The notes under the pieces are model-generated. The model saw only the letters and a program-made list of their open reading frames with translations. It ran no database searches and had not been told where the DNA came from. Shown in pieces: positions 1 to 64,000 of a stretch of 64,000 bases of DNA. The DNA lies in NCBI GenBank assembly GCA_023134715.1, contig JAGLUP010000006.1, forward strand, positions 74,653 to 138,652, read 5' to 3'. Origin of the DNA: Candidatus Parcubacteria bacterium (GTDB lineage Bacteria; Patescibacteriota; Minisyncoccia; Minisyncoccales; JAGLUP01). The position numbers were made by a program, and so were the translations under genes. The stretch's first letter is position 1, and every line of letters starts with the position of its first letter.

Positions 1-326
1 TCTTTTAAAACTTTACCCGTAGAAGAAAATTCCTGCCAAATTTCTTTTTCTTCTTCAATAATTTCTCCGGAAATAACTCCTTCTTGGCCTATAATAATCT
101 TTTCTTCAAAACTTATGGCTTCTGTCTCAGGCCAAATCTCAAAATTAAACTCAATAAAAACAAAATTAGCGAAAATTACAAATAAAAAGACAAAAAGCCC
201 AATTAAAACAAAAACAGCTCTTCTTTTCCCAGATTTTTTTCTTGGTTTTTTTGTCTTTGTCTTTATGTTTTCCCTCAAAGAAACTTCTTCTTTCGGGGGA
301 ATTATATCAAAAATTTTCTTCGCCAT
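1..326 (-). CDS. hypothetical membrane-anchored protein, N-terminal part (gene runs off the window start)
   Basis: Hand translation from ATG at 324-326 gives MAKKIFDIIPPKEEVSLRENIKTKTKKPRKKSGKRRAVFVLIGLFVFLFVIFANFVF... It has a basic N-terminus then one hydrophobic helix, with no in-frame stop down to position 1. It is absent from the ORF track only because it has no stop in the window. Confidence 0.5.
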   Translation of the reverse strand, partial: MAKKIFDIIPPKEEVSLRENIKTKTKKPRKKSGKRRAVFVLIGLFVFLFVIFANFVFIEFNFEIWPETEAISFEEKIIIGQEGVISGEIIEEEKEIWQEFSSTGKVLK

Positions 327-362
327 CTTTGAAATATAGTTTATTAAATAATATTAGAAAAA

Positions 363-482
363 GAAAACGCAGGAAACAAATTTTGAAATCGTGGGGCCCC
401 CTCCTTTTCGCGCTTGCGCAAAAGGAGGGGGTAGGGCGCAGTTAGGGGGAAACGATTTCAAAATTTCGTTTTCGAAGTTTTC
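363..482 (-). repeat. nested-hairpin intergenic element, copy A (type 1)
   Basis: Outer inverted arms are GAAAACGCAGGAAACAAATTTTGAAATCGT and ACGATTTCAAAATTTCGTTTTCGAAGTTTTC. They enclose a GC-rich inner hairpin (CCCCCTCCTTTTCGCGC/GCGCAAAAGGAGGGGG) and GTAGGGCGCAGTTAGGGGG. Same family as 6100, 6977, 18202, 36305 and 40629. Confidence 0.85.
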
Positions 483-2242
483 TTACTAAGCACTGCTTTT
501 ATTCTTCTGATGCCTGCGCCGGATGATTGTTCTTTGATTATCTTAAAAACTCCAAGTTCGCCAGTTTTCTTAACATGAGGACCGGCGCAAATTTCTTTGG
601 AAAAATCTTGAATTGAATAAACCTTTACTATTTCTGGATATTTTTCTTTAAAAAAAGATAACGCTCCTGATTTAATCGCCTCATCTAACGGCATTTCCTT
701 TTCTATTATAATCAAATTTTGTTTAATTTTCTGATTAACAATTTCTTCAACTTTTTTCATTTGTTCAGAAGTCATTTTTTCTGAATGAGAAAAATCAAAA
801 CGAAGCCGCTCTGAATTTATATCTGAACCCATTTGTTTTACATTACTGCCTAAAACATCGCGCAAAGCTTGATGTAAAAGATGAGTGGCTGTATGAAGCT
901 GAGGACTAATTTCCCCGCCCCCTCCAAATTTCTTTTTTACTCCTGCCCGAGAAATCTCCTGGTGTTTCTTTAACTCTTTCTCAAATCCTTTCTCATCTAC
1001 TTTAAGTCCTTTCTCTTCTGCCAATTCTTTCGTCATCTCTAAAGGAAATCCATAACTCTGATAAAGATTAAAAACAATATTTCCTGGAATAATTTTGAAT
1101 TTTATAGCTTGAGTTTTAAATTCTTTCAACCCTTTTGCCAACGCTTTGCTGAATTTTTCGCTTTCATCCTGAATTACTGTTATTATGTCTGTTTCCTTTG
1201 TTTTAATTTCTGGATATACTATTCCGTAAATACTTATTATCTCTTTAATTAAATCAGCATACCAATTTTTTGACAAATTTAAAAGTTTTGCATGTCTAAT
1301 CGCTCTTCGTAAAATTCGCCTCAAAATATATCCCCTATCAACATTACTCGGCAAAACTCCATCAGCAATTAAAAAAACAGAGCCCCTAATATGGTCAGCA
1401 ATTATTCTGTAGTTTGTAGTTTGTAGTTTGTGGTTTGTAGAAGAACTTTTTTCTATACTCTCTATTAACGGCAGGAATAAATCGGTTTCATAGCTTGATG
1501 ATTTTTGTTGTAAAATAGCGACTAATCTCTCAAATCCAATCCCTGTATCCACGTTCTTCTGTGGTAATAGAATATATTTATATTTTGGATTTTGGATTTT
1601 TTTATGGTATTCCATAAAAACCAAGTTCCAGATCTCTACAAAACGACCGCAATCGCAATTAGGCCCGCATCCCTTAATACTGCACTTGCCTTTGCTGAAT
1701 TTTCTGCCTTTATCATAATGTATTTCCGAACAAGGGCCGCATGGACCAATCTCGCCTGCGGGTCCCCAAAAATTATCCTCCATTCCAAATTCAAAAATCC
1801 GCTTATTGGGAATACCATTATCCTGCCAAATTTTTATAGATTCTTTATCTTTTGGAATTTCGTTTTTGCCTTTAAATACTGTTATGTATAATTTTTCTTT
1901 GTCTAATTTGCACTCATTTAATAAAAACTCCAGCGCCCATTTCACTGCTTCCTCCTTAAAATAATCTCCAAATGACCAATTGCCAAGCATTTCAAAAAAA
2001 GTATGATGAGTATCATCCCCCACCTCCTCAATGTCTGGAGTGCGAAAACATTTTTGAACCGAGCAGACGCGACTATAATGAGATTTTATTTTGCCTGAAA
2101 GCTCGGGCGTAAATTGCTGCATTCCAGCAGTAGTTAAAAGAACCGATTCATCGTCGGGAACAAGAGAGCTTGAGCCAACAATTTTATGCCCTCTCTTTTT
2201 AAAAAAATCTAAAAACTTTTGCCTTAGTTCAAACGAAGTCAT
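458..2242 (-). CDS. alaS: alanine--tRNA ligase, short form lacking the C-Ala domain
   Basis: 594-aa ORF with N-terminus MTSFELRQKFLDFFKKRGHKIV and the GPCGPCSEIHYD core. Editing-domain motifs HTATHLLHQALRDVLG and CAGPHV are present. The last 8 codons and the stop lie inside hairpin element A. Confidence 0.9.
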   Translation of the reverse strand: MTSFELRQKFLDFFKKRGHKIVGSSSLVPDDESVLLTTAGMQQFTPELSGKIKSHYSRVCSVQKCFRTPDIEEVGDDTHHTFFEMLGNWSFGDYFKEEAVKWALEFLLNECKLDKEKLYITVFKGKNEIPKDKESIKIWQDNGIPNKRIFEFGMEDNFWGPAGEIGPCGPCSEIHYDKGRKFSKGKCSIKGCGPNCDCGRFVEIWNLVFMEYHKKIQNPKYKYILLPQKNVDTGIGFERLVAILQQKSSSYETDLFLPLIESIEKSSSTNHKLQTTNYRIIADHIRGSVFLIADGVLPSNVDRGYILRRILRRAIRHAKLLNLSKNWYADLIKEIISIYGIVYPEIKTKETDIITVIQDESEKFSKALAKGLKEFKTQAIKFKIIPGNIVFNLYQSYGFPLEMTKELAEEKGLKVDEKGFEKELKKHQEISRAGVKKKFGGGGEISPQLHTATHLLHQALRDVLGSNVKQMGSDINSERLRFDFSHSEKMTSEQMKKVEEIVNQKIKQNLIIIEKEMPLDEAIKSGALSFFKEKYPEIVKVYSIQDFSKEICAGPHVKKTGELGVFKIIKEQSSGAGIRRIKAVLSKKTSKTKF

Positions 2243-2433
2243 TTTTCCATTGCTTCTCTTTTTAACGCTTCTTCGTATTCTCGAGCGGTTCTTGTAATAT
2301 CTCTCGCAAGTGACTGCATTTTTTGGTCTATCTCGCGTATTTTTTTCTCAAATTCTTGTTTTTCTCTTTCTAATTTTTCTATGTCGTCTTGAATTTTTTC
2401 TTGTTTATTTTTTATTTCTTGACTTTTTGACAT
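2239..2433 (-). CDS. small coiled-coil protein (hypothetical)
   Basis: 64-aa K/E-rich heptad-like ORF. Its stop overlaps the alaS start (ATGA) and it fills the mnmA-alaS gap. Confidence 0.45.
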   Translation of the reverse strand: MSKSQEIKNKQEKIQDDIEKLEREKQEFEKKIREIDQKMQSLARDITRTAREYEEALKREAMEK

Positions 2434-2487
2434 AATTTTTGTTAATTAAATTAATCTTCCTCGACCAATTATATTATAACTTATTAA

Positions 2488-3522
2488 TTATAAACTGACA
2501 ATCACTCCCCCGCCTAAAAGCTCATCTTTTTGATAAAAAACTGCTGATTGGCCGGGAGTAATCGCCATCTGCGGTTTATTAAAAACAACTTTATATCTTT
2601 TATTCTTTTTTATTACTGCCAAAACGGCCTTATGCCTATATCTTATCTTAACTTTAATTTTTAAGGGCAGATTAGTATCTTTACCGGAAATCCAATTTAT
2701 ATTTTTAACTATCAATTCTTTATTATATAAATCTTTTTCATTCTTGGTAATAATTAAATGATTTCTCCTTATATCTTTGGCTAAAACATAATAGGGACCC
2801 CCGCTAAATCCCAAACCCCTTCTCTGTCCAATAGTATAAAATGCCAAACCATTGTGTTCGCCCATTATTTTCCCCTTGATATCAATAATTAAGCCTGGTT
2901 TTTGTTTAATATAATTTTTTAGAAAATCATTTGTTGTTTTTGGAATAAAACAAATTTCCTGCGAGCCAGAACTCTTATATGTTGGAAGATTAAATTTCTT
3001 TGCCAAACTTTTTACTTGCTTTCTTGTATAATTCCCCAAAGGAAATAAGACCTTTTTAAGCTGTCTCTGTTTTAAGCCCCACAAAAAATATGTCTGGTCT
3101 TTTTCCCTATCTTTCGCTTTCAAAATCTTATAATCGCTTATTCGCGCGTAATGGCCGGTAGCAAGAAAATCAAATTTGACTTTTGCTTGCCTCAATTTTT
3201 TAAACAAAATTCCAAACTTAATTTCCTTGTTGCAAACCACGCAGGGATTTGGCGTTGTTCCCGCCTTATATTCTTTTAAAAAATAATCAATTACTTTTTT
3301 CTGAAATTCTTTTCTTAAATCTAAGACCAAAAAAGGAATTCCTAAAACTTCAGCGATTTTTCTGGCTCTTTTTTCCGCTTGCTCAAACTGCGGCAAATCA
3401 CAAAGCTTCATAAAAACCCCTTCAACTTCAAAATCCTGTTTCTTCAACAGAGCCGCCGCCACAGACGAATCAATCCCGCCAGATAAAGCAATCACCACCT
3501 TTTGTTTTTTTAACAAATTCAT
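2488..3522 (-). CDS. mnmA: tRNA 2-thiouridine(34) synthase MnmA
   Basis: PP-loop VVIALSGGIDSSVAAALL, PNPCVVCN and a typical length. The ATG at 3520-3522 is preferred to the longer track start. Confidence 0.9.
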   Translation of the reverse strand: MNLLKKQKVVIALSGGIDSSVAAALLKKQDFEVEGVFMKLCDLPQFEQAEKRARKIAEVLGIPFLVLDLRKEFQKKVIDYFLKEYKAGTTPNPCVVCNKEIKFGILFKKLRQAKVKFDFLATGHYARISDYKILKAKDREKDQTYFLWGLKQRQLKKVLFPLGNYTRKQVKSLAKKFNLPTYKSSGSQEICFIPKTTNDFLKNYIKQKPGLIIDIKGKIMGEHNGLAFYTIGQRRGLGFSGGPYYVLAKDIRRNHLIITKNEKDLYNKELIVKNINWISGKDTNLPLKIKVKIRYRHKAVLAVIKKNKRYKVVFNKPQMAITPGQSAVFYQKDELLGGGVIVSL

Positions 3523-3581
3523 TAAATCAATATACCATAAAAAAAGACCCAAGAGAATTATCTCCCAGGCACATTGCTTTA

Positions 3582-4436
3582 TTATAGTCCTAACTCGGCT
3601 CTCAATATGTCTTTTCCCTCTTCTTTCCTACGGCTCAAAATCTCTGCAGCTATTTCAACAATCTTTGGATGCGCGCTGTTAAGCTTGACCTGAAGTTCTT
3701 CTACAGATAATTCATACATTCTATGTCTGACAACGTAAAAGGCCTTCTCGGCAATTACAGAACCACCATCTAATTGAAGCAAAAGCTCTTTGTCTGTCCA
3801 GTGTTTCATTCTTGCTTTTATTGCATTTAATGCGTACATACTAACAGGGTTTTTTCCTTTGGTTGCTTCCTTAATAAGCGCTTTATCAATTTCCCTATTA
3901 GACAAAGAATATTTTTCGAACAAACATGTTATCTCTTCTTGAACACTTTCATCTTTGTCTTTTAGCGCTTTAATAAGCGCTTTACGAACGTTCTTAGTAT
4001 CTTCTGTAGTTACCTTAACAAGCTTGTTTGCCGCTGTTCTTTTAACACCTGCGTCTTTATCCTTCTTTAATACATGAATAAATGCTTTGACAGCATCTTT
4101 TCTGTCTATCTTTAATGCTCTTGCCGCCGCTCTTCTAACCCTAAAACATTCGCTTTTTTTCAAAATATGGATAATCACTTCTTCTTGTTCAGGATTCAAA
4201 TCTCTTTGCTCTATTTCTGATAAAACTAATCTTTTTACGCCAGAATCACTGTTGGATAACGCCTCCGTTAAAGATATTGTAAACATAGACGATAAAATTT
4301 TATCAACATCTTTTACAGATATAGTATTTTTATATTCACCCAAAACTATATCTCTATCGCCTCCTGTCATTGTTGCCAACAACTCAATTTTTTTAATTTC
4401 CTTTTCAATCTTATCTTTTGATTCATTCATTTTCAT
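3582..4436 (-). CDS. HEAT-repeat protein
   Basis: Repeated ~30-aa helical units such as VRRAAARALKIDRKDAV and GVKRTAANKLVKV. An AGAGG RBS lies upstream. Confidence 0.5.
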   Translation of the reverse strand: MKMNESKDKIEKEIKKIELLATMTGGDRDIVLGEYKNTISVKDVDKILSSMFTISLTEALSNSDSGVKRLVLSEIEQRDLNPEQEEVIIHILKKSECFRVRRAAARALKIDRKDAVKAFIHVLKKDKDAGVKRTAANKLVKVTTEDTKNVRKALIKALKDKDESVQEEITCLFEKYSLSNREIDKALIKEATKGKNPVSMYALNAIKARMKHWTDKELLLQLDGGSVIAEKAFYVVRHRMYELSVEELQVKLNSAHPKIVEIAAEILSRRKEEGKDILRAELGL

Positions 4437-4478
4437 TACCTCTTTAGTATATTTATTTTTTAATTTTATTCTAACTAA

Positions 4479-4506
4479 ATTCTACACTAAAAACACAAAA
4501 TGTCAA
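4479..4506 (-). promoter_or_regulatory. sigma70-type promoter for the HEAT-repeat gene
   Basis: Minus strand reads TTGACA (4501-4506), a 16-nt spacer, then TAGAAT (4479-4484). Confidence 0.55.
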
Positions 4507-4522
4507 TAAAATTTTATAAATC

Positions 4523-4538
4523 ATCTGCGGCCGCAGAT
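4523..4538 (-). terminator. GC palindrome hairpin after the YkuK-like gene
   Basis: Perfect 16-bp palindrome ATCTGCGGCCGCAGAT, followed on the minus strand by a U-rich tract. Confidence 0.5.
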
Positions 4539-4576
4539 CGTTTATAATAATTTTGAAAAATGACAACCTGAAAAAT

Positions 4577-5098
4577 CTATGTAAATCTGTCTGCGACTAT
4601 TGAGGCGACGCAGGCCTCTGGTTTTATTTTTGGCTCAAAACCATTGCCTCTAATCAAGCCGACCACTTCCTTAATCATATCCTTGGTCCCCCCATTCTCC
4701 CCCACATCAGCATGAATATAGCGAAACTGATAATTTAATTTTTCTTTCTCCCTTTTTTTAATCTCTTGAGCTAAAAACTCTCTCAGACAAAGAGCCAGTT
4801 CGCAGGAAAGTAAAACTTCTTCTAAAATTCGCTGATGCCGATTATAAAATTTTTTCTCTGGATTATTTTTATAATTTATTCTCTTTAGAAAAAACCTGCC
4901 CCCTTCTCCTGTCCTTAAGGCAACTATTACTACTGGAAACTGAGGATTTTCTTCTGACGATGAATCACAGCCCACAATAATATCATAAAACTTATCTGGT
5001 TTTTCTTCCATATATCTAAATATCTCCTGAATAACCTGCTCCAATACTAAATTTCCTTTACTGGGATTAAAAAAATAACCGTTTAAAAACTTATTCAT
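4577..5098 (-). CDS. YkuK/DUF458-like (RNase H-like fold) protein
   Basis: FYDIIVGCDSS...FPVVIVALRTGEGGRFF resembles the YkuK family core. ATG at 5096-5098 was chosen because the track start is a TTG. Confidence 0.45.
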   Translation of the reverse strand: MNKFLNGYFFNPSKGNLVLEQVIQEIFRYMEEKPDKFYDIIVGCDSSSEENPQFPVVIVALRTGEGGRFFLKRINYKNNPEKKFYNRHQRILEEVLLSCELALCLREFLAQEIKKREKEKLNYQFRYIHADVGENGGTKDMIKEVVGLIRGNGFEPKIKPEACVASIVADRFT

Positions 5099-5153
5099 TA
5101 TCTTCACACTAACAAAAAACTCAAAAAAATCAAGATTAAAACCCGCAATCAAA

Positions 5154-5195
5154 GGAGCTTAGCTCCGGGAGCTAAGCTACAGGAGCTAAGCTCCC
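5154..5195. repeat. cluster of GGAGCT(A/T)AGCTCC palindromes
   Basis: Sequence GGAGCTTAGCTCC GGGAGCTAAGCTACAGGAGCTAAGCTCCC. The same word family recurs at 21838-21882 and, degenerate, at 21299-21335. Confidence 0.8.
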
Positions 5196-5204
5196 TCGGT
5201 TTAA

Positions 5205-5235
5205 TCTAAAATAAAATCCCGCAAAATTCTGCGAG
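5205..5235 (-). terminator. intrinsic terminator after the DUF92 gene
   Basis: Minus-strand RNA CUCGCA-GAAUUU-UGCGGG followed by AUUUUAUUUU. Confidence 0.6.
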
Positions 5236-5248
5236 ATTATTCCATTGC

Positions 5249-6013
5249 TTAAATTAGACAAATATACAACACTATTGCTGAACATCCGGCAATAAAAGTT
5301 GTTGTAAAATTTATCCAGTGGGTGGTATTCTTATTCCCCCACTCTCTTTCTATGGTGCAGCCAAGCAAACTGTCTATCGCAGCTCCTGCAAATCCAGCAA
5401 AAGAGCAAATTAAAAATACTGTAAATGAATATCCCCAAAACAATAAAGGTAAACTCATTATTTCAGAACCGATTAAAGAAGACAAAAATCCCCCTAAGCT
5501 TACAGCTCCAGCAGTTCCAATTTCAACTTCCTCAATTCTTAATTTTCTAAAATCAAACAAAACTGGTAGTTGCTTCAACTTAATCGCTACAGCCATCCCT
5601 ATCTCTGTAGCTGAAGTATCTGCTAAAGCGCAAGTCATTGCCGCCCATAATCCTATAAGCCAAATAGGATCGGGATACGCTATATGAAACAATCCAAATA
5701 TCATTGCCGCGCCGCCGTTAGCAAAAACATTTTTATAATCCCTCGTCTCCTGTCCTATGTTCTTTTTTTCTTTTTTCGCTTTTCCAATGCGAGTAACGAT
5801 ATTTCCGAAAACAAAAAACATTAACATTGGCCACACTCCTTTAGCTCCGAAAGCAATCAAGCAAACAGAACCCTGTGCTCCAGCTGAAAATACCGCTGTT
5901 TTATCTATCTTCTTTTTATTATATGCATACAGAAGAATTGCTCCTGTCGCTATTATCAGCCCAAATACTTGCCAATCAAAAATATTTCCTATAATTTCAT
6001 CTATTTTTATCAT
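5249..6013 (-). CDS. DUF92/TMEM19-family integral membrane protein
   Basis: Multi-pass hydrophobic 254-aa ORF with the VTRIGKAKKE...NVFANGG and IDSLLGCTIE motifs seen in DUF92 proteins. Confidence 0.55.
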   Translation of the reverse strand: MIKIDEIIGNIFDWQVFGLIIATGAILLYAYNKKKIDKTAVFSAGAQGSVCLIAFGAKGVWPMLMFFVFGNIVTRIGKAKKEKKNIGQETRDYKNVFANGGAAMIFGLFHIAYPDPIWLIGLWAAMTCALADTSATEIGMAVAIKLKQLPVLFDFRKLRIEEVEIGTAGAVSLGGFLSSLIGSEIMSLPLLFWGYSFTVFLICSFAGFAGAAIDSLLGCTIEREWGNKNTTHWINFTTTFIAGCSAIVLYICLI

Positions 6014-6061
6014 CTTTTACCACCTCAATTATATTTAAAATTTAATATACTATAATTCTTA

Positions 6062-6089
6062 ATCCTAACAAATCTTATAAATATGTCAA
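6062..6089 (-). promoter_or_regulatory. sigma70-type promoter for the DUF92 gene
   Basis: Minus strand reads TTGACA (6084-6089), 16 nt, then TAGGAT (6062-6067). A GAGGTGG RBS precedes the ATG. Confidence 0.5.
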
Positions 6090-6099
6090 CAAAATTATA

Positions 6100-6201
6100 G
6101 AAAACGCAGAAAACAAATTTTGAAATCGTAGGTGTGGGCGAGCGCCCGAGCGAAGCGAGGGTAGGGATAAACGATTTCAAAATTTAGTTTTCGGAGTTTT
6201 C
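6100..6201 (-). repeat. nested-hairpin intergenic element, copy B (type 1, divergent core)
   Basis: GAAAACGCAGAAAACAAATTTTGAAATCGT ... ACGATTTCAAAATTTAGTTTTCGGAGTTTTC with GC-rich core GGCGAGCGCCCGAGCGAAGCGAGGGTAGGG. Confidence 0.85.
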
Positions 6202-6206
6202 GAAAC

Positions 6207-6968
6207 TCAAAATACTATTTTTACTATCTTAATAAATTCTTGAGAATTTAAAGAGGCGCCGCCTATCAAAAGCCCATTCATTCCCGCCTCATCAATAAAA
6301 TCTCTGGCATTCTTGCTTGTCACGCTTCCGCCATAAAGGATAGGAATTTTTTTTGTTAAAGATTTGCCTAAAAAAGAAATTAAAATCTTCTGAATCAACA
6401 ACTTTGCGCTCATTGCCTCATCTATTCCACAGGCCTCTCCGCTTCCAATTGCCCAAATCGGCTCATAAGCAATACAAAATCCTGATTTGCTAATTTTTGA
6501 TTTTGCCACGCCTGAAAGCGCTATTTTTATTTGTTTTTTAAAAACAGAAACAATTTTCTCCTGCTCTTTTTCTTCTCCTGTTTCTCCTATGCATAAAATT
6601 GGTTTAAGTCCTGTTTTAATAACCGCCTTTAACTTTTGATTTATCATCTCATCTGTTTCCTTAAAAATCTCCCTTCTCTCAGAATGACCGATAATAACAT
6701 ATTGACAACCTATTTTTTTAAGCATTACAGCTGAAATTTCTCCTGTAAAAGCGCCTTTTTCTTCCCAAAAACAATTCTGCGAGCCAAGCTTAATGCCTGC
6801 CGCCTGGTTTTTAATATCTGACAGATAGACAGAAGGAGGACAAATTACAACCTCTGTTCTTTTAATATTTCTCAACCCTTTTTTCACCGAACCAAAAAGC
6901 CGCTTCGCTTCTACTAAACTTTGAGGATTCATTTTCCAATTAGCAATAATAAGTGGTTTGTACTGCAT
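6207..6968 (-). CDS. tpiA: triose-phosphate isomerase
   Basis: IIANWKMN, IIGHSERR, AYEPIWAIGSG and GGASL motifs. Confidence 0.9.
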   Translation of the reverse strand: MQYKPLIIANWKMNPQSLVEAKRLFGSVKKGLRNIKRTEVVICPPSVYLSDIKNQAAGIKLGSQNCFWEEKGAFTGEISAVMLKKIGCQYVIIGHSERREIFKETDEMINQKLKAVIKTGLKPILCIGETGEEKEQEKIVSVFKKQIKIALSGVAKSKISKSGFCIAYEPIWAIGSGEACGIDEAMSAKLLIQKILISFLGKSLTKKIPILYGGSVTSKNARDFIDEAGMNGLLIGGASLNSQEFIKIVKIVF

Positions 6969-6976
6969 ATATAAAA

Positions 6977-7086
6977 GAAAACGAAAGAAATAAATTTTGA
7001 AATCGTGGGGCCCCGATAGGTGAAAGCTATCGGGGTAGGGCGCGGTTAGGGGGAAACGATTTCAAAATTTCGTTTCTGAAGTTTTC
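6977..7086 (-). repeat. nested-hairpin intergenic element, copy C (type 1)
   Basis: Outer arms as in copy A, with inner hairpin CCCCGATAG-GTGAAAG-CTATCGGGG then TAGGGCGCGGTTAGGGGG. Only 8 nt separate it from the tpiA start. Confidence 0.9.
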
Positions 7087-7091
7087 GATAT

Positions 7092-8135
7092 TTACTGTTT
7101 CCGTAAAAATTCTGCTGCTTTTTCTGGTTCAATGGTAGAAATTTCCATCCTCGTGCCAATTTCAAACCCTGCCCATGTTGATGTCTTAGGCAAAATAGTC
7201 CAGTGCCAATGATAATGAGGATATTTTTTTCCATCGCAGGGCGCGGTATGTAAATAAAAATTATAAGCTGGATCATTTAAAGCTTTATAAAGCTTAGATA
7301 AAGCCGCCCTAAAAGCTTCGGCAAGCTGTAATTTCTCTTTTTCAGTTATTTTTTCAAAATAAGAAAGATGTTTTTTAGGGGAAACAATAACTTGAAAAGC
7401 TGATTTTGAAGCAAAAGGGCAAAGAACTAAAAATCCTTTATTTTCAAAAACAATTCTTTTTTTTGTCTTTTTTTCCCATTTATTCATCTCGCAATAAACG
7501 CATTTCCTATACTTTTTATAATATTTTTTAGAATTCAAAAGCGCTTTTCTCAAATCACTGTCAATAAGAGGAGTGGTAATAATTTGAGAATGAGGATGAG
7601 CCACTGTAGCTCCCGCCTCAACTCCGTGATTATGGAAAATAGAAATATAATTTACAAATTTTTCTTTACTTAACTCTATATATCTTTGCTGGTATGCGTC
7701 AAAAACTTCTTTAACTTTGTCCAATGAAAACTGAGCCATTTGTTTTTCGTGATCACGGGTCACAAGCACTTCATGAAAACCAACTGCGTTCATTGTTTGA
7801 TATAATTTATTTTCAGCTCGTTTATTTAATTCTGGATAAGGGCTAACAGCTGGATATTTATTGGGAACCACTATTGTGCTCCATTTTTTAGGGATTTTTT
7901 CTGACAAAACCTCTCTGCTGTTTAAAAGAATAAGTGTTGGTTTTTCTTGAGTCGAAATATTGCAAAAAGGACAAAGTTTTTTTGGAATTTTTTCTTTTTT
8001 CCGCCTCTCTTTCTTAAATGTCTCTGGTCTTCTTGCCCTGCCAGTAGCAATAACAACCCAGTCCTTAGAAATAAGGTCATAACGAAGTTCTGAGGGAGAT
8101 TTTACTCCGTGATTTTTTTTTGGTCTCTTAGTCAT
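7092..8135 (-). CDS. galT: galactose-1-phosphate uridylyltransferase family (HIT-like) enzyme
   Basis: CPFC zinc motif, HPHSQI active-site motif, and the PHYHWHW second half-domain. Confidence 0.7.
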   Translation of the reverse strand: MTKRPKKNHGVKSPSELRYDLISKDWVVIATGRARRPETFKKERRKKEKIPKKLCPFCNISTQEKPTLILLNSREVLSEKIPKKWSTIVVPNKYPAVSPYPELNKRAENKLYQTMNAVGFHEVLVTRDHEKQMAQFSLDKVKEVFDAYQQRYIELSKEKFVNYISIFHNHGVEAGATVAHPHSQIITTPLIDSDLRKALLNSKKYYKKYRKCVYCEMNKWEKKTKKRIVFENKGFLVLCPFASKSAFQVIVSPKKHLSYFEKITEKEKLQLAEAFRAALSKLYKALNDPAYNFYLHTAPCDGKKYPHYHWHWTILPKTSTWAGFEIGTRMEISTIEPEKAAEFLRKQ

Positions 8136-8847
8136 AAACTCTTTTTATTAAATTCCATCTTATTTCAAAAACTTCAATTAACATCTTAATCATGCTTTTA
8201 AATCCTACTTTACTCTCTGTGTCATTTATCCAGGTTACTGGAATTTCTTTTATTTTATATCCCATTTTTTTAGCAATTGCTAAAATTTCCACATCAAAAG
8301 CAAAACGATTTATTACTGCTTTTGAAAAAATATTTTTAACCGCTTTTGCTGTAAACCCTTTGAACCCGCATTGAGTGTCCCAAATCCCGAAAAGACCGGA
8401 AATTACTTGAACAATTAAATTAAAAACATTGCCAAGCATTATCCGCCACCAGGTCTGAGGCACAGCAATCACCGCGCCCTTTATATCCCGAGAGCCGATT
8501 ACTACTTCCTGTCCTTTTTTAAATTCAGAAAATATTTTTTCTATCTGGTCAATAGAAGTTGAATTATCAGCATCAGTAAATATTCTATAATCCCCTTTTG
8601 CCTCTAGCATTCCCTGTCTAACAACATATCCCTTGCCGTGATTTTCTTTATTATCAATTAATCGCAAACATTTAATCTCCGGCTCCAGACCTTTAACAAC
8701 TTCAGCTGTTTTATCTTTTGAACCGTCGCTTACAACCAAAATTTCATAATCATAAGATTGCTTTGATAGATATTTATCAATTTCTTTTAAAGTTTTTGTT
8801 ATTCGCTTTTCCTCGTTATACGCTGGAACAATAATAGACAAGTACAT
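8128..8847 (-). CDS. family 2 glycosyltransferase (dolichyl/polyprenyl-phosphate glycosyltransferase-like)
   Basis: SIIVPAYNEE, VVSDGSKDKT and TDADNS (DxD) motifs. Confidence 0.8.
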   Translation of the reverse strand: MYLSIIVPAYNEEKRITKTLKEIDKYLSKQSYDYEILVVSDGSKDKTAEVVKGLEPEIKCLRLIDNKENHGKGYVVRQGMLEAKGDYRIFTDADNSTSIDQIEKIFSEFKKGQEVVIGSRDIKGAVIAVPQTWWRIMLGNVFNLIVQVISGLFGIWDTQCGFKGFTAKAVKNIFSKAVINRFAFDVEILAIAKKMGYKIKEIPVTWINDTESKVGFKSMIKMLIEVFEIRWNLIKRVYD

Positions 8848-8987
8848 AAATAATAAGTGATTATTGATTATTGATAAATGATTATTAATTATTGATAAAT
8901 GATTATTAATTCATTATAACAAAACAAACAAAAAAACAATAGTGAATAAGTAGAAAGTAGAAAGTAGAAAGTAAAGAAATAAAAAAC

Positions 8988-9023
8988 ATAACACATATAG
9001 CACGATCGTTGTATATGTGTTAT
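8988..9023. repeat. 36-bp CGATCG-centred palindrome, copy P1
   Basis: ATAACACATATAGCACGATCGTTGTATATGTGTTAT, preceded by (GTAGAAA)x3. Confidence 0.9.
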
Positions 9024-9095
9024 ACAATAAAATAAACATAAAAAAAGAGACGCTCGGTTTTCCCAAACGCCCTATTTTAATTCTATCTAAAAAAA

Positions 9096-9575
9096 TCATT
9101 TGTCTATTCTCGGAGTATGCCGCATTTCCCATCCAATCAACTCTTCGCCAAATAATCTCATCACTTTTTTTAATTTTTCCCAATTTTGCTGGATTATCCT
9201 ATTAACGTCCTCTTGATTTTCCGCTAAAATATCCCAATGATACGTCTCTCCCGGACTCGCATATAAAGAAGAATTAACATATATACTCCTCACTTTACCA
9301 AGAATCTTACTTATTCGATGATTTAATAAGAAGTTATATTTACACGCCCAAGATTCTTCTATGGGAATATTCTGTTTACCTTGCGGAATAACCTCAAAAT
9401 TTATTTTTACTATTCCGCATTTGTCACACTGATAATATCTCCGATTAAGAAATATTAATTCTCCTCCACACTCACATTTTATTTTTGCTTTTTTGAAATA
9501 CCGGCAAATAATTACTATAATTGCTATTATTGCCAAAAATCCCAATCCCATCCATAATAATTCTATTTTTCCCAT
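9096..9575 (-). CDS. hypothetical membrane-anchored protein with CxC...CxxC zinc-ribbon-like segment
   Basis: N-terminal TM (LGFLAIIAIIVIIC) then KCECGG...CDKCG. No family recognised. Confidence 0.4.
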   Translation of the reverse strand: MGKIELLWMGLGFLAIIAIIVIICRYFKKAKIKCECGGELIFLNRRYYQCDKCGIVKINFEVIPQGKQNIPIEESWACKYNFLLNHRISKILGKVRSIYVNSSLYASPGETYHWDILAENQEDVNRIIQQNWEKLKKVMRLFGEELIGWEMRHTPRIDK

Positions 9576-9666
9576 TTTATCACCTCAATTTTCAAAGACC
9601 ATCAGATTAGTTAATTTGACCAATCTTCATTTGATATTAAAATCTTACCAAAAGTTCTTATCATTG

Positions 9667-10413
9667 TCAAATTTTTGTCAACACCTTGCTTCCGTCTTTT
9701 GTAACAGCTATCATATGTTCAAAATGGGCGGAGAGAGAACCGTCTCTTGTTTCCCAACCAAAACCGTCTTTTGATTTTTTTATTTGCCAGCTTCCGACTG
9801 TCACCATTGGCTCCAAGCAAAAAACCATACCTTCTTTAACTTTCTCGCCTTTATGCCTTTGCCCATAATTAGGAATTTGCGGGTCTTCGTGCAATTTTTT
9901 TCCAATTCCATGCCCGCAAAGATCTCTAACAATTCCAAAACCCTGGGACTCAATATGTCTTTGAATTGTATTGCCAATATCTCCAATTGTAACCCCTGGC
10001 CGCATTTTTTTTATTCCACGCTTTAGCGCTTTTCTTGTAACTTGAATTAAACGTAAAATTTCTGGTTCAACTCCGCCCACTGGAACCGTAACCGCCATAT
10101 CTGCGTAATATCCCTTGTATTTAATTCCTAAATCAAGAGAAAAAATATCTCCATTTTTTAATTCATAAGCGTTTGGCGCGCCATGAACAATCACTTGATT
10201 GACAGAAGCGCATAAAGCCGCTGGGAAGCCGTCATATCCTTTAAAAGCTGGTTTTACCCCACACTTAAAAATATGGCTTTCAGCAGCCATATTTATCTCT
10301 TTAGTAGTAATTCCCGGTTCAACCATTTTTTGCAATTCTTTCATGATTTCTGCCAGAATCCTGCCTCCTTGCGCCATTATTTTAATTTCTTCCTCTGATT
10401 TTATTGTTATCAT
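9667..10413 (-). CDS. map: type I methionine aminopeptidase
   Basis: VHGAPN, DLGIKYKGYYADMA, GHGIG and EPMV motifs. Confidence 0.9.
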   Translation of the reverse strand: MITIKSEEEIKIMAQGGRILAEIMKELQKMVEPGITTKEINMAAESHIFKCGVKPAFKGYDGFPAALCASVNQVIVHGAPNAYELKNGDIFSLDLGIKYKGYYADMAVTVPVGGVEPEILRLIQVTRKALKRGIKKMRPGVTIGDIGNTIQRHIESQGFGIVRDLCGHGIGKKLHEDPQIPNYGQRHKGEKVKEGMVFCLEPMVTVGSWQIKKSKDGFGWETRDGSLSAHFEHMIAVTKDGSKVLTKI

Positions 10414-11096
10414 TTTATGGCTTTTAAAATATCTGCAAATACTTCAGCAACTGTTTGCTCTCCCTTAATTTTTTCTACTGCTAAACCTTGCTCTTTAAAA
10501 TAGTTAATCAAAGGAAGAGTTCTTTCTTCATATTCTTTCAAACGAGTTTTAATAACTTCGGGGTCATCTAACCCCTTTCTTTTGAGTAATTTTGAACCAT
10601 CTAAAGGACAATTTTCAAGATTTTCTGTTTCTGAATTCCAAAGAATAGGATGGCGCATTAATTCGCAAATTCTCCTGTGAGAATTCCGCCAAATTGATTG
10701 TTCGGCTGAAAGCAAAATATTAATAACTTTAATGTTTTCTTTTCCATAAAGTTCAACTAAAACAGGAATTATTTTTTCGCCTTCGTGCATTGTTCTTGGA
10801 GAACCAGAAAAAAGAATGCTCTTTTTTTCTTTTGTCAATTCCTCAATTTTTTCTTTTACTAAATAAGTAGCAAACGGTGGTGAACATAAAACTCCTTTTA
10901 GCCATAAATCTTTTTCTTTATTCAGAAAATATTTTTCGCCATCAGCTTCTATAAACTCGTCTTTTTCAGCGTTCATAACCCTATTTTCAATCAACTTGCT
11001 TGTTTCAAAATAGTAAAGATCAAGCTTTTCAGAAAGCAAAATCCCCTGAGTTCCTTTTCCTGCGCCTGGCTGGCCAAGTAAAATTATAATTCTCAT
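10410..11096 (-). CDS. adk: adenylate kinase
   Basis: P-loop LLGQPGAGKGTQ. The gene sits in the canonical secY-adk-map position. Confidence 0.8.
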   Translation of the reverse strand: MRIIILLGQPGAGKGTQGILLSEKLDLYYFETSKLIENRVMNAEKDEFIEADGEKYFLNKEKDLWLKGVLCSPPFATYLVKEKIEELTKEKKSILFSGSPRTMHEGEKIIPVLVELYGKENIKVINILLSAEQSIWRNSHRRICELMRHPILWNSETENLENCPLDGSKLLKRKGLDDPEVIKTRLKEYEERTLPLINYFKEQGLAVEKIKGEQTVAEVFADILKAIK

Positions 11097-11100
11097 AAAT

Positions 11101-12387
11101 TTAAAATGTTTCGTAATCTCGCATTTGAAGCTGAGCGTTAATTTGCTTAATAGTATCTAAAACCACGCTTACTATAATAAGCAGAGAAGTGCCTCCTATC
11201 ATAAAAGAAAATGTCTGAATATCAGTTAAAGCGCTGATAATAAACGGCATCACGGCGATTGTGCTTAAAAATAAAGCTCCGAAAAATAAAACTCTATTTA
11301 AAATATAATGCAGAAAGTGCGAAGTGGATTCGCCGGGTCGAATTCCTGGCACAAAACCACCCATTTTTTTCAAATTATCAGCAATAGCTTTTGGATCAAA
11401 AGTAACTGCTGTATAAAAATAAGTAAAAAGAAACACTAAAGCAAAATAGAAAATCCCATAACCCAGAAGATTTGCCTGCGGGTCAAAAAAATTTCCAACG
11501 CTCTTTGCGATATCGCCTATCACGCCCGGCGTTCCTCCTAAAAAACCGGCTATCATCCCAGGAAAAAGCATAATAGATAAAGCAAAAATTATGGGAATTA
11601 CTCCGGCTGGATTAAGATTTAACGGCAGATAAGTAGAAACACCGCCATACATCTTTGAGCCCTTTACTCTTTTAGCGTAAGAAACAGGAATATTTCGCCG
11701 CGCCTCGTTAACCAAAACAACTCCGGCAATTATAACTAAAGCCAAACCAAGAAAAAGAATATAAGAAGGAGCCATGGAAACATCCCAGTTAATTAAACTC
11801 TGCCTGATTGACATTGGAAAACCAGAAATAATTCCAGCAAAAATCAAAAGGGAAACGCCATTGCCAATCCCCTTCTCTGAAATTAATTCTCCTAACCACA
11901 TTAGAAACAAAGCCCCTGCTGTAATAGTTAAAATTGATGTTATGAATAAAACTGGAGAAAGAGAACCTATTATATTCTGCCGCTGAAACAGGGTTAGCAT
12001 CGCAAAACCCTGAAGAATAGCTAACGGCACGGTCAAAATTCTTCCATATTGATTAAATTTCTGCCTACCTGCTTCTCCTTCTTCTTTATACATTTTTTCC
12101 AGCTGAGGAAAAATCATTGTTAATAACTGTAAAATAATAACTCCTGTGATATAAGGTCCCAATCCAAGCATTACAATAGAAAGTCGCTCTAATGCTCCGC
12201 CAGTAAAAAGATTCATAAGACCAAGCATTTGATTCCCTGCAAAAAAATTCCTTAAATTCTCTATGTCTATACCAGGAATCGGGATATTAGCCATTATTCT
12301 AAAAACAACAAAAATCCCCAAGACAAACAGAATCTTATTGCGTAAATCCTTTATTTTGAAAATTTGAGTAAACTTGTTTAATAACAT
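11101..12387 (-). CDS. secY: preprotein translocase subunit SecY
   Basis: 428-aa ten-TM ORF with the GIGNGVSLLIFAGI motif, following rplO. Confidence 0.92.
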   Translation of the reverse strand: MLLNKFTQIFKIKDLRNKILFVLGIFVVFRIMANIPIPGIDIENLRNFFAGNQMLGLMNLFTGGALERLSIVMLGLGPYITGVIILQLLTMIFPQLEKMYKEEGEAGRQKFNQYGRILTVPLAILQGFAMLTLFQRQNIIGSLSPVLFITSILTITAGALFLMWLGELISEKGIGNGVSLLIFAGIISGFPMSIRQSLINWDVSMAPSYILFLGLALVIIAGVVLVNEARRNIPVSYAKRVKGSKMYGGVSTYLPLNLNPAGVIPIIFALSIMLFPGMIAGFLGGTPGVIGDIAKSVGNFFDPQANLLGYGIFYFALVFLFTYFYTAVTFDPKAIADNLKKMGGFVPGIRPGESTSHFLHYILNRVLFFGALFLSTIAVMPFIISALTDIQTFSFMIGGTSLLIIVSVVLDTIKQINAQLQMRDYETF

Positions 12388-12397
12388 ATTCGCTTTG

Positions 12398-12850
12398 CTA
12401 TTTTACTTCGCCGCCTGCTTTCTCCACTTTTTCCTTTGCTGTTTTTGACACCTCGCACCTTTCTATTGTAAATTTTTTAGTAAGCTCTCCTTTTCCCAAA
12501 ATCTTTACTCTTGGCGTCTTTCCTTTTATTTTACTAATTATTTCCCTTTTAAGCAATACTGCTGGATTTATCTTTTCTCCAGTTTTAAATTTATTCTCCA
12601 AAATTTCTATATTTAAAATAGTAATTTTTCCCGCCTTGCGGGATCCGCCTTTGGTGGAGGATTTTCTTTTATATCCTCTTAATTTATGATATTTTTTAAT
12701 CAACTCTCTAATAATCGGCTGAAATTTTCTTCCAGCTCGAGATTTCTGACCTTTTACTCCACGGCCAGAATAAGTGCCCCGTTTGCCGCCTCTGGCAATC
12801 CGTTTCTTTGTCTTTGGTTTATGTTTTGGTTTTACTTCGTGTAGTTGCAT
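12398..12850 (-). CDS. rplO: 50S ribosomal protein L15
   Basis: RIARGGKRGTYSGRGVKGQKSR. ATG at 12848-12850 is preferred to the upstream TTG. It follows rpsE directly, with no rpmD between them. Confidence 0.9.
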   Translation of the reverse strand: MQLHEVKPKHKPKTKKRIARGGKRGTYSGRGVKGQKSRAGRKFQPIIRELIKKYHKLRGYKRKSSTKGGSRKAGKITILNIEILENKFKTGEKINPAVLLKREIISKIKGKTPRVKILGKGELTKKFTIERCEVSKTAKEKVEKAGGEVK

Positions 12851-12905
12851 ATTCGCTTTGCTCAAAATTTAAAATTTTTAATCTTTAATCTTTTTTAATT
12901 TTTAT

Positions 12906-13409
12906 TTATGGTTTTTCTTTTTTAGTTTTTAGTCTTTCATTCAATTTTAGCTTTTCCAATGCTAAAATTGTGGCTTTAGCATTATTCAGTTTATTCCGAG
13001 ATCTTGATAAAATTTTTGAAGAAATGTTTTTTATTCCGGCTAAAGTGCAAATTACCCTTACTGTGCCGCCGGCGACTAACCCTCTCCCTTTTTTTTGTGG
13101 CTTAAGAAGAACCTTAGCCGCGCCAAACTTTGCTTCTGTTTGATAAGATATAGTATCATTAGAAATTGGAACAACCTTTACATTCTTTTTGGCTTTCTTG
13201 GTGGCTTTTTCTACTGCCTTGGCAACATCTAATCCTTTGGCAACCCCTAACCCGACCTTGCCTTTTTTATCTCCAACAACCATTACTGCGCGAAATTTAA
13301 AACGCTTTCCTCCCCTAGTAACCCTTGTAACTCTTGTCAAATCTAAAAGCTTGGATTCAAATCCATCTTTTGGTTCTTCTCTTCTTTTTTGAAATTTTTG
13401 TTTAAACAT
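12906..13409 (-). CDS. rpsE: 30S ribosomal protein S5
   Basis: VTRVTRGGKRFKFRAVMVVGD and GLVAGGTVR motifs. Confidence 0.92.
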   Translation of the reverse strand: MFKQKFQKRREEPKDGFESKLLDLTRVTRVTRGGKRFKFRAVMVVGDKKGKVGLGVAKGLDVAKAVEKATKKAKKNVKVVPISNDTISYQTEAKFGAAKVLLKPQKKGRGLVAGGTVRVICTLAGIKNISSKILSRSRNKLNNAKATILALEKLKLNERLKTKKEKP

Positions 13410-13413
13410 GTTT

Positions 13414-13758
13414 TTAGAATTGTAGTCCTCCTTCTCTTGCCCCCTCAGCTAATGCCTTTACTCTTCCATGATATTTAAACCCTCCTCTGTCAAAAATAAT
13501 TTTTTTAATCTTTTTTTCCAACGCTTTTTCTGCAATCAATTTTCCTATCTCACGAGCTATTACTGTTTTTTCTGCCTTTTTTTTCACATCATTGTCCTTT
13601 GCTGTAATAAGAATTTTGCCTTTTTCATCATCAATTAATTGAGCATAAATATGTTTATTTGAACGAAAAACAGAAAGCCGAGGAACCGTTTTAGTGCCTT
13701 TTATTCTTGCTCTAATTTTTTTATGACGTTTAACTCTTTTTTGTTGTTTTTCTAACAT
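13414..13758 (-). CDS. rplR: 50S ribosomal protein L18
   Basis: PRLSVFRSNKHIYAQLIDD and FDRGGFKYHGRVKALAEGAREGGL. Confidence 0.92.
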   Translation of the reverse strand: MLEKQQKRVKRHKKIRARIKGTKTVPRLSVFRSNKHIYAQLIDDEKGKILITAKDNDVKKKAEKTVIAREIGKLIAEKALEKKIKKIIFDRGGFKYHGRVKALAEGAREGGLQF

Positions 13759-13770
13759 ATTATAAAAATT

Positions 13771-14313
13771 TTATTCTGCTGTTGCCGCTTTTTTCCCTAC
13801 TTTCCTCCTTACTATTTCTCCTACATATCTAATTCCTTTGCCCTTATAGGGCTCTGGAGGCCGAATTTTCCTAATATTAGCGGCGACTTGACCTACTAAT
13901 CCTTTGTCAATTCCTTTAATAGAAATAATATTCTTATTTACTAAAAATTCTATTCCCTCTGGACAATCTACTTTTACTGAATGAGAAAAGCCAACTTTCA
14001 ACACTAAATCACTCCCCTCTAAAGAAGCTTGATAACCTATGCCCTGAATTTCCAATTCTTTTTGAAAACCATCAGTTACTCCTATGAGCATATTAGCTAT
14101 CAGTGCTCTTATTAAGCCCCAAAGAGCTGGCGCTTTCTTAGTCGCTAACTGGGTGGCAACAAAAACTTTCCCATCTTTTACATCTACCTTAATCTCATTG
14201 GGAATAACTCGAAAAAGCTCGCCTTTTGGGCCCTTCACAATTACCTTTTGGCTTTCTATTTTAATTTCCACTTTATCTGGTATTTCAATTGGTTTTTTTC
14301 CTATTCTTGACAT
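13771..14313 (-). CDS. rplF: 50S ribosomal protein L6
   Basis: MSRIGKKPIEIP start at 14311-14313, immediately after the rpsH stop. EPYKGKGIRY motif present. Confidence 0.92.
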   Translation of the reverse strand: MSRIGKKPIEIPDKVEIKIESQKVIVKGPKGELFRVIPNEIKVDVKDGKVFVATQLATKKAPALWGLIRALIANMLIGVTDGFQKELEIQGIGYQASLEGSDLVLKVGFSHSVKVDCPEGIEFLVNKNIISIKGIDKGLVGQVAANIRKIRPPEPYKGKGIRYVGEIVRRKVGKKAATAE

Positions 14314-14314
14314 A

Positions 14315-14716
14315 TTACCAAATTTCACAGATAATTTCTCCTCCTAATTTTTTCTTTCTTGCCTCTCCTCCAATCATCAGACCTTTTGGCGTAGAAATTA
14401 TAATCAGTCCCTCTCCGCCCCTAACCAATCTTATTTCTTTATATCCGACATAAATCCTTTGGCCTGGCTTTGAAACTCTTTTTATCTCAGAAATTACCGG
14501 TATTTTATTTTTATAATTCAAAGTAATCTCTATTACTGCTTTTGTTCTTTTTTTAAATCTCTTTTTCTTTTTATCAATTTTTTTAATTAATCCCTGGTTC
14601 TCTAAAATTTTAGCGATTTCATATTTTACTTTAGAAAAAGGAACAGTCACTGTTGGGTGAGCAACTTTTTGAGCGTTTTTTATTCGATTTAACATATCGC
14701 TAATTGGATCTACCAT
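14315..14716 (-). CDS. rpsH: 30S ribosomal protein S8
   Basis: [14 protein letters not shown]-terminus and the [10 protein letters not shown]-terminus. Confidence 0.92.
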
Positions 14717-14895
14717 GATGATTTTTTTATTCCTGGAATTAATCCTTTATTTGCCATTTCTCGAAAGCATATTCGACATAAACCAAATTTGCGAATATAG
14801 CCATTTTTTCTACCGCACTTAAAACAGCGCCGAACAATCCGAGAACTGAATTTAGGTTTTTTCTTTGCCTTTACTATTAATGATTTCTTAGCCAT
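14710..14895 (-). CDS. rpsN: 30S ribosomal protein S14, zinc-binding Z type
   Basis: 61 aa with CFKCGR...CRICFRE. Confidence 0.9.
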
Positions 14896-15451
14896 TTTTT
14901 TTGATTGGGAATCCCATTAATTTTAATAATTCCAGCCCCTGCTCTTTTGTTTTGGCTGTTGTCGCGACTATTACTTCAAATCCAAAAATAAATTTGGATT
15001 TTTCCGGGGCAATTTCTGGAAAACAAATATGCTCTTTTATTCCAATAGTTAAATTTCCATTTTTATCAACCGAACTTGATTTAATTCCTTGAAAATCTCG
15101 AGACCGAGGAAGGGCAATATCAATAAGCCGCGACAAAAAATCATACATTTTTTTTCTTCTTAAGGTTATTTTTATTCCCACGAATACGCCCTGTCTGATT
15201 TTAAAACCAGCTATCGATTTCTTAGCTTGCGTTAATACTGATTTTTGTCCTGTAATTAAAGTTAAATCATCAGAAATGCTTTTCCAAACTTTCTCTTGCT
15301 CTTTAGATGTTTTCCCGCTAATCAAGCGACCAAAACTATTATTTACTACCACTTTCTCAATTTTAGGAACAGCCATTGGATTAGTATATCCGAGTTTTTC
15401 CATCATCGCTGGAATTACTTCTTTTTTGTATTTTTCTTGCAAACTTGTCAT
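14888..15451 (-). CDS. rplE: 50S ribosomal protein L5
   Basis: [34 protein letters not shown]. Its ATG at 15449-15451 overlaps the rplX TGA (ATGA). Confidence 0.92.
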
Positions 15452-15753
15452 ATTTTTGCTTTGCATTTTTTACAAATTCTATATTTCTTTTTTGCTTCAA
15501 TTATGTACCCTACGCGAACTGCTTTGCCGCACTTAGGACAAATTAATTTTATATTAGAAACAGAAATTGGAGCAGGCGCTTCTACTATTTGCCCTTTTTC
15601 TCCTTGTTTCTTTGGTCGAGTATGCTTTTTTCTAATATTTACCCCTTCTATCAAAACTTTTCTTTGTTTAGGAAAAACTCTAAGAATTTTATCTTTTTTT
15701 CCTTTATCCTTGCCAGATATTATTAATACTATATCATTTTTATGGATTTTCAT
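15448..15753 (-). CDS. rplX: 50S ribosomal protein L24
   Basis: [19 protein letters not shown] motif. The C-terminal CPKCG...CKKC zinc ribbon is noted. Confidence 0.9.
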
Positions 15754-16121
15754 AGGACTTCTGGAGCTAATGTTACGATTTTCTCAAATCCTTTTTCTCT
15801 TAATTCTCTGGGTACTGGTCCAAAAATTCTTCCTCCTTTCGGATTTTTTGTTTTCGCGTCTAAAATTACTGCCGCATTCTCATCAAAACGAATATAAGAA
15901 CCATCAACTCTTTTAAAAGCTCTTTTTTGTCTTACTATTACCGCTCTCACTTTATCATGTTTTTTCACCGGTCTTCTTGGCTCAGCTTTTTTAACAGAAA
16001 CAACAATAATATCGCCAATTTGCGCGTATCTTCTCTTAGAACCGCCTAAAACCTTAAAACACTGGATAATTTTAGCTCCAGTATTATCAGCAACTTTTAA
16101 CATTGTTTGCGCTTGAATCAT
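15750..16121 (-). CDS. rplN: 50S ribosomal protein L14
   Basis: [17 protein letters not shown]. Its ATG at 16119-16121 overlaps the rpsQ TGA. Confidence 0.92.
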
Positions 16122-16351
16122 ATTTTTGACACTACTCTCCACCTTTTATCTTTACTTATTGGTCGTGTTTCTTCAATAATAACTTTATCGCCTGTTTTAT
16201 ATTCCTGCTTCTCGTCATGAGCTTTGTATTTCTTATGAACTTTATATCTTTTCTTATACTTTGGGTGTTCTTTTATACGTTCTACTCTAACTACAGCTGT
16301 CTTTGACATTTTAGTTGATGTTACTATTCCTGTTAATTGACGTTTTGGCAT
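16118..16351 (-). CDS. rpsQ: 30S ribosomal protein S17
   Basis: [30 protein letters not shown]. Confidence 0.9.
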
Positions 16352-16355
16352 AAAT

Positions 16356-16532
16356 TTATTTTAAAATAGTTAAAATTCTGGCAATATCTTTTCTGACTTG
16401 CCTAATTTCTCTTACATTTTTTATTTTCCCTGAAGCTAAATCAAACCGCATTTGCCGCAATTCTTCTTGATTATCCATCAAAAGCTTTTGTAATTCTTTT
16501 TGAGATTTCTGTTTTAATTCTGTTATTTTCAT
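16356..16532 (-). CDS. rpmC: 50S ribosomal protein L29
   Basis: Not in the ORF track (58 aa). Hand translation: [58 protein letters not shown]. Its ATG overlaps the rplP TGA, and it occupies the expected L16-L29-S17 slot. Confidence 0.88.
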
Positions 16533-16936
16533 GCTCGCGTTATAAATTTAGTTTTTACTGGTAATTTTATCGCTGCATCTTTAAACGCTTCTTTCGCTTT
16601 TTCTTCTTCTACGCCGTCTAATTCAAAAATAATCCTACCTGGCTTTACTGGAAAAACATAATGGTCAACGGTTCCTTTCCCTCCGCCCATTGGAACCTCT
16701 GTTCCTTTTCTGGTTACTGGTTTGAATGGAAAAATTCTAATCCAAAGCTTTCCTCCTTTCCTGATATATCTGATTATGACCCTTCTCGCCGCTTCAATCT
16801 GGCGGGAATTAATCCATTTCGCCTCTAATATCTTAAGACCGTAATTCCCAAAAGCTAACTCGCTTCCTCGAGTTTCATTTCCTTTTGAACGACCCTTTCT
16901 CCATTTACGATGTTTGACCTTTTTTGGTAATAACAT
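16529..16936 (-). CDS. rplP: 50S ribosomal protein L16
   Basis: [16 protein letters not shown] and RMGGGKG-like [13 protein letters not shown]. Confidence 0.92.
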
Positions 16937-16946
16937 GTTCAGTTTT

Positions 16947-17588
16947 TCATTTAGTAAACTCTTCGCCTTTATATATCCATACTTTTACTCCTATCACTCC
17001 ATAGGTGCAATGAGCGTTTGCTGTTCCATAATCAATCCTTGCTCTTATGGTCTGAAGAGGAAGCCTGCCTTCTTTCAGCCACTCAGTTCTAGCAATCTCT
17101 GCGCCATTCAACCGTCCGGACAGTTCAATTTTTGCTCCTTTTGCCTCTTTATTGGCCATAATTTTTTGCAATGCCTGCTTTAATACTCTTCTATAGGCAA
17201 ACCTCTTCTCTATTTGTTGAGCAGCCCATTGGCTGGTTAAAACAGCATTTGTCCAAAAATCTTTGATTTCTCTAACATCTAATTTTAATTCACGCTTGCC
17301 TACTTTAATTTCTTTTTCTAATCTCTTTTTTATTTGTTCAATTCCTTTTCCTCCCCGCCCAATAATTAAACCAGGTCTGGCAGTATTTATGATAACGCTC
17401 AACTTGTTGGGAAAACGTTCAATTTCGATTCTTTCTATCCATGCGTCTTTTAATGTTTTTTCTAAAAATTCTCTAATCCTAAAATCCTCTTCCAGATATT
17501 TAGCAAGATTCGCCTTACTTACCCAGCGAGAATCCCAGTCAGTTATTTTTTTTATTCTAAAAATTCTTGGATGAACTTTGTGAGTCAT
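16947..17588 (-). CDS. rpsC: 30S ribosomal protein S3
   Basis: HKVHPRIFR, the KH domain [12 protein letters not shown], and [10 protein letters not shown]. Confidence 0.92.
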
Positions 17589-17626
17589 ATGAATTTAGTG
17601 TTTAGTTTAGCTTCGGTTTGGTGTAT
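17589..17626 (-). repeat. three ACAC-N-AAAC-type motif copies filling the rplV-rpsC spacer
   Basis: Minus strand reads ATACACCAAACCGAAGCTAAACTAAACACTAAATTCAT(ATG). The word and ~11-nt spacing match the surface-locus arrays. Confidence 0.5.
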
Positions 17627-18157
17627 CTAGAAGGCTTTTCTTCTAAATACTTTTTTTGAACTTTTTTCTACTTCGCCCGCCGTAGCTTTAGCGAAGGCGG
17701 GTCTCTTCTCAAATCCAACCTTTGGTTTTCTTTCCTTGCCCGCCTGAATGCCCGCAGGGCTTTCGGCGGGTTCTTTCTTAATTTCTTCAGTCTTCTTCTT
17801 GACTATTTTTTTCTTTTTTCCTTTTTCTATTTCATCTAATACTAAAGTGATATGGGATGTCTTTTTTTGTATAGGGGCTGTCTGCCCTCTTGAACGCGGT
17901 CTCCATCTCTTAAGCTTTGGTCCTTCGTCTACTGTAATTTTGGAAATATAAAGATTCAACTCATCTAATTGAAAATCATTTTTAGCGCTGACCACGGCTG
18001 AATTCAAAAGTTTTAATAAGGATATAACAGCTTTTTTTACGGTAAAATTTAAAATAGCTTGAGCTTCGTCAATTTTTTTTCCACGAATCAAATCCGCAAC
18101 TAATCGAACTTTCCTCGGCGCAATTCTTAAATGTTTAAGTTTAACTGTAATAGACAT
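17627..18157 (-). CDS. rplV: 50S ribosomal protein L22 with ~65-aa Lys-rich C-terminal extension
   Basis: LRIAPRKVRLVADLIRGKKIDEAQAIL, followed by a KKKIVKKKTEEIKKEP... tail. Confidence 0.9.
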   Translation of the reverse strand: MSITVKLKHLRIAPRKVRLVADLIRGKKIDEAQAILNFTVKKAVISLLKLLNSAVVSAKNDFQLDELNLYISKITVDEGPKLKRWRPRSRGQTAPIQKKTSHITLVLDEIEKGKKKKIVKKKTEEIKKEPAESPAGIQAGKERKPKVGFEKRPAFAKATAGEVEKSSKKVFRRKAF

Positions 18158-18201
18158 ATATAATAATAAAATTTCTAATTTCTAATTTCTAAATAAATTA
18201 A

Positions 18202-18311
18202 GAAAACGAAGAAAACAAATTTTGAAATCGTGGGGTCCCGATAGGTGAAAGCTATCGGGATAGGGCGCGGTTAGGGGGAAACGATTTCAAAATTTCGTTT
18301 TCAGAGTTTTC
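18202..18311 (-). repeat. nested-hairpin intergenic element, copy D (type 1) inside the S10 operon
   Basis: Near-identical to copy C but with a compensatory C:G to T:A change at the base of the inner hairpin (TCCCGATAG...CTATCGGGA). Confidence 0.9.
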
Positions 18312-18322
18312 TTAATTATAGC

Positions 18323-18613
18323 TTACGGTTTGGTTTTTTTCTCCTCCTCTTTCTGCATTTTTCCGCCATGCCTTACAAACTTTGTTGTTGGAGCAAATTC
18401 ACCAAGTTTATGTCCAACCATATCTTCGCTCACATAAACCGGCACATGCTCTTTTCCATTATGCACTCCAAATACAAATCCTACCATTTCCGGAGCAATG
18501 GTGCAAGCTCTGGACCATGTCTTGATAATAGTTTTATCTTCTTGTTTTAAATTCAATATTTTCTTAAGTAATTTCTCGTCCACATAGGGACCCTTTTTAA
18601 GTGATCTAGACAT
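18323..18613 (-). CDS. rpsS: 30S ribosomal protein S19
   Basis: [11 protein letters not shown] and [13 protein letters not shown]. Confidence 0.92.
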
Positions 18614-18614
18614 A

Positions 18615-19454
18615 TTATCTTTTTTTCTTTTTACGTGGTTTAATAATAAGCTTATTTGTCCACTTTTTTTTCTTTCTCGTTTTCACCCCATAAGCCGGCT
18701 TGCCCCATGGAGTTTTGGGATGTTTTAATCCAATGCCTGTTCTTCCCTCTCCGCCGCCATGAGGATGATCGCAGGGATTCATCGCGCTTCCACGCACTTT
18801 TGGCCTTCTTCCTTTATAACGGCTTCTTCCGGCTTTTCCCAAATTAATAAATCTATGCTCTGGATTGGAAACCATTCCAATTGAAGCAAAACATTCTTCA
18901 GAAACTTTTCTAATTTCTTTTGACGGCATTTCTATATTGGTATACTTGTCTTCGTGAGCTAAAACTCGAGCAGATGAACCGGCGCTTCTAACTATCTTCC
19001 CACCTCTTCCTCTCTCAAGTTCAACATTGTAAATCATTGTTCCTACTGGAATGTTCTTTAATTTCAACCGATTACCGGGAGACAAAGAACCTTTTTCAGA
19101 AGTCATTACCGTATCTCCTACTTTTAAATTCTGAGGCGCAAGAATATATGCTTTTTGCTTGCTCTCATCTTGATATTGGATAAGAACAATAAAAGCTGTT
19201 CTATAAGGATCGTATTCCAAAGCAATAACCTCTGCCGGAATATCTAATTTACTTTGCCCAAAATCAATAACGCGATAAAGCCGCTTTGCTCCTCCGCCCC
19301 GACGACGAACAGTTATTCTTCCAGACCTTGCCCTGCCTGCTTTTCTCTTAAGAGAAACCAACAGCCCTTTCTCCGGCTTTTTTTTGGTTAAAACAGAATA
19401 ATCTATTCCCTTTGTCCCTCTTTGTCCTGATGTTGTTGGTTTATATAGTTTCAT
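18615..19454 (-). CDS. rplB: 50S ribosomal protein L2
   Basis: GRNN-like core, SAGSSARVL and [14 protein letters not shown]. Confidence 0.93.
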
Positions 19455-19455
19455 T

Positions 19456-19890
19456 TTAACGCGGCATTACTTCTATTTTTTGACCTTGTTTTATTTTTAT
19501 AATCGCTTTCTTGTATCCCTTTTTCCAGCCAGTTGTCTTTCCTAACCTTCTTTTCTTAGAAGGAATATTTATTATTCTTACTGATAAAACATCAACTCCG
19601 TAAAGGCCTTCAATCGCTTTTTTTATCTCTATCTTATTACTTTTAGGCAAAACCTTAAAAACATACTGATTATTCTTAGTTAAGTCAGTCGCCTTTTCAG
19701 TAATATGAGGAATCTTTAAAACCCTATATGCCTGCCCGCCAGTCGCCTTCAAAGGTTTAACATCTTTTCTTGCCTTTGAAACTATTTTTTTAGGTTTCTC
19801 TATTTTAATCTCTTTCTTGGACTTTTCTGGCTTAGGTTTTTCTGGCTCTTCAGGTTTTTCTTTTTTTTTGAATATATTGAATATTTTCAT
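19456..19890 (-). CDS. rplW: 50S ribosomal protein L23 with ~55-aa K/E/P-rich N-terminal extension
   Basis: L23 core YRVLKIPHITEKA...YVFKV...KKAIIKI. ATG at 19888-19890; the track offers a TTG at 19905. Confidence 0.88.
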   Translation of the reverse strand: MKIFNIFKKKEKPEEPEKPKPEKSKKEIKIEKPKKIVSKARKDVKPLKATGGQAYRVLKIPHITEKATDLTKNNQYVFKVLPKSNKIEIKKAIEGLYGVDVLSVRIINIPSKKRRLGKTTGWKKGYKKAIIKIKQGQKIEVMPR

Positions 19891-19965
19891 AATTTCAAAA
19901 TCCAAATTATTCCAAATTATTCCAAATAAAACTCAAAATCCAAAATCCAAAATAATTTTTGACAT

Positions 19966-20637
19966 TTAGTCATTTGGATTTGATTTGACATTTGGGCTTT
20001 GGGTTTTGGGTTTAATAAAAGTTTCTTTTATTGCATCTATCGCCTCTTTCGGTATCATTAAATATTTATAATTCAGTAAATCCAAACAGTTTAAATCTTT
20101 TGCCTGAATTGTTGCTGTTTTGGGAATATTTCTCGCGCCCAAAATTGCGTTTTTATCTATTTTTGCTAAAGCAATTAAACAAGTTTTTGCCTTACAGGGA
20201 AAATTATTTAAAATATTAAACATAACTTTGGTTTTGGCTTTTTCCGGCTTCAACTCATTCAAAACAATCAACTCTTTATCTCTTGCTTTCTGGCTTAAAA
20301 CTATAAACAACGCCTTTGTTTTCATTTTTTTAGGAATTCTCTTCTTGAAATTTCTCTCATTGGTCGGACCAAATGTAATTCCGCCTCCTCGCCAAATTGG
20401 AGAACGAGTTGAACCTGCTCTTGCTCTTCCGGTTCCTTTCTGCCGCCATGGCTTTCTGCCGCCGCCTCGCACCGCTCCCCTGTCTTTGGTATGCGCGATA
20501 ACTTTCCTGCGATTTGACATTTGAGAAACAGCTACTTGGTGAACTAAATCTGGGTTCATTTTCACATCAAAAATATCTGCCGGTAATTCAGTTTTTCCTG
20601 CTTCTTCCCCTTTTTGATTATAAACTGCAACTTTCAT
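19966..20637 (-). CDS. rplD: 50S ribosomal protein L4
   Basis: RGGGRKPWRQKGTGRARAGSTRSPIWRGGGITFGP. Confidence 0.93.
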   Translation of the reverse strand: MKVAVYNQKGEEAGKTELPADIFDVKMNPDLVHQVAVSQMSNRRKVIAHTKDRGAVRGGGRKPWRQKGTGRARAGSTRSPIWRGGGITFGPTNERNFKKRIPKKMKTKALFIVLSQKARDKELIVLNELKPEKAKTKVMFNILNNFPCKAKTCLIALAKIDKNAILGARNIPKTATIQAKDLNCLDLLNYKYLMIPKEAIDAIKETFIKPKTQSPNVKSNPND

Positions 20638-20737
20638 ATAATTATAAATTATAAAAATTGACTCTTTTCAGAGCCAAAATTACCTTAACGGATTTCACTC
20701 TGCGCAATCAATTTAATATAACCATTGATATATTTTT

Positions 20738-20765
20738 ATATTACCCTTTTCCAAAAAAAAGTCAA
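20738..20765 (-). promoter_or_regulatory. sigma70-type promoter newly serving rplD
   Basis: Minus strand reads GGGGTTGACT (20760-20765), 16 nt, then TAATAT (20738-20743). The GGGGTTGACTTTTTTT context matches the tuf promoter. Confidence 0.6.
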
Positions 20766-20826
20766 CCCCGTAGTGAGATGTTTAATCCCATGATGTTTAA
20801 TCCCGTGGATTAAACACTAACAAACA

Positions 20827-20855
20827 TTGACTTTTAGACCATAATTTGGTATAAT
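20827..20855 (+). promoter_or_regulatory. cassette 1 promoter (extended -10)
   Basis: TTGACT (20827-20832), a 17-nt spacer ending in TGG, then TATAAT (20850-20855). Confidence 0.75.
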
Positions 20856-20921
20856 ATAATTGTTTCAAATAAATAAATGAAACAATATTAAAAAACAAAT
20901 ATACAAAAAGGGTGATAAAAA

Positions 20922-21086
20922 ATGAAGATAAAAGTAATGTATGTAATTGGTGGAGTACTTTTGGGCTTCGGACTTACTAGGTTTGGCATATATATAGCTA
21001 GAGTCACTAATTCTTCAAAGATGATTGGAGCTGTATTCGGACTATTAACCGCAATAGGAATTATAATTATCTTGGAGTTGCTCTAA
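20922..21086 (+). CDS. 54-aa hydrophobic two-helix peptide (cassette 1)
   Basis: Not in the track (<60 aa). GGGTGA RBS lies 6 nt before the ATG. Sequence MKIKVMYVIGGVLLGFGLTRFGIYIARVTNSSKMIGAVFGLLTAIGIIIILELL. It is flanked by a strong promoter and a conserved terminator module. Confidence 0.6.
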   Translation: MKIKVMYVIGGVLLGFGLTRFGIYIARVTNSSKMIGAVFGLLTAIGIIIILELL

Positions 21087-21092
21087 AATCTT

Positions 21093-21159
21093 TTCGGGCG
21101 GACTATAAAAAAATAAAAGGTATTCAACTTAAGAAAAAGTTGCTCTGCCGATTTTTTTT
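21093..21159 (+). terminator. conserved cassette 3' module, copy 1
   Basis: TTCGGGCGGAC...CAACTT-AAGAAAA-AGTTG-CTCTGCCGA followed by T8. The outer stem is UCGG(G)CGG/CUGCCGA. Confidence 0.6.
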
Positions 21160-21175
21160 ATGTTATAATCTCTAT

Positions 21176-21275
21176 TGTGGTGGGGATGGCGCAGTGCTAT
21201 ACTTATATCAGTTAATAATCCTGGTTCTTGCATTACGTTAAGACCAGCAAAAGCTCTGCGAAAGCAGGGTTTTTT
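21176..21275 (+). ncRNA. candidate ~100-nt small RNA downstream of cassette 1
   Basis: Putative promoter TTGCTC (21140-21145), 18 nt, TATAAT (21164-21169). Internal hairpin CTGGTT...GACCAG. Clean terminator CTCTGC-GAAA-GCAGGG + T6 (21254-21275). No ORF. Confidence 0.35.
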
Positions 21276-21346
21276 GTTCGCCTAAAATTTGTAAAAAATT
21301 GTAAGGAGCTTTGTAAGGAGCTAAACTCCTTACAATTCTACAAACA

Positions 21347-21375
21347 TTGACTTTTAGGCCATAATTTGATATAAT
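21347..21375 (+). promoter_or_regulatory. cassette 2 promoter (extended -10)
   Basis: TTGACT (21347-21352), a 17-nt spacer ending in TGA, then TATAAT (21370-21375). Confidence 0.75.
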
Positions 21376-21435
21376 ATAATTGTTTCAAGTCAAAAGAAAC
21401 AAATTTAAAAAAATAAATATACCGAGGTGATGAAA

Positions 21436-21741
21436 ATGACATGGAAACTAATTCGAAGAAAGGGCACACCTGTCTATATGGTATTGGATGAAAGGGAAGA
21501 AGAAGAATTAAAAAAAGAATGCGATCTAACCGACGCAGATATTGACATTTTAGGAGAATTCAGAACAAAAGAAGATGGTCTAGATGTAAAGGATAAAATT
21601 TTTACAGTGACTACTATAAATTCTTATACGGGCAAAAAAGAAGAAACATGGAGTCGCGAAGCTGGTGAAAACTTTGCTGATAGGTTAGATTTTGACGAAA
21701 ATTTAGCAAAGACTATGCAAGAAATGCATTCTTTGTCTTAA
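21436..21741 (+). CDS. 101-aa acidic soluble protein (cassette 2), hypothetical
   Basis: GAGGTGA RBS, then ATG at 21436 (the track starts at GTG 21427). Sequence MTWKLIRRKGTPVYMVLDEREEEELKKECDLTDADIDILGEF... No family recognised. Confidence 0.6.
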   Translation: MTWKLIRRKGTPVYMVLDEREEEELKKECDLTDADIDILGEFRTKEDGLDVKDKIFTVTTINSYTGKKEETWSREAGENFADRLDFDENLAKTMQEMHSLS

Positions 21742-21746
21742 AGTCT

Positions 21747-21812
21747 TTCGGGCGGACTATAAAAAAACAAACGGTATTCAACTTAAAAAAAGTTGCTCTG
21801 CCGATTTTTTTT
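21747..21812 (+). terminator. conserved cassette 3' module, copy 2
   Basis: Identical to copy 3 over about 75 nt. Confidence 0.6.
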
Positions 21813-21837
21813 ATCTAATTTTCCCTGCCTGTAACTT

Positions 21838-21882
21838 AAGGAGCTTAGCTACAGGAGCTTAGCTACAGGAGCTTAGCTCCTT
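21838..21882. repeat. GGAGCTTAGCT tandem/palindrome block upstream of cassette 3 promoter
   Basis: AAGGAGCTTAGCTACAGGAGCTTAGCTACAGGAGCTTAGCTCCTT, i.e. 14-bp unit x2.5 ending in a palindrome. Same word family as 5154-5195. Confidence 0.85.
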
Positions 21883-21898
21883 GAAATTCTACAAAACA

Positions 21899-21927
21899 TT
21901 GACTTTCACGCCATAATTTGGTATAAT
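21899..21927 (+). promoter_or_regulatory. cassette 3 promoter (extended -10)
   Basis: TTGACT (21899-21904), a 17-nt spacer ending in TGG, then TATAAT (21922-21927). Confidence 0.75.
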
Positions 21928-21993
21928 GTAATTGTTTCAAATAAATAAATGAAACAATATTAAAAAACAAATATACAAAAAGGGTGATAAAAA

Positions 21994-22146
21994 ATGAAGA
22001 TTTTAAAAGGAATAGGACATGTTTTGCTTGGTTTTGGAATAGTAACATTGACTACCGTGATAATAATACCAGGCACCCACATAGTGGAATCTTTCATAGG
22101 TGGGATGTTAATAGGCGTTGGTGGAATGTTTTGTGGAACTGAGTAA
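21994..22146 (+). CDS. 50-aa hydrophobic two-helix peptide (cassette 3)
   Basis: Not in the track. The leader differs from cassette 1 at one base. Sequence MKILKGIGHVLLGFGIVTLTTVIIIPGTHIVESFIGGMLIGVGGMFCGTE. Confidence 0.6.
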   Translation: MKILKGIGHVLLGFGIVTLTTVIIIPGTHIVESFIGGMLIGVGGMFCGTE

Positions 22147-22167
22147 ACTCTCTCAAAAATCAGTCCT

Positions 22168-22233
22168 TTCGGGCGGACTATAAAAAAACAAACGGTATTC
22201 AACTTAAAAAAAGTTGCTCTGCCGATTTTTTTT
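22168..22233 (+). terminator. conserved cassette 3' module, copy 3
   Basis: TTTCGGGCGGACTATAAAAAAACAAACGGTATTCAACTTAAAAAAAGTTGCTCTGCCGA + T8. Confidence 0.6.
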
Positions 22234-22285
22234 ATCTAATTTTTCAACTTTTTATTTTTTCCACTCAATTTTAACTTTTCAAAAC

Positions 22286-22321
22286 ATAACACATATACCA
22301 CGATCGTTGTATATGTGTTAT
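22286..22321. repeat. 36-bp CGATCG-centred palindrome, copy P2
   Basis: ATAACACATATACCACGATCGTTGTATATGTGTTAT. Confidence 0.9.
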
Positions 22322-22370
22322 ACTTTCCAACAAGCTATTTGAGAATAAAAGCCCATACAACATATAATAA

Positions 22371-22406
22371 AATAACAAATCAGGCCGATCGGCCTGATTT
22401 GTTATT
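22371..22406. terminator. 36-bp perfect palindrome, likely bidirectional terminator between rplC and the cassette array
   Basis: AATAACAAATCAGGCCGA|TCGGCCTGATTTGTTATT is exactly self-complementary. It has a CGATCG centre and U-rich flanks on both strands. Confidence 0.65.
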
Positions 22407-22468
22407 TATTCGCCACTTATTAATTATCAATTATCATTTATTAATTATTAATAATCAATAATTATTTA

Positions 22469-23065
22469 TCATTTGCTGATCGTTATTTCTAAAAATGTTC
22501 CGCGGCGGCCGGGAATTGCGCCACGAACAGCAAGTAAATTATTTTCTTTGTCAATTTTTACTATTTTTAAATTCTTTACTGTGATTCTTTCTACCCCCAT
22601 CCGTCCAGGCATCTTCTTTCCTTTAATTACTCTTTGGGGGAAAGCGCTTCCAACTGAACCAAGCGTTCTTTGTTCGTGCTTTACTCCATGAGTAGCGTTT
22701 CTTCCGGAAAATCCCCATCTTTTTACAGCGCCCTGGAATCCTTTTCCTTTAGAAATTCCAGAAATTTTAACCTTGCTACCCTCTTCAAAAACTGAAACAT
22801 CAATCTTGTCCCCTATTTTATGCTCACCACTGCTTTCAAATTCTCTTAAATATTGAAATTCTTTTCCTTTTTCTGTTTTTTTTATTCTTTTCTGTTTTTC
22901 TTTTTTAATAAACCCAACTTGAACTGCTTCATATCCATCTTTGTCTTTTGTTTTAAGCTGAACAACCTCGCAAGGACCTGCCTCAATTAAAGTAACAGGG
23001 ACTACTCGTCCCTGTTCGTTAAAAATCTGCGTCATTTCTATTTTCTTACCCAATATAAACTTCAT
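22469..23065 (-). CDS. rplC: 50S ribosomal protein L3
   Basis: GKKIEMTQIFNEQGRVVPVTLIE and GKGFQGAVKRWGF. Confidence 0.93.
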   Translation of the reverse strand: MKFILGKKIEMTQIFNEQGRVVPVTLIEAGPCEVVQLKTKDKDGYEAVQVGFIKKEKQKRIKKTEKGKEFQYLREFESSGEHKIGDKIDVSVFEEGSKVKISGISKGKGFQGAVKRWGFSGRNATHGVKHEQRTLGSVGSAFPQRVIKGKKMPGRMGVERITVKNLKIVKIDKENNLLAVRGAIPGRRGTFLEITISK

Positions 23066-23067
23066 AT

Positions 23068-23409
23068 TTACATCTTTATCTCAATATCAACTCCTGCCGG
23101 CAAATTTAAATTCGTTAAAGCGTCAATCACTCTTGGATTAGGAGTTAAAATATCAATCAATCGTTTATGGGTTCTCATTTCAAATTGCTCTCTTGAATCT
23201 TTATGAACAAAAGTAGACCTATTAACTGTGTATTTGTTAATTTCTGTAGGCAAAGGAATCGGACCCAAAACTTCTACTCCAAAACGAAGCGCTGTCTCAA
23301 CAATCTGTCGGGCGCTGTTGTCTATAACCCTATGGTCATAACCCCGAAGTTTTATTCGAAGCTTGGGTTTTACTTCTTCTTTGACTTCCTTTTCTTTAAC
23401 TTTCGGCAT
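23068..23409 (-). CDS. rpsJ: 30S ribosomal protein S10
   Basis: [14 protein letters not shown]...GPIPLPT...[12 protein letters not shown]. Confidence 0.93.
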
Positions 23410-23443
23410 TTTAGTTAAAAGAACAATTAATTATTCTATTTCT

Positions 23444-24637
23444 TTATTTGATTATCTTTGTTACTACTCCTGCTCCAACGGTCTTACCTCCTTCGCGAAT
23501 AGCAAACTTCTGTTTTTCTTCTAACGCAATCGGAGAAATAAGCTTAACTTTTAAATTGACAGTATCTCCGGGCATAACCATTTCAGTACCTTCTGGAAGA
23601 GTTACGTCTCCGGTAACATCAGTAGTTCTAATATAAAGTTGTGGTTTATAGCCGGTAAAAAATGGAGTGTGGCGACCACCTTCTTCCTTGCTTAAAATAT
23701 AAACCTCGCCTTCAAATTCAGTATGAGGAGTAATTGAACCGGGCTTAGCTAAAACCTGACCCCTTTCTATTTCTTCTTTTTTAATTCCTCTAAGCAAAAT
23801 TCCAACATTATCTCCAGCCCTTCCCTGGTCAAGAGATTTGTTAAACATTTCAACGCTTACAGCGGTTGTTTTTACTGTTGGTTTTAGCCCTACTATTTCT
23901 ATTTCTTCTCCTGAGTTGACTATTCCTCTTTCAATCCTTCCGGTAGGCACTGTTCCCCTTCCTTCAATTGAAAAAACATCTTCAATTGCCATTAAAAACG
24001 GCTTTTCAACATCTCTAACCGGTTCTGGAATATGTTCATCCACGGCATTCATTAAGTCCAAAATTGGTTTAGCGGCTTCGTCATCAGCAGAGCTTGCTTC
24101 TAACGCTTTAAGGGCTGAACCGCGAATAATTGGAATTTCATCTCCGGGATAATCATATTTTTTCAAAAGCTCTCTAAGTTCTGATTCAACTAAATCAATA
24201 ATTTCCGGATCATCTACAGTGTCGCATTTATTTAAAAATACAACGAGCGCAGGCAATCCTACCTGACGGGCAAGTAAAATATGCTCTCTTGTTTGAGGCA
24301 TCGCTCCGTCTGCGGCAGAAACAACTAAAATTCCGCCATCCATCTGGGCCGCGCCAGTAATCATATTTTTAATATAATCAGCATGACCAGGACAATCAAT
24401 GTGAGCATAGTGCCTTTTTTCTGTTTCATACTCAACATGACAGACATTAATAGTCATACCACGCGCTTTTTCCTCTGGAGCTGAATCTATCTGGTCAACA
24501 GCTTTTTTAGAAGCGCTATAACCTTTTAAATCCAGAACCTTAAGAATAGCCGCTGTAAGAGTGGTCTTGCCATGGTCAACATGACCAATGGTGCCGATAT
24601 TAACATGCGGTTTTGTTCTCTCAAATTTCTCTGCCAT
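23444..24637 (-). CDS. tuf: elongation factor Tu
   Basis: [18 protein letters not shown] and NKCD motifs; 397 aa. Confidence 0.97.
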
Positions 24638-24742
24638 AAATTTTGTATCTTGTATCTTGTATCAAGTATCTTGTATAATTTTTACTATGGCTATATACAA
24701 AATACTAAATACTAAATACTAAATTATATTATATTACTTATT

Positions 24743-24771
24743 ATAATACTAAAAACTTTAAAAAAAGTCAA
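24743..24771 (-). promoter_or_regulatory. sigma70-type promoter for tuf-rpsJ-rplC
   Basis: Minus strand reads GGGGTTGACT (24766-24771), 17 nt, then TATTAT (24743-24748). The ~100-nt leader is made of heptamer repeats. Confidence 0.6.
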
Positions 24772-24783
24772 CCCCAAACAATC

Positions 24784-25068
24784 CTAAAACGGTAAATCTT
24801 CAATTGTTACCCCTTGCTGAAGCTCTTTTGGCACATCGTCTTGCTTAGAATTTTTTTCTTCTACTTCTGTTTCTGTTCCCTTATTTAACTCCTCTATTAT
24901 TTTTTTCTTTTCTAAAACATCCTGCTTAATAGGATTTAAGCCCCTCTTTTCTAAAATTCTCTTGTACTCATTAAAATTCATTAAAACCAAAACTGGCTTT
25001 TCGTCTTCAATGATTATAAACTTGCCTCCATCTGCCTCTATTAAATTTTTTATTTCATTTAGATTCAT
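24784..25068 (-). CDS. Phd/YefM-like antitoxin-domain protein (orphan)
   Basis: The N-terminal GKFIIIEDEKPVLVLMNFNEYKRILE resembles the Phd/YefM fold signature. The tail is acidic. Confidence 0.4.
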   Translation of the reverse strand: MNLNEIKNLIEADGGKFIIIEDEKPVLVLMNFNEYKRILEKRGLNPIKQDVLEKKKIIEELNKGTETEVEEKNSKQDDVPKELQQGVTIEDLPF

Positions 25069-25071
25069 ATT

Positions 25072-25284
25072 TTAAGCGTTAACAAGCTTTCTCAAAGGAA
25101 AAAACCTCTGAATTTTTGCAAATTCATTTATATTTATTTTCATTATTTCAATATTAACAATCTCTCTATTTTTATCATAGTCAACTACTATGTTTTCTTT
25201 TATTTCAGAATCAACACTTTTCTTTTTACTTATTCTAATAGAAAGGATATTTGAATTTTTATCGTATTTTATTTGTGGTTTCAT
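25072..25284 (-). CDS. DUF2283-family small protein
   Basis: IKYDKNSNILSIRISKKK...VVDYDKNREIVNIEIM pattern. Confidence 0.6.
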   Translation of the reverse strand: MKPQIKYDKNSNILSIRISKKKSVDSEIKENIVVDYDKNREIVNIEIMKININEFAKIQRFFPLRKLVNA

Positions 25285-25286
25285 AA

Positions 25287-25553
25287 TTAAAAATATTTAC
25301 TAATTTTAGATGTATCAATAATGGTAATAACATTTATTGAATCTTGCTTTACTTCAAAAATTATTAAAAGTAAATGGTCTTTTTTTAATTTTTCATTAAA
25401 GTAAAGTTTTTTAGCAAGAACTCGCGAAAAATCAACTGATGACTTTTCAATTTTGTCTGCAAACCTGATAGCTTTTTTAACTAATTCTGCAGATATTTCT
25501 CTTTCCGCCATTCTTTCTAAAGCATGTGAAGAAAATTTTATCTCTAAATCCAT
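25287..25553 (-). CDS. DUF4258-family toxin-like protein
   Basis: MDLEIKFSSHALERMAEREIS N-terminus. Adjacent to a DUF2283 gene, which is a common pairing. ATG at 25551-25553. Confidence 0.55.
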   Translation of the reverse strand: MDLEIKFSSHALERMAEREISAELVKKAIRFADKIEKSSVDFSRVLAKKLYFNEKLKKDHLLLIIFEVKQDSINVITIIDTSKISKYF

Positions 25554-25640
25554 TATTTTCAATATAACAAACTTCTTCCCAAAAATCAAATTCTCTATTC
25601 CTCCAAAAACCGAAAAGTAAAAAATATTTGGTTGACAATT

Positions 25641-26336
25641 TTATCCTTTCGGTTGACCTACACGACCCTTCAAGATAATTATTTCTTCAAGAATTTTATC
25701 TATTAAACCAGAGTCCACTTTAGTAAAATAAACATTCACTGTATGTCTTGATGAGTACACTCCTTGCTCCACTCCTTGAAAAAAAACAGCTTCATGGCTA
25801 ATAAACTCTTCTCCTGTTCCTCCAAGAACAACCGGACGGTCTAAAATAGTTCTTGTTATAAAATAACCTTGTTTTTGATTTTTGCTTAAAATCGGTTCTA
25901 TCGAAGAATCCAAAATATTTATCTCAAATCCAGGATTAGAGGCATGTATTTCCATGTCTTCTTTAAATGATTGCTGAGTTCCTCTACCTGCTCTACTTTC
26001 TATTTTTATATTTGGTCCTTTATAATACCATTCTACATCAGGATTGAGGGCAAAGGCATCAGAAAAATATGCATCTGCAGTGTCCAGTTGAACTTTTTCC
26101 CAATTCTCTGGATATTTTATTTCATATCCAAATTCTTCATTTGTATAAACTTTCCAATCTGCGGTTTCGTCTTTGGTGATTAGTGGCGATGTTTCAACTT
26201 CTTTCTCTGTTATTTGAAAATGCTGATACGCTAAAATTGCGCCCCCTGCGATAACTGAAACTAAAAAAACAATCAGAAGCGCTACTGGAGTAGCAATTCC
26301 TTTATTTAAAATTGATTGAAATTGATTTTTGTTCAT
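25641..26336 (-). CDS. hypothetical membrane-anchored exported protein
   Basis: N-terminal TM (VALLIVFLVSVIAGGAILAY) then a soluble domain. No family recognised. Confidence 0.5.
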   Translation of the reverse strand: MNKNQFQSILNKGIATPVALLIVFLVSVIAGGAILAYQHFQITEKEVETSPLITKDETADWKVYTNEEFGYEIKYPENWEKVQLDTADAYFSDAFALNPDVEWYYKGPNIKIESRAGRGTQQSFKEDMEIHASNPGFEINILDSSIEPILSKNQKQGYFITRTILDRPVVLGGTGEEFISHEAVFFQGVEQGVYSSRHTVNVYFTKVDSGLIDKILEEIIILKGRVGQPKG

Positions 26337-26354
26337 ATTTTTTGATTTTAGTTT

Positions 26355-26627
26355 TTATTTATAAATCTCATGGGTGCCGATATTTAAAAATAAAACTTCA
26401 TCGCTACTGATGAAAATAAATTTTACACGATAAGAATCATTTATCCAAAACGCCCAAGAATGTTGCTGCCCTCCTTTAAGTTTATGAGTTTTAAGTTGAA
26501 AATTAAAACAATTTTCTTTAAAAATCTTTTCTTTTTGTTCGGTTTGTTCAACTACCCTTTTGGGCAACTTCTTTAAGGATTTAATAAACTTTTTTGAATA
26601 TTCAATGTTTTTTATTCTTCCTGTCAT
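26355..26627 (-). CDS. RelE/ParE-superfamily toxin
   Basis: KKFIKSLKKLPKRV...KLKGGQQHSWAFWINDSYRVKFIFISSDEVLFLNIGTHEIY pattern. Confidence 0.65.
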   Translation of the reverse strand: MTGRIKNIEYSKKFIKSLKKLPKRVVEQTEQKEKIFKENCFNFQLKTHKLKGGQQHSWAFWINDSYRVKFIFISSDEVLFLNIGTHEIYK

Positions 26628-26868
26628 AAATCTTTAATGCTTCCTTTAAAGATGGAGCGCTAATTGTTTCTCCTCTCTTATGTTCCTGCAGCCCTTCCTC
26701 AACTAATTTATCTAATTCCTTTGCTTCTTTTCCATGCAAATAGTAGGTGGGAACCGCTTGTTCTCTTAATTTTTCATATTCTTTCAAAGGCAAAACCACA
26801 AAACCGCCTTCTCTCTTTATGCTTTTTTTTGAAATACTTATTAAATTTTTATCTAAAACTGTCGCCAT
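26602..26868 (-). CDS. cognate antitoxin-like protein
   Basis: Overlaps the toxin start. Contains GGFVVLPLKEYEKLRE. ATG at 26866-26868. Confidence 0.5.
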   Translation of the reverse strand: MATVLDKNLISISKKSIKREGGFVVLPLKEYEKLREQAVPTYYLHGKEAKELDKLVEEGLQEHKRGETISAPSLKEALKIYDRKNKKH

Positions 26869-26914
26869 ATTTTTTAATTTTAACAAACTATTCTGCAAAA
26901 ATCAAATTTCTCAC

Positions 26915-29023
26915 TTACTTTCGCTTACCTTCGATTATTTCTTGGGTAATATTTTGAGGAACTTCTTGATAGCTGTCAAATTCCATTGTAAAATTTCCTC
27001 TTCCCTCTGTTAAAGATCTTATAGCTGTGGCATAACCAAACATTTCTGACAAAGGTATTTTGGCGTCAATCACTTTCATCTTCAATCTATCTTCAGTTTT
27101 CTCAATCTTGCCTCTACGAGAAGATAAATCGCCGATAATATCTCCAAAAAAATCTGACGGAATGACAACTTCTAATTTCATAATCGGCTCTAAAATAATT
27201 GGATTTGCGTTTCTTGAGGCCTCTTGAAATGCCTGAGAAGCAGCGATTTTAAAGGCTATTTCAGATGAGTCAACATCATGAAAAGAACCGTCATATAAAG
27301 TTACTTCCATATCTATCATATGATATCCGGCCACAACCCCTTTATCCAGCGCCTCTTTTACTCCTTTTTCTACCGCGGGAATAAATTCCTTAGGAATATC
27401 CCCTCCTTTTATTTTATCAACAAATTCAAAACCCTCGCCTCTTTCTTTTGGTTTAATTCTTAACCAAACATGGCCATATTGTCCACGGCCGCCTGACTGG
27501 CGAATGTATTTCCCTTCTGCTTCAGCCTCTGCTTTAATCGTTTCTTTATACGCCACTTGAGGCCTTCCGACATTTGCCTCTACATTAAATTCCCGCTTCA
27601 TTCTGTCAACAATTATTTCTAAATGCAGTTCTCCCATTCCCGAAATAATTGTTTCCCCTGTCTCGATATCACTCTTTATTCTAAAAGTAGGATCTTCTTC
27701 TGAAAGCCGTTTCAAAGACATGCCCATTTTCTCCTGGTCAGCTTTTGTTTTTGGCTCAACCCGAATAGAAATAACTGGCTCTGGAAAAGTAATTTCTTCT
27801 AAAATAATCGGCTTGGACTCATCGCAAAGAGTATGTCCGGTGCCCGTGTCTTTTAATCCTACAGTAGCTCCAATTTCTCCAGCGTAAATTTCTTCTACTT
27901 CCTCGCGAGAATCAGCATGCATTCTTAAAATTCTTCCGATTCTTTCTTTTTTGCCAGTAGTTGAGTTTAAAACATAAGAGCCCTTTATCAAATGACCTGA
28001 ATAAACACGGAAATAAGTTAAACTGCCGACATAAGGGTCTGTCGCAATTTTAAAAGCCAAAGCGGAAAATGGTTCATTATCACCTGCTTTTCGCTCTACC
28101 TCTTCCCTGGTATTAGGATTAATCCCTTTTATAGGCGGCAAATCCAATGGACTTGGCAGATAGTAAATTACACCGTCCAGCACTGGCTGAGTTCCTTTGT
28201 TTTTTAAAGCTGAACCGCAAAATACAGGAATAAGCCTATAATCCAAGGTCGCTTTTCTTAAAACTGCTTTTAATTCTTCAACTGAAATTTCCTCTTCAGC
28301 TAAACATTTTTCTAAAAGCTGTTCATCTTCAGCTGAAATTTTTTCTACTAATTTTTTGCGCCATTCTTTTGCTTTGTCGTTTAAATTCTCTGGTATTTCT
28401 TTTTCAACAACTTTTTCGCCAAGATCTCCTTCAAAATAAATAGCTTTCATTTTAAGCAAATCAATTACTCCCTCAAGATTTGATTCAGAACCAATTGGAA
28501 TATTTAAAGCAACTGCGTTTGGGGAAAGCTTTTCCCCAATTGAGGCAAAGCTCTTTTCAAAATCAGCTCCCATTCTATCCAGCTTATTAATAAAACATAT
28601 TCTTGGAACGTTAAATTTATCTGCCTGACGCCAAACTGTTTCTGACTGCGGCTCTACTCCAGCCACGCCGTCAAAAACTACTACTGCCCCATCCAAAACA
28701 CGCAAAGAGCGCTGAACTTCAGCGGTAAAATCAATATGGCCGGGAGTGTCAATAATATTAAACCTATGCTCGTTGCTTTTTTCTTTTGTTAAATATTCTT
28801 CTGCAGACCAAAAACAGGTTGTCGCCGCGGAAGTAATGGTAATCCCCCGTTCTCTTTCCTGTTCCATCCAGTCCATTACTGCTTCGCCTTCGTGAACTTC
28901 TCCGATTTTATGAGAAATTCCAGTGTAAAATAAAACCCGCTCGGTTACTGTTGTTTTACCGGCGTCAATGTGCGCGATAATTCCTATATTTCTTGTTTTT
29001 TCTAATAAATACTTTCTTGCCAT
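26915..29023 (-). CDS. fusA: elongation factor G
   Basis: True start is [25 protein letters not shown] (ATG 29021-29023). DTPGHIDF and NKLD motifs. The 41 upstream in-frame codons in the track are not EF-G. Confidence 0.95.
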
Positions 29024-29030
29024 AAATTTT

Positions 29031-29156
29031 TTATTTATAATGGTTGTTGACATCAATAATTTCAATTGTGTCTTTTTCTCTAAAAACAAAAATCGCCCTG
29101 TATTGGTGGATGTTAAGATATTTTCTAATTTCAGAGTGAAGGGCAATTATTTTCAT
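29031..29156 (-). pseudogene. 41-codon RelE/ParE-like C-terminal remnant
   Basis: Hand translation: [41 protein letters not shown]. The YRAIF...IEIIDV..H tail is typical of RelE/ParE but only half length. It starts 2 nt after the upstream ORF stop. Confidence 0.35.
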
Positions 29157-29158
29157 AC

Positions 29159-29380
29159 TTATTTAAAATATAAAGAACGTTTTAATCCTTTTTCTAAACT
29201 CTGGATAAATTTTTGATTATACTTTCCAGTTTTTTTAAAACTCTTAACAACTTCTCTCGCGTTTCGAGTCGGCGGAGAAGCAAAAATATTTTCGTTCATT
29301 ATCTGACGAAGATACTCATACCGAAGCGTGCTTTCAATAAGTTTATTATATTCTTTTTTGGGTATAGTAATAGTAGCCAT
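29159..29380 (-). CDS. antitoxin-like 73-aa protein inserted between rpsG and fusA
   Basis: The MATITIPKKEYNKLIES N-terminus is antitoxin-like. The C-terminal NQKFIQSLEKGLKRS resembles the N-terminus of the RelE-like toxin at 26355. Confidence 0.4.
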   Translation of the reverse strand: MATITIPKKEYNKLIESTLRYEYLRQIMNENIFASPPTRNAREVVKSFKKTGKYNQKFIQSLEKGLKRSLYFK

Positions 29381-29388
29381 ATATTTTC

Positions 29389-29416
29389 ATATTACCCTAA
29401 ATTTGAATTTAGTCAA
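29389..29416 (-). promoter_or_regulatory. sigma70-type promoter in the rpsG-fusA insert
   Basis: Minus strand reads TTGACT (29411-29416), 16 nt, then TAATAT (29389-29394). Only 8 nt separate it from the ATG at 29380. Confidence 0.55.
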
Positions 29417-29427
29417 TAAATCAAATT

Positions 29428-29898
29428 TTACCAAGAAAAATGAGCAAAGGCGCGGTTTGCTTCTGCCATTCTATGGGTATCGTTTTTCTTTTTTATCGCC
29501 GCTCCTTCATCCTTAGAAGCAGCTAATAATTCTTCGGCTAAGCTATCTCTCATTGGTCTTCCTTTCTTTGTTTTAGCGGCCTGTATGAGCCAACGTATTG
29601 CCAAACCTAATTTTCTTTTTCCCTTAACTTCTTTTGGCACTTGATAAGTCGCGCCCCCTACTCTTCTTGACTTTACCTCTAAAAGTGGTGAAGTATTTTT
29701 AATCGCCAATTCAAAAATCTCCAAGGGTTCTTTCTTGGTTTTTTTCTTAATAATATCAAAACTTTGATAAACAACTTTTCGGGCAATTGTTTTATTGCCC
29801 TTTTCCATAATCTTGTTTATAAACTTAGAAACTAAAACACTGTCATAAACAGGATCTGGTAAAATTTCTCTTGTTTTTATTTTTTTTCTTCGAGCCAT
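29428..29898 (-). CDS. rpsG: 30S ribosomal protein S7
   Basis: ILPDPVYDS..., [15 protein letters not shown] and [10 protein letters not shown]. Confidence 0.93.
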
Positions 29899-29904
29899 AA
29901 TAAT

Positions 29905-30399
29905 TTATTCTTTGGGAGCGGCTGTTTCTACCGGCTTAGTTTCTTCTACTGGCTTACTCTCTTGCTCTTTTGCTTTTGGCGCTCCACCTCCTTTTTCTCG
30001 CTTTGTTCCATATTTGCTTCTCTCCTGTTTTCTTCCCTGCACTCCTTCGGTATCTAATACTCCTCTTACAATATGATATCTTACTCCGGGTAAATCCCTT
30101 ACTCTTCCTCCTCGAATCAAGACAACCGAATGTTCCTGTAAATTATGCCCTTCTCCCGGAATATAAGCGGTAACCTCTGCTCCATTGGTCAAGCGAATCC
30201 TGGCCACTTTTCTTAAAGCGGAATTCGGCTTCTTAGGGGTAACGGTAAAAACCTTAACACAAACCCCCCTCTTAAACGGAGACCCATAAAACTTAGGCCT
30301 GTTCTTTAAAGTATTAAAGCTAAAAGCAAGACCTCTTGTCTTTTTTTGCTTTTTTACCTTTTTTCTTGATTTTCTAACTAATTGATTAATCGTAGGCAC
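29905..30399 (-). CDS. rpsL: 30S ribosomal protein S12 with ~35-aa C-terminal extension
   Basis: GTG start, PTINQLVRK and [16 protein letters not shown]. The extra tail is ...[29 protein letters not shown]. Confidence 0.92.
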
Positions 30400-30499
30400 G
30401 TTCCTTCGCTTTGCTCAGTCAAATTAAAAGTTAAAATTTAAAAATTAAAAATGACAAAACAAAAATATAAAAATAATCAAGCGTTTTATGCTTGATATG

Positions 30500-30527
30500 A
30501 TAATAACAAAACTAAAAAATTTGTCAA
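30500..30527 (-). promoter_or_regulatory. sigma70-type promoter for rpsL-rpsG
   Basis: Minus strand reads TTGACA (30522-30527), 16 nt, then TATTAT (30500-30505). Confidence 0.55.
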
Positions 30528-30596
30528 ATTTCGCTACCGAATCAAATAAAAATTATCTTAAATCGTCCACCACGAATGGACGAGATAAGATAAAAA

Positions 30597-31244
30597 TTAA
30601 AATGGCAGCGCCCCTCCTATTATCAAACTGAAAAGAGGTATGCAGACAAAAGGAATTACAATATAAATCATAAACAAAAGCATTCCCACAAGAACGAAGA
30701 TAGAATATTTTAAAAAAAGTGATTCAATTTTTCTTGCAAGCTGAGGAAAAAATGTTGAAAGAATATGAGAGCCGTCAAGAGGAAAAATAGGCATTAAATT
30801 AAATACTCCAAGAAGAACATTAATCCAGATAAAAACGCTGAAAAAATCGATAAAGGCAGTATTTGATGTTCCTAAAAGCTGCAAACCCAATCCAGCTGTG
30901 ATAGCCATTAAAAAATTAGAGGTCGGTCCGGCTAAAGCAATTAATCCTGGTCCCCATTTTTGATTTCTTAAATTATAAGGATTAAAAGGAACCGGCTTGC
31001 CCCACCCAAATCCTGCAATAAAAAGAAATAATGTCCCCATTGGATCTAAATGAGCAAGAGGATTTATAGTTAACCGACCCTGAAGCTTAGCAGTATGATC
31101 TCCTAAAAAATCAGCGACTAAAGCATGAGAATATTCATGAATACTAAGCGCAAAAATAATTGCTGTGGCAATCATAAAAAAAGCTAACGGATTTTCAAAA
31201 AGAATTAAAAATAACATTAAGTAAATTATAACAGAAATTTGCAA
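30597..31244 (-). CDS. site-2 protease (peptidase M50) family membrane protein
   Basis: HEYSHALVA (HExxH) lies in a TM helix. The LMPIFPLDGSHIL second motif is present. Confidence 0.75.
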   Translation of the reverse strand: MQISVIIYLMLFLILFENPLAFFMIATAIIFALSIHEYSHALVADFLGDHTAKLQGRLTINPLAHLDPMGTLFLFIAGFGWGKPVPFNPYNLRNQKWGPGLIALAGPTSNFLMAITAGLGLQLLGTSNTAFIDFFSVFIWINVLLGVFNLMPIFPLDGSHILSTFFPQLARKIESLFLKYSIFVLVGMLLFMIYIVIPFVCIPLFSLIIGGALPF

Positions 31245-31267
31245 AAAAATACAATGTTTGCTAATAT
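31239..31267 (+). promoter_or_regulatory. promoter for rpmB giving a near-leaderless mRNA
   Basis: TTGCAA (31239-31244), 17 nt, TAATAT (31262-31267). The ATG at 31276 lies only 8 nt after the -10. Confidence 0.4.
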
Positions 31268-31275
31268 ATGGGCAT

Positions 31276-31494
31276 ATGAAAGAATGTTTAGTTTGCGGAA
31301 AAAAATCAATGATGATTCAGAAGCTGAAAAAGCTTCGTGGAAAATATAATCCCACCATCAAAAAAAGAAAGTATCCCAATCTTCAATGGGTGCGTATTCC
31401 GCTTGATATAAAAAAAGAAAAATATAAAAAATTCGCAGGCAAAAGAATAAAGGCCTGCGCAAAATGCATCAAAGCGTTATATAAAACTAAATAA
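31276..31494 (+). CDS. rpmB: 50S ribosomal protein L28 (divergent)
   Basis: CLVCGKK...KKRKYPNLQWV...GKRIKACAKCIKAL matches the L28 C-x-x-C-G-K...PNLQ...C-x-x-C-(L/I)-K layout. Confidence 0.6.
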   Translation: MKECLVCGKKSMMIQKLKKLRGKYNPTIKKRKYPNLQWVRIPLDIKKEKYKKFAGKRIKACAKCIKALYKTK

Positions 31495-31504
31495 TTACAT
31501 ATAC

Positions 31505-31537
31505 AAAAAACTCCCCACCAATATGGGGAATTTTTTA
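31505..31537. terminator. bidirectional terminator between convergent rpmB and the nuclease gene
   Basis: AAAAAAC-TCCCCA-CCAATA-TGGGGA-ATTTTTT. Confidence 0.65.
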
Positions 31538-31555
31538 ATTGAAAAATAATAAAAC

Positions 31556-32320
31556 TTAAGCTCCTAAATCAAATCTTTGTTTTATTGCTTCTCTATAGCG
31601 GCAATAATCGCAATCACCTGTTCTCTTTGGTATAATATTGCTCATAAGACATTTATGAATATCAGATATTGTCTTTTCCACCCAATCATAATTTCCTTTG
31701 TAAGGCAAAATTTTAATGTCAAACTCCAGCTTAGCGTCAAAGGCCTCTTTATCAGTGTCGCCATTGCAGTAGACAAAATAACCTGTGTCTGAAACCTTAA
31801 ATCCATTTTTCGCGAACAGCCATTGATAAACTTCCATCTGCCTCTTATAGCTAATTTGCCATTCAGCGTCTAAATTCACTTCTCCTGTTTTAGAAGTCGC
31901 CTTATAATCAACAATTATTAATTCTTCTTGAGGATCAACCCAAACATCATCTATGCCGCCTGTAATAAGTAAATTAGTCGGCTCGTGCAAATATGTAATC
32001 CCCGCTCGTAAAGCGTCTCTCCATTCATTCATTTTTTCATGCTGAAAAGGAACCGCGTCAATTCCATATTCTTTCATTAGGGGATGCGCGGTGTTTTCCG
32101 CCCGATGAATATCAAACTCTTTTTTTAAAAGCAAATCAACCGCGTTATTCAAAGAAAAAGGATAACCAGGAGGCCGGGCAATTCCAAGACGGCGGTCAAG
32201 ATAAAAACAACGAGAGCATTCTAAAAATAAATCAATTTTAGAACGGCTTATTCTAAAAGGCAATTTTGACCCTGGCTCAAAAATATTTGTTGTCCTGTTT
32301 GGATTATAATATTTAGACAT
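31556..32320 (-). CDS. PD-(D/E)XK nuclease with Cas4/AddB-like cysteine cluster
   Basis: N-terminal C-x2-C (LECSRCFY), the IIVDYKATSK (D...D/E-x-K) core, and a C-terminal GDCDYCRY. Confidence 0.55.
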   Translation of the reverse strand: MSKYYNPNRTTNIFEPGSKLPFRISRSKIDLFLECSRCFYLDRRLGIARPPGYPFSLNNAVDLLLKKEFDIHRAENTAHPLMKEYGIDAVPFQHEKMNEWRDALRAGITYLHEPTNLLITGGIDDVWVDPQEELIIVDYKATSKTGEVNLDAEWQISYKRQMEVYQWLFAKNGFKVSDTGYFVYCNGDTDKEAFDAKLEFDIKILPYKGNYDWVEKTISDIHKCLMSNIIPKRTGDCDYCRYREAIKQRFDLGA

Positions 32321-32333
32321 TTTACAATTTAAA

Positions 32334-32468
32334 AGTCCTGAGTTCTTTTTATAGAATCTGTGAAAAAAACTCTAAGTGGGTGTCCGCAAATATAACCCAA
32401 GGGTCATATCGATATAGAACTCCCTGCGAAAAAATTTGTTCCAGAATCTATAATAGAAGCTCAGAACT
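32334..32468 (-). ncRNA. candidate structured RNA or long 5' leader (27-bp imperfect closing stem around ~80 nt)
   Basis: Arms 32334-32360 and 32442-32468 are complementary at 21 of 27 positions. A near-consensus promoter lies immediately upstream. There is no ORF. It ends 13 nt before the nuclease ATG. Confidence 0.4.
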
Positions 32469-32474
32469 ACCTAT

Positions 32475-32503
32475 AGTATAGCGCTTCCAACACCCCCTGT
32501 CAA
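32475..32503 (-). promoter_or_regulatory. near-consensus sigma70 promoter
   Basis: Minus strand reads TTGACA (32498-32503), 17 nt, then TATACT (32475-32480). Confidence 0.7.
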
Positions 32504-32509
32504 TATGTG

Positions 32510-33118
32510 TTATTCCTTGATTCCGTCCAGATTCACATCGTATAAAATTTTATCCTGAACAAGATTATATCTTAAAATCTCATCTTCAGAAAACCAAATT
32601 TTAATTTCTCGCTCAGCTTCTTCCGGCAATCCAGAAGCGTGAATCAAATTCCTAACGCTTCTTTGGTCCATGTCAGCCATAGTGTACGAATCAAGCGTAA
32701 AATCTCCGCGAATTGTTCCAATGTCTGATGTTAATGGCTCAGTGCCACCGGTAATTTTTCTTACCAGCTCTACCGCCTGATTCCCCTGCCAAATCATAGC
32801 TATAACAGGTCCGGAGCTTAAATATTTCGCATTTGCTTTTAGCACTGCTTGACCGTTATCCATATTGGTTTTATACGGAGACTGCAGTCCTTTTTTTTCA
32901 TAAGCCGCTCTAGCTTTTCTGCCGACCTCTTCAAGCCATGCATCTCCGCCAATTTCATAATAATGCCTAGTTGCCAACTCTATAGAAGGAACTATCATCT
33001 TTAAGCTCATAAGCTTTAGTCCTGTACGCTCATACCTTTTAATAATCTCGCCAATTAAAGAACGTTGGACTCCGTCCGGCTTTATTAAAACTAATGTTTT
33101 TTCTTCTTTAGGATGCAT
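32510..33118 (-). CDS. ndk: nucleoside-diphosphate kinase (long form)
   Basis: TLVLIKPDGVQRSLIGEIIKRYERTGLKL and NLIHASG. Confidence 0.85.
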   Translation of the reverse strand: MHPKEEKTLVLIKPDGVQRSLIGEIIKRYERTGLKLMSLKMIVPSIELATRHYYEIGGDAWLEEVGRKARAAYEKKGLQSPYKTNMDNGQAVLKANAKYLSSGPVIAMIWQGNQAVELVRKITGGTEPLTSDIGTIRGDFTLDSYTMADMDQRSVRNLIHASGLPEEAEREIKIWFSEDEILRYNLVQDKILYDVNLDGIKE

Positions 33119-33963
33119 AAATTATTTCCATCGGAGATAATTTTTATATCTCCATTTAAATCTGTTCTTAATATCTTTATACCAAATTTTTCCAGAGTTG
33201 CCAAGACCTCTGGGTGTGGATGACCATATCTGTTATCTCTGCCGCATTGAATAATAGCAATTTCTGGATTAACTTTTTTTAGGAAATTTTCAGCAGACGA
33301 GGTCTTTGAACCATGATGCCCAACCTTTAAAATATCTGAAACCAAATTAATTTGTTTTTTAACAAGCTTGCGCTCTACTGATTTAGAAATATCGCCAATA
33401 AGTAAAAAAGAGTTTTGCCCAAAAACCAATCGCGCGACAACCGAGGTATTATTAGCGTTTTTAACTTTTTCGCCCTGCAAACTCTCAAACGGATGTAAAA
33501 CTTCTATGCCTCCGCCAGTAAAAATTATTTTCTGGCCAGCTTGAGCAATTGTTATTTTAGCTCCCTCCTGCTCAAGCAAGCCCTGCCATTCTTTATATTC
33601 CCCTGTCTCACGAACAACCCCAGTCCACAAAACCTGCTCAACCTTGTATCTTTTCAAAACCTCAATTAAACCGGCAATATGGTCATGGTCTGGATGAGTT
33701 AAAATTATTAAATCAATAGCTCTATCCCAAAAAGGCATTTCTTTTCCCAGCTTTTCCAAAACAGCGGAGGATGGGCCTCCGTCAATCAAAATCTGATGTT
33801 TTTGCCCTGTCTCAATAAAAATAGCGTCGCCCTGACCAACATCAAAAAAAACAACTTCTAAAGATTGCGAATTTAAATCAAAAACAACTGCCCACGCTAA
33901 AACATTCAAACAAAATAAAAATCCAAAACCGAAAAAAACAATTTTCTTATTCCTGAATGACAT
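33091..33963 (-). CDS. ComEC/Rec2-related metallo-beta-lactamase-fold protein
   Basis: Signal anchor, FFDVGQGDAIFIE, LTHPDHDHIAG and VGHHGS. Confidence 0.75.
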   Translation of the reverse strand: MSFRNKKIVFFGFGFLFCLNVLAWAVVFDLNSQSLEVVFFDVGQGDAIFIETGQKHQILIDGGPSSAVLEKLGKEMPFWDRAIDLIILTHPDHDHIAGLIEVLKRYKVEQVLWTGVVRETGEYKEWQGLLEQEGAKITIAQAGQKIIFTGGGIEVLHPFESLQGEKVKNANNTSVVARLVFGQNSFLLIGDISKSVERKLVKKQINLVSDILKVGHHGSKTSSAENFLKKVNPEIAIIQCGRDNRYGHPHPEVLATLEKFGIKILRTDLNGDIKIISDGNNLCILKKKKH

Positions 33964-34028
33964 TTTAATTAATAGACCCACAGATTATTCTATGGGTCTA
34001 TTATCATCTTTAAGGTAATTCGTTCGGT

Positions 34029-34232
34029 TTATTTCAACTTTGCCGCCTGATCTCCAGACAAAACTCTCCAGCATTCATGAGGACCAACCTTTGATTTAGC
34101 TACCGCAAAATATCTAGTAGTTGTTTTTCCTGTTTTTTTACTTTTTGACTTTTTTTCTACTACCTTATAATCGTCTGTTTCAAATTTTTCTTTTGACTTT
34201 ACGTCGTAAAAACTTAATTTTTCTTTTGCCAT
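34029..34232 (-). CDS. small Lys-rich basic protein (possible nucleic-acid binding), hypothetical
   Basis: 67 aa, about 25% Lys. No family recognised. Confidence 0.4.
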   Translation of the reverse strand: MAKEKLSFYDVKSKEKFETDDYKVVEKKSKSKKTGKTTTRYFAVAKSKVGPHECWRVLSGDQAAKLK

Positions 34233-34278
34233 AATAATATAAATTTAATTGATACTTAGAATCTTAAATCGACCTTTT

Positions 34279-34596
34279 TTATTTATTCTTATTATTATAG
34301 TATAACGAAGATTTTTTTACAATGATTTTATAAACATTCTCAATAAAATCGCCTCCGGCATAACCAATAATAAAAGCCAGGCCCGGACTGATACAACTCA
34401 AACCCAAAAAATTGACACCGGTCTCTTCAATAGAAATAGCGCAAAGAAGACCAACTATCCCGGAAATAAACATCATGCCGAAAAAGTAAGGCAAATTAAA
34501 TCCAACATTTTTATAGGAATATTGATGCTTAACAAAGCCAACCAATCCCCTAATCACTCCTCCGCCAAATCCAGCAATTAAAATCAATAAATACAT
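34279..34596 (-). CDS. small three-TM membrane protein, hypothetical
   Basis: ATG at 34594-34596 avoids overlap with the upstream gene. Contains a G-rich TM (LILIAGFGGGVIRGLVGF). Confidence 0.45.
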   Translation of the reverse strand: MYLLILIAGFGGGVIRGLVGFVKHQYSYKNVGFNLPYFFGMMFISGIVGLLCAISIEETGVNFLGLSCISPGLAFIIGYAGGDFIENVYKIIVKKSSLYYNNKNK

Positions 34597-34615
34597 TAAT
34601 ATATTATAAAGGATT

Positions 34616-35638
34616 TTAAAGTAATTTGCTATACCCCTGCGTGATTTCTTCAATAATTCTTTCCCAATCAATCTCTCTTGAATCAATGTAATTCCAAAGC
34701 GTATAACGTTCAGGCCTGATTGAACTTACTTCTTTTAAAAAACTATGTTGGAATTTTTTATCTTTTAATGGTATAAGCGCAAACTCATAAACTCCAAGAT
34801 TCTCCATTCTATTTTTTATATCCTCAAACAAATTTCTTGAATTAAATATTAAGCCGGATAAACTATCCGCGTATTTTGAATAAACTTTTGCTGAAATCAA
34901 TGTTCCAGCGCCAGCAAGCTGACCGTGCAAATATTTTCCATTTATCTTATCTTCAAATAACCTCTCAAGCTCATGTTCACTGCCGGAACAATAACAAGAA
35001 TTTTCTTCCATAGCAATCCCTGACAGAATCAATGCCTCTGCGAGCTTCCTATCATCTTCTGTATTTATTCTATTTATCGCCTCAAAGCTTAATTTTTTAT
35101 AAAAATCTGAAAACTTCTCGCCCGCCTTCTCTGCTAAGCTTAAATCTTGAAGCGCAACCATATTAGAAAGCAAATCGCAAATCCCTGACTTTTTTAATTC
35201 TTCGGAGTTTTTCCAAAAATTTAAGGGAATAATTAATTTTCTTGGATATTTTCCAGGAACGGTCTCCCGCTTTCCCTTATTATTATAAAGTGAAAAATTC
35301 TTAGAAACAAGTCCATCGTGCGAAGGAGCGGTAGGAATGGAAATAAATTTTAAAGAAAGGTCTGAACTTATTTTCTTGGCAACATCTATGGCTTTTCCCC
35401 CGCCAAACCCCACAACTGGTTGTTTTTTAATTTGCTTTTTAATTTCCTCTGCTGTCTTTATAGACGCTTCTTTAACTAAATGAAATTTTTTAATTCCGGC
35501 CTGTAAAAGTAAATTCTTTGTAAAATCATTATCATTAGTAATAATTTCTTTTCCTTTTAATTCATTAAAAATCAAATCAGAATCACTGATAAACTTTAAT
35601 TCTATTCCTCTTTGTTTTAATAACTGTTTAATATCCAT
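34616..35638 (-). CDS. glycerol-1-phosphate dehydrogenase-like (EgsA/AraM family) iron-type alcohol dehydrogenase
   Basis: VVGFGGGKAIDVAKK...FISIPTAPSHDGLVS plus the downstream GSEHE...YLHGQLAGAG metal ligands. Confidence 0.6.
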   Translation of the reverse strand: MDIKQLLKQRGIELKFISDSDLIFNELKGKEIITNDNDFTKNLLLQAGIKKFHLVKEASIKTAEEIKKQIKKQPVVGFGGGKAIDVAKKISSDLSLKFISIPTAPSHDGLVSKNFSLYNNKGKRETVPGKYPRKLIIPLNFWKNSEELKKSGICDLLSNMVALQDLSLAEKAGEKFSDFYKKLSFEAINRINTEDDRKLAEALILSGIAMEENSCYCSGSEHELERLFEDKINGKYLHGQLAGAGTLISAKVYSKYADSLSGLIFNSRNLFEDIKNRMENLGVYEFALIPLKDKKFQHSFLKEVSSIRPERYTLWNYIDSREIDWERIIEEITQGYSKLL

Positions 35639-35640
35639 AT

Positions 35641-36033
35641 TCAGACCTTTAGATATTTTTCAATTACTTTTCTTAATGTTCTTTTAGCTAACTCTGAACA
35701 ATGAACTTTAACTCCGGGCATATCGCCCAAATGTTTAACTATATCTTCTGTTTTTATTTTCCCTGCCTTGCTTATCGTTATACCGCTTATCATATCGCAA
35801 AGAGCAGAGCCGGAAACAAGAGCGCCGGCGCATCCAGTGGTTTGAAACTTTGCCTGTTTTATAATATTATCCTTAATTTTAAGATAAATTTCCATCGTGT
35901 CTCCGCACGGTCCGGTATAAGAAGAAAAAACTGAAGCATTTTCAATTTTCCCTAAATTTTTCTTTTCTACAAAATACTCTTGAGCTTTTTCAGAATATCC
36001 TAATTTTTTTAATAATTCAACCGTATTACTCAT
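35641..36033 (-). CDS. IscU/NifU-like Fe-S scaffold protein
   Basis: GPCGDTMEIYL, the TTGCAGALVSGS cysteines, and HCSELA. Confidence 0.65.
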   Translation of the reverse strand: MSNTVELLKKLGYSEKAQEYFVEKKNLGKIENASVFSSYTGPCGDTMEIYLKIKDNIIKQAKFQTTGCAGALVSGSALCDMISGITISKAGKIKTEDIVKHLGDMPGVKVHCSELAKRTLRKVIEKYLKV

Positions 36034-36036
36034 TTA

Positions 36037-36303
36037 TTACTTGTCTTTGTTTTCTAAGATGGCGTCAACGAGAACTTGTTTTTCTGGTTCGCCGGAAAAT
36101 CTGGTGATTTCCTTGCCTTGTTTATCCAAATAAATAAAAGCGGGTAAACCAAAAAGTTGATATTGCTGTTTTACTTCGGGGTTTTCGTCAACCCCAATAT
36201 ATTCGGTCTCTAACCAGGGATATTCTTTTTCAATTTCCTCCCAGCGCGGTTTCATTATTTTACAGCCCGGACAATTCTTGGCTCCAAATTTTAATACTTT
36301 CAT
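36037..36303 (-). CDS. thioredoxin-fold protein
   Basis: FGAKNCPGCK CxxC motif. ATG at 36301-36303 is preferred because the track start is a TTG inside repeat E. Confidence 0.65.
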   Translation of the reverse strand: MKVLKFGAKNCPGCKIMKPRWEEIEKEYPWLETEYIGVDENPEVKQQYQLFGLPAFIYLDKQGKEITRFSGEPEKQVLVDAILENKDK

Positions 36304-36304
36304 A

Positions 36305-36465
36305 GGAAACAAATTTTTCAATGCAAGAATTCTGGATTTTCTGAGACGCGTAGGGCTCCCTCCCGTCCCGATAGTTTCCGCCTATCGGGACGGGAAGGGA
36401 TAAAGCGCGAGGAAAAGACAGAATTCGAGCAAAAAAAATTTTAAAATTTAGTTTTTAGAGTTTTC
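36305..36465 (-). repeat. nested-hairpin intergenic element, copy E (type 2 core)
   Basis: Outer arms GGAAACAAATTTTT / AAAATTTAGTTTTTAGAGTTTTC. Middle arms GAATTCTGGATTTTCTGAGACGCG / CGCGAGGAAAAGACAGAATTC. Inner hairpin TCCCGTCCCGATAG-TTTCCGC-CTATCGGGACGGGA. Confidence 0.85.
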
Positions 36466-36496
36466 TGAATTCAAAAAATAATTATTATTCAACTTT

Positions 36497-37714
36497 TTAT
36501 ACAAAACCAAAAACCATAGCCAATCCTAATCCAAAAATAATAAGACCGGCTATTAAATGTAAATATCTTATATTCTTTTCCTTCCACGCGGAAACATCTT
36601 CCACTTTTCTTAAACCTAAATAAATCAAACCAATTATTACCAACATCGGAAAAATAAATATCAAATTATACATTAATAGCCAGGGAAAAATTTCCATTAA
36701 TTCACAGGCAGATAAAATCCCGCCGCAAATAATATAAGGGCCGATAGTGCAAGGAAGTAAAAATACAGTAACAAAAGCGCCTACCCCAAACGCTCCTTTA
36801 GGCGAAGTAATTCCAGAGATTATTTTTTTAACTTTTGGCCTTAAAAACATCGGCATTTCAGTTAAAAATCCTCCCGGCTTATACTTTAAAAAATCTCTGA
36901 TATTTAAAATTCCTAATATAGTTGCCGCTCCTCCTAAAAATTTATAAATCCAAATTTTAACCGAGGTCAGAACCTGAATGGTCTGAAAAAATTTAATAAT
37001 TATCAATCCATAGAAAAAATACATCACAAATACAGAGGCAACAAAAGCTAAGCCAGTTAATAGAACCCTTTTTTTATCTTTAGGATTATAAGTTAAAATA
37101 GCGGTAAGCATTAAAATTAGAACTGCCAAGGCGCAGGGATTTACAGCGTCCACTGCGGCTAAAGATAAAATTTTAGCCAAAGTAAGCTGTGTTTTAATTT
37201 TTCCCGAAGATTGTCCTGGGTTGTCTGGTAATGTTTGAAATCCCTGTTTTAATATTTTCGGCTTGCCGGGTAAAGAATCTATGTCTAAATCTTTAAAATG
37301 AACAGAAGAGCCATCTATCAAAGGACATTTATTACTGTCTTTATTTTCAATCATTTCTCTAACATTATCCAAAATCGGTTTATCTCCTAAAATATGTTCT
37401 TGTTTATTAAAAATTATCAAAGGAATGCCTAATCCTGAATCATAAACAGAATTATATTCGTAAAGCAAGGGGGCGTTCTCTTTCTGCTGATAAATCTCGT
37501 ATTCTACAATAACTAAATTCGGATATTCTTTTGTCAATTGTTCAAGAACCAATGGATCCGCCTGAGCGCAATGAGTACAGCCAATGCCGGTAAAATAAAC
37601 TATGCAAACATTATCATCCTCCTGCGCTAAAATCCCCTGACCAATCCCAAAACCAAAAACCGCAATTATTCCCAAAAAAACAAATTTTAATAAAACATTT
37701 TTTTGTTTTAACAT
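36497..37714 (-). CDS. thioredoxin-like domain fused to CcdA/DsbD-type transmembrane thiol-disulfide transporter
   Basis: N-terminal GIGCTHCAQ, then AAVDAVNPCALAVL and LLPCTIGPY TM cysteines. Confidence 0.55.
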   Translation of the reverse strand: MLKQKNVLLKFVFLGIIAVFGFGIGQGILAQEDDNVCIVYFTGIGCTHCAQADPLVLEQLTKEYPNLVIVEYEIYQQKENAPLLYEYNSVYDSGLGIPLIIFNKQEHILGDKPILDNVREMIENKDSNKCPLIDGSSVHFKDLDIDSLPGKPKILKQGFQTLPDNPGQSSGKIKTQLTLAKILSLAAVDAVNPCALAVLILMLTAILTYNPKDKKRVLLTGLAFVASVFVMYFFYGLIIIKFFQTIQVLTSVKIWIYKFLGGAATILGILNIRDFLKYKPGGFLTEMPMFLRPKVKKIISGITSPKGAFGVGAFVTVFLLPCTIGPYIICGGILSACELMEIFPWLLMYNLIFIFPMLVIIGLIYLGLRKVEDVSAWKEKNIRYLHLIAGLIIFGLGLAMVFGFV

Positions 37715-37724
37715 TTTAATTTTT

Positions 37725-38063
37725 CTAAATTTTCACCAATGAAGTGAATTTGTTAAAATTTAACAATGTTTTAGATATCTTAAAAAATTCGTCTATATTT
37801 TTATTCTTTTTCAGATAAAACTCGGCTAAAACATCCCTAAATCTTAATAATTCCTTTAAGCCCTTTTGCCAGCGCTGGTCATTGATTGTCAAATCTATAA
37901 GCTCAAACGCCCTATTTAAACAATTTAAAATTTCTTGCTCATTATTTTTTACCAGCCAGCTCTTTGTACGAGAAAATTCAGCCGCAATATTTAGAATCTG
38001 CTCTTCTTTAGAAAAATTCTGCCACTTCTGTGATCCTAAATTTTTATGAAATTTATTCTCCAT
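37725..38063 (-). CDS. hypothetical helical protein
   Basis: 112-aa ORF overlapping the upstream gene by 11 nt. No family recognised. Confidence 0.4.
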   Translation of the reverse strand: MENKFHKNLGSQKWQNFSKEEQILNIAAEFSRTKSWLVKNNEQEILNCLNRAFELIDLTINDQRWQKGLKELLRFRDVLAEFYLKKNKNIDEFFKISKTLLNFNKFTSLVKI

Positions 38064-38412
38064 AAATCAACTTTTTAATTATTTGATTAATTTTATTTCT
38101 TATCTCCTGATTTTCAACATTCATTGAGTAATTATCTTGAGAAGGCCTAATATTAATTAAGGAAGAATATTCAATCTGTTCTTCTTTTTTTTGCTTTAGA
38201 GAATATAAATTAGCGCCCCATAAATTTTTATTATCAGACCCGTCTTTTATAAGCAATTCAGCGGCATCAGAATGAAGCTCTCCGCCCAAAGCAATTATTT
38301 CGCGCTCAATATCAACTACAAACTTAATCATTTCTTTAAAAGGATTATCTAAGAACTTTTTCAGATATTCTTTATTTATTTTTTCTTTAATAATTTCTAT
38401 TGGATATTCCAT
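38053..38412 (-). CDS. hypothetical protein (possibly DUF5674-like)
   Basis: KFVVDIEREIIALGGELHSDAAELLIKDGS...LWGANLY. The assignment is from memory only. Confidence 0.35.
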   Translation of the reverse strand: MEYPIEIIKEKINKEYLKKFLDNPFKEMIKFVVDIEREIIALGGELHSDAAELLIKDGSDNKNLWGANLYSLKQKKEEQIEYSSLINIRPSQDNYSMNVENQEIRNKINQIIKKLIYGE

Positions 38413-38417
38413 TAATT

Positions 38418-39080
38418 CTAAAGCAGTTTAAAATTATTAATTACCAAGCCGAAATCATAATTTAAATATTTTGCCGCTTTTCTGCAGTAAACCATTCTGT
38501 TTGTAAAAATTTCAAAATACTCCATAATCGGCACAAAATTAGTGTCAATTTTAAAAGTTAAAGTAATTCTTTTCTTTGTTTTATCAATTTTTAAACGGCT
38601 CATTTTTGTCGCAAAATTAACCCTATCATGAATGTCAGATTTTATCTCATCTATAACTTTGCGAATTACTCTTGAGCGATGCACATCTGACTTGTCAGCC
38701 AAAACAACAACAGCGGAAATCGGATTGGTAAAATTCATTTCTCCTTTATCGTGATTAGAAATCGCTTCCATAATTAAAACCAACTCTTCGGGACTAAAAT
38801 CATTGCTAAAAACCTGCTGAAAAAGCAAAGCTCCGAAATAATTATGATTAGTGCGGCTTAAAAAATTTGCCATATCATGGCAGAACCCGGCAATCGCAGA
38901 CAATTCCTGCTCTTTTTCACTTAATCCTATTTCTTTAGCAACGCTCCTCGCGCGATCAGCCACTAGATTAGAATGCCTTAAGCCATGCTCTGTAAAAGAA
39001 AGAGCGGCAAGAGAAATTTCTGTTTGTTTAATAAATTCTAAAATATAAAGATTTTTTTTAACTTGTTTTAAAGTAATCAT
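38418..39080 (-). CDS. HD-domain phosphohydrolase
   Basis: HGLRHS...GFCHDMAN H..HD motifs. Confidence 0.65.
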   Translation of the reverse strand: MITLKQVKKNLYILEFIKQTEISLAALSFTEHGLRHSNLVADRARSVAKEIGLSEKEQELSAIAGFCHDMANFLSRTNHNYFGALLFQQVFSNDFSPEELVLIMEAISNHDKGEMNFTNPISAVVVLADKSDVHRSRVIRKVIDEIKSDIHDRVNFATKMSRLKIDKTKKRITLTFKIDTNFVPIMEYFEIFTNRMVYCRKAAKYLNYDFGLVINNFKLL

Positions 39081-39094
39081 AAATTAAATTAAAA

Positions 39095-39352
39095 TTAAAA
39101 ATTAAAATCAGGCATCTGCGACATTTTTTGAGCCACAGCCATTTGAACTTTTTTTATTGCTTCATTAAAGCAATCCTTTAAAATTTTTTCCTGTTCTTGC
39201 TTGCTAAATTCTGAATTAAGCTGAATCTCTTCAATTTCCATCTTTCCGTTGAAAATAACTTTTATTCCTTGTTTTTCAACCTCCACTCTTTCATCTTTAA
39301 GAGAATCCTGCAGCTCCTTAAGTCTTTTTAATTGTGATAATTTATCAAACAT
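39095..39352 (-). CDS. YbaB/EbfC-family nucleoid-associated protein
   Basis: Size and the LKELQDSL...GIKVIFNGKMEIEEIQLN...ILKDCFNEAIKKVQ pattern. Confidence 0.6.
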   Translation of the reverse strand: MFDKLSQLKRLKELQDSLKDERVEVEKQGIKVIFNGKMEIEEIQLNSEFSKQEQEKILKDCFNEAIKKVQMAVAQKMSQMPDFNF

Positions 39353-39371
39353 ATTTCGTATTTATTATTTA

Positions 39372-39557
39372 TTATTTATTTTCCTCAATCGCCTCAACTG
39401 GACAGGACTGAATTGCCTGCTTTATACATTCTTTATCCTTGTCTAAATCTGCCCCTTGCTTTATCTGGGCTTTACCTTCAATAATCTCAAAAACATCAGA
39501 ACATAAATTTTGGCAAATGCCGCAGCCAACGCATTTTTCTTTGTTTATTTTAATCAT
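39372..39557 (-). CDS. small 4Fe-4S/3Fe-4S ferredoxin
   Basis: CVGCGICQNLC ... CP. ATG at 39555-39557. Confidence 0.7.
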   Translation of the reverse strand: MIKINKEKCVGCGICQNLCSDVFEIIEGKAQIKQGADLDKDKECIKQAIQSCPVEAIEENK

Positions 39558-39561
39558 ATTT

Positions 39562-40602
39562 TTATTGTGTTTTATTAAGAAAAATTGTTTGGGTAGGATA
39601 AGCCATTTCAATACCCTCCTGTTCAAAACGTTCTTTAATCGCAAAATTCATCTCCTGTTGAGTGTTCATATAATCAACATAATTACTGGAATTTAAATAA
39701 TAGACAATTTCAAAATTTAAACTGGAATCCCCGAATTCTTTAAAATGAACCCTGTCTATTTCTGCTAACTCAGCTTTTGCTATAATCTCTTTAATAATAT
39801 TAGGAATTCTCTTTAATTTCTCTGTAGAAATTTCATAAGTCACGCCAAAACCAAAAATAATCCTTCTCTTCTCCATTTTCTTATAGTTATGTATTCTTGC
39901 TTCTGTTAATTCTTTATTTGAAACCACTAATTCTTCTCCCTGAAGGGTTTGAAGCCGCGTAGATTTTATGCCAATTTTTTTAACTACCCCCATATCGGTT
40001 CCCACAATAATAAAATCCCCCACTTGAAAGGGTTTATCAAAATAAATAGAAACCGAAGAAAAAATATCAACCAAAATATTTTGTAAAGCAAAAGCAATAG
40101 CTATGCCTCCGATTCCCAAACCAGCGATTAAAGCGGAAACATCATAACCAAAATTTGATAAAATAATCACTACAGCCACACCCCATAAAGCGCCTTTTAA
40201 AACCTTGGTTAAAATATCAATAACGCCAGTATCAACCCCTGCTTCTTCTTTTCGCTTTTCTAAGATAATCTTTTTGGCGCCATAATCAATCAAATCCTGG
40301 CATCCTTTTATTACATAGTAAGCAACACTGATAAAAACCGCGTAATAAAGAACAGCAGCTATAAATTCTGGAACTTGAATAAACTGGGAAGCAATATACA
40401 AAGGCAGGAAAAAATAAAAAGACCAGCCAATGTTCTCAATAATCTTTATTAATAAATCATCAAGCTCTGTGCTGGTTTTTTCAGCAAGCTTTTTAAGCTT
40501 AGCAATTATAAAATGCTTAAAAATCTTCAAAGCAATAACTGTTGCCACAAAAACTCCTAAAGCTAAAATATGCTCTTGTGTAAATAAAAATTTAATCTCC
40601 AT
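39562..40602 (-). CDS. MscS-family mechanosensitive channel
   Basis: Three N-terminal TMs, then FDKPFQVGDFI and GVVKKIGIKSTRL. Confidence 0.8.
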   Translation of the reverse strand: MEIKFLFTQEHILALGVFVATVIALKIFKHFIIAKLKKLAEKTSTELDDLLIKIIENIGWSFYFFLPLYIASQFIQVPEFIAAVLYYAVFISVAYYVIKGCQDLIDYGAKKIILEKRKEEAGVDTGVIDILTKVLKGALWGVAVVIILSNFGYDVSALIAGLGIGGIAIAFALQNILVDIFSSVSIYFDKPFQVGDFIIVGTDMGVVKKIGIKSTRLQTLQGEELVVSNKELTEARIHNYKKMEKRRIIFGFGVTYEISTEKLKRIPNIIKEIIAKAELAEIDRVHFKEFGDSSLNFEIVYYLNSSNYVDYMNTQQEMNFAIKERFEQEGIEMAYPTQTIFLNKTQ

Positions 40603-40628
40603 ATTTTTTATGTTATATTTTCTAAATA

Positions 40629-40776
40629 GAAAACGCAGAAAACAAATTTTTCAAGGCGAGAATTCTGGATTTTCTGAGACGCGTAGGGCTCCCATCGCGA
40701 AAGCGACGGGATAAAGCGCGAAGAAAATTCAGAGTTTGAGCCAGAAAAATTTCAAAATTTAGTTTCCGGAATTTCC
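40629..40776 (-). repeat. nested-hairpin intergenic element, copy F (type 1 outer arms, type 2 core)
   Basis: GAAAACGCAGAAAACAAATTTTT...GAATTCTGGATTTTCTGAGACGCGTAGGGCTCCC-ATCGCGAAAGCGAC-GGGATAAAGCGCG...AAAATTTAGTTTCCGGAATTTCC. Its right arm encodes the last codons and stop of the GDSL gene. Confidence 0.85.
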
Positions 40777-41433
40777 AAAATTTAAAATTATTATCTTGTT
40801 TTTAATTAAAAAATCTTTTACGATTTCAAATATTTTTTCATGACCTTTTGAATTCGGATGCAAACCATCCTCTAATAAATTTTTGTAATCCAATTCTATC
40901 CACTTCTCAAAAATCTCAATAAAATAAATCTTATTTTCCGTGCAAACCGATTTTATAATTTCATTATATTTCCGGATATATTCGTTCTTGTATGATTTGC
41001 CTGTCTTGCTCCATGGAAGAGGTGTAACTTTTATTTCTTCAACCGGCGTTAATCCAATAAAGACAATCTTTAAGGAATAACTCCTCGCAAGATGAGATAA
41101 TTCTTGTAAATTTTCTTCAAATTTCTCCAATTCTGTCATAAACTCTTTTTGACTTTCCACAAAACAAGCATCATTAACGCCAATCTCAAATATTATTATC
41201 GTTTCTTCATTCTCCGACATTCGCAACATTCGCAACGGCGCTTCAAATTCAAATCGTTTCAGCAAATCTTTAGTCGCATCTCCGTCTATACCGAGATTAT
41301 AAACTACAAAATAATCTTCTGAATCAATAAATTTTCTATCTAAAAACCTTCTTAATCTCTGAACCCAACCGCCTTGCTCATAATCCCATGCGCCATAGCT
41401 AATTGAATCTCCAAAAACACAAATCCTTGCCAT
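40759..41433 (-). CDS. SGNH/GDSL hydrolase
   Basis: ICVFGDSISYG block I, GVNDA block III, and DGLHPN block V. Confidence 0.8.
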   Translation of the reverse strand: MARICVFGDSISYGAWDYEQGGWVQRLRRFLDRKFIDSEDYFVVYNLGIDGDATKDLLKRFEFEAPLRMLRMSENEETIIIFEIGVNDACFVESQKEFMTELEKFEENLQELSHLARSYSLKIVFIGLTPVEEIKVTPLPWSKTGKSYKNEYIRKYNEIIKSVCTENKIYFIEIFEKWIELDYKNLLEDGLHPNSKGHEKIFEIVKDFLIKNKIIILNFGNSGN

Positions 41434-41448
41434 AATTTTCTAAGCGAC

Positions 41449-41490
41449 GGAGACTCGTCCTCCCCTACAAACGCAGGAGGTCGGGTCTCC
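41449..41490 (+). other. GC-rich hairpin followed by CCTTTGTTTT
   Basis: GGAGACTCGTCCTCC / GGAGGTCGGGTCTCC pairs at 14 of 15 positions as plus-strand RNA (one U:G), followed by a U-rich tail. Confidence 0.5.
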
Positions 41491-41613
41491 TTTGTTTTAC
41501 TGATATATTATTTTTATTATAGCAAATATATTTAAAATCGCAACTATCGCGCGCTCATAAAAACCAAAAGAAAAAAGGGACGATTCCCTTTTTATTTATT
41601 ATTTTATCTATAT

Positions 41614-41784
41614 CTATGAATACAACTCTTTCCTTGCTAACTGAAATCGGTTTTCACTAACAACTACCCCGCACTTATTACAGCAACAATCATTTGTTCC
41701 ATAAGGATCTTTAATAATCTTTCCCTTACATCCTAACTCATAGCAATCTCCTATTATTTTCCAATTTTTTGACGTTCCTGACAT
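41614..41784 (-). CDS. 56-aa Cys-rich small protein (zinc-ribbon-like), hypothetical
   Basis: Not in the track. Sequence MSGTSKNWKIIGDCYELGCKGKIIKDPYGTNDCCCNKCGVVVSENRFQLARKELYS. It has its own promoter and an AGAGG RBS. Confidence 0.45.
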   Translation of the reverse strand: MSGTSKNWKIIGDCYELGCKGKIIKDPYGTNDCCCNKCGVVVSENRFQLARKELYS

Positions 41785-41834
41785 TTTTAATGTGCCTCTT
41801 TTATTTATATATAATTTTATTTATATAATAAACT

Positions 41835-41863
41835 ATAATGCCACATTAAAATAAAAAAGTCAA
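41835..41863 (-). promoter_or_regulatory. promoter for the Cys-rich small ORF
   Basis: Minus strand reads TTGACT (41858-41863), 17 nt, then CATTAT (41835-41840). Confidence 0.45.
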
Positions 41864-41876
41864 AATAAAAAACAAA

Positions 41877-41936
41877 GGAGGACGCCGCCCTCAGCGAGGG
41901 CGAACCTCGCCAAGAATTTTCTGGACGGGGGCTTCC
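41877..41936 (+). other. second GC-rich compound hairpin followed by CCTTTGTTTTT
   Basis: Outer stem CAAAGGAGG/CTTCCTTTG and inner stem CGCCCTC-AGC-GAGGGCG. Same orientation and tail as 41449-41490. Confidence 0.5.
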
Positions 41937-42034
41937 TTTGTTTTTGATAAATAAAAGCAAAATCAAACTATACCTCTATTCGCTTATAAATCGCAATATA
42001 ACTTTCCCGCAATATAACTTTTCCAAACTTCTCC

Positions 42035-42098
42035 CATCAAAATCCTTTCCCATTGAAATCCTTTCCCATTGAAATCCTTTCCCATTGAAATCCTTTGT
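42035..42098. repeat. 16-bp tandem repeat x4
   Basis: (CATTGAAATCCTTTCC) x4 with degenerate first and last units, abutting palindrome P3. Confidence 0.9.
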
Positions 42099-42134
42099 AT
42101 AACGCATATAGCACGATCGTTGTATATGTGTTAT
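42099..42134. repeat. 36-bp CGATCG-centred palindrome, copy P3
   Basis: ATAACGCATATAGCACGATCGTTGTATATGTGTTAT. Confidence 0.9.
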
Positions 42135-42205
42135 ACTCTGTAGCCCGCAATAAAAAGCAAAAAATAAAAAATAAGATAAAAAATCAAATTTTTATTTATT
42201 TAAAA

Positions 42206-42760
42206 TTAAATTTCTATCTCTTTAATCAGGAAAATTTTTACAAATTTATCCAATAAAAAAGCTCTTATTATTTTTTCTAAATCTTTACTTACCTCATAAG
42301 GCGAAATCCAAATGCTTCGTTGAAGTTTCTGAAACCCTAAATTATATAAAAATTTTCTGAAGTTATCTCTATATTTTCTTTTCTTTTCTGGAATATCAAA
42401 AATTACCATAATCCATTTTTTATCTTTTCGCTTTTTTAATTTTGATTTAAATTTTGGATTTAATTTATATTCTACTGTAAGCGCTTTTTGTTTTCCTTTT
42501 ACGGTCAATAAAATTCCCCTCCCCTCTTCTAAATTCTTGATTTTAATATATCCTTTCTTTTTTAAATAATTAATAAATTGCCCGAACTGCCTCTTGCTTC
42601 TTTTCCGTTCATACTCCCGCCAAAATTTAAAACTATCTGGATTGCAAACATCTCTCCAGCTTCTTACTGTGAATATCTCGTGTGGTTCGGCAATTTTCCC
42701 TAATTCTTCAAAAACAGAATATAAATCCCATAAAAATTTGTCTGTTAAGGGAATTTTCAT
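42206..42760 (-). CDS. PaaX-like / Cas2-fold domain protein with N-terminal winged-helix-like region
   Basis: C-terminal WIMVIFDIPEKKRKYRDNFRKFLYNLGFQKLQRSIWISPY matches the beta-alpha-beta signature shared by PaaX C-domains and Cas2. ATG at 42758-42760. Confidence 0.55.
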   Translation of the reverse strand: MKIPLTDKFLWDLYSVFEELGKIAEPHEIFTVRSWRDVCNPDSFKFWREYERKRSKRQFGQFINYLKKKGYIKIKNLEEGRGILLTVKGKQKALTVEYKLNPKFKSKLKKRKDKKWIMVIFDIPEKKRKYRDNFRKFLYNLGFQKLQRSIWISPYEVSKDLEKIIRAFLLDKFVKIFLIKEIEI

Positions 42761-42772
42761 CTTAAAATTATT

Positions 42773-42808
42773 ATAACACATATACCACGATCGTTGTATA
42801 TGTGTTAT
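42773..42808. repeat. 36-bp CGATCG-centred palindrome, copy P4
   Basis: ATAACACATATACCACGATCGTTGTATATGTGTTAT, identical to P2. Confidence 0.9.
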
Positions 42809-42816
42809 ACAACCTT

Positions 42817-43455
42817 TTAGCTTTTTAATTCTTTTTGATATTCGAAATAAGAATAAGCGATTAAATAAACGCTGATAAAAATTACCGGAACTATAATAAA
42901 AATAAAAGCATAGTCCTCTAAAATAATTCCCAATAAAGCAATTATTCCCGCTATTTTGAATAACCTGCCGCCTAATTTATGTGTCTTATTCCAAACTATT
43001 TCACTGCTTAAAGTCCACGGAGTTTTAATTCCAATAAACCAATTTCTTTTAGCGTTTTCCATTAAAACGCCGCAATAATAAAACAAAGCGCCCAAAGCAG
43101 GCATCATCAGCTGAACCATATTAAATCTAAAACCAAGATTCCAAAAAATAGTTAAAATATAGACATACAAAAGAAAACCAATAATTAAAACAATAAATCC
43201 ATCATAATATTTTCTAAACTTTTCAATATTTTGCTTTAAAGGATCTATCTTAGGAACTAAAAGGAAAAGCAAGAATAAACCAATAGAAAACATTGGCATT
43301 AAAAATAAAGCCCAAAATCTTGGCATATAATCATCTACCTCCCCCCTACTGTTCCAATGCGACGCCATTTTTTCCGGCATCTGAGGATACAAATAAACAC
43401 CAATCAAAAATGATATTAAAATTAGTCCTAATGTAATTACTACGCTTTTCTTCAT
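42817..43455 (-). CDS. SdpI/DUF1648-family membrane protein
   Basis: YLYPQMPEKMASHWNSRGEVDDYMPRFWALFLMP N-terminal signature, plus 5-6 TMs. Confidence 0.65.
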   Translation of the reverse strand: MKKSVVITLGLILISFLIGVYLYPQMPEKMASHWNSRGEVDDYMPRFWALFLMPMFSIGLFLLFLLVPKIDPLKQNIEKFRKYYDGFIVLIIGFLLYVYILTIFWNLGFRFNMVQLMMPALGALFYYCGVLMENAKRNWFIGIKTPWTLSSEIVWNKTHKLGGRLFKIAGIIALLGIILEDYAFIFIIVPVIFISVYLIAYSYFEYQKELKS

Positions 43456-44906
43456 ATTTCTTCAATGTCTTTTAGTTCTTTTTTTATAACTCGTTCAATG
43501 TCAGCTAAATTTTTCAAAAGCTCTTTCTCCGCTTGTTTTTCTTCTTCAGTTAATGCTCGCTGTTGCTTGGCTTTCCTGAAGAGCTTGAGCTGAAGCTCTA
43601 TATCTTTGCAAAGTTCATTATATTCTTTATAAAATTTATTTTTCAAATCTTTGCTTTCTCTTTTAATGGCTCGCTGAGTATTTATAATCCTAAAGAAAAG
43701 ATAAATAAGAATAATCAGCAAAATAAGCAAAAGAATAAGAAGGAGTAAGTTGAACAAGGAATAATCTATGAACCAGGGACCAAGAACAAAACCAGAAAGA
43801 ATAACCTTGACAATATATTCTTTGGAAGGATAACTTATTGCTCCCAGAGCGTCTTTTGCTTTTGCTGAAATTATATATTTGCCTGATTTAAACAAGCCAT
43901 CTTCATTGATTAACCAATCTCCTTTTTCATTGCTTTTTGTTTCCCATTTTTTTATCAACTCTTGAGCTTTCTCAAAGAAAACAATTACTGTGTAACCAGG
44001 CGCAGCTGTTCCCTCTATGTGAAACACTTCTTCTCCTGATATAAAGGTCTCAGGACAGACAGCAACTTCAGGCGCAGGAATTGACTCTACGTTAATCTCT
44101 GAAAAAGCAGTAAAGGCATTTCCGGCATTATCTATTGCCTTAACTTCTAATGTATAAACTCCGGGCTCTTGAAGAGGTATTTTGTAAGGATTTGCTTGCG
44201 GCTCCATTAATGTTAAAATATCTTGCTCCCCGATTTTAATTTCGTAATGGTTTATTCCTGAATCGTCATCTTTTGCTTCAAAATATAAAAGAGGATGAGG
44301 ATTAGCAGGATAACCTTCATTATCCACGATTATCTCAAAAGGCTCAGGCGGTTCGGTATCAATTTTAATTTTTTCAGAAATGTTTATAAAATAACTGCCT
44401 CCTTTGCTTAATTTAAAAATATTAGTTCCTCTCCCGTCGTCGGCTAAAATTATCTCTTTTCCAAAATATAATTTTGCCTGGCCTGAAAATTTTCCCTGAA
44501 AAATTACATTCAACACTTTTCCAGAACTGCCAGTATATCCAGGAGAAGGCAGTCCTCCTCCAAAAATAATTGTGCCTGCTCCATTAGAATAAACCGGCTC
44601 TTTAACCCACATACCAAAAATAGAATTGGTCTTTGAGACCTTTATTACTTTTAATTGAGCAGAAGGATAATAAAGCACAGCTTGAGCCGCGTTAACAGCC
44701 GCTCCATCTGTATTAAGCATTATATTTACAGAAAAACTCTGCCCAATATTATAACTCCCCTGAGATGGAGAAAGACAAAGAGAAGCCCCCTCAGCCCTTA
44801 CGGGCTGCGCTAAACCAACGCCAAACAACAAGAACACTAAACCGACACAAAACCAAAAATTTCGCGTCTGTTTCGTGTATAAGTTTCGTGTTGGTTTAGT
44901 GTTCAT
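43452..44906 (-). CDS. cohesin-like domain surface protein 1 (signal peptide, Ig-like domains, C-terminal TM and cytoplasmic coiled coil)
   Basis: ASLCLSPSQGSYNIGQSFSVNIMLNTDGAAVNAAQAVLYYPSAQLKVIKV... has a cohesin-type beta-sandwich pattern. Also VKAIDNAGN Ig-like, the TM LLLLILLLILLIILIYLFF, and a K/E-rich tail. Confidence 0.55.
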   Translation of the reverse strand: MNTKPTRNLYTKQTRNFWFCVGLVFLLFGVGLAQPVRAEGASLCLSPSQGSYNIGQSFSVNIMLNTDGAAVNAAQAVLYYPSAQLKVIKVSKTNSIFGMWVKEPVYSNGAGTIIFGGGLPSPGYTGSSGKVLNVIFQGKFSGQAKLYFGKEIILADDGRGTNIFKLSKGGSYFINISEKIKIDTEPPEPFEIIVDNEGYPANPHPLLYFEAKDDDSGINHYEIKIGEQDILTLMEPQANPYKIPLQEPGVYTLEVKAIDNAGNAFTAFSEINVESIPAPEVAVCPETFISGEEVFHIEGTAAPGYTVIVFFEKAQELIKKWETKSNEKGDWLINEDGLFKSGKYIISAKAKDALGAISYPSKEYIVKVILSGFVLGPWFIDYSLFNLLLLILLLILLIILIYLFFRIINTQRAIKRESKDLKNKFYKEYNELCKDIELQLKLFRKAKQQRALTEEEKQAEKELLKNLADIERVIKKELKDIEEI

Positions 44907-44930
44907 AGGTTTCGTGTTCGGTCTCGTGTT
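44807..44930 (-). repeat. ACAC(G/T)AAAC motif dyad array at gene junction J1
   Basis: On the coding strand there are six forward copies (AACACGAGACC GAACACGAAACC ..GAACACTAAACC AACACGAAACT..TACACGAAACA GACGCGAAAT), then reverse copies (GTCGGTTTAGTGTTC, GTTGGTTTAGCGC). Confidence 0.85.
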
Positions 44931-46215
44931 TAAATTTTTCTTCCATCTTCTTGAATTGTTCTTTCCTTCTTCTCATTATTTTCTGATGCCTTGTCCATAA
45001 ATAATATCCAATTAAAATAATTATAATTATTAAAATTAAAATTAAAATCCACCAAGGGAAAGAAACTCCTTTAAACTGAATTCCCTTTTTGTTTAAAGAT
45101 ATTCCGTCTGGAAAAATTTGAAGTTTTACTGTCCCCTCTTTCCAATTTCCAGCTTTATCATAAGCCCTTACTACAATTAAATATTTTCCTATTTCTAAAG
45201 AAGGCAATCTATAAGGAGTGGTTATTTCCACAAAAAAACCAGTTGGTTTTTCTTTCTTCTCTTTTGTGATGTCAATATATTTAATCTCATAGTGGTCTAA
45301 TCCAGAAAGCGCGTCAGTGGTTATAAACGAAACTAAGGGTTGTTTTTCGCTTGTTTTTAAAGACGGTTCCACTGTCGGAGTAAAACCAGCCGGAGAGCCA
45401 GCGTCAATTTGAACTAAATAGTGGCTTGTTCCTCCCCAAACATTTTCTTTTTCCACTTTTACATGAAAATACCAAATTCCGTCTTCCACCTCGCCATAAG
45501 AGACCGAAGCGTAATCTCCTTCTGCTCTGTTATCAGGCGTCCCGGTTGGATCTTGGTCAAAACTGTAACTAAAATTAGCTGCTCCCTCCTCTCTTTCCCA
45601 GCCAAAAGTAGGATTATTGTTTTTATACCACCTATTCTTATCAGAATGAGTTAAAGAAAAGACATTAGGCCCTTCAGGCGGAGGAACTACAAGATTATAA
45701 ACTCCCCTTCCCATTGAGGTTAAAATATCTGTTCCATCAGGGTCATTTCTAAGAACCTTGGAAGAATCCAAAAAAACAATTGATGTTTCTCCGGGAGAAA
45801 GAACTCTAAAAGTAACAGTAGAAACTAAACCCGAAGAGGTATTAATCCCTGGAGAAGGAATGCCGCCCATAAAACTCAAAGTTCCTTCAGTGTTGGAATA
45901 AGCAGGTTGAGATATCCAGACAGAAATAAAGGACTTGCCTGCTGTTGGGCTTGCTACTTGAAGTTTTGTTGGATCAAATTTTAAATTTACTTCAACAGCG
46001 TTAATATCCTCTCCATTAGTATTAACAAAAATAGAAACATCAAAAGTACTGCCGATAAAAAAACTCCCTGAAGAAGGAGAAAGATATAAAGAAGCCCCCT
46101 CAGCCCTTACGGGCTGCGCTAAACCGACACTAAACAACAAGAACACTAAACCGACGCCAAACCAAAAGTTTCGCGTCTGTTTCGTGTATAAATTTTGTGT
46201 CTGTTTAGTGTCCAT
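44896..46215 (-). CDS. cohesin-like domain surface protein 2
   Basis: Paralog of 43452..44906 with the same signal peptide and ASLYLSPSSGSFFIGSTFDVSIFVNTNGEDINAVEVNLKFDP. Contains DGIWYFHVKV and VRAYDKAGN modules, a TM and a basic tail. Confidence 0.55.
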   Translation of the reverse strand: MDTKQTQNLYTKQTRNFWFGVGLVFLLFSVGLAQPVRAEGASLYLSPSSGSFFIGSTFDVSIFVNTNGEDINAVEVNLKFDPTKLQVASPTAGKSFISVWISQPAYSNTEGTLSFMGGIPSPGINTSSGLVSTVTFRVLSPGETSIVFLDSSKVLRNDPDGTDILTSMGRGVYNLVVPPPEGPNVFSLTHSDKNRWYKNNNPTFGWEREEGAANFSYSFDQDPTGTPDNRAEGDYASVSYGEVEDGIWYFHVKVEKENVWGGTSHYLVQIDAGSPAGFTPTVEPSLKTSEKQPLVSFITTDALSGLDHYEIKYIDITKEKKEKPTGFFVEITTPYRLPSLEIGKYLIVVRAYDKAGNWKEGTVKLQIFPDGISLNKKGIQFKGVSFPWWILILILIIIIILIGYYLWTRHQKIMRRRKEQFKKMEEKFKHETEHETYEH

Positions 46216-46239
46216 AGGTTTCGTGTTCTGTTTCGTGTT
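46116..46239 (-). repeat. ACAC(G/T)AAAC motif dyad array at junction J2
   Basis: Same layout as J1. It covers the stop of the upstream paralog and the start and signal peptide of the downstream one. Confidence 0.85.
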
Positions 46240-47629
46240 TAAGTTTTTCTTCTAATTCTTGTTTTTCTTTTTTAAATTCCTGCTTTAATTGTTCGGATTG
46301 CATTTCTCTCTGTTCAATTTTTTTAATCTCATCTAACGCTTCCCTTATTTCTTTTATTCCTTTCTTAAATCCAAACCTGCCTCTGGTTGAAAAATAAAAA
46401 ATCAAAGACCCTGTTCCTAAAATTAAAACGGTTATGATAAAATAAATTATCCACCATGGGAAAAGAACGCCTTTTACCTGAATTCCTCTTCCCTCTATAT
46501 AAGAAACAAAAGGAGCAATCAGCTGAAATCGAACTTCTCCTTCCTGCCAGTTCCCTGCTCTGTCATAAGCTCTAATAATAACACTGTATTTCCCTTGTTT
46601 TTTATCCGACATTCTAAGAGGAGAAACAGCTTCTGTAAAAAAGGGCTGCTGAATCGGTATTTGATTAAGGTCTCTTACGCTTACCTCATAATAATCTATC
46701 CCTGAATGCGAATCTTGGGTCTCAAAATAAATAAAACGAGAATAAGTTTCTGCTTGTGGAACAAATTTTTGAGGAGGAGTTTTATCAATTTTTACTGAAA
46801 AATGACTGGTCTTTCCCCAAATTCCCTGCTTTTTAGCTCTCAGATGAAAATACCAAATTCCATCAGCAACATCGGTATAAGATTTAAAACTAATTTCTCC
46901 TTCGGAAACAGTATCTGGAACTTCTTTTGGATTTTGAGAAAAACTAAAACTAAAATTAGAAAGCCACTCGGCTTTTTCCCAAAAAAAACTGGGATTAGAA
47001 TCACTATACCAAAGGTCAGAGTCAGGATGAGTTAACGACATTATTTTTGGTCCCTCGGGATGAGGAATTAAAATTTCGTAAACACCGTTGATATTTGTGG
47101 TAAAAATCGGCGTGCCTTTTCCGTCAGACAAAAGCAACTTTGAAGAATCTAAAATTTCAATCTTAGCTTTTCCAGACGACTTTGCCCTAAAAGTAATCGT
47201 AGAGACCAAACCTGAAGAAGTCATAATTCCTTCAGGCATTCCCCCTTTAAAAGAAATAGTTCCTCCGCTATTGGAATAACTCGGAGGAACTATCCACTCT
47301 GAAATAAAAGATTTTGTTGCTGTGGGAGATGTTACCTGTAAAATCTCCGGAGGAAATTTTAAATCAAGCTCTACTGCGTTGATTTTCTGATTCTTGGTAT
47401 CAACATAAACAGAAACAGAAAACGTGCTCCCTACAAAAAAAGTTCCCTGCGATGGAGCGAGATAAAGCGAAGCCCCTGCCGCCTTTACGGACTGCGCTAA
47501 ACCGACGCTAAACAAAAACACTAAACCGACACTAAACCAAAAGTTTCGCGTCTGTTTCGTGTATAAGTTTTGTGTCTGTTTCGTGTCCATAGGTTTCGTG
47601 TATAAGTTTCGTGTCTGTTTCGTGTTCAT
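46205..47629 (-). CDS. cohesin-like domain surface protein 3
   Basis: Paralog with a duplicated N-terminal TKQTRN unit, ASLYLAPSQGTFFVGSTFSVSVYVDTKNQKINAVELDLKFPP, IRAYDRAGN, a TM and a coiled-coil tail. Confidence 0.55.
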   Translation of the reverse strand: MNTKQTRNLYTKPMDTKQTQNLYTKQTRNFWFSVGLVFLFSVGLAQSVKAAGASLYLAPSQGTFFVGSTFSVSVYVDTKNQKINAVELDLKFPPEILQVTSPTATKSFISEWIVPPSYSNSGGTISFKGGMPEGIMTSSGLVSTITFRAKSSGKAKIEILDSSKLLLSDGKGTPIFTTNINGVYEILIPHPEGPKIMSLTHPDSDLWYSDSNPSFFWEKAEWLSNFSFSFSQNPKEVPDTVSEGEISFKSYTDVADGIWYFHLRAKKQGIWGKTSHFSVKIDKTPPQKFVPQAETYSRFIYFETQDSHSGIDYYEVSVRDLNQIPIQQPFFTEAVSPLRMSDKKQGKYSVIIRAYDRAGNWQEGEVRFQLIAPFVSYIEGRGIQVKGVLFPWWIIYFIITVLILGTGSLIFYFSTRGRFGFKKGIKEIREALDEIKKIEQREMQSEQLKQEFKKEKQELEEKLKHETEHETYGH

Positions 47630-47670
47630 AAGTTTTATGCCAGTTTAACGTTCTGCTGTCGGTTTCGTGA
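47495..47670 (-). repeat. ACAC(G/T)AAAC motif dyad array at junction J3 (largest, about 10 forward copies)
   Basis: Plus strand reads ...AGTTTCGCGTCTGTTTCGTGTATAAGTTTTGTGTCTGTTTCGTGTCCATAGGTTTCGTGTATAAGTTTCGTGTCTGTTTCGTGTTCAT... Confidence 0.85.
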
Positions 47671-48810
47671 TTTAATCACCTGCCAAATTATTGCAAGTCC
47701 GATTAAAATCAACAAAAGGATAGCCATATCTTTCCATGTCGCTTTATATGGTGGTGTAATTTCCGCTATTCTTTTATTTCCCGCTTTATCAATCGTTTTA
47801 ACTAATATCTTGCTTCTCAAGCTCTGGTCTTCCAGTAAATAAGGACTCTCCCCTACTTTCCAACCTTTTTTGGCGATTTTTAGCGTCCATATTCGCGGTA
47901 TTTCGCGTATCTCATAATGCTCAATTCCCGAGGTCTTGTCATCGGCCGCGAAAACCAAATAATTCTTTCCTTCAATTTCAGTAATTTTTGGCTCAAATTC
48001 CTCTGGAGCCGCAGTATCAATCATTGCCCGAAAACTCACTTTCGGTCCCCACTCTCTTTCGCGACTTTCACGTAAAAGAAAGTAATAAATTCCATCGCCT
48101 TGTTCTTTAAAATCATACTCCATCGCTCCCATCCAAAATGCCACTCCCTCTTTGGGCTCTGGCTCATCTGAAATTTCATCTGGTTCAGCTTGAGGATCTC
48201 GGCTTAAAATCCAACTATATTCTGCTCCTTCAACTAAATCCCAATAAAGAGAAAGTATATTATTGTTATACCATTTATTTTGGTCTGGATGCGATTCAGA
48301 GGAAATCCCGGGCAAGCCCTCTGGCTGTTTTAAAATTTCATATTCTCCTTGTAAAAAATTTGATTGGGCTAACGAACCCTCTCCGTCATTTAATAAAATC
48401 TTAGAATTATTTTCAAAAGCAATTTTTGCTTTGCCAAGAGCTTCTGCTGAAAAAATAATCTTAGCCAATAAGCCGTCTCCCTTGAATCCATTCGGCGTCC
48501 CGCCGGCAAAAGAAATTTTTCCATTTTTAAATTCCGGCTTTTTTACAAAAAATTTTAAAATTGAATCTCCTTTGCTGAAATCAATCGCTTCTAATAAATT
48601 TGAAGGAAATGTTAAATACGCCTCAACCGCGTTTATTTCTTCTCCCTCAGTGTCTATTCTAAGCTCGGTTAAAAAACTATCTCCTTGATAAATTGTCTGC
48701 GATTGCGGCGCCAAATATAAACTCGCCGCCTGGCCTCCAAAAGGCCACACTAAACAGACACTAAACAAAACACTAAACAGAATCGAAACCTTTTTATTTT
48801 TTTGAACCAT
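47635..48810 (-). CDS. cohesin-like domain surface protein 4
   Basis: ASLYLAPQSQTIYQGDSFLTELRIDTEGEEINAVEAYLTFPS, DGIYYFLLRE, TIDKAGN and a TM. Its N-terminus (MVQKNKK) is encoded inside the 3' end of the GxxExxY gene. Confidence 0.55.
   Translation of the reverse strand: MVQKNKKVSILFSVLFSVCLVWPFGGQAASLYLAPQSQTIYQGDSFLTELRIDTEGEEINAVEAYLTFPSNLLEAIDFSKGDSILKFFVKKPEFKNGKISFAGGTPNGFKGDGLLAKIIFSAEALGKAKIAFENNSKILLNDGEGSLAQSNFLQGEYEILKQPEGLPGISSESHPDQNKWYNNNILSLYWDLVEGAEYSWILSRDPQAEPDEISDEPEPKEGVAFWMGAMEYDFKEQGDGIYYFLLRESREREWGPKVSFRAMIDTAAPEEFEPKITEIEGKNYLVFAADDKTSGIEHYEIREIPRIWTLKIAKKGWKVGESPYLLEDQSLRSKILVKTIDKAGNKRIAEITPPYKATWKDMAILLLILIGLAIIWQVIKSRNRQQNVKLA
48747..48790 (-). repeat. reverse-orientation motif half-array (signal-peptide core of protein 4)
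   Basis: Coding strand CTGTTTAGTGTTTTGTTTAGTGTCTGTTTAGTGTGG encodes LFSVLFSVCLVW. Confidence 0.8.
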
Positions 48811-49180
48811 AGATTCTTCTAATTATTTGCACACCATCTGGCATGCCGAAATTTATAAGATAACCTAATTTATAACCAGAAACTTTCAAATAATACCAAA
48901 ATTGTTTAATATCTTCCTGTATTAAATTAGGTTTAACTTTTAATTCAATAAAAATAATATTATTTACTACTAAATCTGGAATATAAGTACCTACCTTTTT
49001 ATTATTATATAAAATATCAATTCTTTTTTCTTTCTCTACAGCCAAGCTCTTGTTTTTCAAACCTAAATAAAATGAGTTTTGATAAACCTTTTCTTTGTGC
49101 CTATTTCTAAATTGTTTATAAATATCAAAAGCCACTCCTTGAATAATATATGATTCTTGTTTATATAATAATTCTGCCAT
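48794..49180 (-). CDS. GxxExxY-family (PD-(D/E)XK fold) protein
   Basis: GTYIPDLVVNNIIFIELKV (D...ExK), GYLINFG, and a size of ~128 aa. Confidence 0.65.
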   Translation of the reverse strand: MAELLYKQESYIIQGVAFDIYKQFRNRHKEKVYQNSFYLGLKNKSLAVEKEKRIDILYNNKKVGTYIPDLVVNNIIFIELKVKPNLIQEDIKQFWYYLKVSGYKLGYLINFGMPDGVQIIRRIYGSKK

Positions 49181-49225
49181 AAGTTTAGAGTCAGTTTCGT
49201 GTAGAGTTTAGTGTCGGTTTAGTGC
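49181..49225 (-). repeat. forward-orientation motif half-array immediately upstream of the GxxExxY ORF
   Basis: Minus strand reads GCACTAAACCGACACTAAACTCTACACGAAACTGACTCTAAACTT, followed by ATG. Confidence 0.8.
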
Positions 49226-49252
49226 AGGATAATTTTTAACTTATGTTAAAAA

Positions 49253-50203
49253 TTATCCTGTCCATTGATACATCATTATTGAAAAATCAATAATGCTTAC
49301 ATTTCCGTCAAAATTAATATCAGCGCATTTATTTGACGGCCTGGCTTGCTCCCAAAAGTAAAGCAGAATGCTGAAATCTATTATATTCACGCTTCCATCA
49401 AAATTTAAATCCGCTCCCTGACAGACTAAGGCGCCTGGCGACACGACCAAAAAAGAAAGGGTTTGAGAAAATGGGCTCTGCTCGCCCTCGCCGAAAAGAG
49501 CTTTGGCCCGGGCTTTATGCTCTGCTTCTTCTAAAAAACCAGTATTTAATTTATATGACCATTTTCCATTTTCGCTGGCGCCAGTTGTCTTTACAGTTTC
49601 CTTTGAGGAAATAAAAATATTAACCTGGCTCTCTGGAAATGCCTGACCAAGAATATCAACAATGTTTCCTTTTTCCACATGGGTCGGAGTAAGGGCTATC
49701 GTAGGTGAAATGAAAATCCCTGAGATAGTAGTGGTCATCTTAGCTAAAACGCTCACTGTAAAACTTAAAGTAACCGATTTTCTTGCATCAGAATCTTCAG
49801 CGAAAATTCCAAAAGTGCAAACCCCGCCCGACAGCCCTGTTAATTCTTTTTCAAACAGACCTGATTTTTCAGCAAAAAAAGTGGCTGCAACTTTCCCGTT
49901 TTTTAAAATAGTTAAAAAAGCATTAGGATAAGCTCTGCCTTTTAAAATAACCTTTCCCGGCGATACTATTATTGTTCCTCCGCTGCCGCCGCCAGAAGGC
50001 GGAGGCTCGGGTTCTTCGCCAAATTCACGCACAGTAGCTGTTGTAGAAATATCTACCGTTGAATCACCCTGACAATAATTTAAATTTACAGCTAAAAAAA
50101 ATGTTAAAGCAAAAATTATTCCGAAAAATAAAACTACGAATCTTGCATTTCTTTTCGTGTTCTGTTTCGTGTCTGTTTCGTGTCTGTTTCGTGTCTTCTC
50201 CAT
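49253..50203 (-). CDS. dockerin-domain secreted protein
   Basis: The C-terminus carries two canonical dockerin Ca-loop repeats, ADLNFDGSVNIIDFSILLYFW and ADINFDGNVSIIDFSIMMYQW. It has an N-terminal signal anchor. ATG at 50201-50203. Confidence 0.75.
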   Translation of the reverse strand: MEKTRNRHETDTKQNTKRNARFVVLFFGIIFALTFFLAVNLNYCQGDSTVDISTTATVREFGEEPEPPPSGGGSGGTIIVSPGKVILKGRAYPNAFLTILKNGKVAATFFAEKSGLFEKELTGLSGGVCTFGIFAEDSDARKSVTLSFTVSVLAKMTTTISGIFISPTIALTPTHVEKGNIVDILGQAFPESQVNIFISSKETVKTTGASENGKWSYKLNTGFLEEAEHKARAKALFGEGEQSPFSQTLSFLVVSPGALVCQGADLNFDGSVNIIDFSILLYFWEQARPSNKCADINFDGNVSIIDFSIMMYQWTG

Positions 50204-50301
50204 TGTTATATTATAACAAAAAATCACCCAATTTAAAACATTGAATGATTTTATATTTTTCGTGTCGGTTTAGTGTTTTTGTTTTGTGTCGGTTTAGCGC
50301 G
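50151..50301 (-). repeat. forward motif arrays in and upstream of the dockerin gene
   Basis: Three perfect 11-mers (CTGTTTCGTGT x3, 50162-50194), plus TTTTTCGTGTCGGTTTAGTGTTTTTGTTTTGTGTCGGTTTAGCGCG (50256-50301). Confidence 0.85.
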
Positions 50302-51217
50302 ACTCTCCTCTAATTAAAATCCTGACTGCTGCTGCCCATCTTCTTCGAGTTAAGATAAGCAATATTATAAATATTAATAATCCTAAAACGACTTTCCATG
50401 GAAACGCCCAAAAAGTAATAACTTTTGACTCTAAGGGAATATTGCCTGCCCCATAAGTTCCACTCAAGGTAGCAATATATTTTCCTCCCCAAAGCCATTT
50501 TTGATTCCAAGAGGCCTCAAACTTTCTTACAGAACTCGGCAGAACACTTTTTTGAACCAAAGGAATTTCCGCTACCTTTTTGCCTTGCAAGTCAGTAATA
50601 CTTATAGAAGCGCTTGCCCTTGAATGAATTGTTCCTAAATTTTCAAATTTGATTTCAAAAGGAATCGGTCCGTATTCAAAATAATTTCGCGGAGCGCTAA
50701 ACTCTTTTACTATTAAATTCTCTTTCATTTCTCCGGGAACTGTTAATAAAACCAAAGCGCCAACTCTTGGAATTATTGAAGCTCCGGTTATTCCGGGTCC
50801 AGTAACTCCTGTAGAACCAGCTATAACTGTGCCGTAATGCCCGCCCGGCTCTGCGTTCTCTGGAATTCTTATAGTAAATTTTATTTTTTTCTCTTCTTTT
50901 GGCGTTAAAATAAATTTTTCGTGCTCGCATTTTGTCCATCTGGCAAGAGAATAACTTTCGGTTTCCGCGGGTTCAACAATCACATGTCCTGACTCTCCGG
51001 TAGGAACAATATCTTCTATTGTCATTTTCACTGAAATTGTATGTTCTGAACTTGGATTACCTACTTTAATATAATTTTCAATCACATCTCCCGGATTTCC
51101 TGTTATTTCAAAAGTTAAAGGCGAAAGCCCAATACCAGGCGCGTCTGCAAAAACTGCCTGACTCAAAATCATTCCTCCAATAGCCAAAATTAGAAAAAGA
51201 AAGTTTTTTCTTTTCAT
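50294..51217 (-). CDS. DUF916-like cell-surface protein with C-terminal TM anchor (CscA-like)
   Basis: Signal peptide, SPLTFEITGNPGDVIENYIKVGN, FILTPKEEKKIKFTIRIPENAEPGGHYGTVIA, and C-terminal VVLGLLIFIILLILTRRR. Confidence 0.5.
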   Translation of the reverse strand: MKRKNFLFLILAIGGMILSQAVFADAPGIGLSPLTFEITGNPGDVIENYIKVGNPSSEHTISVKMTIEDIVPTGESGHVIVEPAETESYSLARWTKCEHEKFILTPKEEKKIKFTIRIPENAEPGGHYGTVIAGSTGVTGPGITGASIIPRVGALVLLTVPGEMKENLIVKEFSAPRNYFEYGPIPFEIKFENLGTIHSRASASISITDLQGKKVAEIPLVQKSVLPSSVRKFEASWNQKWLWGGKYIATLSGTYGAGNIPLESKVITFWAFPWKVVLGLLIFIILLILTRRRWAAAVRILIRGESR

Positions 51218-51258
51218 TAGAAATTTTTCCTTTACCCTTTAATTAATAAACGCGGGAT

Positions 51259-51894
51259 TTAAGGAGCTGCGGCAACCATGGTTAAAGTAATAGTATCAGT
51301 ATAGCTTCCATTCTCCTTATTCGCGACACAAGACGCTTTAATTACCATAGTAATTTCATGACCAGCTACTTCGGTTCGAGTAGTTTTGCTCGCAAAGGTC
51401 TGACCTCCGGTTTTTATTTCCCCTACTGTAGTATCTCCCCAGTGATCATAATTAGAGCCAATAGTTGACGATGCAGAAGTGGCTTCAGCGCCATAAATAT
51501 CAGTGCCTGCCGCAACAGTGCCAGTGGCGCTAACCGAACCAATTGTGCTCGTTGAACCCCAATCCAACCCATCATTAGCGCCCGTTAGGGTAATTTTATA
51601 TCCGTCAGCAGAGTTGGTTTTAGCAGTTAGGATAATACTGCTGCTAGTGGCAACAGATGTAACACCCGCTGTGCTAACCAAATCAGGACTAAGAGTAGTT
51701 GAAGTCGTATTTGACGTAAGCGTCATCCACTCCTGAACCGTAGCTGTAATCTCCACAGAGGTAGCGACCGCTTCCACGGTATCAATATTAGAAGGCGCAA
51801 AACTATACATTCCCATTACCCCGGTTATTGTTAAAACCAATCCAATCGCAATAGCTAAAACTATATCCTTATTTTGATTTATTATTTTTGCCAT
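51259..51894 (-). CDS. WxL-like small surface protein (CscB-like)
   Basis: Signal anchor, T/S/A-rich beta-rich body, GYKITLTG, and C-terminal GSYTDTITLTMVAAAP (compare the WxL C-terminal motif). This is a weak, pattern-level call. Confidence 0.35.
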   Translation of the reverse strand: MAKIINQNKDIVLAIAIGLVLTITGVMGMYSFAPSNIDTVEAVATSVEITATVQEWMTLTSNTTSTTLSPDLVSTAGVTSVATSSSIILTAKTNSADGYKITLTGANDGLDWGSTSTIGSVSATGTVAAGTDIYGAEATSASSTIGSNYDHWGDTTVGEIKTGGQTFASKTTRTEVAGHEITMVIKASCVANKENGSYTDTITLTMVAAAP

Positions 51895-52030
51895 TTTTTA
51901 TTTTAGAAATTTTTAAATACTTAATTGTCCGACCTTTATTATAATAATATAGTTATTAACAAATAATTTATATTCTTTTATAATAACACATCCCCCCCCA
52001 CAAAAAAACCAACCTGTGGAAAACTCAAAC

Positions 52031-53089
52031 CTATGTTCCATGTTTCATACCTGCCAGCGCTCTTAAAGAAGCGATAATTCTTTTTCTGGCCAAGAACAAA
52101 CCTATCCCTATGAATAATAAAATAAAACTGATTTTCCAAGGTAATGCCCAAAAAATTATTGCTTGATTTATGTTTAAAGCGCTTTTCTCTTCTCCAAGGT
52201 CTAAAACCACTTTATATTTCCCGATTGGAGTATTTTGAGTTAGAAAATCAAAAGGCGAAAATCCAACTGGGAATCTTCTTGTCTTCCCCGGCAAAATTGT
52301 TGTTCTTCTTACCTCGGTCTCCCCTACTTTTCTCCCTAAAAAATCATAAACTAAAATTTTTCCTGAAATTTTATGATGAAAAATGTCATTGTTTTTAATC
52401 CTTAAAATAAAATCAGACGGAGTTTTTTCAACAATGCTTATATCCGCGGCCACTGCTTCTGAAATTATATTCCCTGCAAACGCCAGGAGCTTCTCCAAAT
52501 TTTGCAGCCGCTGCTCTTTTGGAATGCTAAATTCAACAATTTCAACCTGTTTCTCTGTTTCTACCGGCTCCAAGGAAAGCGTCTTCACTGAAAACAAAAA
52601 CAAAACTCCAACAACCGGAATAGACCTGGGCTGTCCCTCTTTAAAATAAAAAGAAGGCAATTGCGGTTCAAAAAGCATCACGGCATAATGGCCGCCCGGT
52701 TCCGCGTTCCCCGGAATCTTAATTGAAAAATCAATATATCTCTTTTCCTTTGGTTCTAAAATAAAATCTGAATTTTCTATCTCAAACCATTTGCGGGAAG
52801 CAAAAGAAATGTCTTGCGAAGATTCGTCAAACAGCATCTCTCCCGTCTCATCAGCCGCTGTAAAATCAGTTAATCTTACGGCCACAGGCATTGCGGCATC
52901 GCTTAAATTTCCAAGTTTTATCTTTTTCAGAAATGTCTCGCCCGGAAAAACATCCAATTCAAAAACTTGAGGCGAGACCGACATGCCCAAACTATCCACC
53001 TGAGCATCCGCCGCATAAAAAGGCAGCGCTAAACAGACACAAGACAAAGTGCTAAACAGACACAAAACTTTTTTTAATAATTTCTTCAT
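52031..53089 (-). CDS. DUF916-like cell-surface protein with C-terminal TM anchor (paralog)
   Basis: SPQVFELDVFPGETFLKKIKLGN, FILEPKEKRYIDFSIKIPGNAEPGGHYAVMLFE, and TM ISFILLFIGIGLFLARKR. Its ATG at 53087-53089 overlaps the ATPase TGA. Confidence 0.5.
   Translation of the reverse strand: MKKLLKKVLCLFSTLSCVCLALPFYAADAQVDSLGMSVSPQVFELDVFPGETFLKKIKLGNLSDAAMPVAVRLTDFTAADETGEMLFDESSQDISFASRKWFEIENSDFILEPKEKRYIDFSIKIPGNAEPGGHYAVMLFEPQLPSFYFKEGQPRSIPVVGVLFLFSVKTLSLEPVETEKQVEIVEFSIPKEQRLQNLEKLLAFAGNIISEAVAADISIVEKTPSDFILRIKNNDIFHHKISGKILVYDFLGRKVGETEVRRTTILPGKTRRFPVGFSPFDFLTQNTPIGKYKVVLDLGEEKSALNINQAIIFWALPWKISFILLFIGIGLFLARKRIIASLRALAGMKHGT
53036..53077 (-). repeat. reverse-orientation motif half-array (signal peptide of the 52031 gene)
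   Basis: Coding strand GTTTTGTGTCTGTTTAGCACTTTGTCTTGTGTCTGTTTAGCGC encodes VLCLFSTLSCVCLAL. Confidence 0.8.
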
Positions 53090-54276
53090 AATCGCCAACA
53101 ATAAAATTTCTCCAAAAGTCCATCATAAGTTAAAAACTTTAATTTTATATCAGGATAAAAACTTTTAAATTGTTTATACTTGCCCTCCTTTGCTTCGGCC
53201 AAGTTAAACTTAATTTCAAAGGCCTGATTGCCAATAACAAAATCAACCTCTTTTTTGTCTTGCGTGCGCCAAAACTTAATTTTATTGATATCTTTTGTTG
53301 TTCTTAAAAACTCTCTGAAAACAATATTTTCTAAATACGCCCCTTTATCTGTTCGTTTATTTATTGGATTAAAATTGTCTAATAATAAATTTCTCAGACC
53401 TAAATCGTAAAAGTATGCTTTGGGCATTTTAGTCAACTCTTTTCTTAAATTCTTATAATAGGGCTTTATCAGCGCAATCTGATATGACTTCTTCATTATA
53501 TACAAATATTCTTCTACTGTCTTATGGGCTATATTGAGAGTATTGGCTAATTCTTGCGAATTTAACAATTCGCCTGTTTGGCCGGCTATGATTTTCAAAA
53601 GAGAAAAATATTTGTCAACATTTTTTATACCGGCATCGCTAATATCTTTTTTAATGTAAGAAGAAGCGATATCTTCTAATACTATTCTTTGAGAATCATC
53701 GCTGCCCGCCAAAACAACCTTGGGATAACCGCCGCAGATTAGATACTTGTTCCATAGCTTTATTAATTTCTCTTTATAATAAACCGACAGTTTTTTGTTT
53801 TTTCGCTCAAGCAACTCATTCTCTTGGTTAAAGACCAAAAATTCGTCAAAATTCAAAGGATAAACTTCAAATAAAAACTTTCTACCTACTAAGCTGTCTT
53901 TAAATTTCTTGTCAATATAAAAAGCAGATGAACCAGAAGCGATAATTTTAATTTGCTTTCTCTTTTCGTCATAAAGCAGTTTTAAAAAATTAGTAGGATC
54001 GTTAAGATATTGGATTTCGTCAATAAAAACATACTGTTTTGATTTGCTGTCCGGAATCAGCTCAAAAATATTATAAGGATGCTTGTTTAATAATTCTAAA
54101 TAAGTGGGATTTTCTAAATTAAAGTAATAACAAGCGCGACCCTTTTTTTCTAAAAAGTTCTTTAACATTATTAAAAGACAAGTTTTACCGGTTTGCCTGG
54201 CGCCGGTTAGAATAATAAACTCATCTTTTAACAACGTTTTTTTTATTGCTGAAAAAATTTCTCTTGGATATAACAT
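53086..54276 (-). CDS. AAA-type ATPase with C-terminal DUF4143-like D...ExK domain
   Basis: Walker A GARQTGKTCLL, Walker B VFIDEIQ, and C-terminal KKEVDFVIGNQAFEIKF. Confidence 0.7.
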   Translation of the reverse strand: MLYPREIFSAIKKTLLKDEFIILTGARQTGKTCLLIMLKNFLEKKGRACYYFNLENPTYLELLNKHPYNIFELIPDSKSKQYVFIDEIQYLNDPTNFLKLLYDEKRKQIKIIASGSSAFYIDKKFKDSLVGRKFLFEVYPLNFDEFLVFNQENELLERKNKKLSVYYKEKLIKLWNKYLICGGYPKVVLAGSDDSQRIVLEDIASSYIKKDISDAGIKNVDKYFSLLKIIAGQTGELLNSQELANTLNIAHKTVEEYLYIMKKSYQIALIKPYYKNLRKELTKMPKAYFYDLGLRNLLLDNFNPINKRTDKGAYLENIVFREFLRTTKDINKIKFWRTQDKKEVDFVIGNQAFEIKFNLAEAKEGKYKQFKSFYPDIKLKFLTYDGLLEKFYCWRL

Positions 54277-54310
54277 AATAATTTAGATAATTTATAAGCT
54301 ATCAATACTA

Positions 54311-54339
54311 ATAATATCAGATATTATAATACTTGTCAA
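54311..54339 (-). promoter_or_regulatory. promoter of ATPase gene 1
   Basis: Minus strand reads TTGACA (54334-54339), 17 nt, then TATTAT (54311-54316). Confidence 0.55.
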
Positions 54340-54609
54340 GTAGTATTGAATCTTAAAATTAAGAGAATGGACTACCCTAATTATATGTCATTTAGGGGAA
54401 TGATATATTAATTCCCACGGATAAACAAATTTAATCGCCCTTTTCGCTTATATAATGGTCTGATATACCAGTCAAGTTTTAACAAAATGTTGTCTGGTAT
54501 ACTGGTCAAGTTATAATCGCCAACAATAAAATTTCTCTATTTGTCAAGTAGTATTAAACCTAAATAAATATTATAATTATCTATTCAAGCAGAGCTATTT
54601 TGAAAGGCG

Positions 54610-55854
54610 CTATGTAAAATATAACGGAAGTTGATTTATTTCCAAATTTTTGATTTTTACATTTGCGCTCTCTAATTTTTTATTAAATAAAATCGCTTTT
54701 TTGTTTTTAAACTTATTAGAAAACAAGATTAAATTCTTAAAATCTTTTTCGGAAAACTGATTTCTATATTTTACTTCAATCGGAATAATATTATTATTTC
54801 TAACATTAACAAAATCAACTTCGTGTTTATACGCGTCCCTCCAGAAAAATTTATAATCTTTAATGGAAATGACAAAATTTTCAGCCAGCCTGCCAATTTC
54901 CATAAAATCTGAAACCGCCCAGCTGAATGAAGGAGAAGCTAAATAAAATCTTTTAAGTTTTTTTTCGGAGGTTAGCAGATTGCGGGAAAAATTATAAATC
55001 TTTTTAACTAAAAAAGATTCTTCCAAATAAAAAAGGTAATTGCTTAAAGTCTTGTTGGAAATGCCAATTTCGCGCGACAAATCCCGGTAATTGATGAAAA
55101 TGCCCGGATTCTGTCCGATAATTTTTACTAATCTCCATAAAATTTCCGGATTGTCTATCGGGAAAATTTGCGGAATATCTTCAAAAACTATTTTTTTAAT
55201 AATTGAAATAAAGTATTCTTTTCTTTCTTTCGTCCCCATGTCAACACTTTCCACAAATTGGCTTTGTAAAAATATTTCAAATTCTTTTTCAATTTCCGCC
55301 CTGAAAACCAATGGTTTTTTTAATAAATCGCTCTTGTTTTTAAAGTATAGATACTCTTTAAAATTTAAAGGAGGGAGAAAAAAGCTCTTTATTCTCCCGG
55401 CAAGACTTTCTTGGGTTTTCTTCTTGACAAAAAGGGATGTTGACCCTGAAATAAAAATTTTAAGGTTTGGATAGAGGTCATAATAAATTTTTATTTTTGA
55501 TTGAAAGTTTTTCAGCTTTTGGATTTCGTCCAAAAACAGAAAAACTTTTTTCTTGCGAAAATCAACCTGCGTTTGCTTCTCAAAATTTTGCAGCAATTCC
55601 TCTAAATCTACTTTTTCTTCATCAAAAGTAAAATACCAGATAGAAAAAGCGTCTGTTCTGTTTTTCAATAAATAATTTATAATTTGGAAAAAAAGCGTGG
55701 TTTTACCCGTTCTCCTTAATCCCACCAATTCTATAATCTGTTTTTTATCAATATATTCCAAAAGGTCGTTAAAAAAATCTCTTTTTTTTAAAAAAGCATA
55801 TTTAAATCCTTTTTCCCAGTGCCTATTATATTTTAATAAATTTAAGTTTTTCAC
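54610..55854 (-). CDS. AAA-type ATPase with C-terminal DUF4143-like D...ExK domain (second copy)
   Basis: Walker A GLRRTGKTTLF, Walker B LFLDEIQ, and C-terminal HEVDFVNVRNNNIIPIEVKY. Confidence 0.7.
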   Translation of the reverse strand: MKNLNLLKYNRHWEKGFKYAFLKKRDFFNDLLEYIDKKQIIELVGLRRTGKTTLFFQIINYLLKNRTDAFSIWYFTFDEEKVDLEELLQNFEKQTQVDFRKKKVFLFLDEIQKLKNFQSKIKIYYDLYPNLKIFISGSTSLFVKKKTQESLAGRIKSFFLPPLNFKEYLYFKNKSDLLKKPLVFRAEIEKEFEIFLQSQFVESVDMGTKERKEYFISIIKKIVFEDIPQIFPIDNPEILWRLVKIIGQNPGIFINYRDLSREIGISNKTLSNYLFYLEESFLVKKIYNFSRNLLTSEKKLKRFYLASPSFSWAVSDFMEIGRLAENFVISIKDYKFFWRDAYKHEVDFVNVRNNNIIPIEVKYRNQFSEKDFKNLILFSNKFKNKKAILFNKKLESANVKIKNLEINQLPLYFT

Positions 55855-55894
55855 TTCTAATGAAATTATATTTTATTGGAAAGTATTTACTTGT

Positions 55895-55922
55895 ATTATA
55901 TAATATCTAAACATCTTGTCAA
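55895..55922 (-). promoter_or_regulatory. promoter of ATPase gene 2
   Basis: Minus strand reads TTGACA (55917-55922), 16 nt, then TATAAT (55895-55900). Confidence 0.6.
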
Positions 55923-55948
55923 TAGGTAAAAAGCCTTTCCTTGAATAA

Positions 55949-55992
55949 TATTAGTGTCTGTTTCGTATCCAAGTTTTGTGTCAGTTTCGCGT
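55949..55992 (-). repeat. forward-orientation motif half-array just after the giant ORF stop
   Basis: Minus strand reads ACGCGAAACTGACACAAAACTTGGATACGAAACAGACACTAATA. Confidence 0.8.
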
Positions 55993-55995
55993 ATA

Positions 55996-58900
55996 TTAGT
56001 AATTCGCTGTGCATATATAATGAATGGTTACGCTATAATCTCCGTTGGACTGGATGCTGGAAACAGATGTCCTATACATAATAGTAGTCGTGGCGCCGGA
56101 AGCGGGAGCGGCGCTGTCCGCTACCCTATCGCCGGGAGTAGTAGTTGCAAAACCAGCGTATTTAGTGGAAGCGGCAAACCTGTCCACGCTTCCGCCGCCG
56201 CCAAGATTATTATCGCTGGTAGTGTAGCCAAAACCGCATGTGCTGGAAGCGTTGCAGGTATCAGGCCAAACAGCTGGAGTGGAATTAGCGTAATTCCATC
56301 TGGTAATGTAAGTGCCAGTCGCTCCTAACTGCAATCTTCCATTATCGCTAGCCCAAGCTGTTATGTTATAGCCGCCGGAATAAGAAGTTGTGGCGTATAA
56401 TATAGTAGTGCCGGTGGCAGTGTAATCGTTTATACTGTTTAAAGTGCCTAAATCAGTTGTGGCAGAACTGACTGAAAATTCCAAATCAGAAGACATTCCA
56501 ATATACCAAGAACCATTAGTTGGCGGGTCATTAACCGCTGAATAAGGAGTATTTAAAGCTGAAATATCATCTCTCTGCCAATTTTCAGAAATGCACTTAT
56601 CTACTCCAGAACCTGCAGTGCTTGAAGCAGAAATAATATAGTTGCTTCCGTAATCTGAATAATAATCATAGTTATCAAAACCGCCAAAAGCGATTGCCAA
56701 ATTATATTTATAAGTGGTAGTGGCAGAACTTGTTTTTGAATATTCCCTAATTCTAACAGCCCCGTCAGTATTGGGCTGAGGAGTTTTACCGTCAGCCCCG
56801 CTGCCGGTTGTCTGGGTAGTTGACGCGCTCCCCCAGCCGCTGTTATATTTCCATATCGTAGCCGGAACGCTTGTTTCCTCACTCCCTACGCTGTAAAAAG
56901 TGGAAGGAGAGTTTTGGTTGTCGTAGGATGTCTTAATCCAATCCCCGCTCCTTGCTGTATCTGAAACCCTGACTTCATCAATCGTGCCGTCAAATTTTGA
57001 AAATCCGGGTAAAGCCCCAATCCACAAAGCATCGTCATCCTGCAAAATCGTTCCTGTGCTCTGGTCGTATGACTGACTGGATTCATCACCATTAAGATAC
57101 GCCACAACTCTTGAACCATTATACTTTACAGCAAAATGATACCAATCATCTACGGTTAGAACAGCTGTAACATCGTCATAACCTCCTTCATCAATCTCGA
57201 CATACACTTTGCTATTAAAAAGCCATATCCAATATTGCCTATGAGTATTGTCTCCTTTAGCAATCAGACCTGAATTCTGAATAAAACTGTCGGGCTTAAA
57301 CCAGAAAGTTACTGTTACATAATCTGGATTCAATGAAGAATCATCCTCACAGCTAATATAATCATCGCTGCCGTCAAAAACATCCGCGCCGTCAATCTGG
57401 CCTGTGCCGTCTTGAGTGCTGGTAGAAGTTCCGTCAAAATTATTTGGAGTGCCATCGTTAGAGTTAATAGTAGAATCGGTATGAGTAGCATTTTCTCCAG
57501 CATTATATTCCTGTAAATGCTGAACGAGCTTGAAATTAGAATTCCATGTGCCTGTAATGTCCCATTGGTCAGAAGAGCTTGCGTTTCCATAATACATATA
57601 GAGGACTGTATCCGCAGAATGAGAAAGAGAATCAACCTCTATCCAGGCAATCACTTCTCCGGTAGAGGAAGCGTATTTTTCTATTTCATGGTCTAATTTT
57701 GTTGAACCATCAGCTTTGGTAAAGAGAATGTCTCCTCCGTCAGATTGTCCAACGTGCCCGCCATTGGTAGTATCTTTCCAGTCAGTGCTGGTTGAATTAA
57801 TAAGAACCGGAAAATTAGTTTGAGTGGATGTGGCCACTTTTGTATGGTCAATAGTAATTTTCTCGCGATAAGACCAACTGCTGTTATACCAAGGAGCAGC
57901 GGCAGAAATAGTAATATCATTGTCGCCTGTATCAACATCAGTAGAAGTCGCCGCAGCGTCAACAACATGAGCCCCCAAATACCAATCAACATTTAAAGTC
58001 GCGCCTGCGTCAGGCGGGTCTTCGTTATTCAAAGTAGTATTTAAAACCGTTAGAGTCCCTCCGGATAAATTTAGATAATTCCATGTTGACTCTTGAACAC
58101 TGCAAGTCCCATTGCAAGCAAAATCCCATAAACTGCTTGCTCCTTGTCCAACAATAGTAATATCTCCGGAACTTGAACCACCGCCCTTAACATTTAATGT
58201 GGCGCCGGAATCAACAGTAGTGGTGGCATTTTGCTGGACATAAACCTTGCATTGTCTGTCGGCTCCGGCTGTTCCATCAAAATCAGTGGCATAACTCCAA
58301 TAATCAGTGGTAGTAGAAATTGTATGATAGTCGCCCCAGATAAATAATTTCCCGTCATCGCCTGTTCCGTCTCCCGACTCATCGTGATCCATTGAATAAA
58401 GAGAGCCTGTAGAATCAACAGTACTGGTCGCAGAATAAGAATTCCACATCCTGACATCAGTGCTGGCGCCAACCTCTAAGGTGCTGTAAATATCAGCTCC
58501 GGTTGAAGTGGAATTGATAGTATATAAAGGAGCGTCAGTTACCCAAGTTGGTTCAGATGCTGTGGGCTTTAAGGTTCCATTATTTCCTTGTCCTGAACTG
58601 TCAGCAGTGGTTGTGCCTGTTCCTTCAGCAAAATGCCATAAACCGACTAATCCTGTTTCATTTTTAAACAATCCTTGATAGTGTTCATTAATCTCGGTAG
58701 AGCTCAACGCCCGATTGTAAATCCTCACCTCGTCAATTGCGCCGTTAAAATACTGAGCCATAGCGGATGTATCTTCATTATATATAGCTCCAATGCTACA
58801 AATCCTGTTATTATCAAGACTACTATACCCAGAAATGTCAGTAGGACTGTTGGCATCCTCAGAGCCATCAATATATAATCTTAAATTATCCCCATCTCTC

Positions 58901-61900
58901 ATTGCGGCAACGAAATGCCACTCCCCATCAGCATATTGTGAAGTGCTGAATACATTTTTTCTCGTACTATTATCGTCTATTGCGACTTTTATTGTTCCAT
59001 CAGAACGACCTCCGTCAGTAGTGAATGCAATACCATAACGTTTACCTCCTGACCATCCAGAACCCTTCACAACAATCCAACCATCTCCGCCACTGGTTGC
59101 TTTAATCCACGCTGACACGGTAAAATTACCGCTTCCCATAAGAAGACTCGAACCATCCCCGCAGTCAACATAATCATTGTCTCCGTCAAAATCCAAAGAA
59201 GAATTACCCTTTAAAGAATTAAGGTCTAATGTTGAACCTGTCCAGGTAGTGGTTGAGCCGCCGACTCCATTGAAAAATCTTCCCTGCGCTTCAATGGTTT
59301 TTCCTGAAGCAACAGTAAATGAAGTTCCGTTGGCGAGTTGCCAGTTGTGAGTAGAGGTCGCGTTTTCAGAAATTGTCCATCCGCCCGCAGTATTGTTAAA
59401 ATTAACATCAAAGAAGGAGGAACTGCCAGGGTCTATTGTTTCCCCGGCATCTCCGGAATCAAAAGTTACTGCGCCGCTTTGGGCTGTAAATGTCCCGGAA
59501 TTTGACCAAGAACCGCCAACAGTAATTGCATAATTTGAACTTGAAGCGTCTAAGGAATTACTTCCTGAAATTGTTAAATCATTATTAACATCAATGCCTC
59601 CTGCTAAAGTAGTGGTTCCTGAAAAACTAATATCATAAACAGTAGTAGTGCCTGAACCGCCTAAATTGCCTTCGCCAGATAAACTCACAGCTCCAGAATC
59701 AACATCAGCCGCTAAAATTCCGCTGACAGAAATATCTCCTCCTTGGACAACAAGATTTTGTCCGTTTAAATCTAATGTGCCATCTGTAATAGTTAAATCA
59801 TTGGTAGTTGTAGCCGCGTCCTGAAAATCCCACACGCCGCCAGAACCATCAAAGGTTAAATCATAAAAATCCGAGCCGCCAGTAGTAATAGTTTTACCGG
59901 AAGCGGTAGCGTTAAATAAAACCGTTCCGCTGTTGTGGGTAAAGGTTCCTGCGTTAGACCAACTGCCGCCTATTGCTAATGTTCCAGAAGTAGAAGTAAC
60001 AGCGCCAGTTGTAATAGTCAAATCATTAGTAGTTGTAGCCGCGTCTTGAAATGTCCAGCCGCCGCCAGAACCATCAAAGGTTAAATCATAGAAATCAGAA
60101 CCACCAGTTGTGATAGTTTTTCCAGTGGTAGTAGCCGTGAATTGAACAGTTGAAGAAGCGGCTGTAAAAACAGCGGTGGAAGAAGCTGTCCAGGAACCGC
60201 CGATAGAATAGGTAGATGTAGTAGAACCGGTAAAAGTGGCGCTGCCATCAATGTGCAAATCACCTTTTGCGCCGCCATGGGTTAAAGTAACATTGCCGCC
60301 CGGAGCAAATTCTTTACCTATCCAAATATGAAGTTCAGAATCATTATCAACAATTAAAGAAGCGCTTGGAGAAGTTGTCGCTGTAAAATGAATATCTGAA
60401 TCATCATCTTTATCATAATCAACCATATCAGCGATAGTTAAGGCAGTGCTGGTTTTATCTGAACGGGCGATGACTGCCCCTCCGTAAATATCAAAACCAG
60501 TAATATTTGAACTGCCATTATTGGCAATAGTAACAGCTGTTCCTTTATAGGTCGCGTCTCCGCTAATCCAAGCGGTAATAGTTGAACCAGCGGAAATACC
60601 TGTAATACTGGTAATCTCATAAACACCGCCGGCAGTAGTGCTGGCAGACCAACTGCCCGCGCCATCTACTTTCAATAGAATGCTTTTATCCGCCCCAATA
60701 TTAGAACCGCCTTCAGTTTGATAAACAGTTCCTGAAACAGTGATATTAGAGGTCATCCCAATGTACCAAGAACCATTAGTCGGCGGGTCATCAACCGCTG
60801 AATAAGGAGTATTCATGGTGCCGGCGCTATTTCTATGCCATGAATCAGAAATACACTTATCCACTCCAGAGCTTTCAGTGCTTGAAGCAGAAGTGATATA
60901 ATTACTCCCTTGGTCTGAATAATAGTTATAAGCGCCAAACCCTGATTGAGAAGAAACCGCTAAATTATATTTATAGGTAGTGGTGGCGGAACTTGTTTTT
61001 GAATATTCCCTGATTCTAATTGCTCCGTCTGTAGTCGGCTGGGGGGTTTTACCGTCAGCCCCACTGCCGGTTGTCTGGGTAGTTGAAGCCGTGCCCCATC
61101 CACTGTTATATTTCCATATCGTAGCTGGAACGCTTGTCTCCTCACTCCCAGTTGTCCCTATACTCGGCTCAGGCGAGGCATATTTACGGACAAAAACTTC
61201 GTCTACATACCACGTAGCATCATGATGGCCAGTGAAGTGTATATATGTGAAACTTGAAAAAGTGGTATCAGTCTCGGTTCGTCTTGAATTCCCATCAATT
61301 TTAAAATCAAGAGTTCCAGCATTGTACCAATCAAGCTCAAATATATAATAGGTACTTGAAATGGTATTGGGAGTTATGTATGGCCATTGTTCTTCAAGTC
61401 TAACACCATCATTATATTCCATAAGGCGCTCTCTATTGACATTTATCCTATGGTATATTGCATACCCATTGTAAGGGTCATACGAGGTGGATAAACCATC
61501 AGAATAAGCTATCTGAAATGATTCATCACAGTCAGATGAATATACTTTAGCCATAATAGCATATCCTTGATTATCTGTATCGACAGGAGCATGAACTCCA
61601 TCTGTTACACCTGCTCCCATTCTTAGATGATTCCGTCCATTTTGAACGCTAACTGATGAGCTGCCTGTTGTAATAGACCAATCTCCTTGTCCATCTATAC
61701 TCCCTATACTATAACTCTCAAAATCATCAAAGAACGCAAAGGTGCTTGTTCCGTTGCTCGTAGTGGTTGCACTTGCGTTTCCATAATACATGTAGATAGT
61801 GGTGGTGGCAGAGCCGGTTAAAGTGGGGATCTCTGCCCAGAAAGTAGAAGTTGAAGAAGTTGTATAATCTTCTCGCCAATAATCAATTAAGGTAGTTCCA

Positions 61901-64000
61901 TTGCTGGTGGTAAATCTGACATCATCAAAGTCATCTTGGCAATGACCATCGCAGGTAACATCTCCGCCAGTGGAAGTCGCAACCTCTATTTTAACCTGAT
62001 AATCGGTTTGAGTAGAAGTGGTATTAGAAATAGGAATTGATTTTCTGTAGGACCAACTGCTGTTATACCAAGGAGCAGCAGCAGAAATAGTAATGTCATT
62101 ATCGCCTGTGTCAATATCAGTAGAAGTGGCGTCTTTGTTAACAACATGAGCCCCCAAATACCAGTCAGTATTTAATGTGCCGCCTGTAACCGAAGTGTTT
62201 CCGGTTTTAGCGTTAAGAAAAGTAGGGGTCCCGGCTTGAATAGTGGTTGTAGCCGGAGCAGTGGAACAACCGTCTTTGTAAAGCCATTCTCCTCCTGCTC
62301 CGTTAAAATTAAGCAAATGAAACGCTGACCCGCCGTCAGTAATGGTTTTGCCGGAAGCGGTAGCGTCAAAAGTAACCGTTCCGCTGTTGTGGGTAAAGGT
62401 TCCAGAGTTAGAATAACTGCCGCCAACAGTTAAAGTTGCAGAAGTAGAAGTTACTGAACCATTAGTAATGGTGAAATCATTGGTAGTGGTAGCAGCGGCG
62501 CTAAAAGTCCAACCGCCGGAACCGTTGTTAAAAGTTAAATTGTAAAAATCAGAAGAGCCAGAGTTAACTGTTTCCCCTGCGTCGGCTGAATCAAAAACAA
62601 CTGTTGAAGTAGCGCAAGTAAAGGTTCCTGACGAACTATCCCAGGAACCGCCTAAATTAATTTGGCAGCCATCCAGTTCTCCATCGTCAGTGGCGTCTAA
62701 GGTGCCATTGATTGTAATGTTGTTGGTAATGTCTAATTCATAACCATTGGTATTTAAAGTATCTCCGCTCTGAACAGTTAAAGAATCCGCGACTAAATCA
62801 GATGATAAATCAGTGGTGTCTGGCGAAGTTCCGATTTCCAAATTTCCCAAGTTCTGGTCTTCATCCGCGTCCTGATAAGTAAGGTCTCCGTCAAAAATAA
62901 CTTTTCCAGTGCCGCCTGCTTTGGTAAAGACACCGCCTGCGGCAATAGCAACATTGCCCGCGATATTAATGTTGTTGTCAGCCGCTTGGGCTAAAGTTCC
63001 ATTAGTTAAATTAAAAGCGTTATTAACATCTAAAGCGTCCTGCAATGTCCACTCTCCTCCTGAACCATTAAATGTAATACTGGAAAAGGAAGAACCTCCT
63101 GCGGTAATTGTTTTCCCGGAGGCGGTAGCGTCAAAGGTTACTGTGCTGGTTGAATGGGTGAAGGTTCCGGTGTTGGACCAGCTGCCTCCTACTGTGAAAG
63201 CAGAAGAAGTGGCAGCAATCAAGGTACTGCTCGCTGTAATAGTGACATTGCCGCCAACATCTATAATAGGGTTATGGGTAGCTCCAGTAACACTCATTAC
63301 ATCTAAAGCATTGCCTATTGTTAGATTATTATTAATGGTAAATGTCTGGCCGGTAGTTGTGGCTAAGGTATAGGTCGGACCTGTGGCTGTATATGTGCAG
63401 TAGATGGATACTTTCCAATCCGCCTGATAAGGCTTGCCACCATCCCAACCACAAGTAGCTGGCGGTGGATTTGTAGAGTGATATGTTTCATATTCATCCG
63501 CAATATGATATCCCGCAATACTATCGTAACTAAACTGGAAATGTTGCGCACCAAACCAAATACTAAGCATATAATCAGTAGAAGCTACAACTGAACCGCT
63601 GAGAGACATATTATTCCATTGAGCCGATGTAGGAGCATCGATTTCATTACCATAGCAAATTCTGGAATCATCACTAGTTTTATAAATAATAGGTCTTAAT
63701 TTGCCTCCAGCTGTAGTTTCTTTGCCATAAAACGATATTTTTGATACAGTTCCATCGCTTACTGGTGAAAAAGAATAAAAACCATCAATATAATTATTGT
63801 AATAGGTCATCAAACCGTCTCCTATATCTGTATACCCAAAAGTCAATCCAGCGGCGTGCCTCACGGGATAAACAGCATTGTCTAAAAACTCCTGCGGGAT
63901 TTCAACTGTTAAAACGCCCGTCTGTTCATTTATGTTTAATCTGCCCCAAACTTCTGCGCCAGCGCTGTCAATTATCTTTGGTCTGTAAACATGAAACGCT
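55996..64000 (-). CDS. giant LamG/DUF2341-domain repeat surface protein, N-terminally incomplete (>2,660 aa)
   Basis: I read the frame through 63865-64000 and found no stop, so the ORF continues past the window end. There are two LamG-type segments (LDFDGDNDYVDCG...IDEVRIYNRALS and DVFDGSDDYISCE...IDEVRVSDTARS). There are two DUF2341-like segments (APWYNSSWSYR...MYYGNAS). Many G/T/S-rich ~60-aa repeats are present (GGSWSNxGTFTHNSGTVxFxATASGKTIT). The C-terminal ~170 aa resemble the 51259 WxL-like protein. Confidence 0.7.
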   Translation of the reverse strand, partial: AFHVYRPKIIDSAGAEVWGRLNINEQTGVLTVEIPQEFLDNAVYPVRHAAGLTFGYTDIGDGLMTYYNNYIDGFYSFSPVSDGTVSKISFYGKETTAGGKLRPIIYKTSDDSRICYGNEIDAPTSAQWNNMSLSGSVVASTDYMLSIWFGAQHFQFSYDSIAGYHIADEYETYHSTNPPPATCGWDGGKPYQADWKVSIYCTYTATGPTYTLATTTGQTFTINNNLTIGNALDVMSVTGATHNPIIDVGGNVTITASSTLIAATSSAFTVGGSWSNTGTFTHSTSTVTFDATASGKTITAGGSSFSSITFNGSGGEWTLQDALDVNNAFNLTNGTLAQAADNNINIAGNVAIAAGGVFTKAGGTGKVIFDGDLTYQDADEDQNLGNLEIGTSPDTTDLSSDLVADSLTVQSGDTLNTNGYELDITNNITINGTLDATDDGELDGCQINLGGSWDSSSGTFTCATSTVVFDSADAGETVNSGSSDFYNLTFNNGSGGWTFSAAATTTNDFTITNGSVTSTSATLTVGGSYSNSGTFTHNSGTVTFDATASGKTITDGGSAFHLLNFNGAGGEWLYKDGCSTAPATTTIQAGTPTFLNAKTGNTSVTGGTLNTDWYLGAHVVNKDATSTDIDTGDNDITISAAAPWYNSSWSYRKSIPISNTTSTQTDYQVKIEVATSTGGDVTCDGHCQDDFDDVRFTTSNGTTLIDYWREDYTTSSTSTFWAEIPTLTGSATTTIYMYYGNASATTTSNGTSTFAFFDDFESYSIGSIDGQGDWSITTGSSSVSVQNGRNHLRMGAGVTDGVHAPVDTDNQGYAIMAKVYSSDCDESFQIAYSDGLSTSYDPYNGYAIYHRINVNRERLMEYNDGVRLEEQWPYITPNTISSTYYIFELDWYNAGTLDFKIDGNSRRTETDTTFSSFTYIHFTGHHDATWYVDEVFVRKYASPEPSIGTTGSEETSVPATIWKYNSGWGTASTTQTTGSGADGKTPQPTTDGAIRIREYSKTSSATTTYKYNLAVSSQSGFGAYNYYSDQGSNYITSASSTESSGVDKCISDSWHRNSAGTMNTPYSAVDDPPTNGSWYIGMTSNITVSGTVYQTEGGSNIGADKSILLKVDGAGSWSASTTAGGVYEITSITGISAGSTITAWISGDATYKGTAVTIANNGSSNITGFDIYGGAVIARSDKTSTALTIADMVDYDKDDDSDIHFTATTSPSASLIVDNDSELHIWIGKEFAPGGNVTLTHGGAKGDLHIDGSATFTGSTTSTYSIGGSWTASSTAVFTAASSTVQFTATTTGKTITTGGSDFYDLTFDGSGGGWTFQDAATTTNDLTITTGAVTSTSGTLAIGGSWSNAGTFTHNSGTVLFNATASGKTITTGGSDFYDLTFDGSGGVWDFQDAATTTNDLTITDGTLDLNGQNLVVQGGDISVSGILAADVDSGAVSLSGEGNLGGSGTTTVYDISFSGTTTLAGGIDVNNDLTISGSNSLDASSSNYAITVGGSWSNSGTFTAQSGAVTFDSGDAGETIDPGSSSFFDVNFNNTAGGWTISENATSTHNWQLANGTSFTVASGKTIEAQGRFFNGVGGSTTTWTGSTLDLNSLKGNSSLDFDGDNDYVDCGDGSSLLMGSGNFTVSAWIKATSGGDGWIVVKGSGWSGGKRYGIAFTTDGGRSDGTIKVAIDDNSTRKNVFSTSQYADGEWHFVAAMRDGDNLRLYIDGSEDANSPTDISGYSSLDNNRICSIGAIYNEDTSAMAQYFNGAIDEVRIYNRALSSTEINEHYQGLFKNETGLVGLWHFAEGTGTTTADSSGQGNNGTLKPTASEPTWVTDAPLYTINSTSTGADIYSTLEVGASTDVRMWNSYSATSTVDSTGSLYSMDHDESGDGTGDDGKLFIWGDYHTISTTTDYWSYATDFDGTAGADRQCKVYVQQNATTTVDSGATLNVKGGGSSSGDITIVGQGASSLWDFACNGTCSVQESTWNYLNLSGGTLTVLNTTLNNEDPPDAGATLNVDWYLGAHVVDAAATSTDVDTGDNDITISAAAPWYNSSWSYREKITIDHTKVATSTQTNFPVLINSTSTDWKDTTNGGHVGQSDGGDILFTKADGSTKLDHEIEKYASSTGEVIAWIEVDSLSHSADTVLYMYYGNASSSDQWDITGTWNSNFKLVQHLQEYNAGENATHTDSTINSNDGTPNNFDGTSTSTQDGTGQIDGADVFDGSDDYISCEDDSSLNPDYVTVTFWFKPDSFIQNSGLIAKGDNTHRQYWIWLFNSKVYVEIDEGGYDDVTAVLTVDDWYHFAVKYNGSRVVAYLNGDESSQSYDQSTGTILQDDDALWIGALPGFSKFDGTIDEVRVSDTARSGDWIKTSYDNQNSPSTFYSVGSEETSVPATIWKYNSGWGSASTTQTTGSGADGKTPQPNTDGAVRIREYSKTSSATTTYKYNLAIAFGGFDNYDYYSDYGSNYIISASSTAGSGVDKCISENWQRDDISALNTPYSAVNDPPTNGSWYIGMSSDLEFSVSSATTDLGTLNSINDYTATGTTILYATTSYSGGYNITAWASDNGRLQLGATGTYITRWNYANSTPAVWPDTCNASSTCGFGYTTSDNNLGGGGSVDRFAASTKYAGFATTTPGDRVADSAAPASGATTTIMYRTSVSSIQSNGDYSVTIHYICTANY

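Follow-up and report, generated by a model that had tools for sequence, protein, structure and literature searches.

A probable nested pile-up of PDC-S01 ATPase cassettes over a GxxExxY gene in a Parcubacteria surface-protein locus

Results

The 64,000-nucleotide stretch analysed here (the window) comes from a Candidatus Parcubacteria bacterium (GenBank assembly GCA_023134715.1, contig JAGLUP010000006.1, positions 74,653 to 138,652 of the forward strand). Two half-arrays of short repeats, the first lying after a giant ORF, enclose a 2.9-kb interval with two ATPase genes, ATPase-1 and ATPase-2, and all genes of the interval are carried by the minus strand (Table 1). Loci used for comparison are labelled L.

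Table 1. Features of the interval and its borders (window positions)
Feature	Position	Strand	Basis or remark
DUF916-like (WxLIP_PGBD-like) secreted protein gene	52031..53089	-	Sub-threshold WxLIP_PGBD match; orthologue in L098
Reverse half-array, right arm of GxxExxY module	53026..53077	-	Translated as signal-peptide hydrophobic core (VLCLFSTLSCVCLA) of the DUF916-like protein
ATPase-1 ORF, AAA_14 + DUF4143, PADLOC PDC-S01, 396 aa	53086..54276	-	Pfam and PADLOC matches, conserved residues, predicted structure
ATPase-1 cassette 5' flank and promoter, palindrome AATATCTGATATT between -35 and -10	54277..54451	-	Cassette comparison, promoter scoring
Ghost cassette 3' end: 25-bp copy 2 (54513-54537), TAA stop (54510-54512), ~60 nt of native 3' flank	54452..54537	-	L006 match
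Ghost 5' fragment of a second ATPase-1-type cassette; -35 region remnant (54570..54538), no usable -10	54538..54609	-	L006 promoter match
ATPase-2 ORF, AAA_14 + DUF4143, PADLOC PDC-S01, 414 aa, GTG start	54610..55854	-	Pfam and PADLOC matches, conserved residues
ATPase-2 cassette leader with consensus promoter	55855..55925	-	Sigma-70 scoring; homology to L091 and L092 cassettes
GxxExxY (PDDEXK_3) gene remnant, codons ~11-19 (..NIIQGKAF)	55926..55952	-	Local alignment; three-way alignment
Forward half-array, two ~24-nt units, core ACGAAACAGACAC / GCGAAACTGACAC	55949..55992	-	Directly after giant ORF stop (55996-55998)

Both ATPases combine an AAA_14 P-loop domain with a following DUF4143 domain of wHTH and PD-(D/E)XK parts (Pfam, E values of 1e-22 to 1e-35), are only 28% identical to each other, and match PADLOC models of PDC-S01 over their full length (ATPase-1, PDLC04789, E 1.7e-95; ATPase-2, PDLC04787, E 8.3e-56); ATPase-2 is 100% identical to P0121, annotated "ATP-binding protein" and from Candidatus Parcubacteria bacterium. 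The Walker A/B residues (G25/G30/K31/T32 and D86/E87) and the nuclease columns (E316, E343, D345, E354, and K356) are at least 98% conserved among 239 homologues and kept in both proteins, and the D-x(n)-E-x-K motif that an earlier, sequence-only reading had picked out in each falls on columns that reach at least 99% conservation in that set. Judged by sequence, the two are members of the common PDC-S01 candidate phage-defence family, whose homologues are distributed patchily across phyla. PDC-S01 has been described as an ATPase plus PD-(D/E)XK candidate defence gene, not yet validated, and validation is pending for most core-defensome PDCs, the group that includes it (PMC12988326). At the protein level, the window ATPases do not differ from PDC-S01/COG1373, sharing the two-domain architecture (AAA_14 plus DUF4143) and the invariant Walker A/B and PD-(D/E)XK residues. 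Their context does differ: they are stacked inside a degraded GxxExxY module of a surface-protein locus, with surface proteins as neighbours and no recognised defence genes around, and not in a recognisable defence island. Homologues of ATPase-2 in L091 and L092-97 do have defence genes beside them.

An AlphaFold model of ATPase-1 (pLDDT 88.9) predicts an AAA+ core, a helical lid, and a winged helix over residues ~1-300, a region that matches clamp-loader, ORC-Cdc6, and STAND folds (Foldseek E ~1e-7, TMq 0.38-0.49); the Pfam match to nSTAND3 was weak, and sequence homology to solved structures was not detectable. ORC/Cdc6 initiators and STAND NTPases (e.g., Avs5 and the plant NLR RPP1) share these three elements, whereas the window ATPase adds a C-terminal restriction-type nuclease and has no repeat sensor domain. 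From family membership and fold, we infer ATP-driven switches of ORC/Cdc6 or STAND type that bind DNA and carry a restriction-type nuclease at the C terminus, and whose candidate role would most plausibly be directed against foreign DNA.

The two near-consensus promoters previously assigned to the ATPase genes are indeed the best two sigma-70 matches in the region, TTGACA-16-TATAAT for ATPase-2 (55922..55895; score, 12/12) and TTGACA-17-TATTAT with an extended TG for ATPase-1 (54339..54311; score, 11/12). At homologous loci, conservation upstream of the cassettes is limited to the promoter, and a conserved palindrome inside the ATPase promoters suggests autoregulation via the wHTH domain. The DUF916-like gene, labelled from its sub-threshold match (E 0.0075), lies directly downstream of ATPase-1, whose TGA overlaps its ATG (ATGA); it is probably expressed by read-through from the ATPase-1 promoter and translational coupling.

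The half-arrays had been described as complementary, and both motif excess and pairing energy bear this out. Motif AAACAGACAC has 24 matches against 2.95 expected, all but five of them within 44.8-56 kb, and the arm after the giant-gene stop pairs with the signal-peptide arm of the DUF916-like gene at -33.7 kcal/mol (shuffled, -16.7 ± 3.5; 0/500). Since that arm pairs about equally with those of genes A, B, and D (-31.0 to -37.1 kcal/mol) but not with that of gene C (-20.6), the array motif is common to the locus and not pair-specific. The forward half-array is the left arm of a clade-1 GxxExxY module and aligns with the L098 arm and with the arm upstream of the window's GxxExxY gene. Dyads of this kind are inverted arrays around GxxExxY or four-helix-bundle genes; their arms are predicted to close a stem around the small ORF (z = -3.0). 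The motif of the arms varies together with the clade of the GxxExxY gene, a signal peptide is often encoded by one of the arms, and an orthologous site can hold one module in one lineage and another module in the next. It is the dyads and not the ATPases that resemble 23S rRNA intervening sequences with an ORF (23S_rRNA_IVP, a four-helix bundle), as they have inverted arms with a small ORF inside; L108 has a 23S_rRNA_IVP gene between arms of this type. ORFs of the IVP type have been described in rRNA insertions of CPR bacteria (bioRxiv 10.1101/2024.02.27.582315). The dyads differ in that each arm repeats an 8-14-nt motif in tandem, in that one arm is often read as a signal peptide, and in location: they lie between or within protein-coding genes, there were no Rfam matches in 43-57 kb, and an rRNA-type intervening sequence was rejected on this ground.

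In relatives (L002, L003, L005, and L098/L099/L103), the ATPases are absent and the orthologous giant-gene end adjoins the DUF916-like gene. Because this arrangement is found in four related genomes, the ATPases are read as insertions. Giant-gene C-termini in L002, L003, and L005 are orthologous to the window's, and L098/L099/L103 retain nucleotide synteny on both sides. GxxExxY material is present at the site in L002, L003, and L098; in the last, the closest relative, the same two arms enclose an intact GxxExxY gene, which is followed by a DUF916-like orthologue (60% identical). Directly after its forward arm, the window holds a remnant that aligns to codons ~11-19 of its own intact copy (48794..49180; TIGR04256, E 8.9e-26) and to L098 (local alignment score, 23.5 versus 11.4 ± 1.9; 0/2000 shuffles and 0/2969 window segments). 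Codons 1-10 and the start codon are gone (36 nt missing relative to L098), and the remnant is, by its sequence, a non-functional fragment. Since only codons ~11-19 survive of a gene intact in L098, the dyad was already split by the gene that the ATPase block replaced. The ATPases were thus inserted between the arms, as had been proposed, but were not the first to split them. The wider claim, that every dyad-splitting ORF carries a PD-(D/E)XK motif, fails on this ground and further in that an L108 dyad is split by a non-nuclease four-helix-bundle gene and that 67 other ATPase-1-type cassette loci (43 non-redundant) have no inverted repeat between their flanks.

A 25-bp direct repeat was reported earlier at 53088-53112 (copy 1) and 54513-54537 (copy 2). 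The two are 25/25 identical, and there is no further copy even with 3 mismatches allowed (0 expected). Copy 1 is the last 25 nt of ATPase-1 before the stop, its last 8 codons (EKFYCWRL) fitting the family-wide C-terminal motif LEKFYxWKL, and is followed by TGA; copy 2 is followed by TAA, as in L006, and runs on into the cassette's native 3' flank (window 54536..54452 versus L006:7166-7253, 82% identity, E 1e-16), which includes a weak outward promoter-like TTGACT-17-TATAAG. A target-site duplication, the first of two options offered for the repeat, is contradicted by these features, and a transposon footprint was rejected because the 25-mer encodes a conserved C-terminus. The other option, tandem re-insertion, is essentially right. 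The copies are 1425 bp (one cassette unit) apart, and upstream of copy 2 lies a promoter stub (85% to the L006 promoter region over 33 nt, E 3e-4; 22/26 identical to the ATPase-1 promoter region). On this anatomy, copy 2 is the tail of an internally deleted ATPase-1-type cassette, head-to-tail with ATPase-1, and this ghost is a third, mostly deleted ATPase copy in the interval. The stub is short, and its match to the live promoter (22/26) falls below that of the 25-mer (25/25); the two copies may thus have a history other than one simple, recent duplication.

Homologous cassettes were found in other contexts. The ATPase-1 cassette is 93% identical (nucleotide) in L006 over window 54362..53088, but there it lies after a non-orthologous giant gene; the ATPase-2 cassette is 90% identical in L091, where it adjoins a reverse transcriptase, and 78% identical in L092-97, between recA and AbiE, homology in both spanning exactly window 55925..54615 and starting at 55925. 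Orthologous flanks in relatives are only ~62-71% identical, against 90-93% for the cassettes, and because such similar copies sit in unrelated contexts, horizontal acquisition is indicated. Both outer junctions show patchy microhomology, and neither fixed ends nor terminal inverted repeats were found among homologous cassettes. L022 and L048, too, have divergent ATPase pairs. There was no integrase or recombinase among the ORFs Pfam-scanned in 22-55 kb, and the 25-mer was not found in the empty sites of L002, L003, L005, and L098; a site-specific integrative element was rejected on these two grounds. A transposable element with a target-site duplication was rejected in turn, the repeat being element DNA and the ends not defined.

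Discussion

We consider it probable that the 2.9-kb interval arose as a nested pile-up at a site of fast turnover within the surface-protein locus of this Parcubacteria genome, in which ATPase cassettes overwrote a GxxExxY gene and left a ghost tandem copy. By comparison with L098, which keeps it, the ancestral order was giant gene, forward array, GxxExxY gene, reverse array serving as signal peptide, and DUF916-like gene. Two unrelated single-gene cassettes with their own strong promoters, encoding putative AAA+/wHTH/PD-(D/E)XK ATPase-nucleases of the PDC-S01 (COG1373) family, now stand where the GxxExxY gene ran from codon ~20 to its end, the module surviving as codons ~11-19 and two arms. 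The ATPase-1-type cassette would once have stood as a head-to-tail tandem, whose upstream copy lost the stretch from just past the -35 box to codon 389, so that the promoter stub remained together with the cassette end (last 25 bp, TAA stop, and 3' flank), while the downstream copy lost its 3' flank and had its stop codon fused to the DUF916-like start. The 25-bp repeat is the C-terminal coding end seen twice because the cassette was once tandem and its upstream copy is largely deleted. That a tandem duplication came first and two deletions followed is a reconstruction, and no intermediate was seen at this very site. Incoming DNA was most likely inserted by recombination, either illegitimate or homology-facilitated, and not by an element-encoded transposase, because junction microhomology is patchy and cassette ends are not fixed among homologues.

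The interval shares with insertion sequences a gene bracketed by an exact direct repeat, and homologous cassettes often lie between duplicated local sequence; it differs in that the window repeat belongs to the gene and that terminal inverted repeats, fixed ends, and a transposase family are lacking. As in variable defence hotspots with single-gene cassettes, two or three promoter-bearing cassettes are piled up at a site that differs among relatives, but no integrase, attC-like sites, or flanking core-gene hotspot was identified at the window site.

A broader proposal, which we hold only tentatively and think doubtful, is that the dyads are terminal inverted arrays of undescribed small mobile modules with GxxExxY or four-helix-bundle cargo, their G/T-rich arm co-opted as a CPR surface-protein signal peptide, and that PDC-S01 cassettes are mobile too, preferring array sites and making 30-130-bp duplications.

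It is unlikely that the ATPase-nucleases form autonomous mobile cassettes, with dyad or array DNA cleaved by their PD-(D/E)XK domain, a long target duplication made when the cassette inserts, and the 25-bp repeat as its residue. Flanking direct repeats of local sequence (30-130 bp) do accompany 13 of the 43 non-redundant ATPase-1-type cassettes, against 4 of 44 control genes (Fisher p = 0.016), although those controls show that other genes in these repeat-rich genomes have some too. Such a repeat in L009 and L011 duplicates the 5' end of the secreted-protein gene that lies downstream, L006 and L022 place the cassette directly after a giant ORF stop and a short tandem array, and the catalytic residues are intact; the excess hints at an insertion more specific than plain illegitimate recombination. 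The window repeat, however, is the ATPase's own C-terminus and native 3' flank instead of target DNA, flanking repeats are absent at the ATPase-2-type cassettes in L091 and L092, and the spacing varies, with 0-56 nt between the upstream repeat and the -35 box and 1-188 nt between the stop and the downstream repeat. The unfixed ends, the uninverted flanks of the 67 other loci, and the prior occupation of the window dyad by GxxExxY also count against it.

Quite improbable, too, is a circularised ATPase-1 cassette integrated at the 25 bp as an att-like core. Relative to the L006 cassette, the parts are circularly permuted (core, 3' flank, 5' flank, gene, core), and the identical cores stand one unit apart. 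The core is nevertheless cassette coding sequence, which would require a resident ATPase-1-type copy beforehand; the promoter stub upstream of copy 2 shows that one existed, and no recombinase was found among the Pfam-scanned ORFs. Recombination would then be homologous, between two cassette copies, and the circular account therefore collapses into the tandem one. That the ATPases are ancestral and were lost in all sampled relatives is very improbable: presence and absence alone cannot prove the direction of change and the relatives are distant (43-60% amino acid identity in the DUF916-like protein), but the contrast between cassette and flank identity, the GxxExxY remnant under the left junction, and the GxxExxY material in relatives speak against it.

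For the repeat and dyad as first described, the value of the result is mostly corrective. What resembled a transposon footprint is the end of the coding sequence of a tandem gene copy that has decayed, and the idea of PD-(D/E)XK genes homing into dyads fails for the ATPases. By-products are the excess of long flanking duplications around PDC-S01 cassettes in metagenomes and the array-flanked GxxExxY/four-helix-bundle modules, where the motif of the arms follows the clade of a GxxExxY cargo and one arm also serves as signal peptide. PDC-S01 reportedly ranks fourth in frequency among candidate defence systems of prokaryotes, and the before-and-after states show the entry of its genes into a reduced CPR genome: promoter-plus-gene units overwrite a small selfish-looking gene and leave a surface-protein gene probably dependent on their promoter.

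The interval 53036-55992 contains two ORFs, ATPase-1 and ATPase-2; like every gene in the window, both are carried on the minus strand. The sequence-only reading had described both ATPase genes as interrupting a dyad (two arms, one an array of short motifs and the other its reverse complement). The half-arrays are real: AAACAGACAC matched 24 times where 2.95 matches were expected, and only five of the matches fell outside 44.8-56 kb. The arm that follows the stop of the giant ORF paired with the arm in the signal peptide of the DUF916-like protein at -33.7 kcal/mol (shuffles, -16.7 ± 3.5), comparably with the arms of genes A, B, and D of the same surface-protein locus (-31.0 to -37.1 kcal/mol), and weakly with that of gene C (-20.6 kcal/mol).

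That the ATPases are insertions is supported by related loci without an ATPase between the giant ORF and the DUF916-like gene. In three loci recovered when genomes were scanned for the DUF916-like protein (L002, L003, and L005), an orthologous giant-ORF C-terminus (46-53% amino acid identity) is directly followed by the DUF916-like gene, with the same downstream gene order as the window and no ATPase at the orthologous site. A closer relative, recovered via a GxxExxY (PDDEXK_3 family) search (L098/L099/L103), has nucleotide synteny with the window on both sides of the site (L098:1065-2002 matches 56853..55945, and L098:2498-3248 matches 52990..52254) and a DUF916-like protein 60% identical to the window's. 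Its order is giant ORF (...YICTANY*), forward arm, intact GxxExxY gene, reverse arm (signal peptide), and DUF916-like gene. The window retains the forward arm and 27 nt aligning with GxxExxY codons ~11 to 19 (local alignment score, 23.5 versus 11.4 ± 1.9; matched by 0/2,000 shuffles and 0/2,969 window segments). The dyad had therefore already been split by a GxxExxY gene, most of which the ATPase block (55925..53090) replaced. The orthologous site differs between lineages, holding a clade 2 GxxExxY module (L002), a clade 1 3′ remnant (L003), an intact clade 1 module (L098), and a degraded module with ATPases (window). An 80-nt repeat in the window (74% identity) reflects the paralogy of DUF916-like genes 50294..51217 and 52031..53089, of which only the latter has the array-type signal peptide.

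Positions and properties of features in the window and in related loci (L-handles)
Feature	Position	Strand	Description
ATPase-1 ORF	53086..54276	minus	396 aa, AAA_14 + DUF4143
ATPase-2 ORF	54610..55854	minus	414 aa, GTG start, AAA_14 + DUF4143
ATPase-1 promoter	54339..54311	minus	TTGACA-17-TATTAT with TG
ATPase-2 promoter	55922..55895	minus	TTGACA-16-TATAAT
Conserved promoter	54311-54345		TTGACAAGTATAAAAATATCTGATATTATT
25-mer, exactly two copies	53088-53112; 54513-54537		ATAATCGCCAACAATAAAATTTCTC
Dyads inside genes A-C	44800-44916; 46110-46226; 47490-47636	minus	starts of 43452..44906; 44896..46215; 46205..47629
Array-flanked GxxExxY loci	window 48735-49235; L002:9471-10010; L098:1950-2450; L099:3480-4060; L108:1900-2450; L118:1900-2500		
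Four-helix-bundle gene	L108:300-860		23S_rRNA_IVP; same sequence in L110
80-nt repeat	50835-50914; 52686-52765		
PaaX_M/Cas2-like domain matches	42206..42781	minus	191-aa protein, just upstream of surface-protein cluster; no CRISPR array noticed
Y1 transposase gene	L098:3440-4387		IS200/RAYT-like; also L100-L107, L118-L126
Cassettes with flanking repeats	L009:5863-7417; L011:1423-3039; L022:428-1869		also L029, L030, L043, L047, L051, L054, L075, L077, L087
Side-by-side divergent DUF4143 ATPase genes	L022:610-3212; L048:1-2311		

A forward array and its reverse complement flanked the GxxExxY gene at every GxxExxY locus examined. Cognate arms paired at -36 to -63 kcal/mol in 6/7 modules, equalled by 0 to 1 of 300 shuffles; in the remaining one (L118), the stretch tested did not include the reverse array. 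The arm motif co-varied with GxxExxY clade: clade 1 (75-86% identical) had ACGAAACAGACAC-type arms, and clade 2 (L002 and L099b, which share 67% identity and are 46% identical to clade 1) had ACGCTGAT-type arms, with both clades on one contig (L099). The cargo can also be a 23S_rRNA_IVP four-helix-bundle gene, which in L108 lies outside any rRNA gene, just 5′ to a gene for a DUF4215 surface protein, between arrays of AGAAACTTAT (×6) and ATAAGTTTCT (×4; duplex, -56 kcal/mol). Its apparent presence or absence in L108 versus L110 was a gene-calling difference (one-base difference in 750 nt aligned). In window genes A to C, the reading frame contains both arms, adjacent to each other, as intact dyads, and the proteins begin with a polar repeat (MNTKQTRNLYTKQTRNFW) followed by a hydrophobic signal-peptide core (FSVGLVFLFSVGLA), the DNA for the former being the reverse complement of that for the latter. 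Their predicted RNA hairpins had z scores of -3.8, -4.1, and -0.2, and no known RNA families were found in 43-57 kb. The modules could resemble insertion sequences if acting on the DNA level or rRNA intervening sequences (closing stem z = -3.0) if acting on the RNA level. IS200/RAYT-like Y1 transposase genes adjoin GxxExxY/surface-protein loci of relatives and are themselves flanked by CCTTGCACC hairpin arrays; this transposase accompanies GxxExxY loci in L098 and L118, but the window has none, and it was rejected as array mobiliser.

The two promoters named in the sequence-only reading were the region's top sigma-70 matches. A palindrome, AATATC(T)GATATT (AATATCTGATATT), is conserved between the -35 and -10 boxes of the ATPase-1-type promoter and may serve as an autoregulatory operator. 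The conserved promoter also occurs in homologous promoters of L006, L009, L011, L022, L027, L030, L034, and L043, and the promoter with its palindrome is still recognisable in ~50%-identity homologues (L054 and L077). The proposed nuclease motif holds in both proteins (D345, E354, and K356, ≥98% conserved in a 239-homologue alignment), as do E316, E343, and the Walker A/B residues at the same level. The two ATPases proved only 28% identical to each other, which rules out recent tandem duplication of one from the other. No further DUF4143 copies were found among the window ORFs scanned.

The 25-mer had been read as a target duplication or a tandem re-insertion; no copies were expected by chance. 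Its coding strand (GAGAAATTTTATTGTTGGCGATTAT) encodes EKFYCWRL, which fits LEKFYxWKL, a C-terminal motif of the whole family that most of the 70 closest homologues with listed C-termini carry, so the 25-mer is ATPase sequence rather than target. Copy 2 has a TAA stop directly 3′, as in L006, then ~60 nt with homology to the native 3′ flank that the cassette (promoter plus ATPase gene) has in L006 (L006:7166-7253 versus window 54536..54452, 82%, E = 1e-16). This match and the C-terminal motif refute a target-site duplication. Copy 2 is directly preceded by a 33-nt remnant of an ATPase-1-type promoter -35 region (85% identical to L006; 22/26 to the live ATPase-1 promoter), which, with the cassette tail, supports tandem re-insertion. 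The 5′ flank of the live cassette starts right where the 3′ flank of this second cassette ends, and the 25-mers are spaced 1,425 bp apart, one cassette unit. The simplest reading is that two ATPase-1-type cassettes lay head-to-tail, the upstream one having probably been deleted from just past the -35 box to codon 389. The live copy has lost its 3′ flank, and its stop, now TGA, overlaps the start codon (ATG) of the downstream DUF916-like gene. In an alignment with L003, L098, and window gene D, this junction falls at GATT(T)ATG. Homology at the left junction is likewise patchy (TATTGACAAGATGTTTAGATAT versus TATTTATAAAAAATTTAGAAAT, 16/22).

Thousands of ATPase-1 homologues (65-94% identity) occur across CPR lineages, Omnitrophota, and Desantisbacteria. 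The 94% homologue (L006-L008) matches window 54362..53088 at 93% nucleotide identity and follows a giant ORF non-orthologous to the window's. ATPase-2 (P0121, annotated as "ATP-binding protein" from a Candidatus Parcubacteria bacterium MAG) has relatives beside a reverse transcriptase (L091, 90% nucleotide identity) and between recA and AbiE (L092-97, 78%), with homology spanning exactly 55925..54615, the ORF with its 71-bp promoter leader. Because near-identical cassettes in other contexts share promoter and ORF, both were acquired horizontally as promoter-plus-gene units. Divergent DUF4143 ATPase genes also stand side by side in L022 and L048, so pile-ups of the family recur.

Active insertion of the cassettes is a minority explanation. 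Among 43 non-redundant cassettes, 13 had 30- to 130-bp flanking direct repeats of local sequence, versus 4/44 control genes from the same loci (p = 0.016), in unrelated metagenome contigs; the repeat was the duplicated 5′ end of a downstream secreted-protein gene in L009 and L011 and the giant-ORF end plus a short array in L022. ATPase-2-type cassettes in L091 and L092 lacked such repeats. ATPase-1-type cassettes, catalogued at 80 metagenome loci, had no conserved termini beyond the promoter, and their junction position differed per locus; both observations speak against a transposase that the element encodes and that acts on defined ends. Inverted repeats spanning the ATPase-1-type cassettes did not exceed background in the 67 other loci examined (43 non-redundant); dyad-splitting is therefore not a general habit of these cassettes. 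No GxxExxY remnants lay beside other ATPase-1-type cassettes, only four-helix-bundle genes (downstream in L030 and L049). Short tandem arrays were denser around cassettes (2.1 versus 1.3 per kb), a comparison set aside as confounded by intergenic versus coding sequence.

Searches for ATPase relatives found no PDB sequence homologues, none in viral contigs, and only distant plasmid relatives (≤30% identity). In an AlphaFold model (pLDDT, 88.9), the AAA+/lid/winged-helix part resembles clamp-loader, ORC/Cdc6, and STAND NTPases. From fold and family membership, we infer ATP-dependent DNA-binding switches licensing a restriction-type nuclease. The literature on DUF4143, GxxExxY, and PDDEXK_3 offered almost nothing but family listings, with DUF4143 listed as a PD-(D/E)XK family without known function (PMC3424549). 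Both ATPases are full-length members of PADLOC candidate defence family PDC-S01, in which an ATPase is joined to a PD-(D/E)XK domain and which ranks fourth among the commonest candidate defence systems of prokaryotes, for most of which validation is pending (PMC12988326). Family membership makes a defence role plausible, if unproven. The ATPases themselves belong, as ordinary members, to a known and abundant family; their landing site is the more unusual object.
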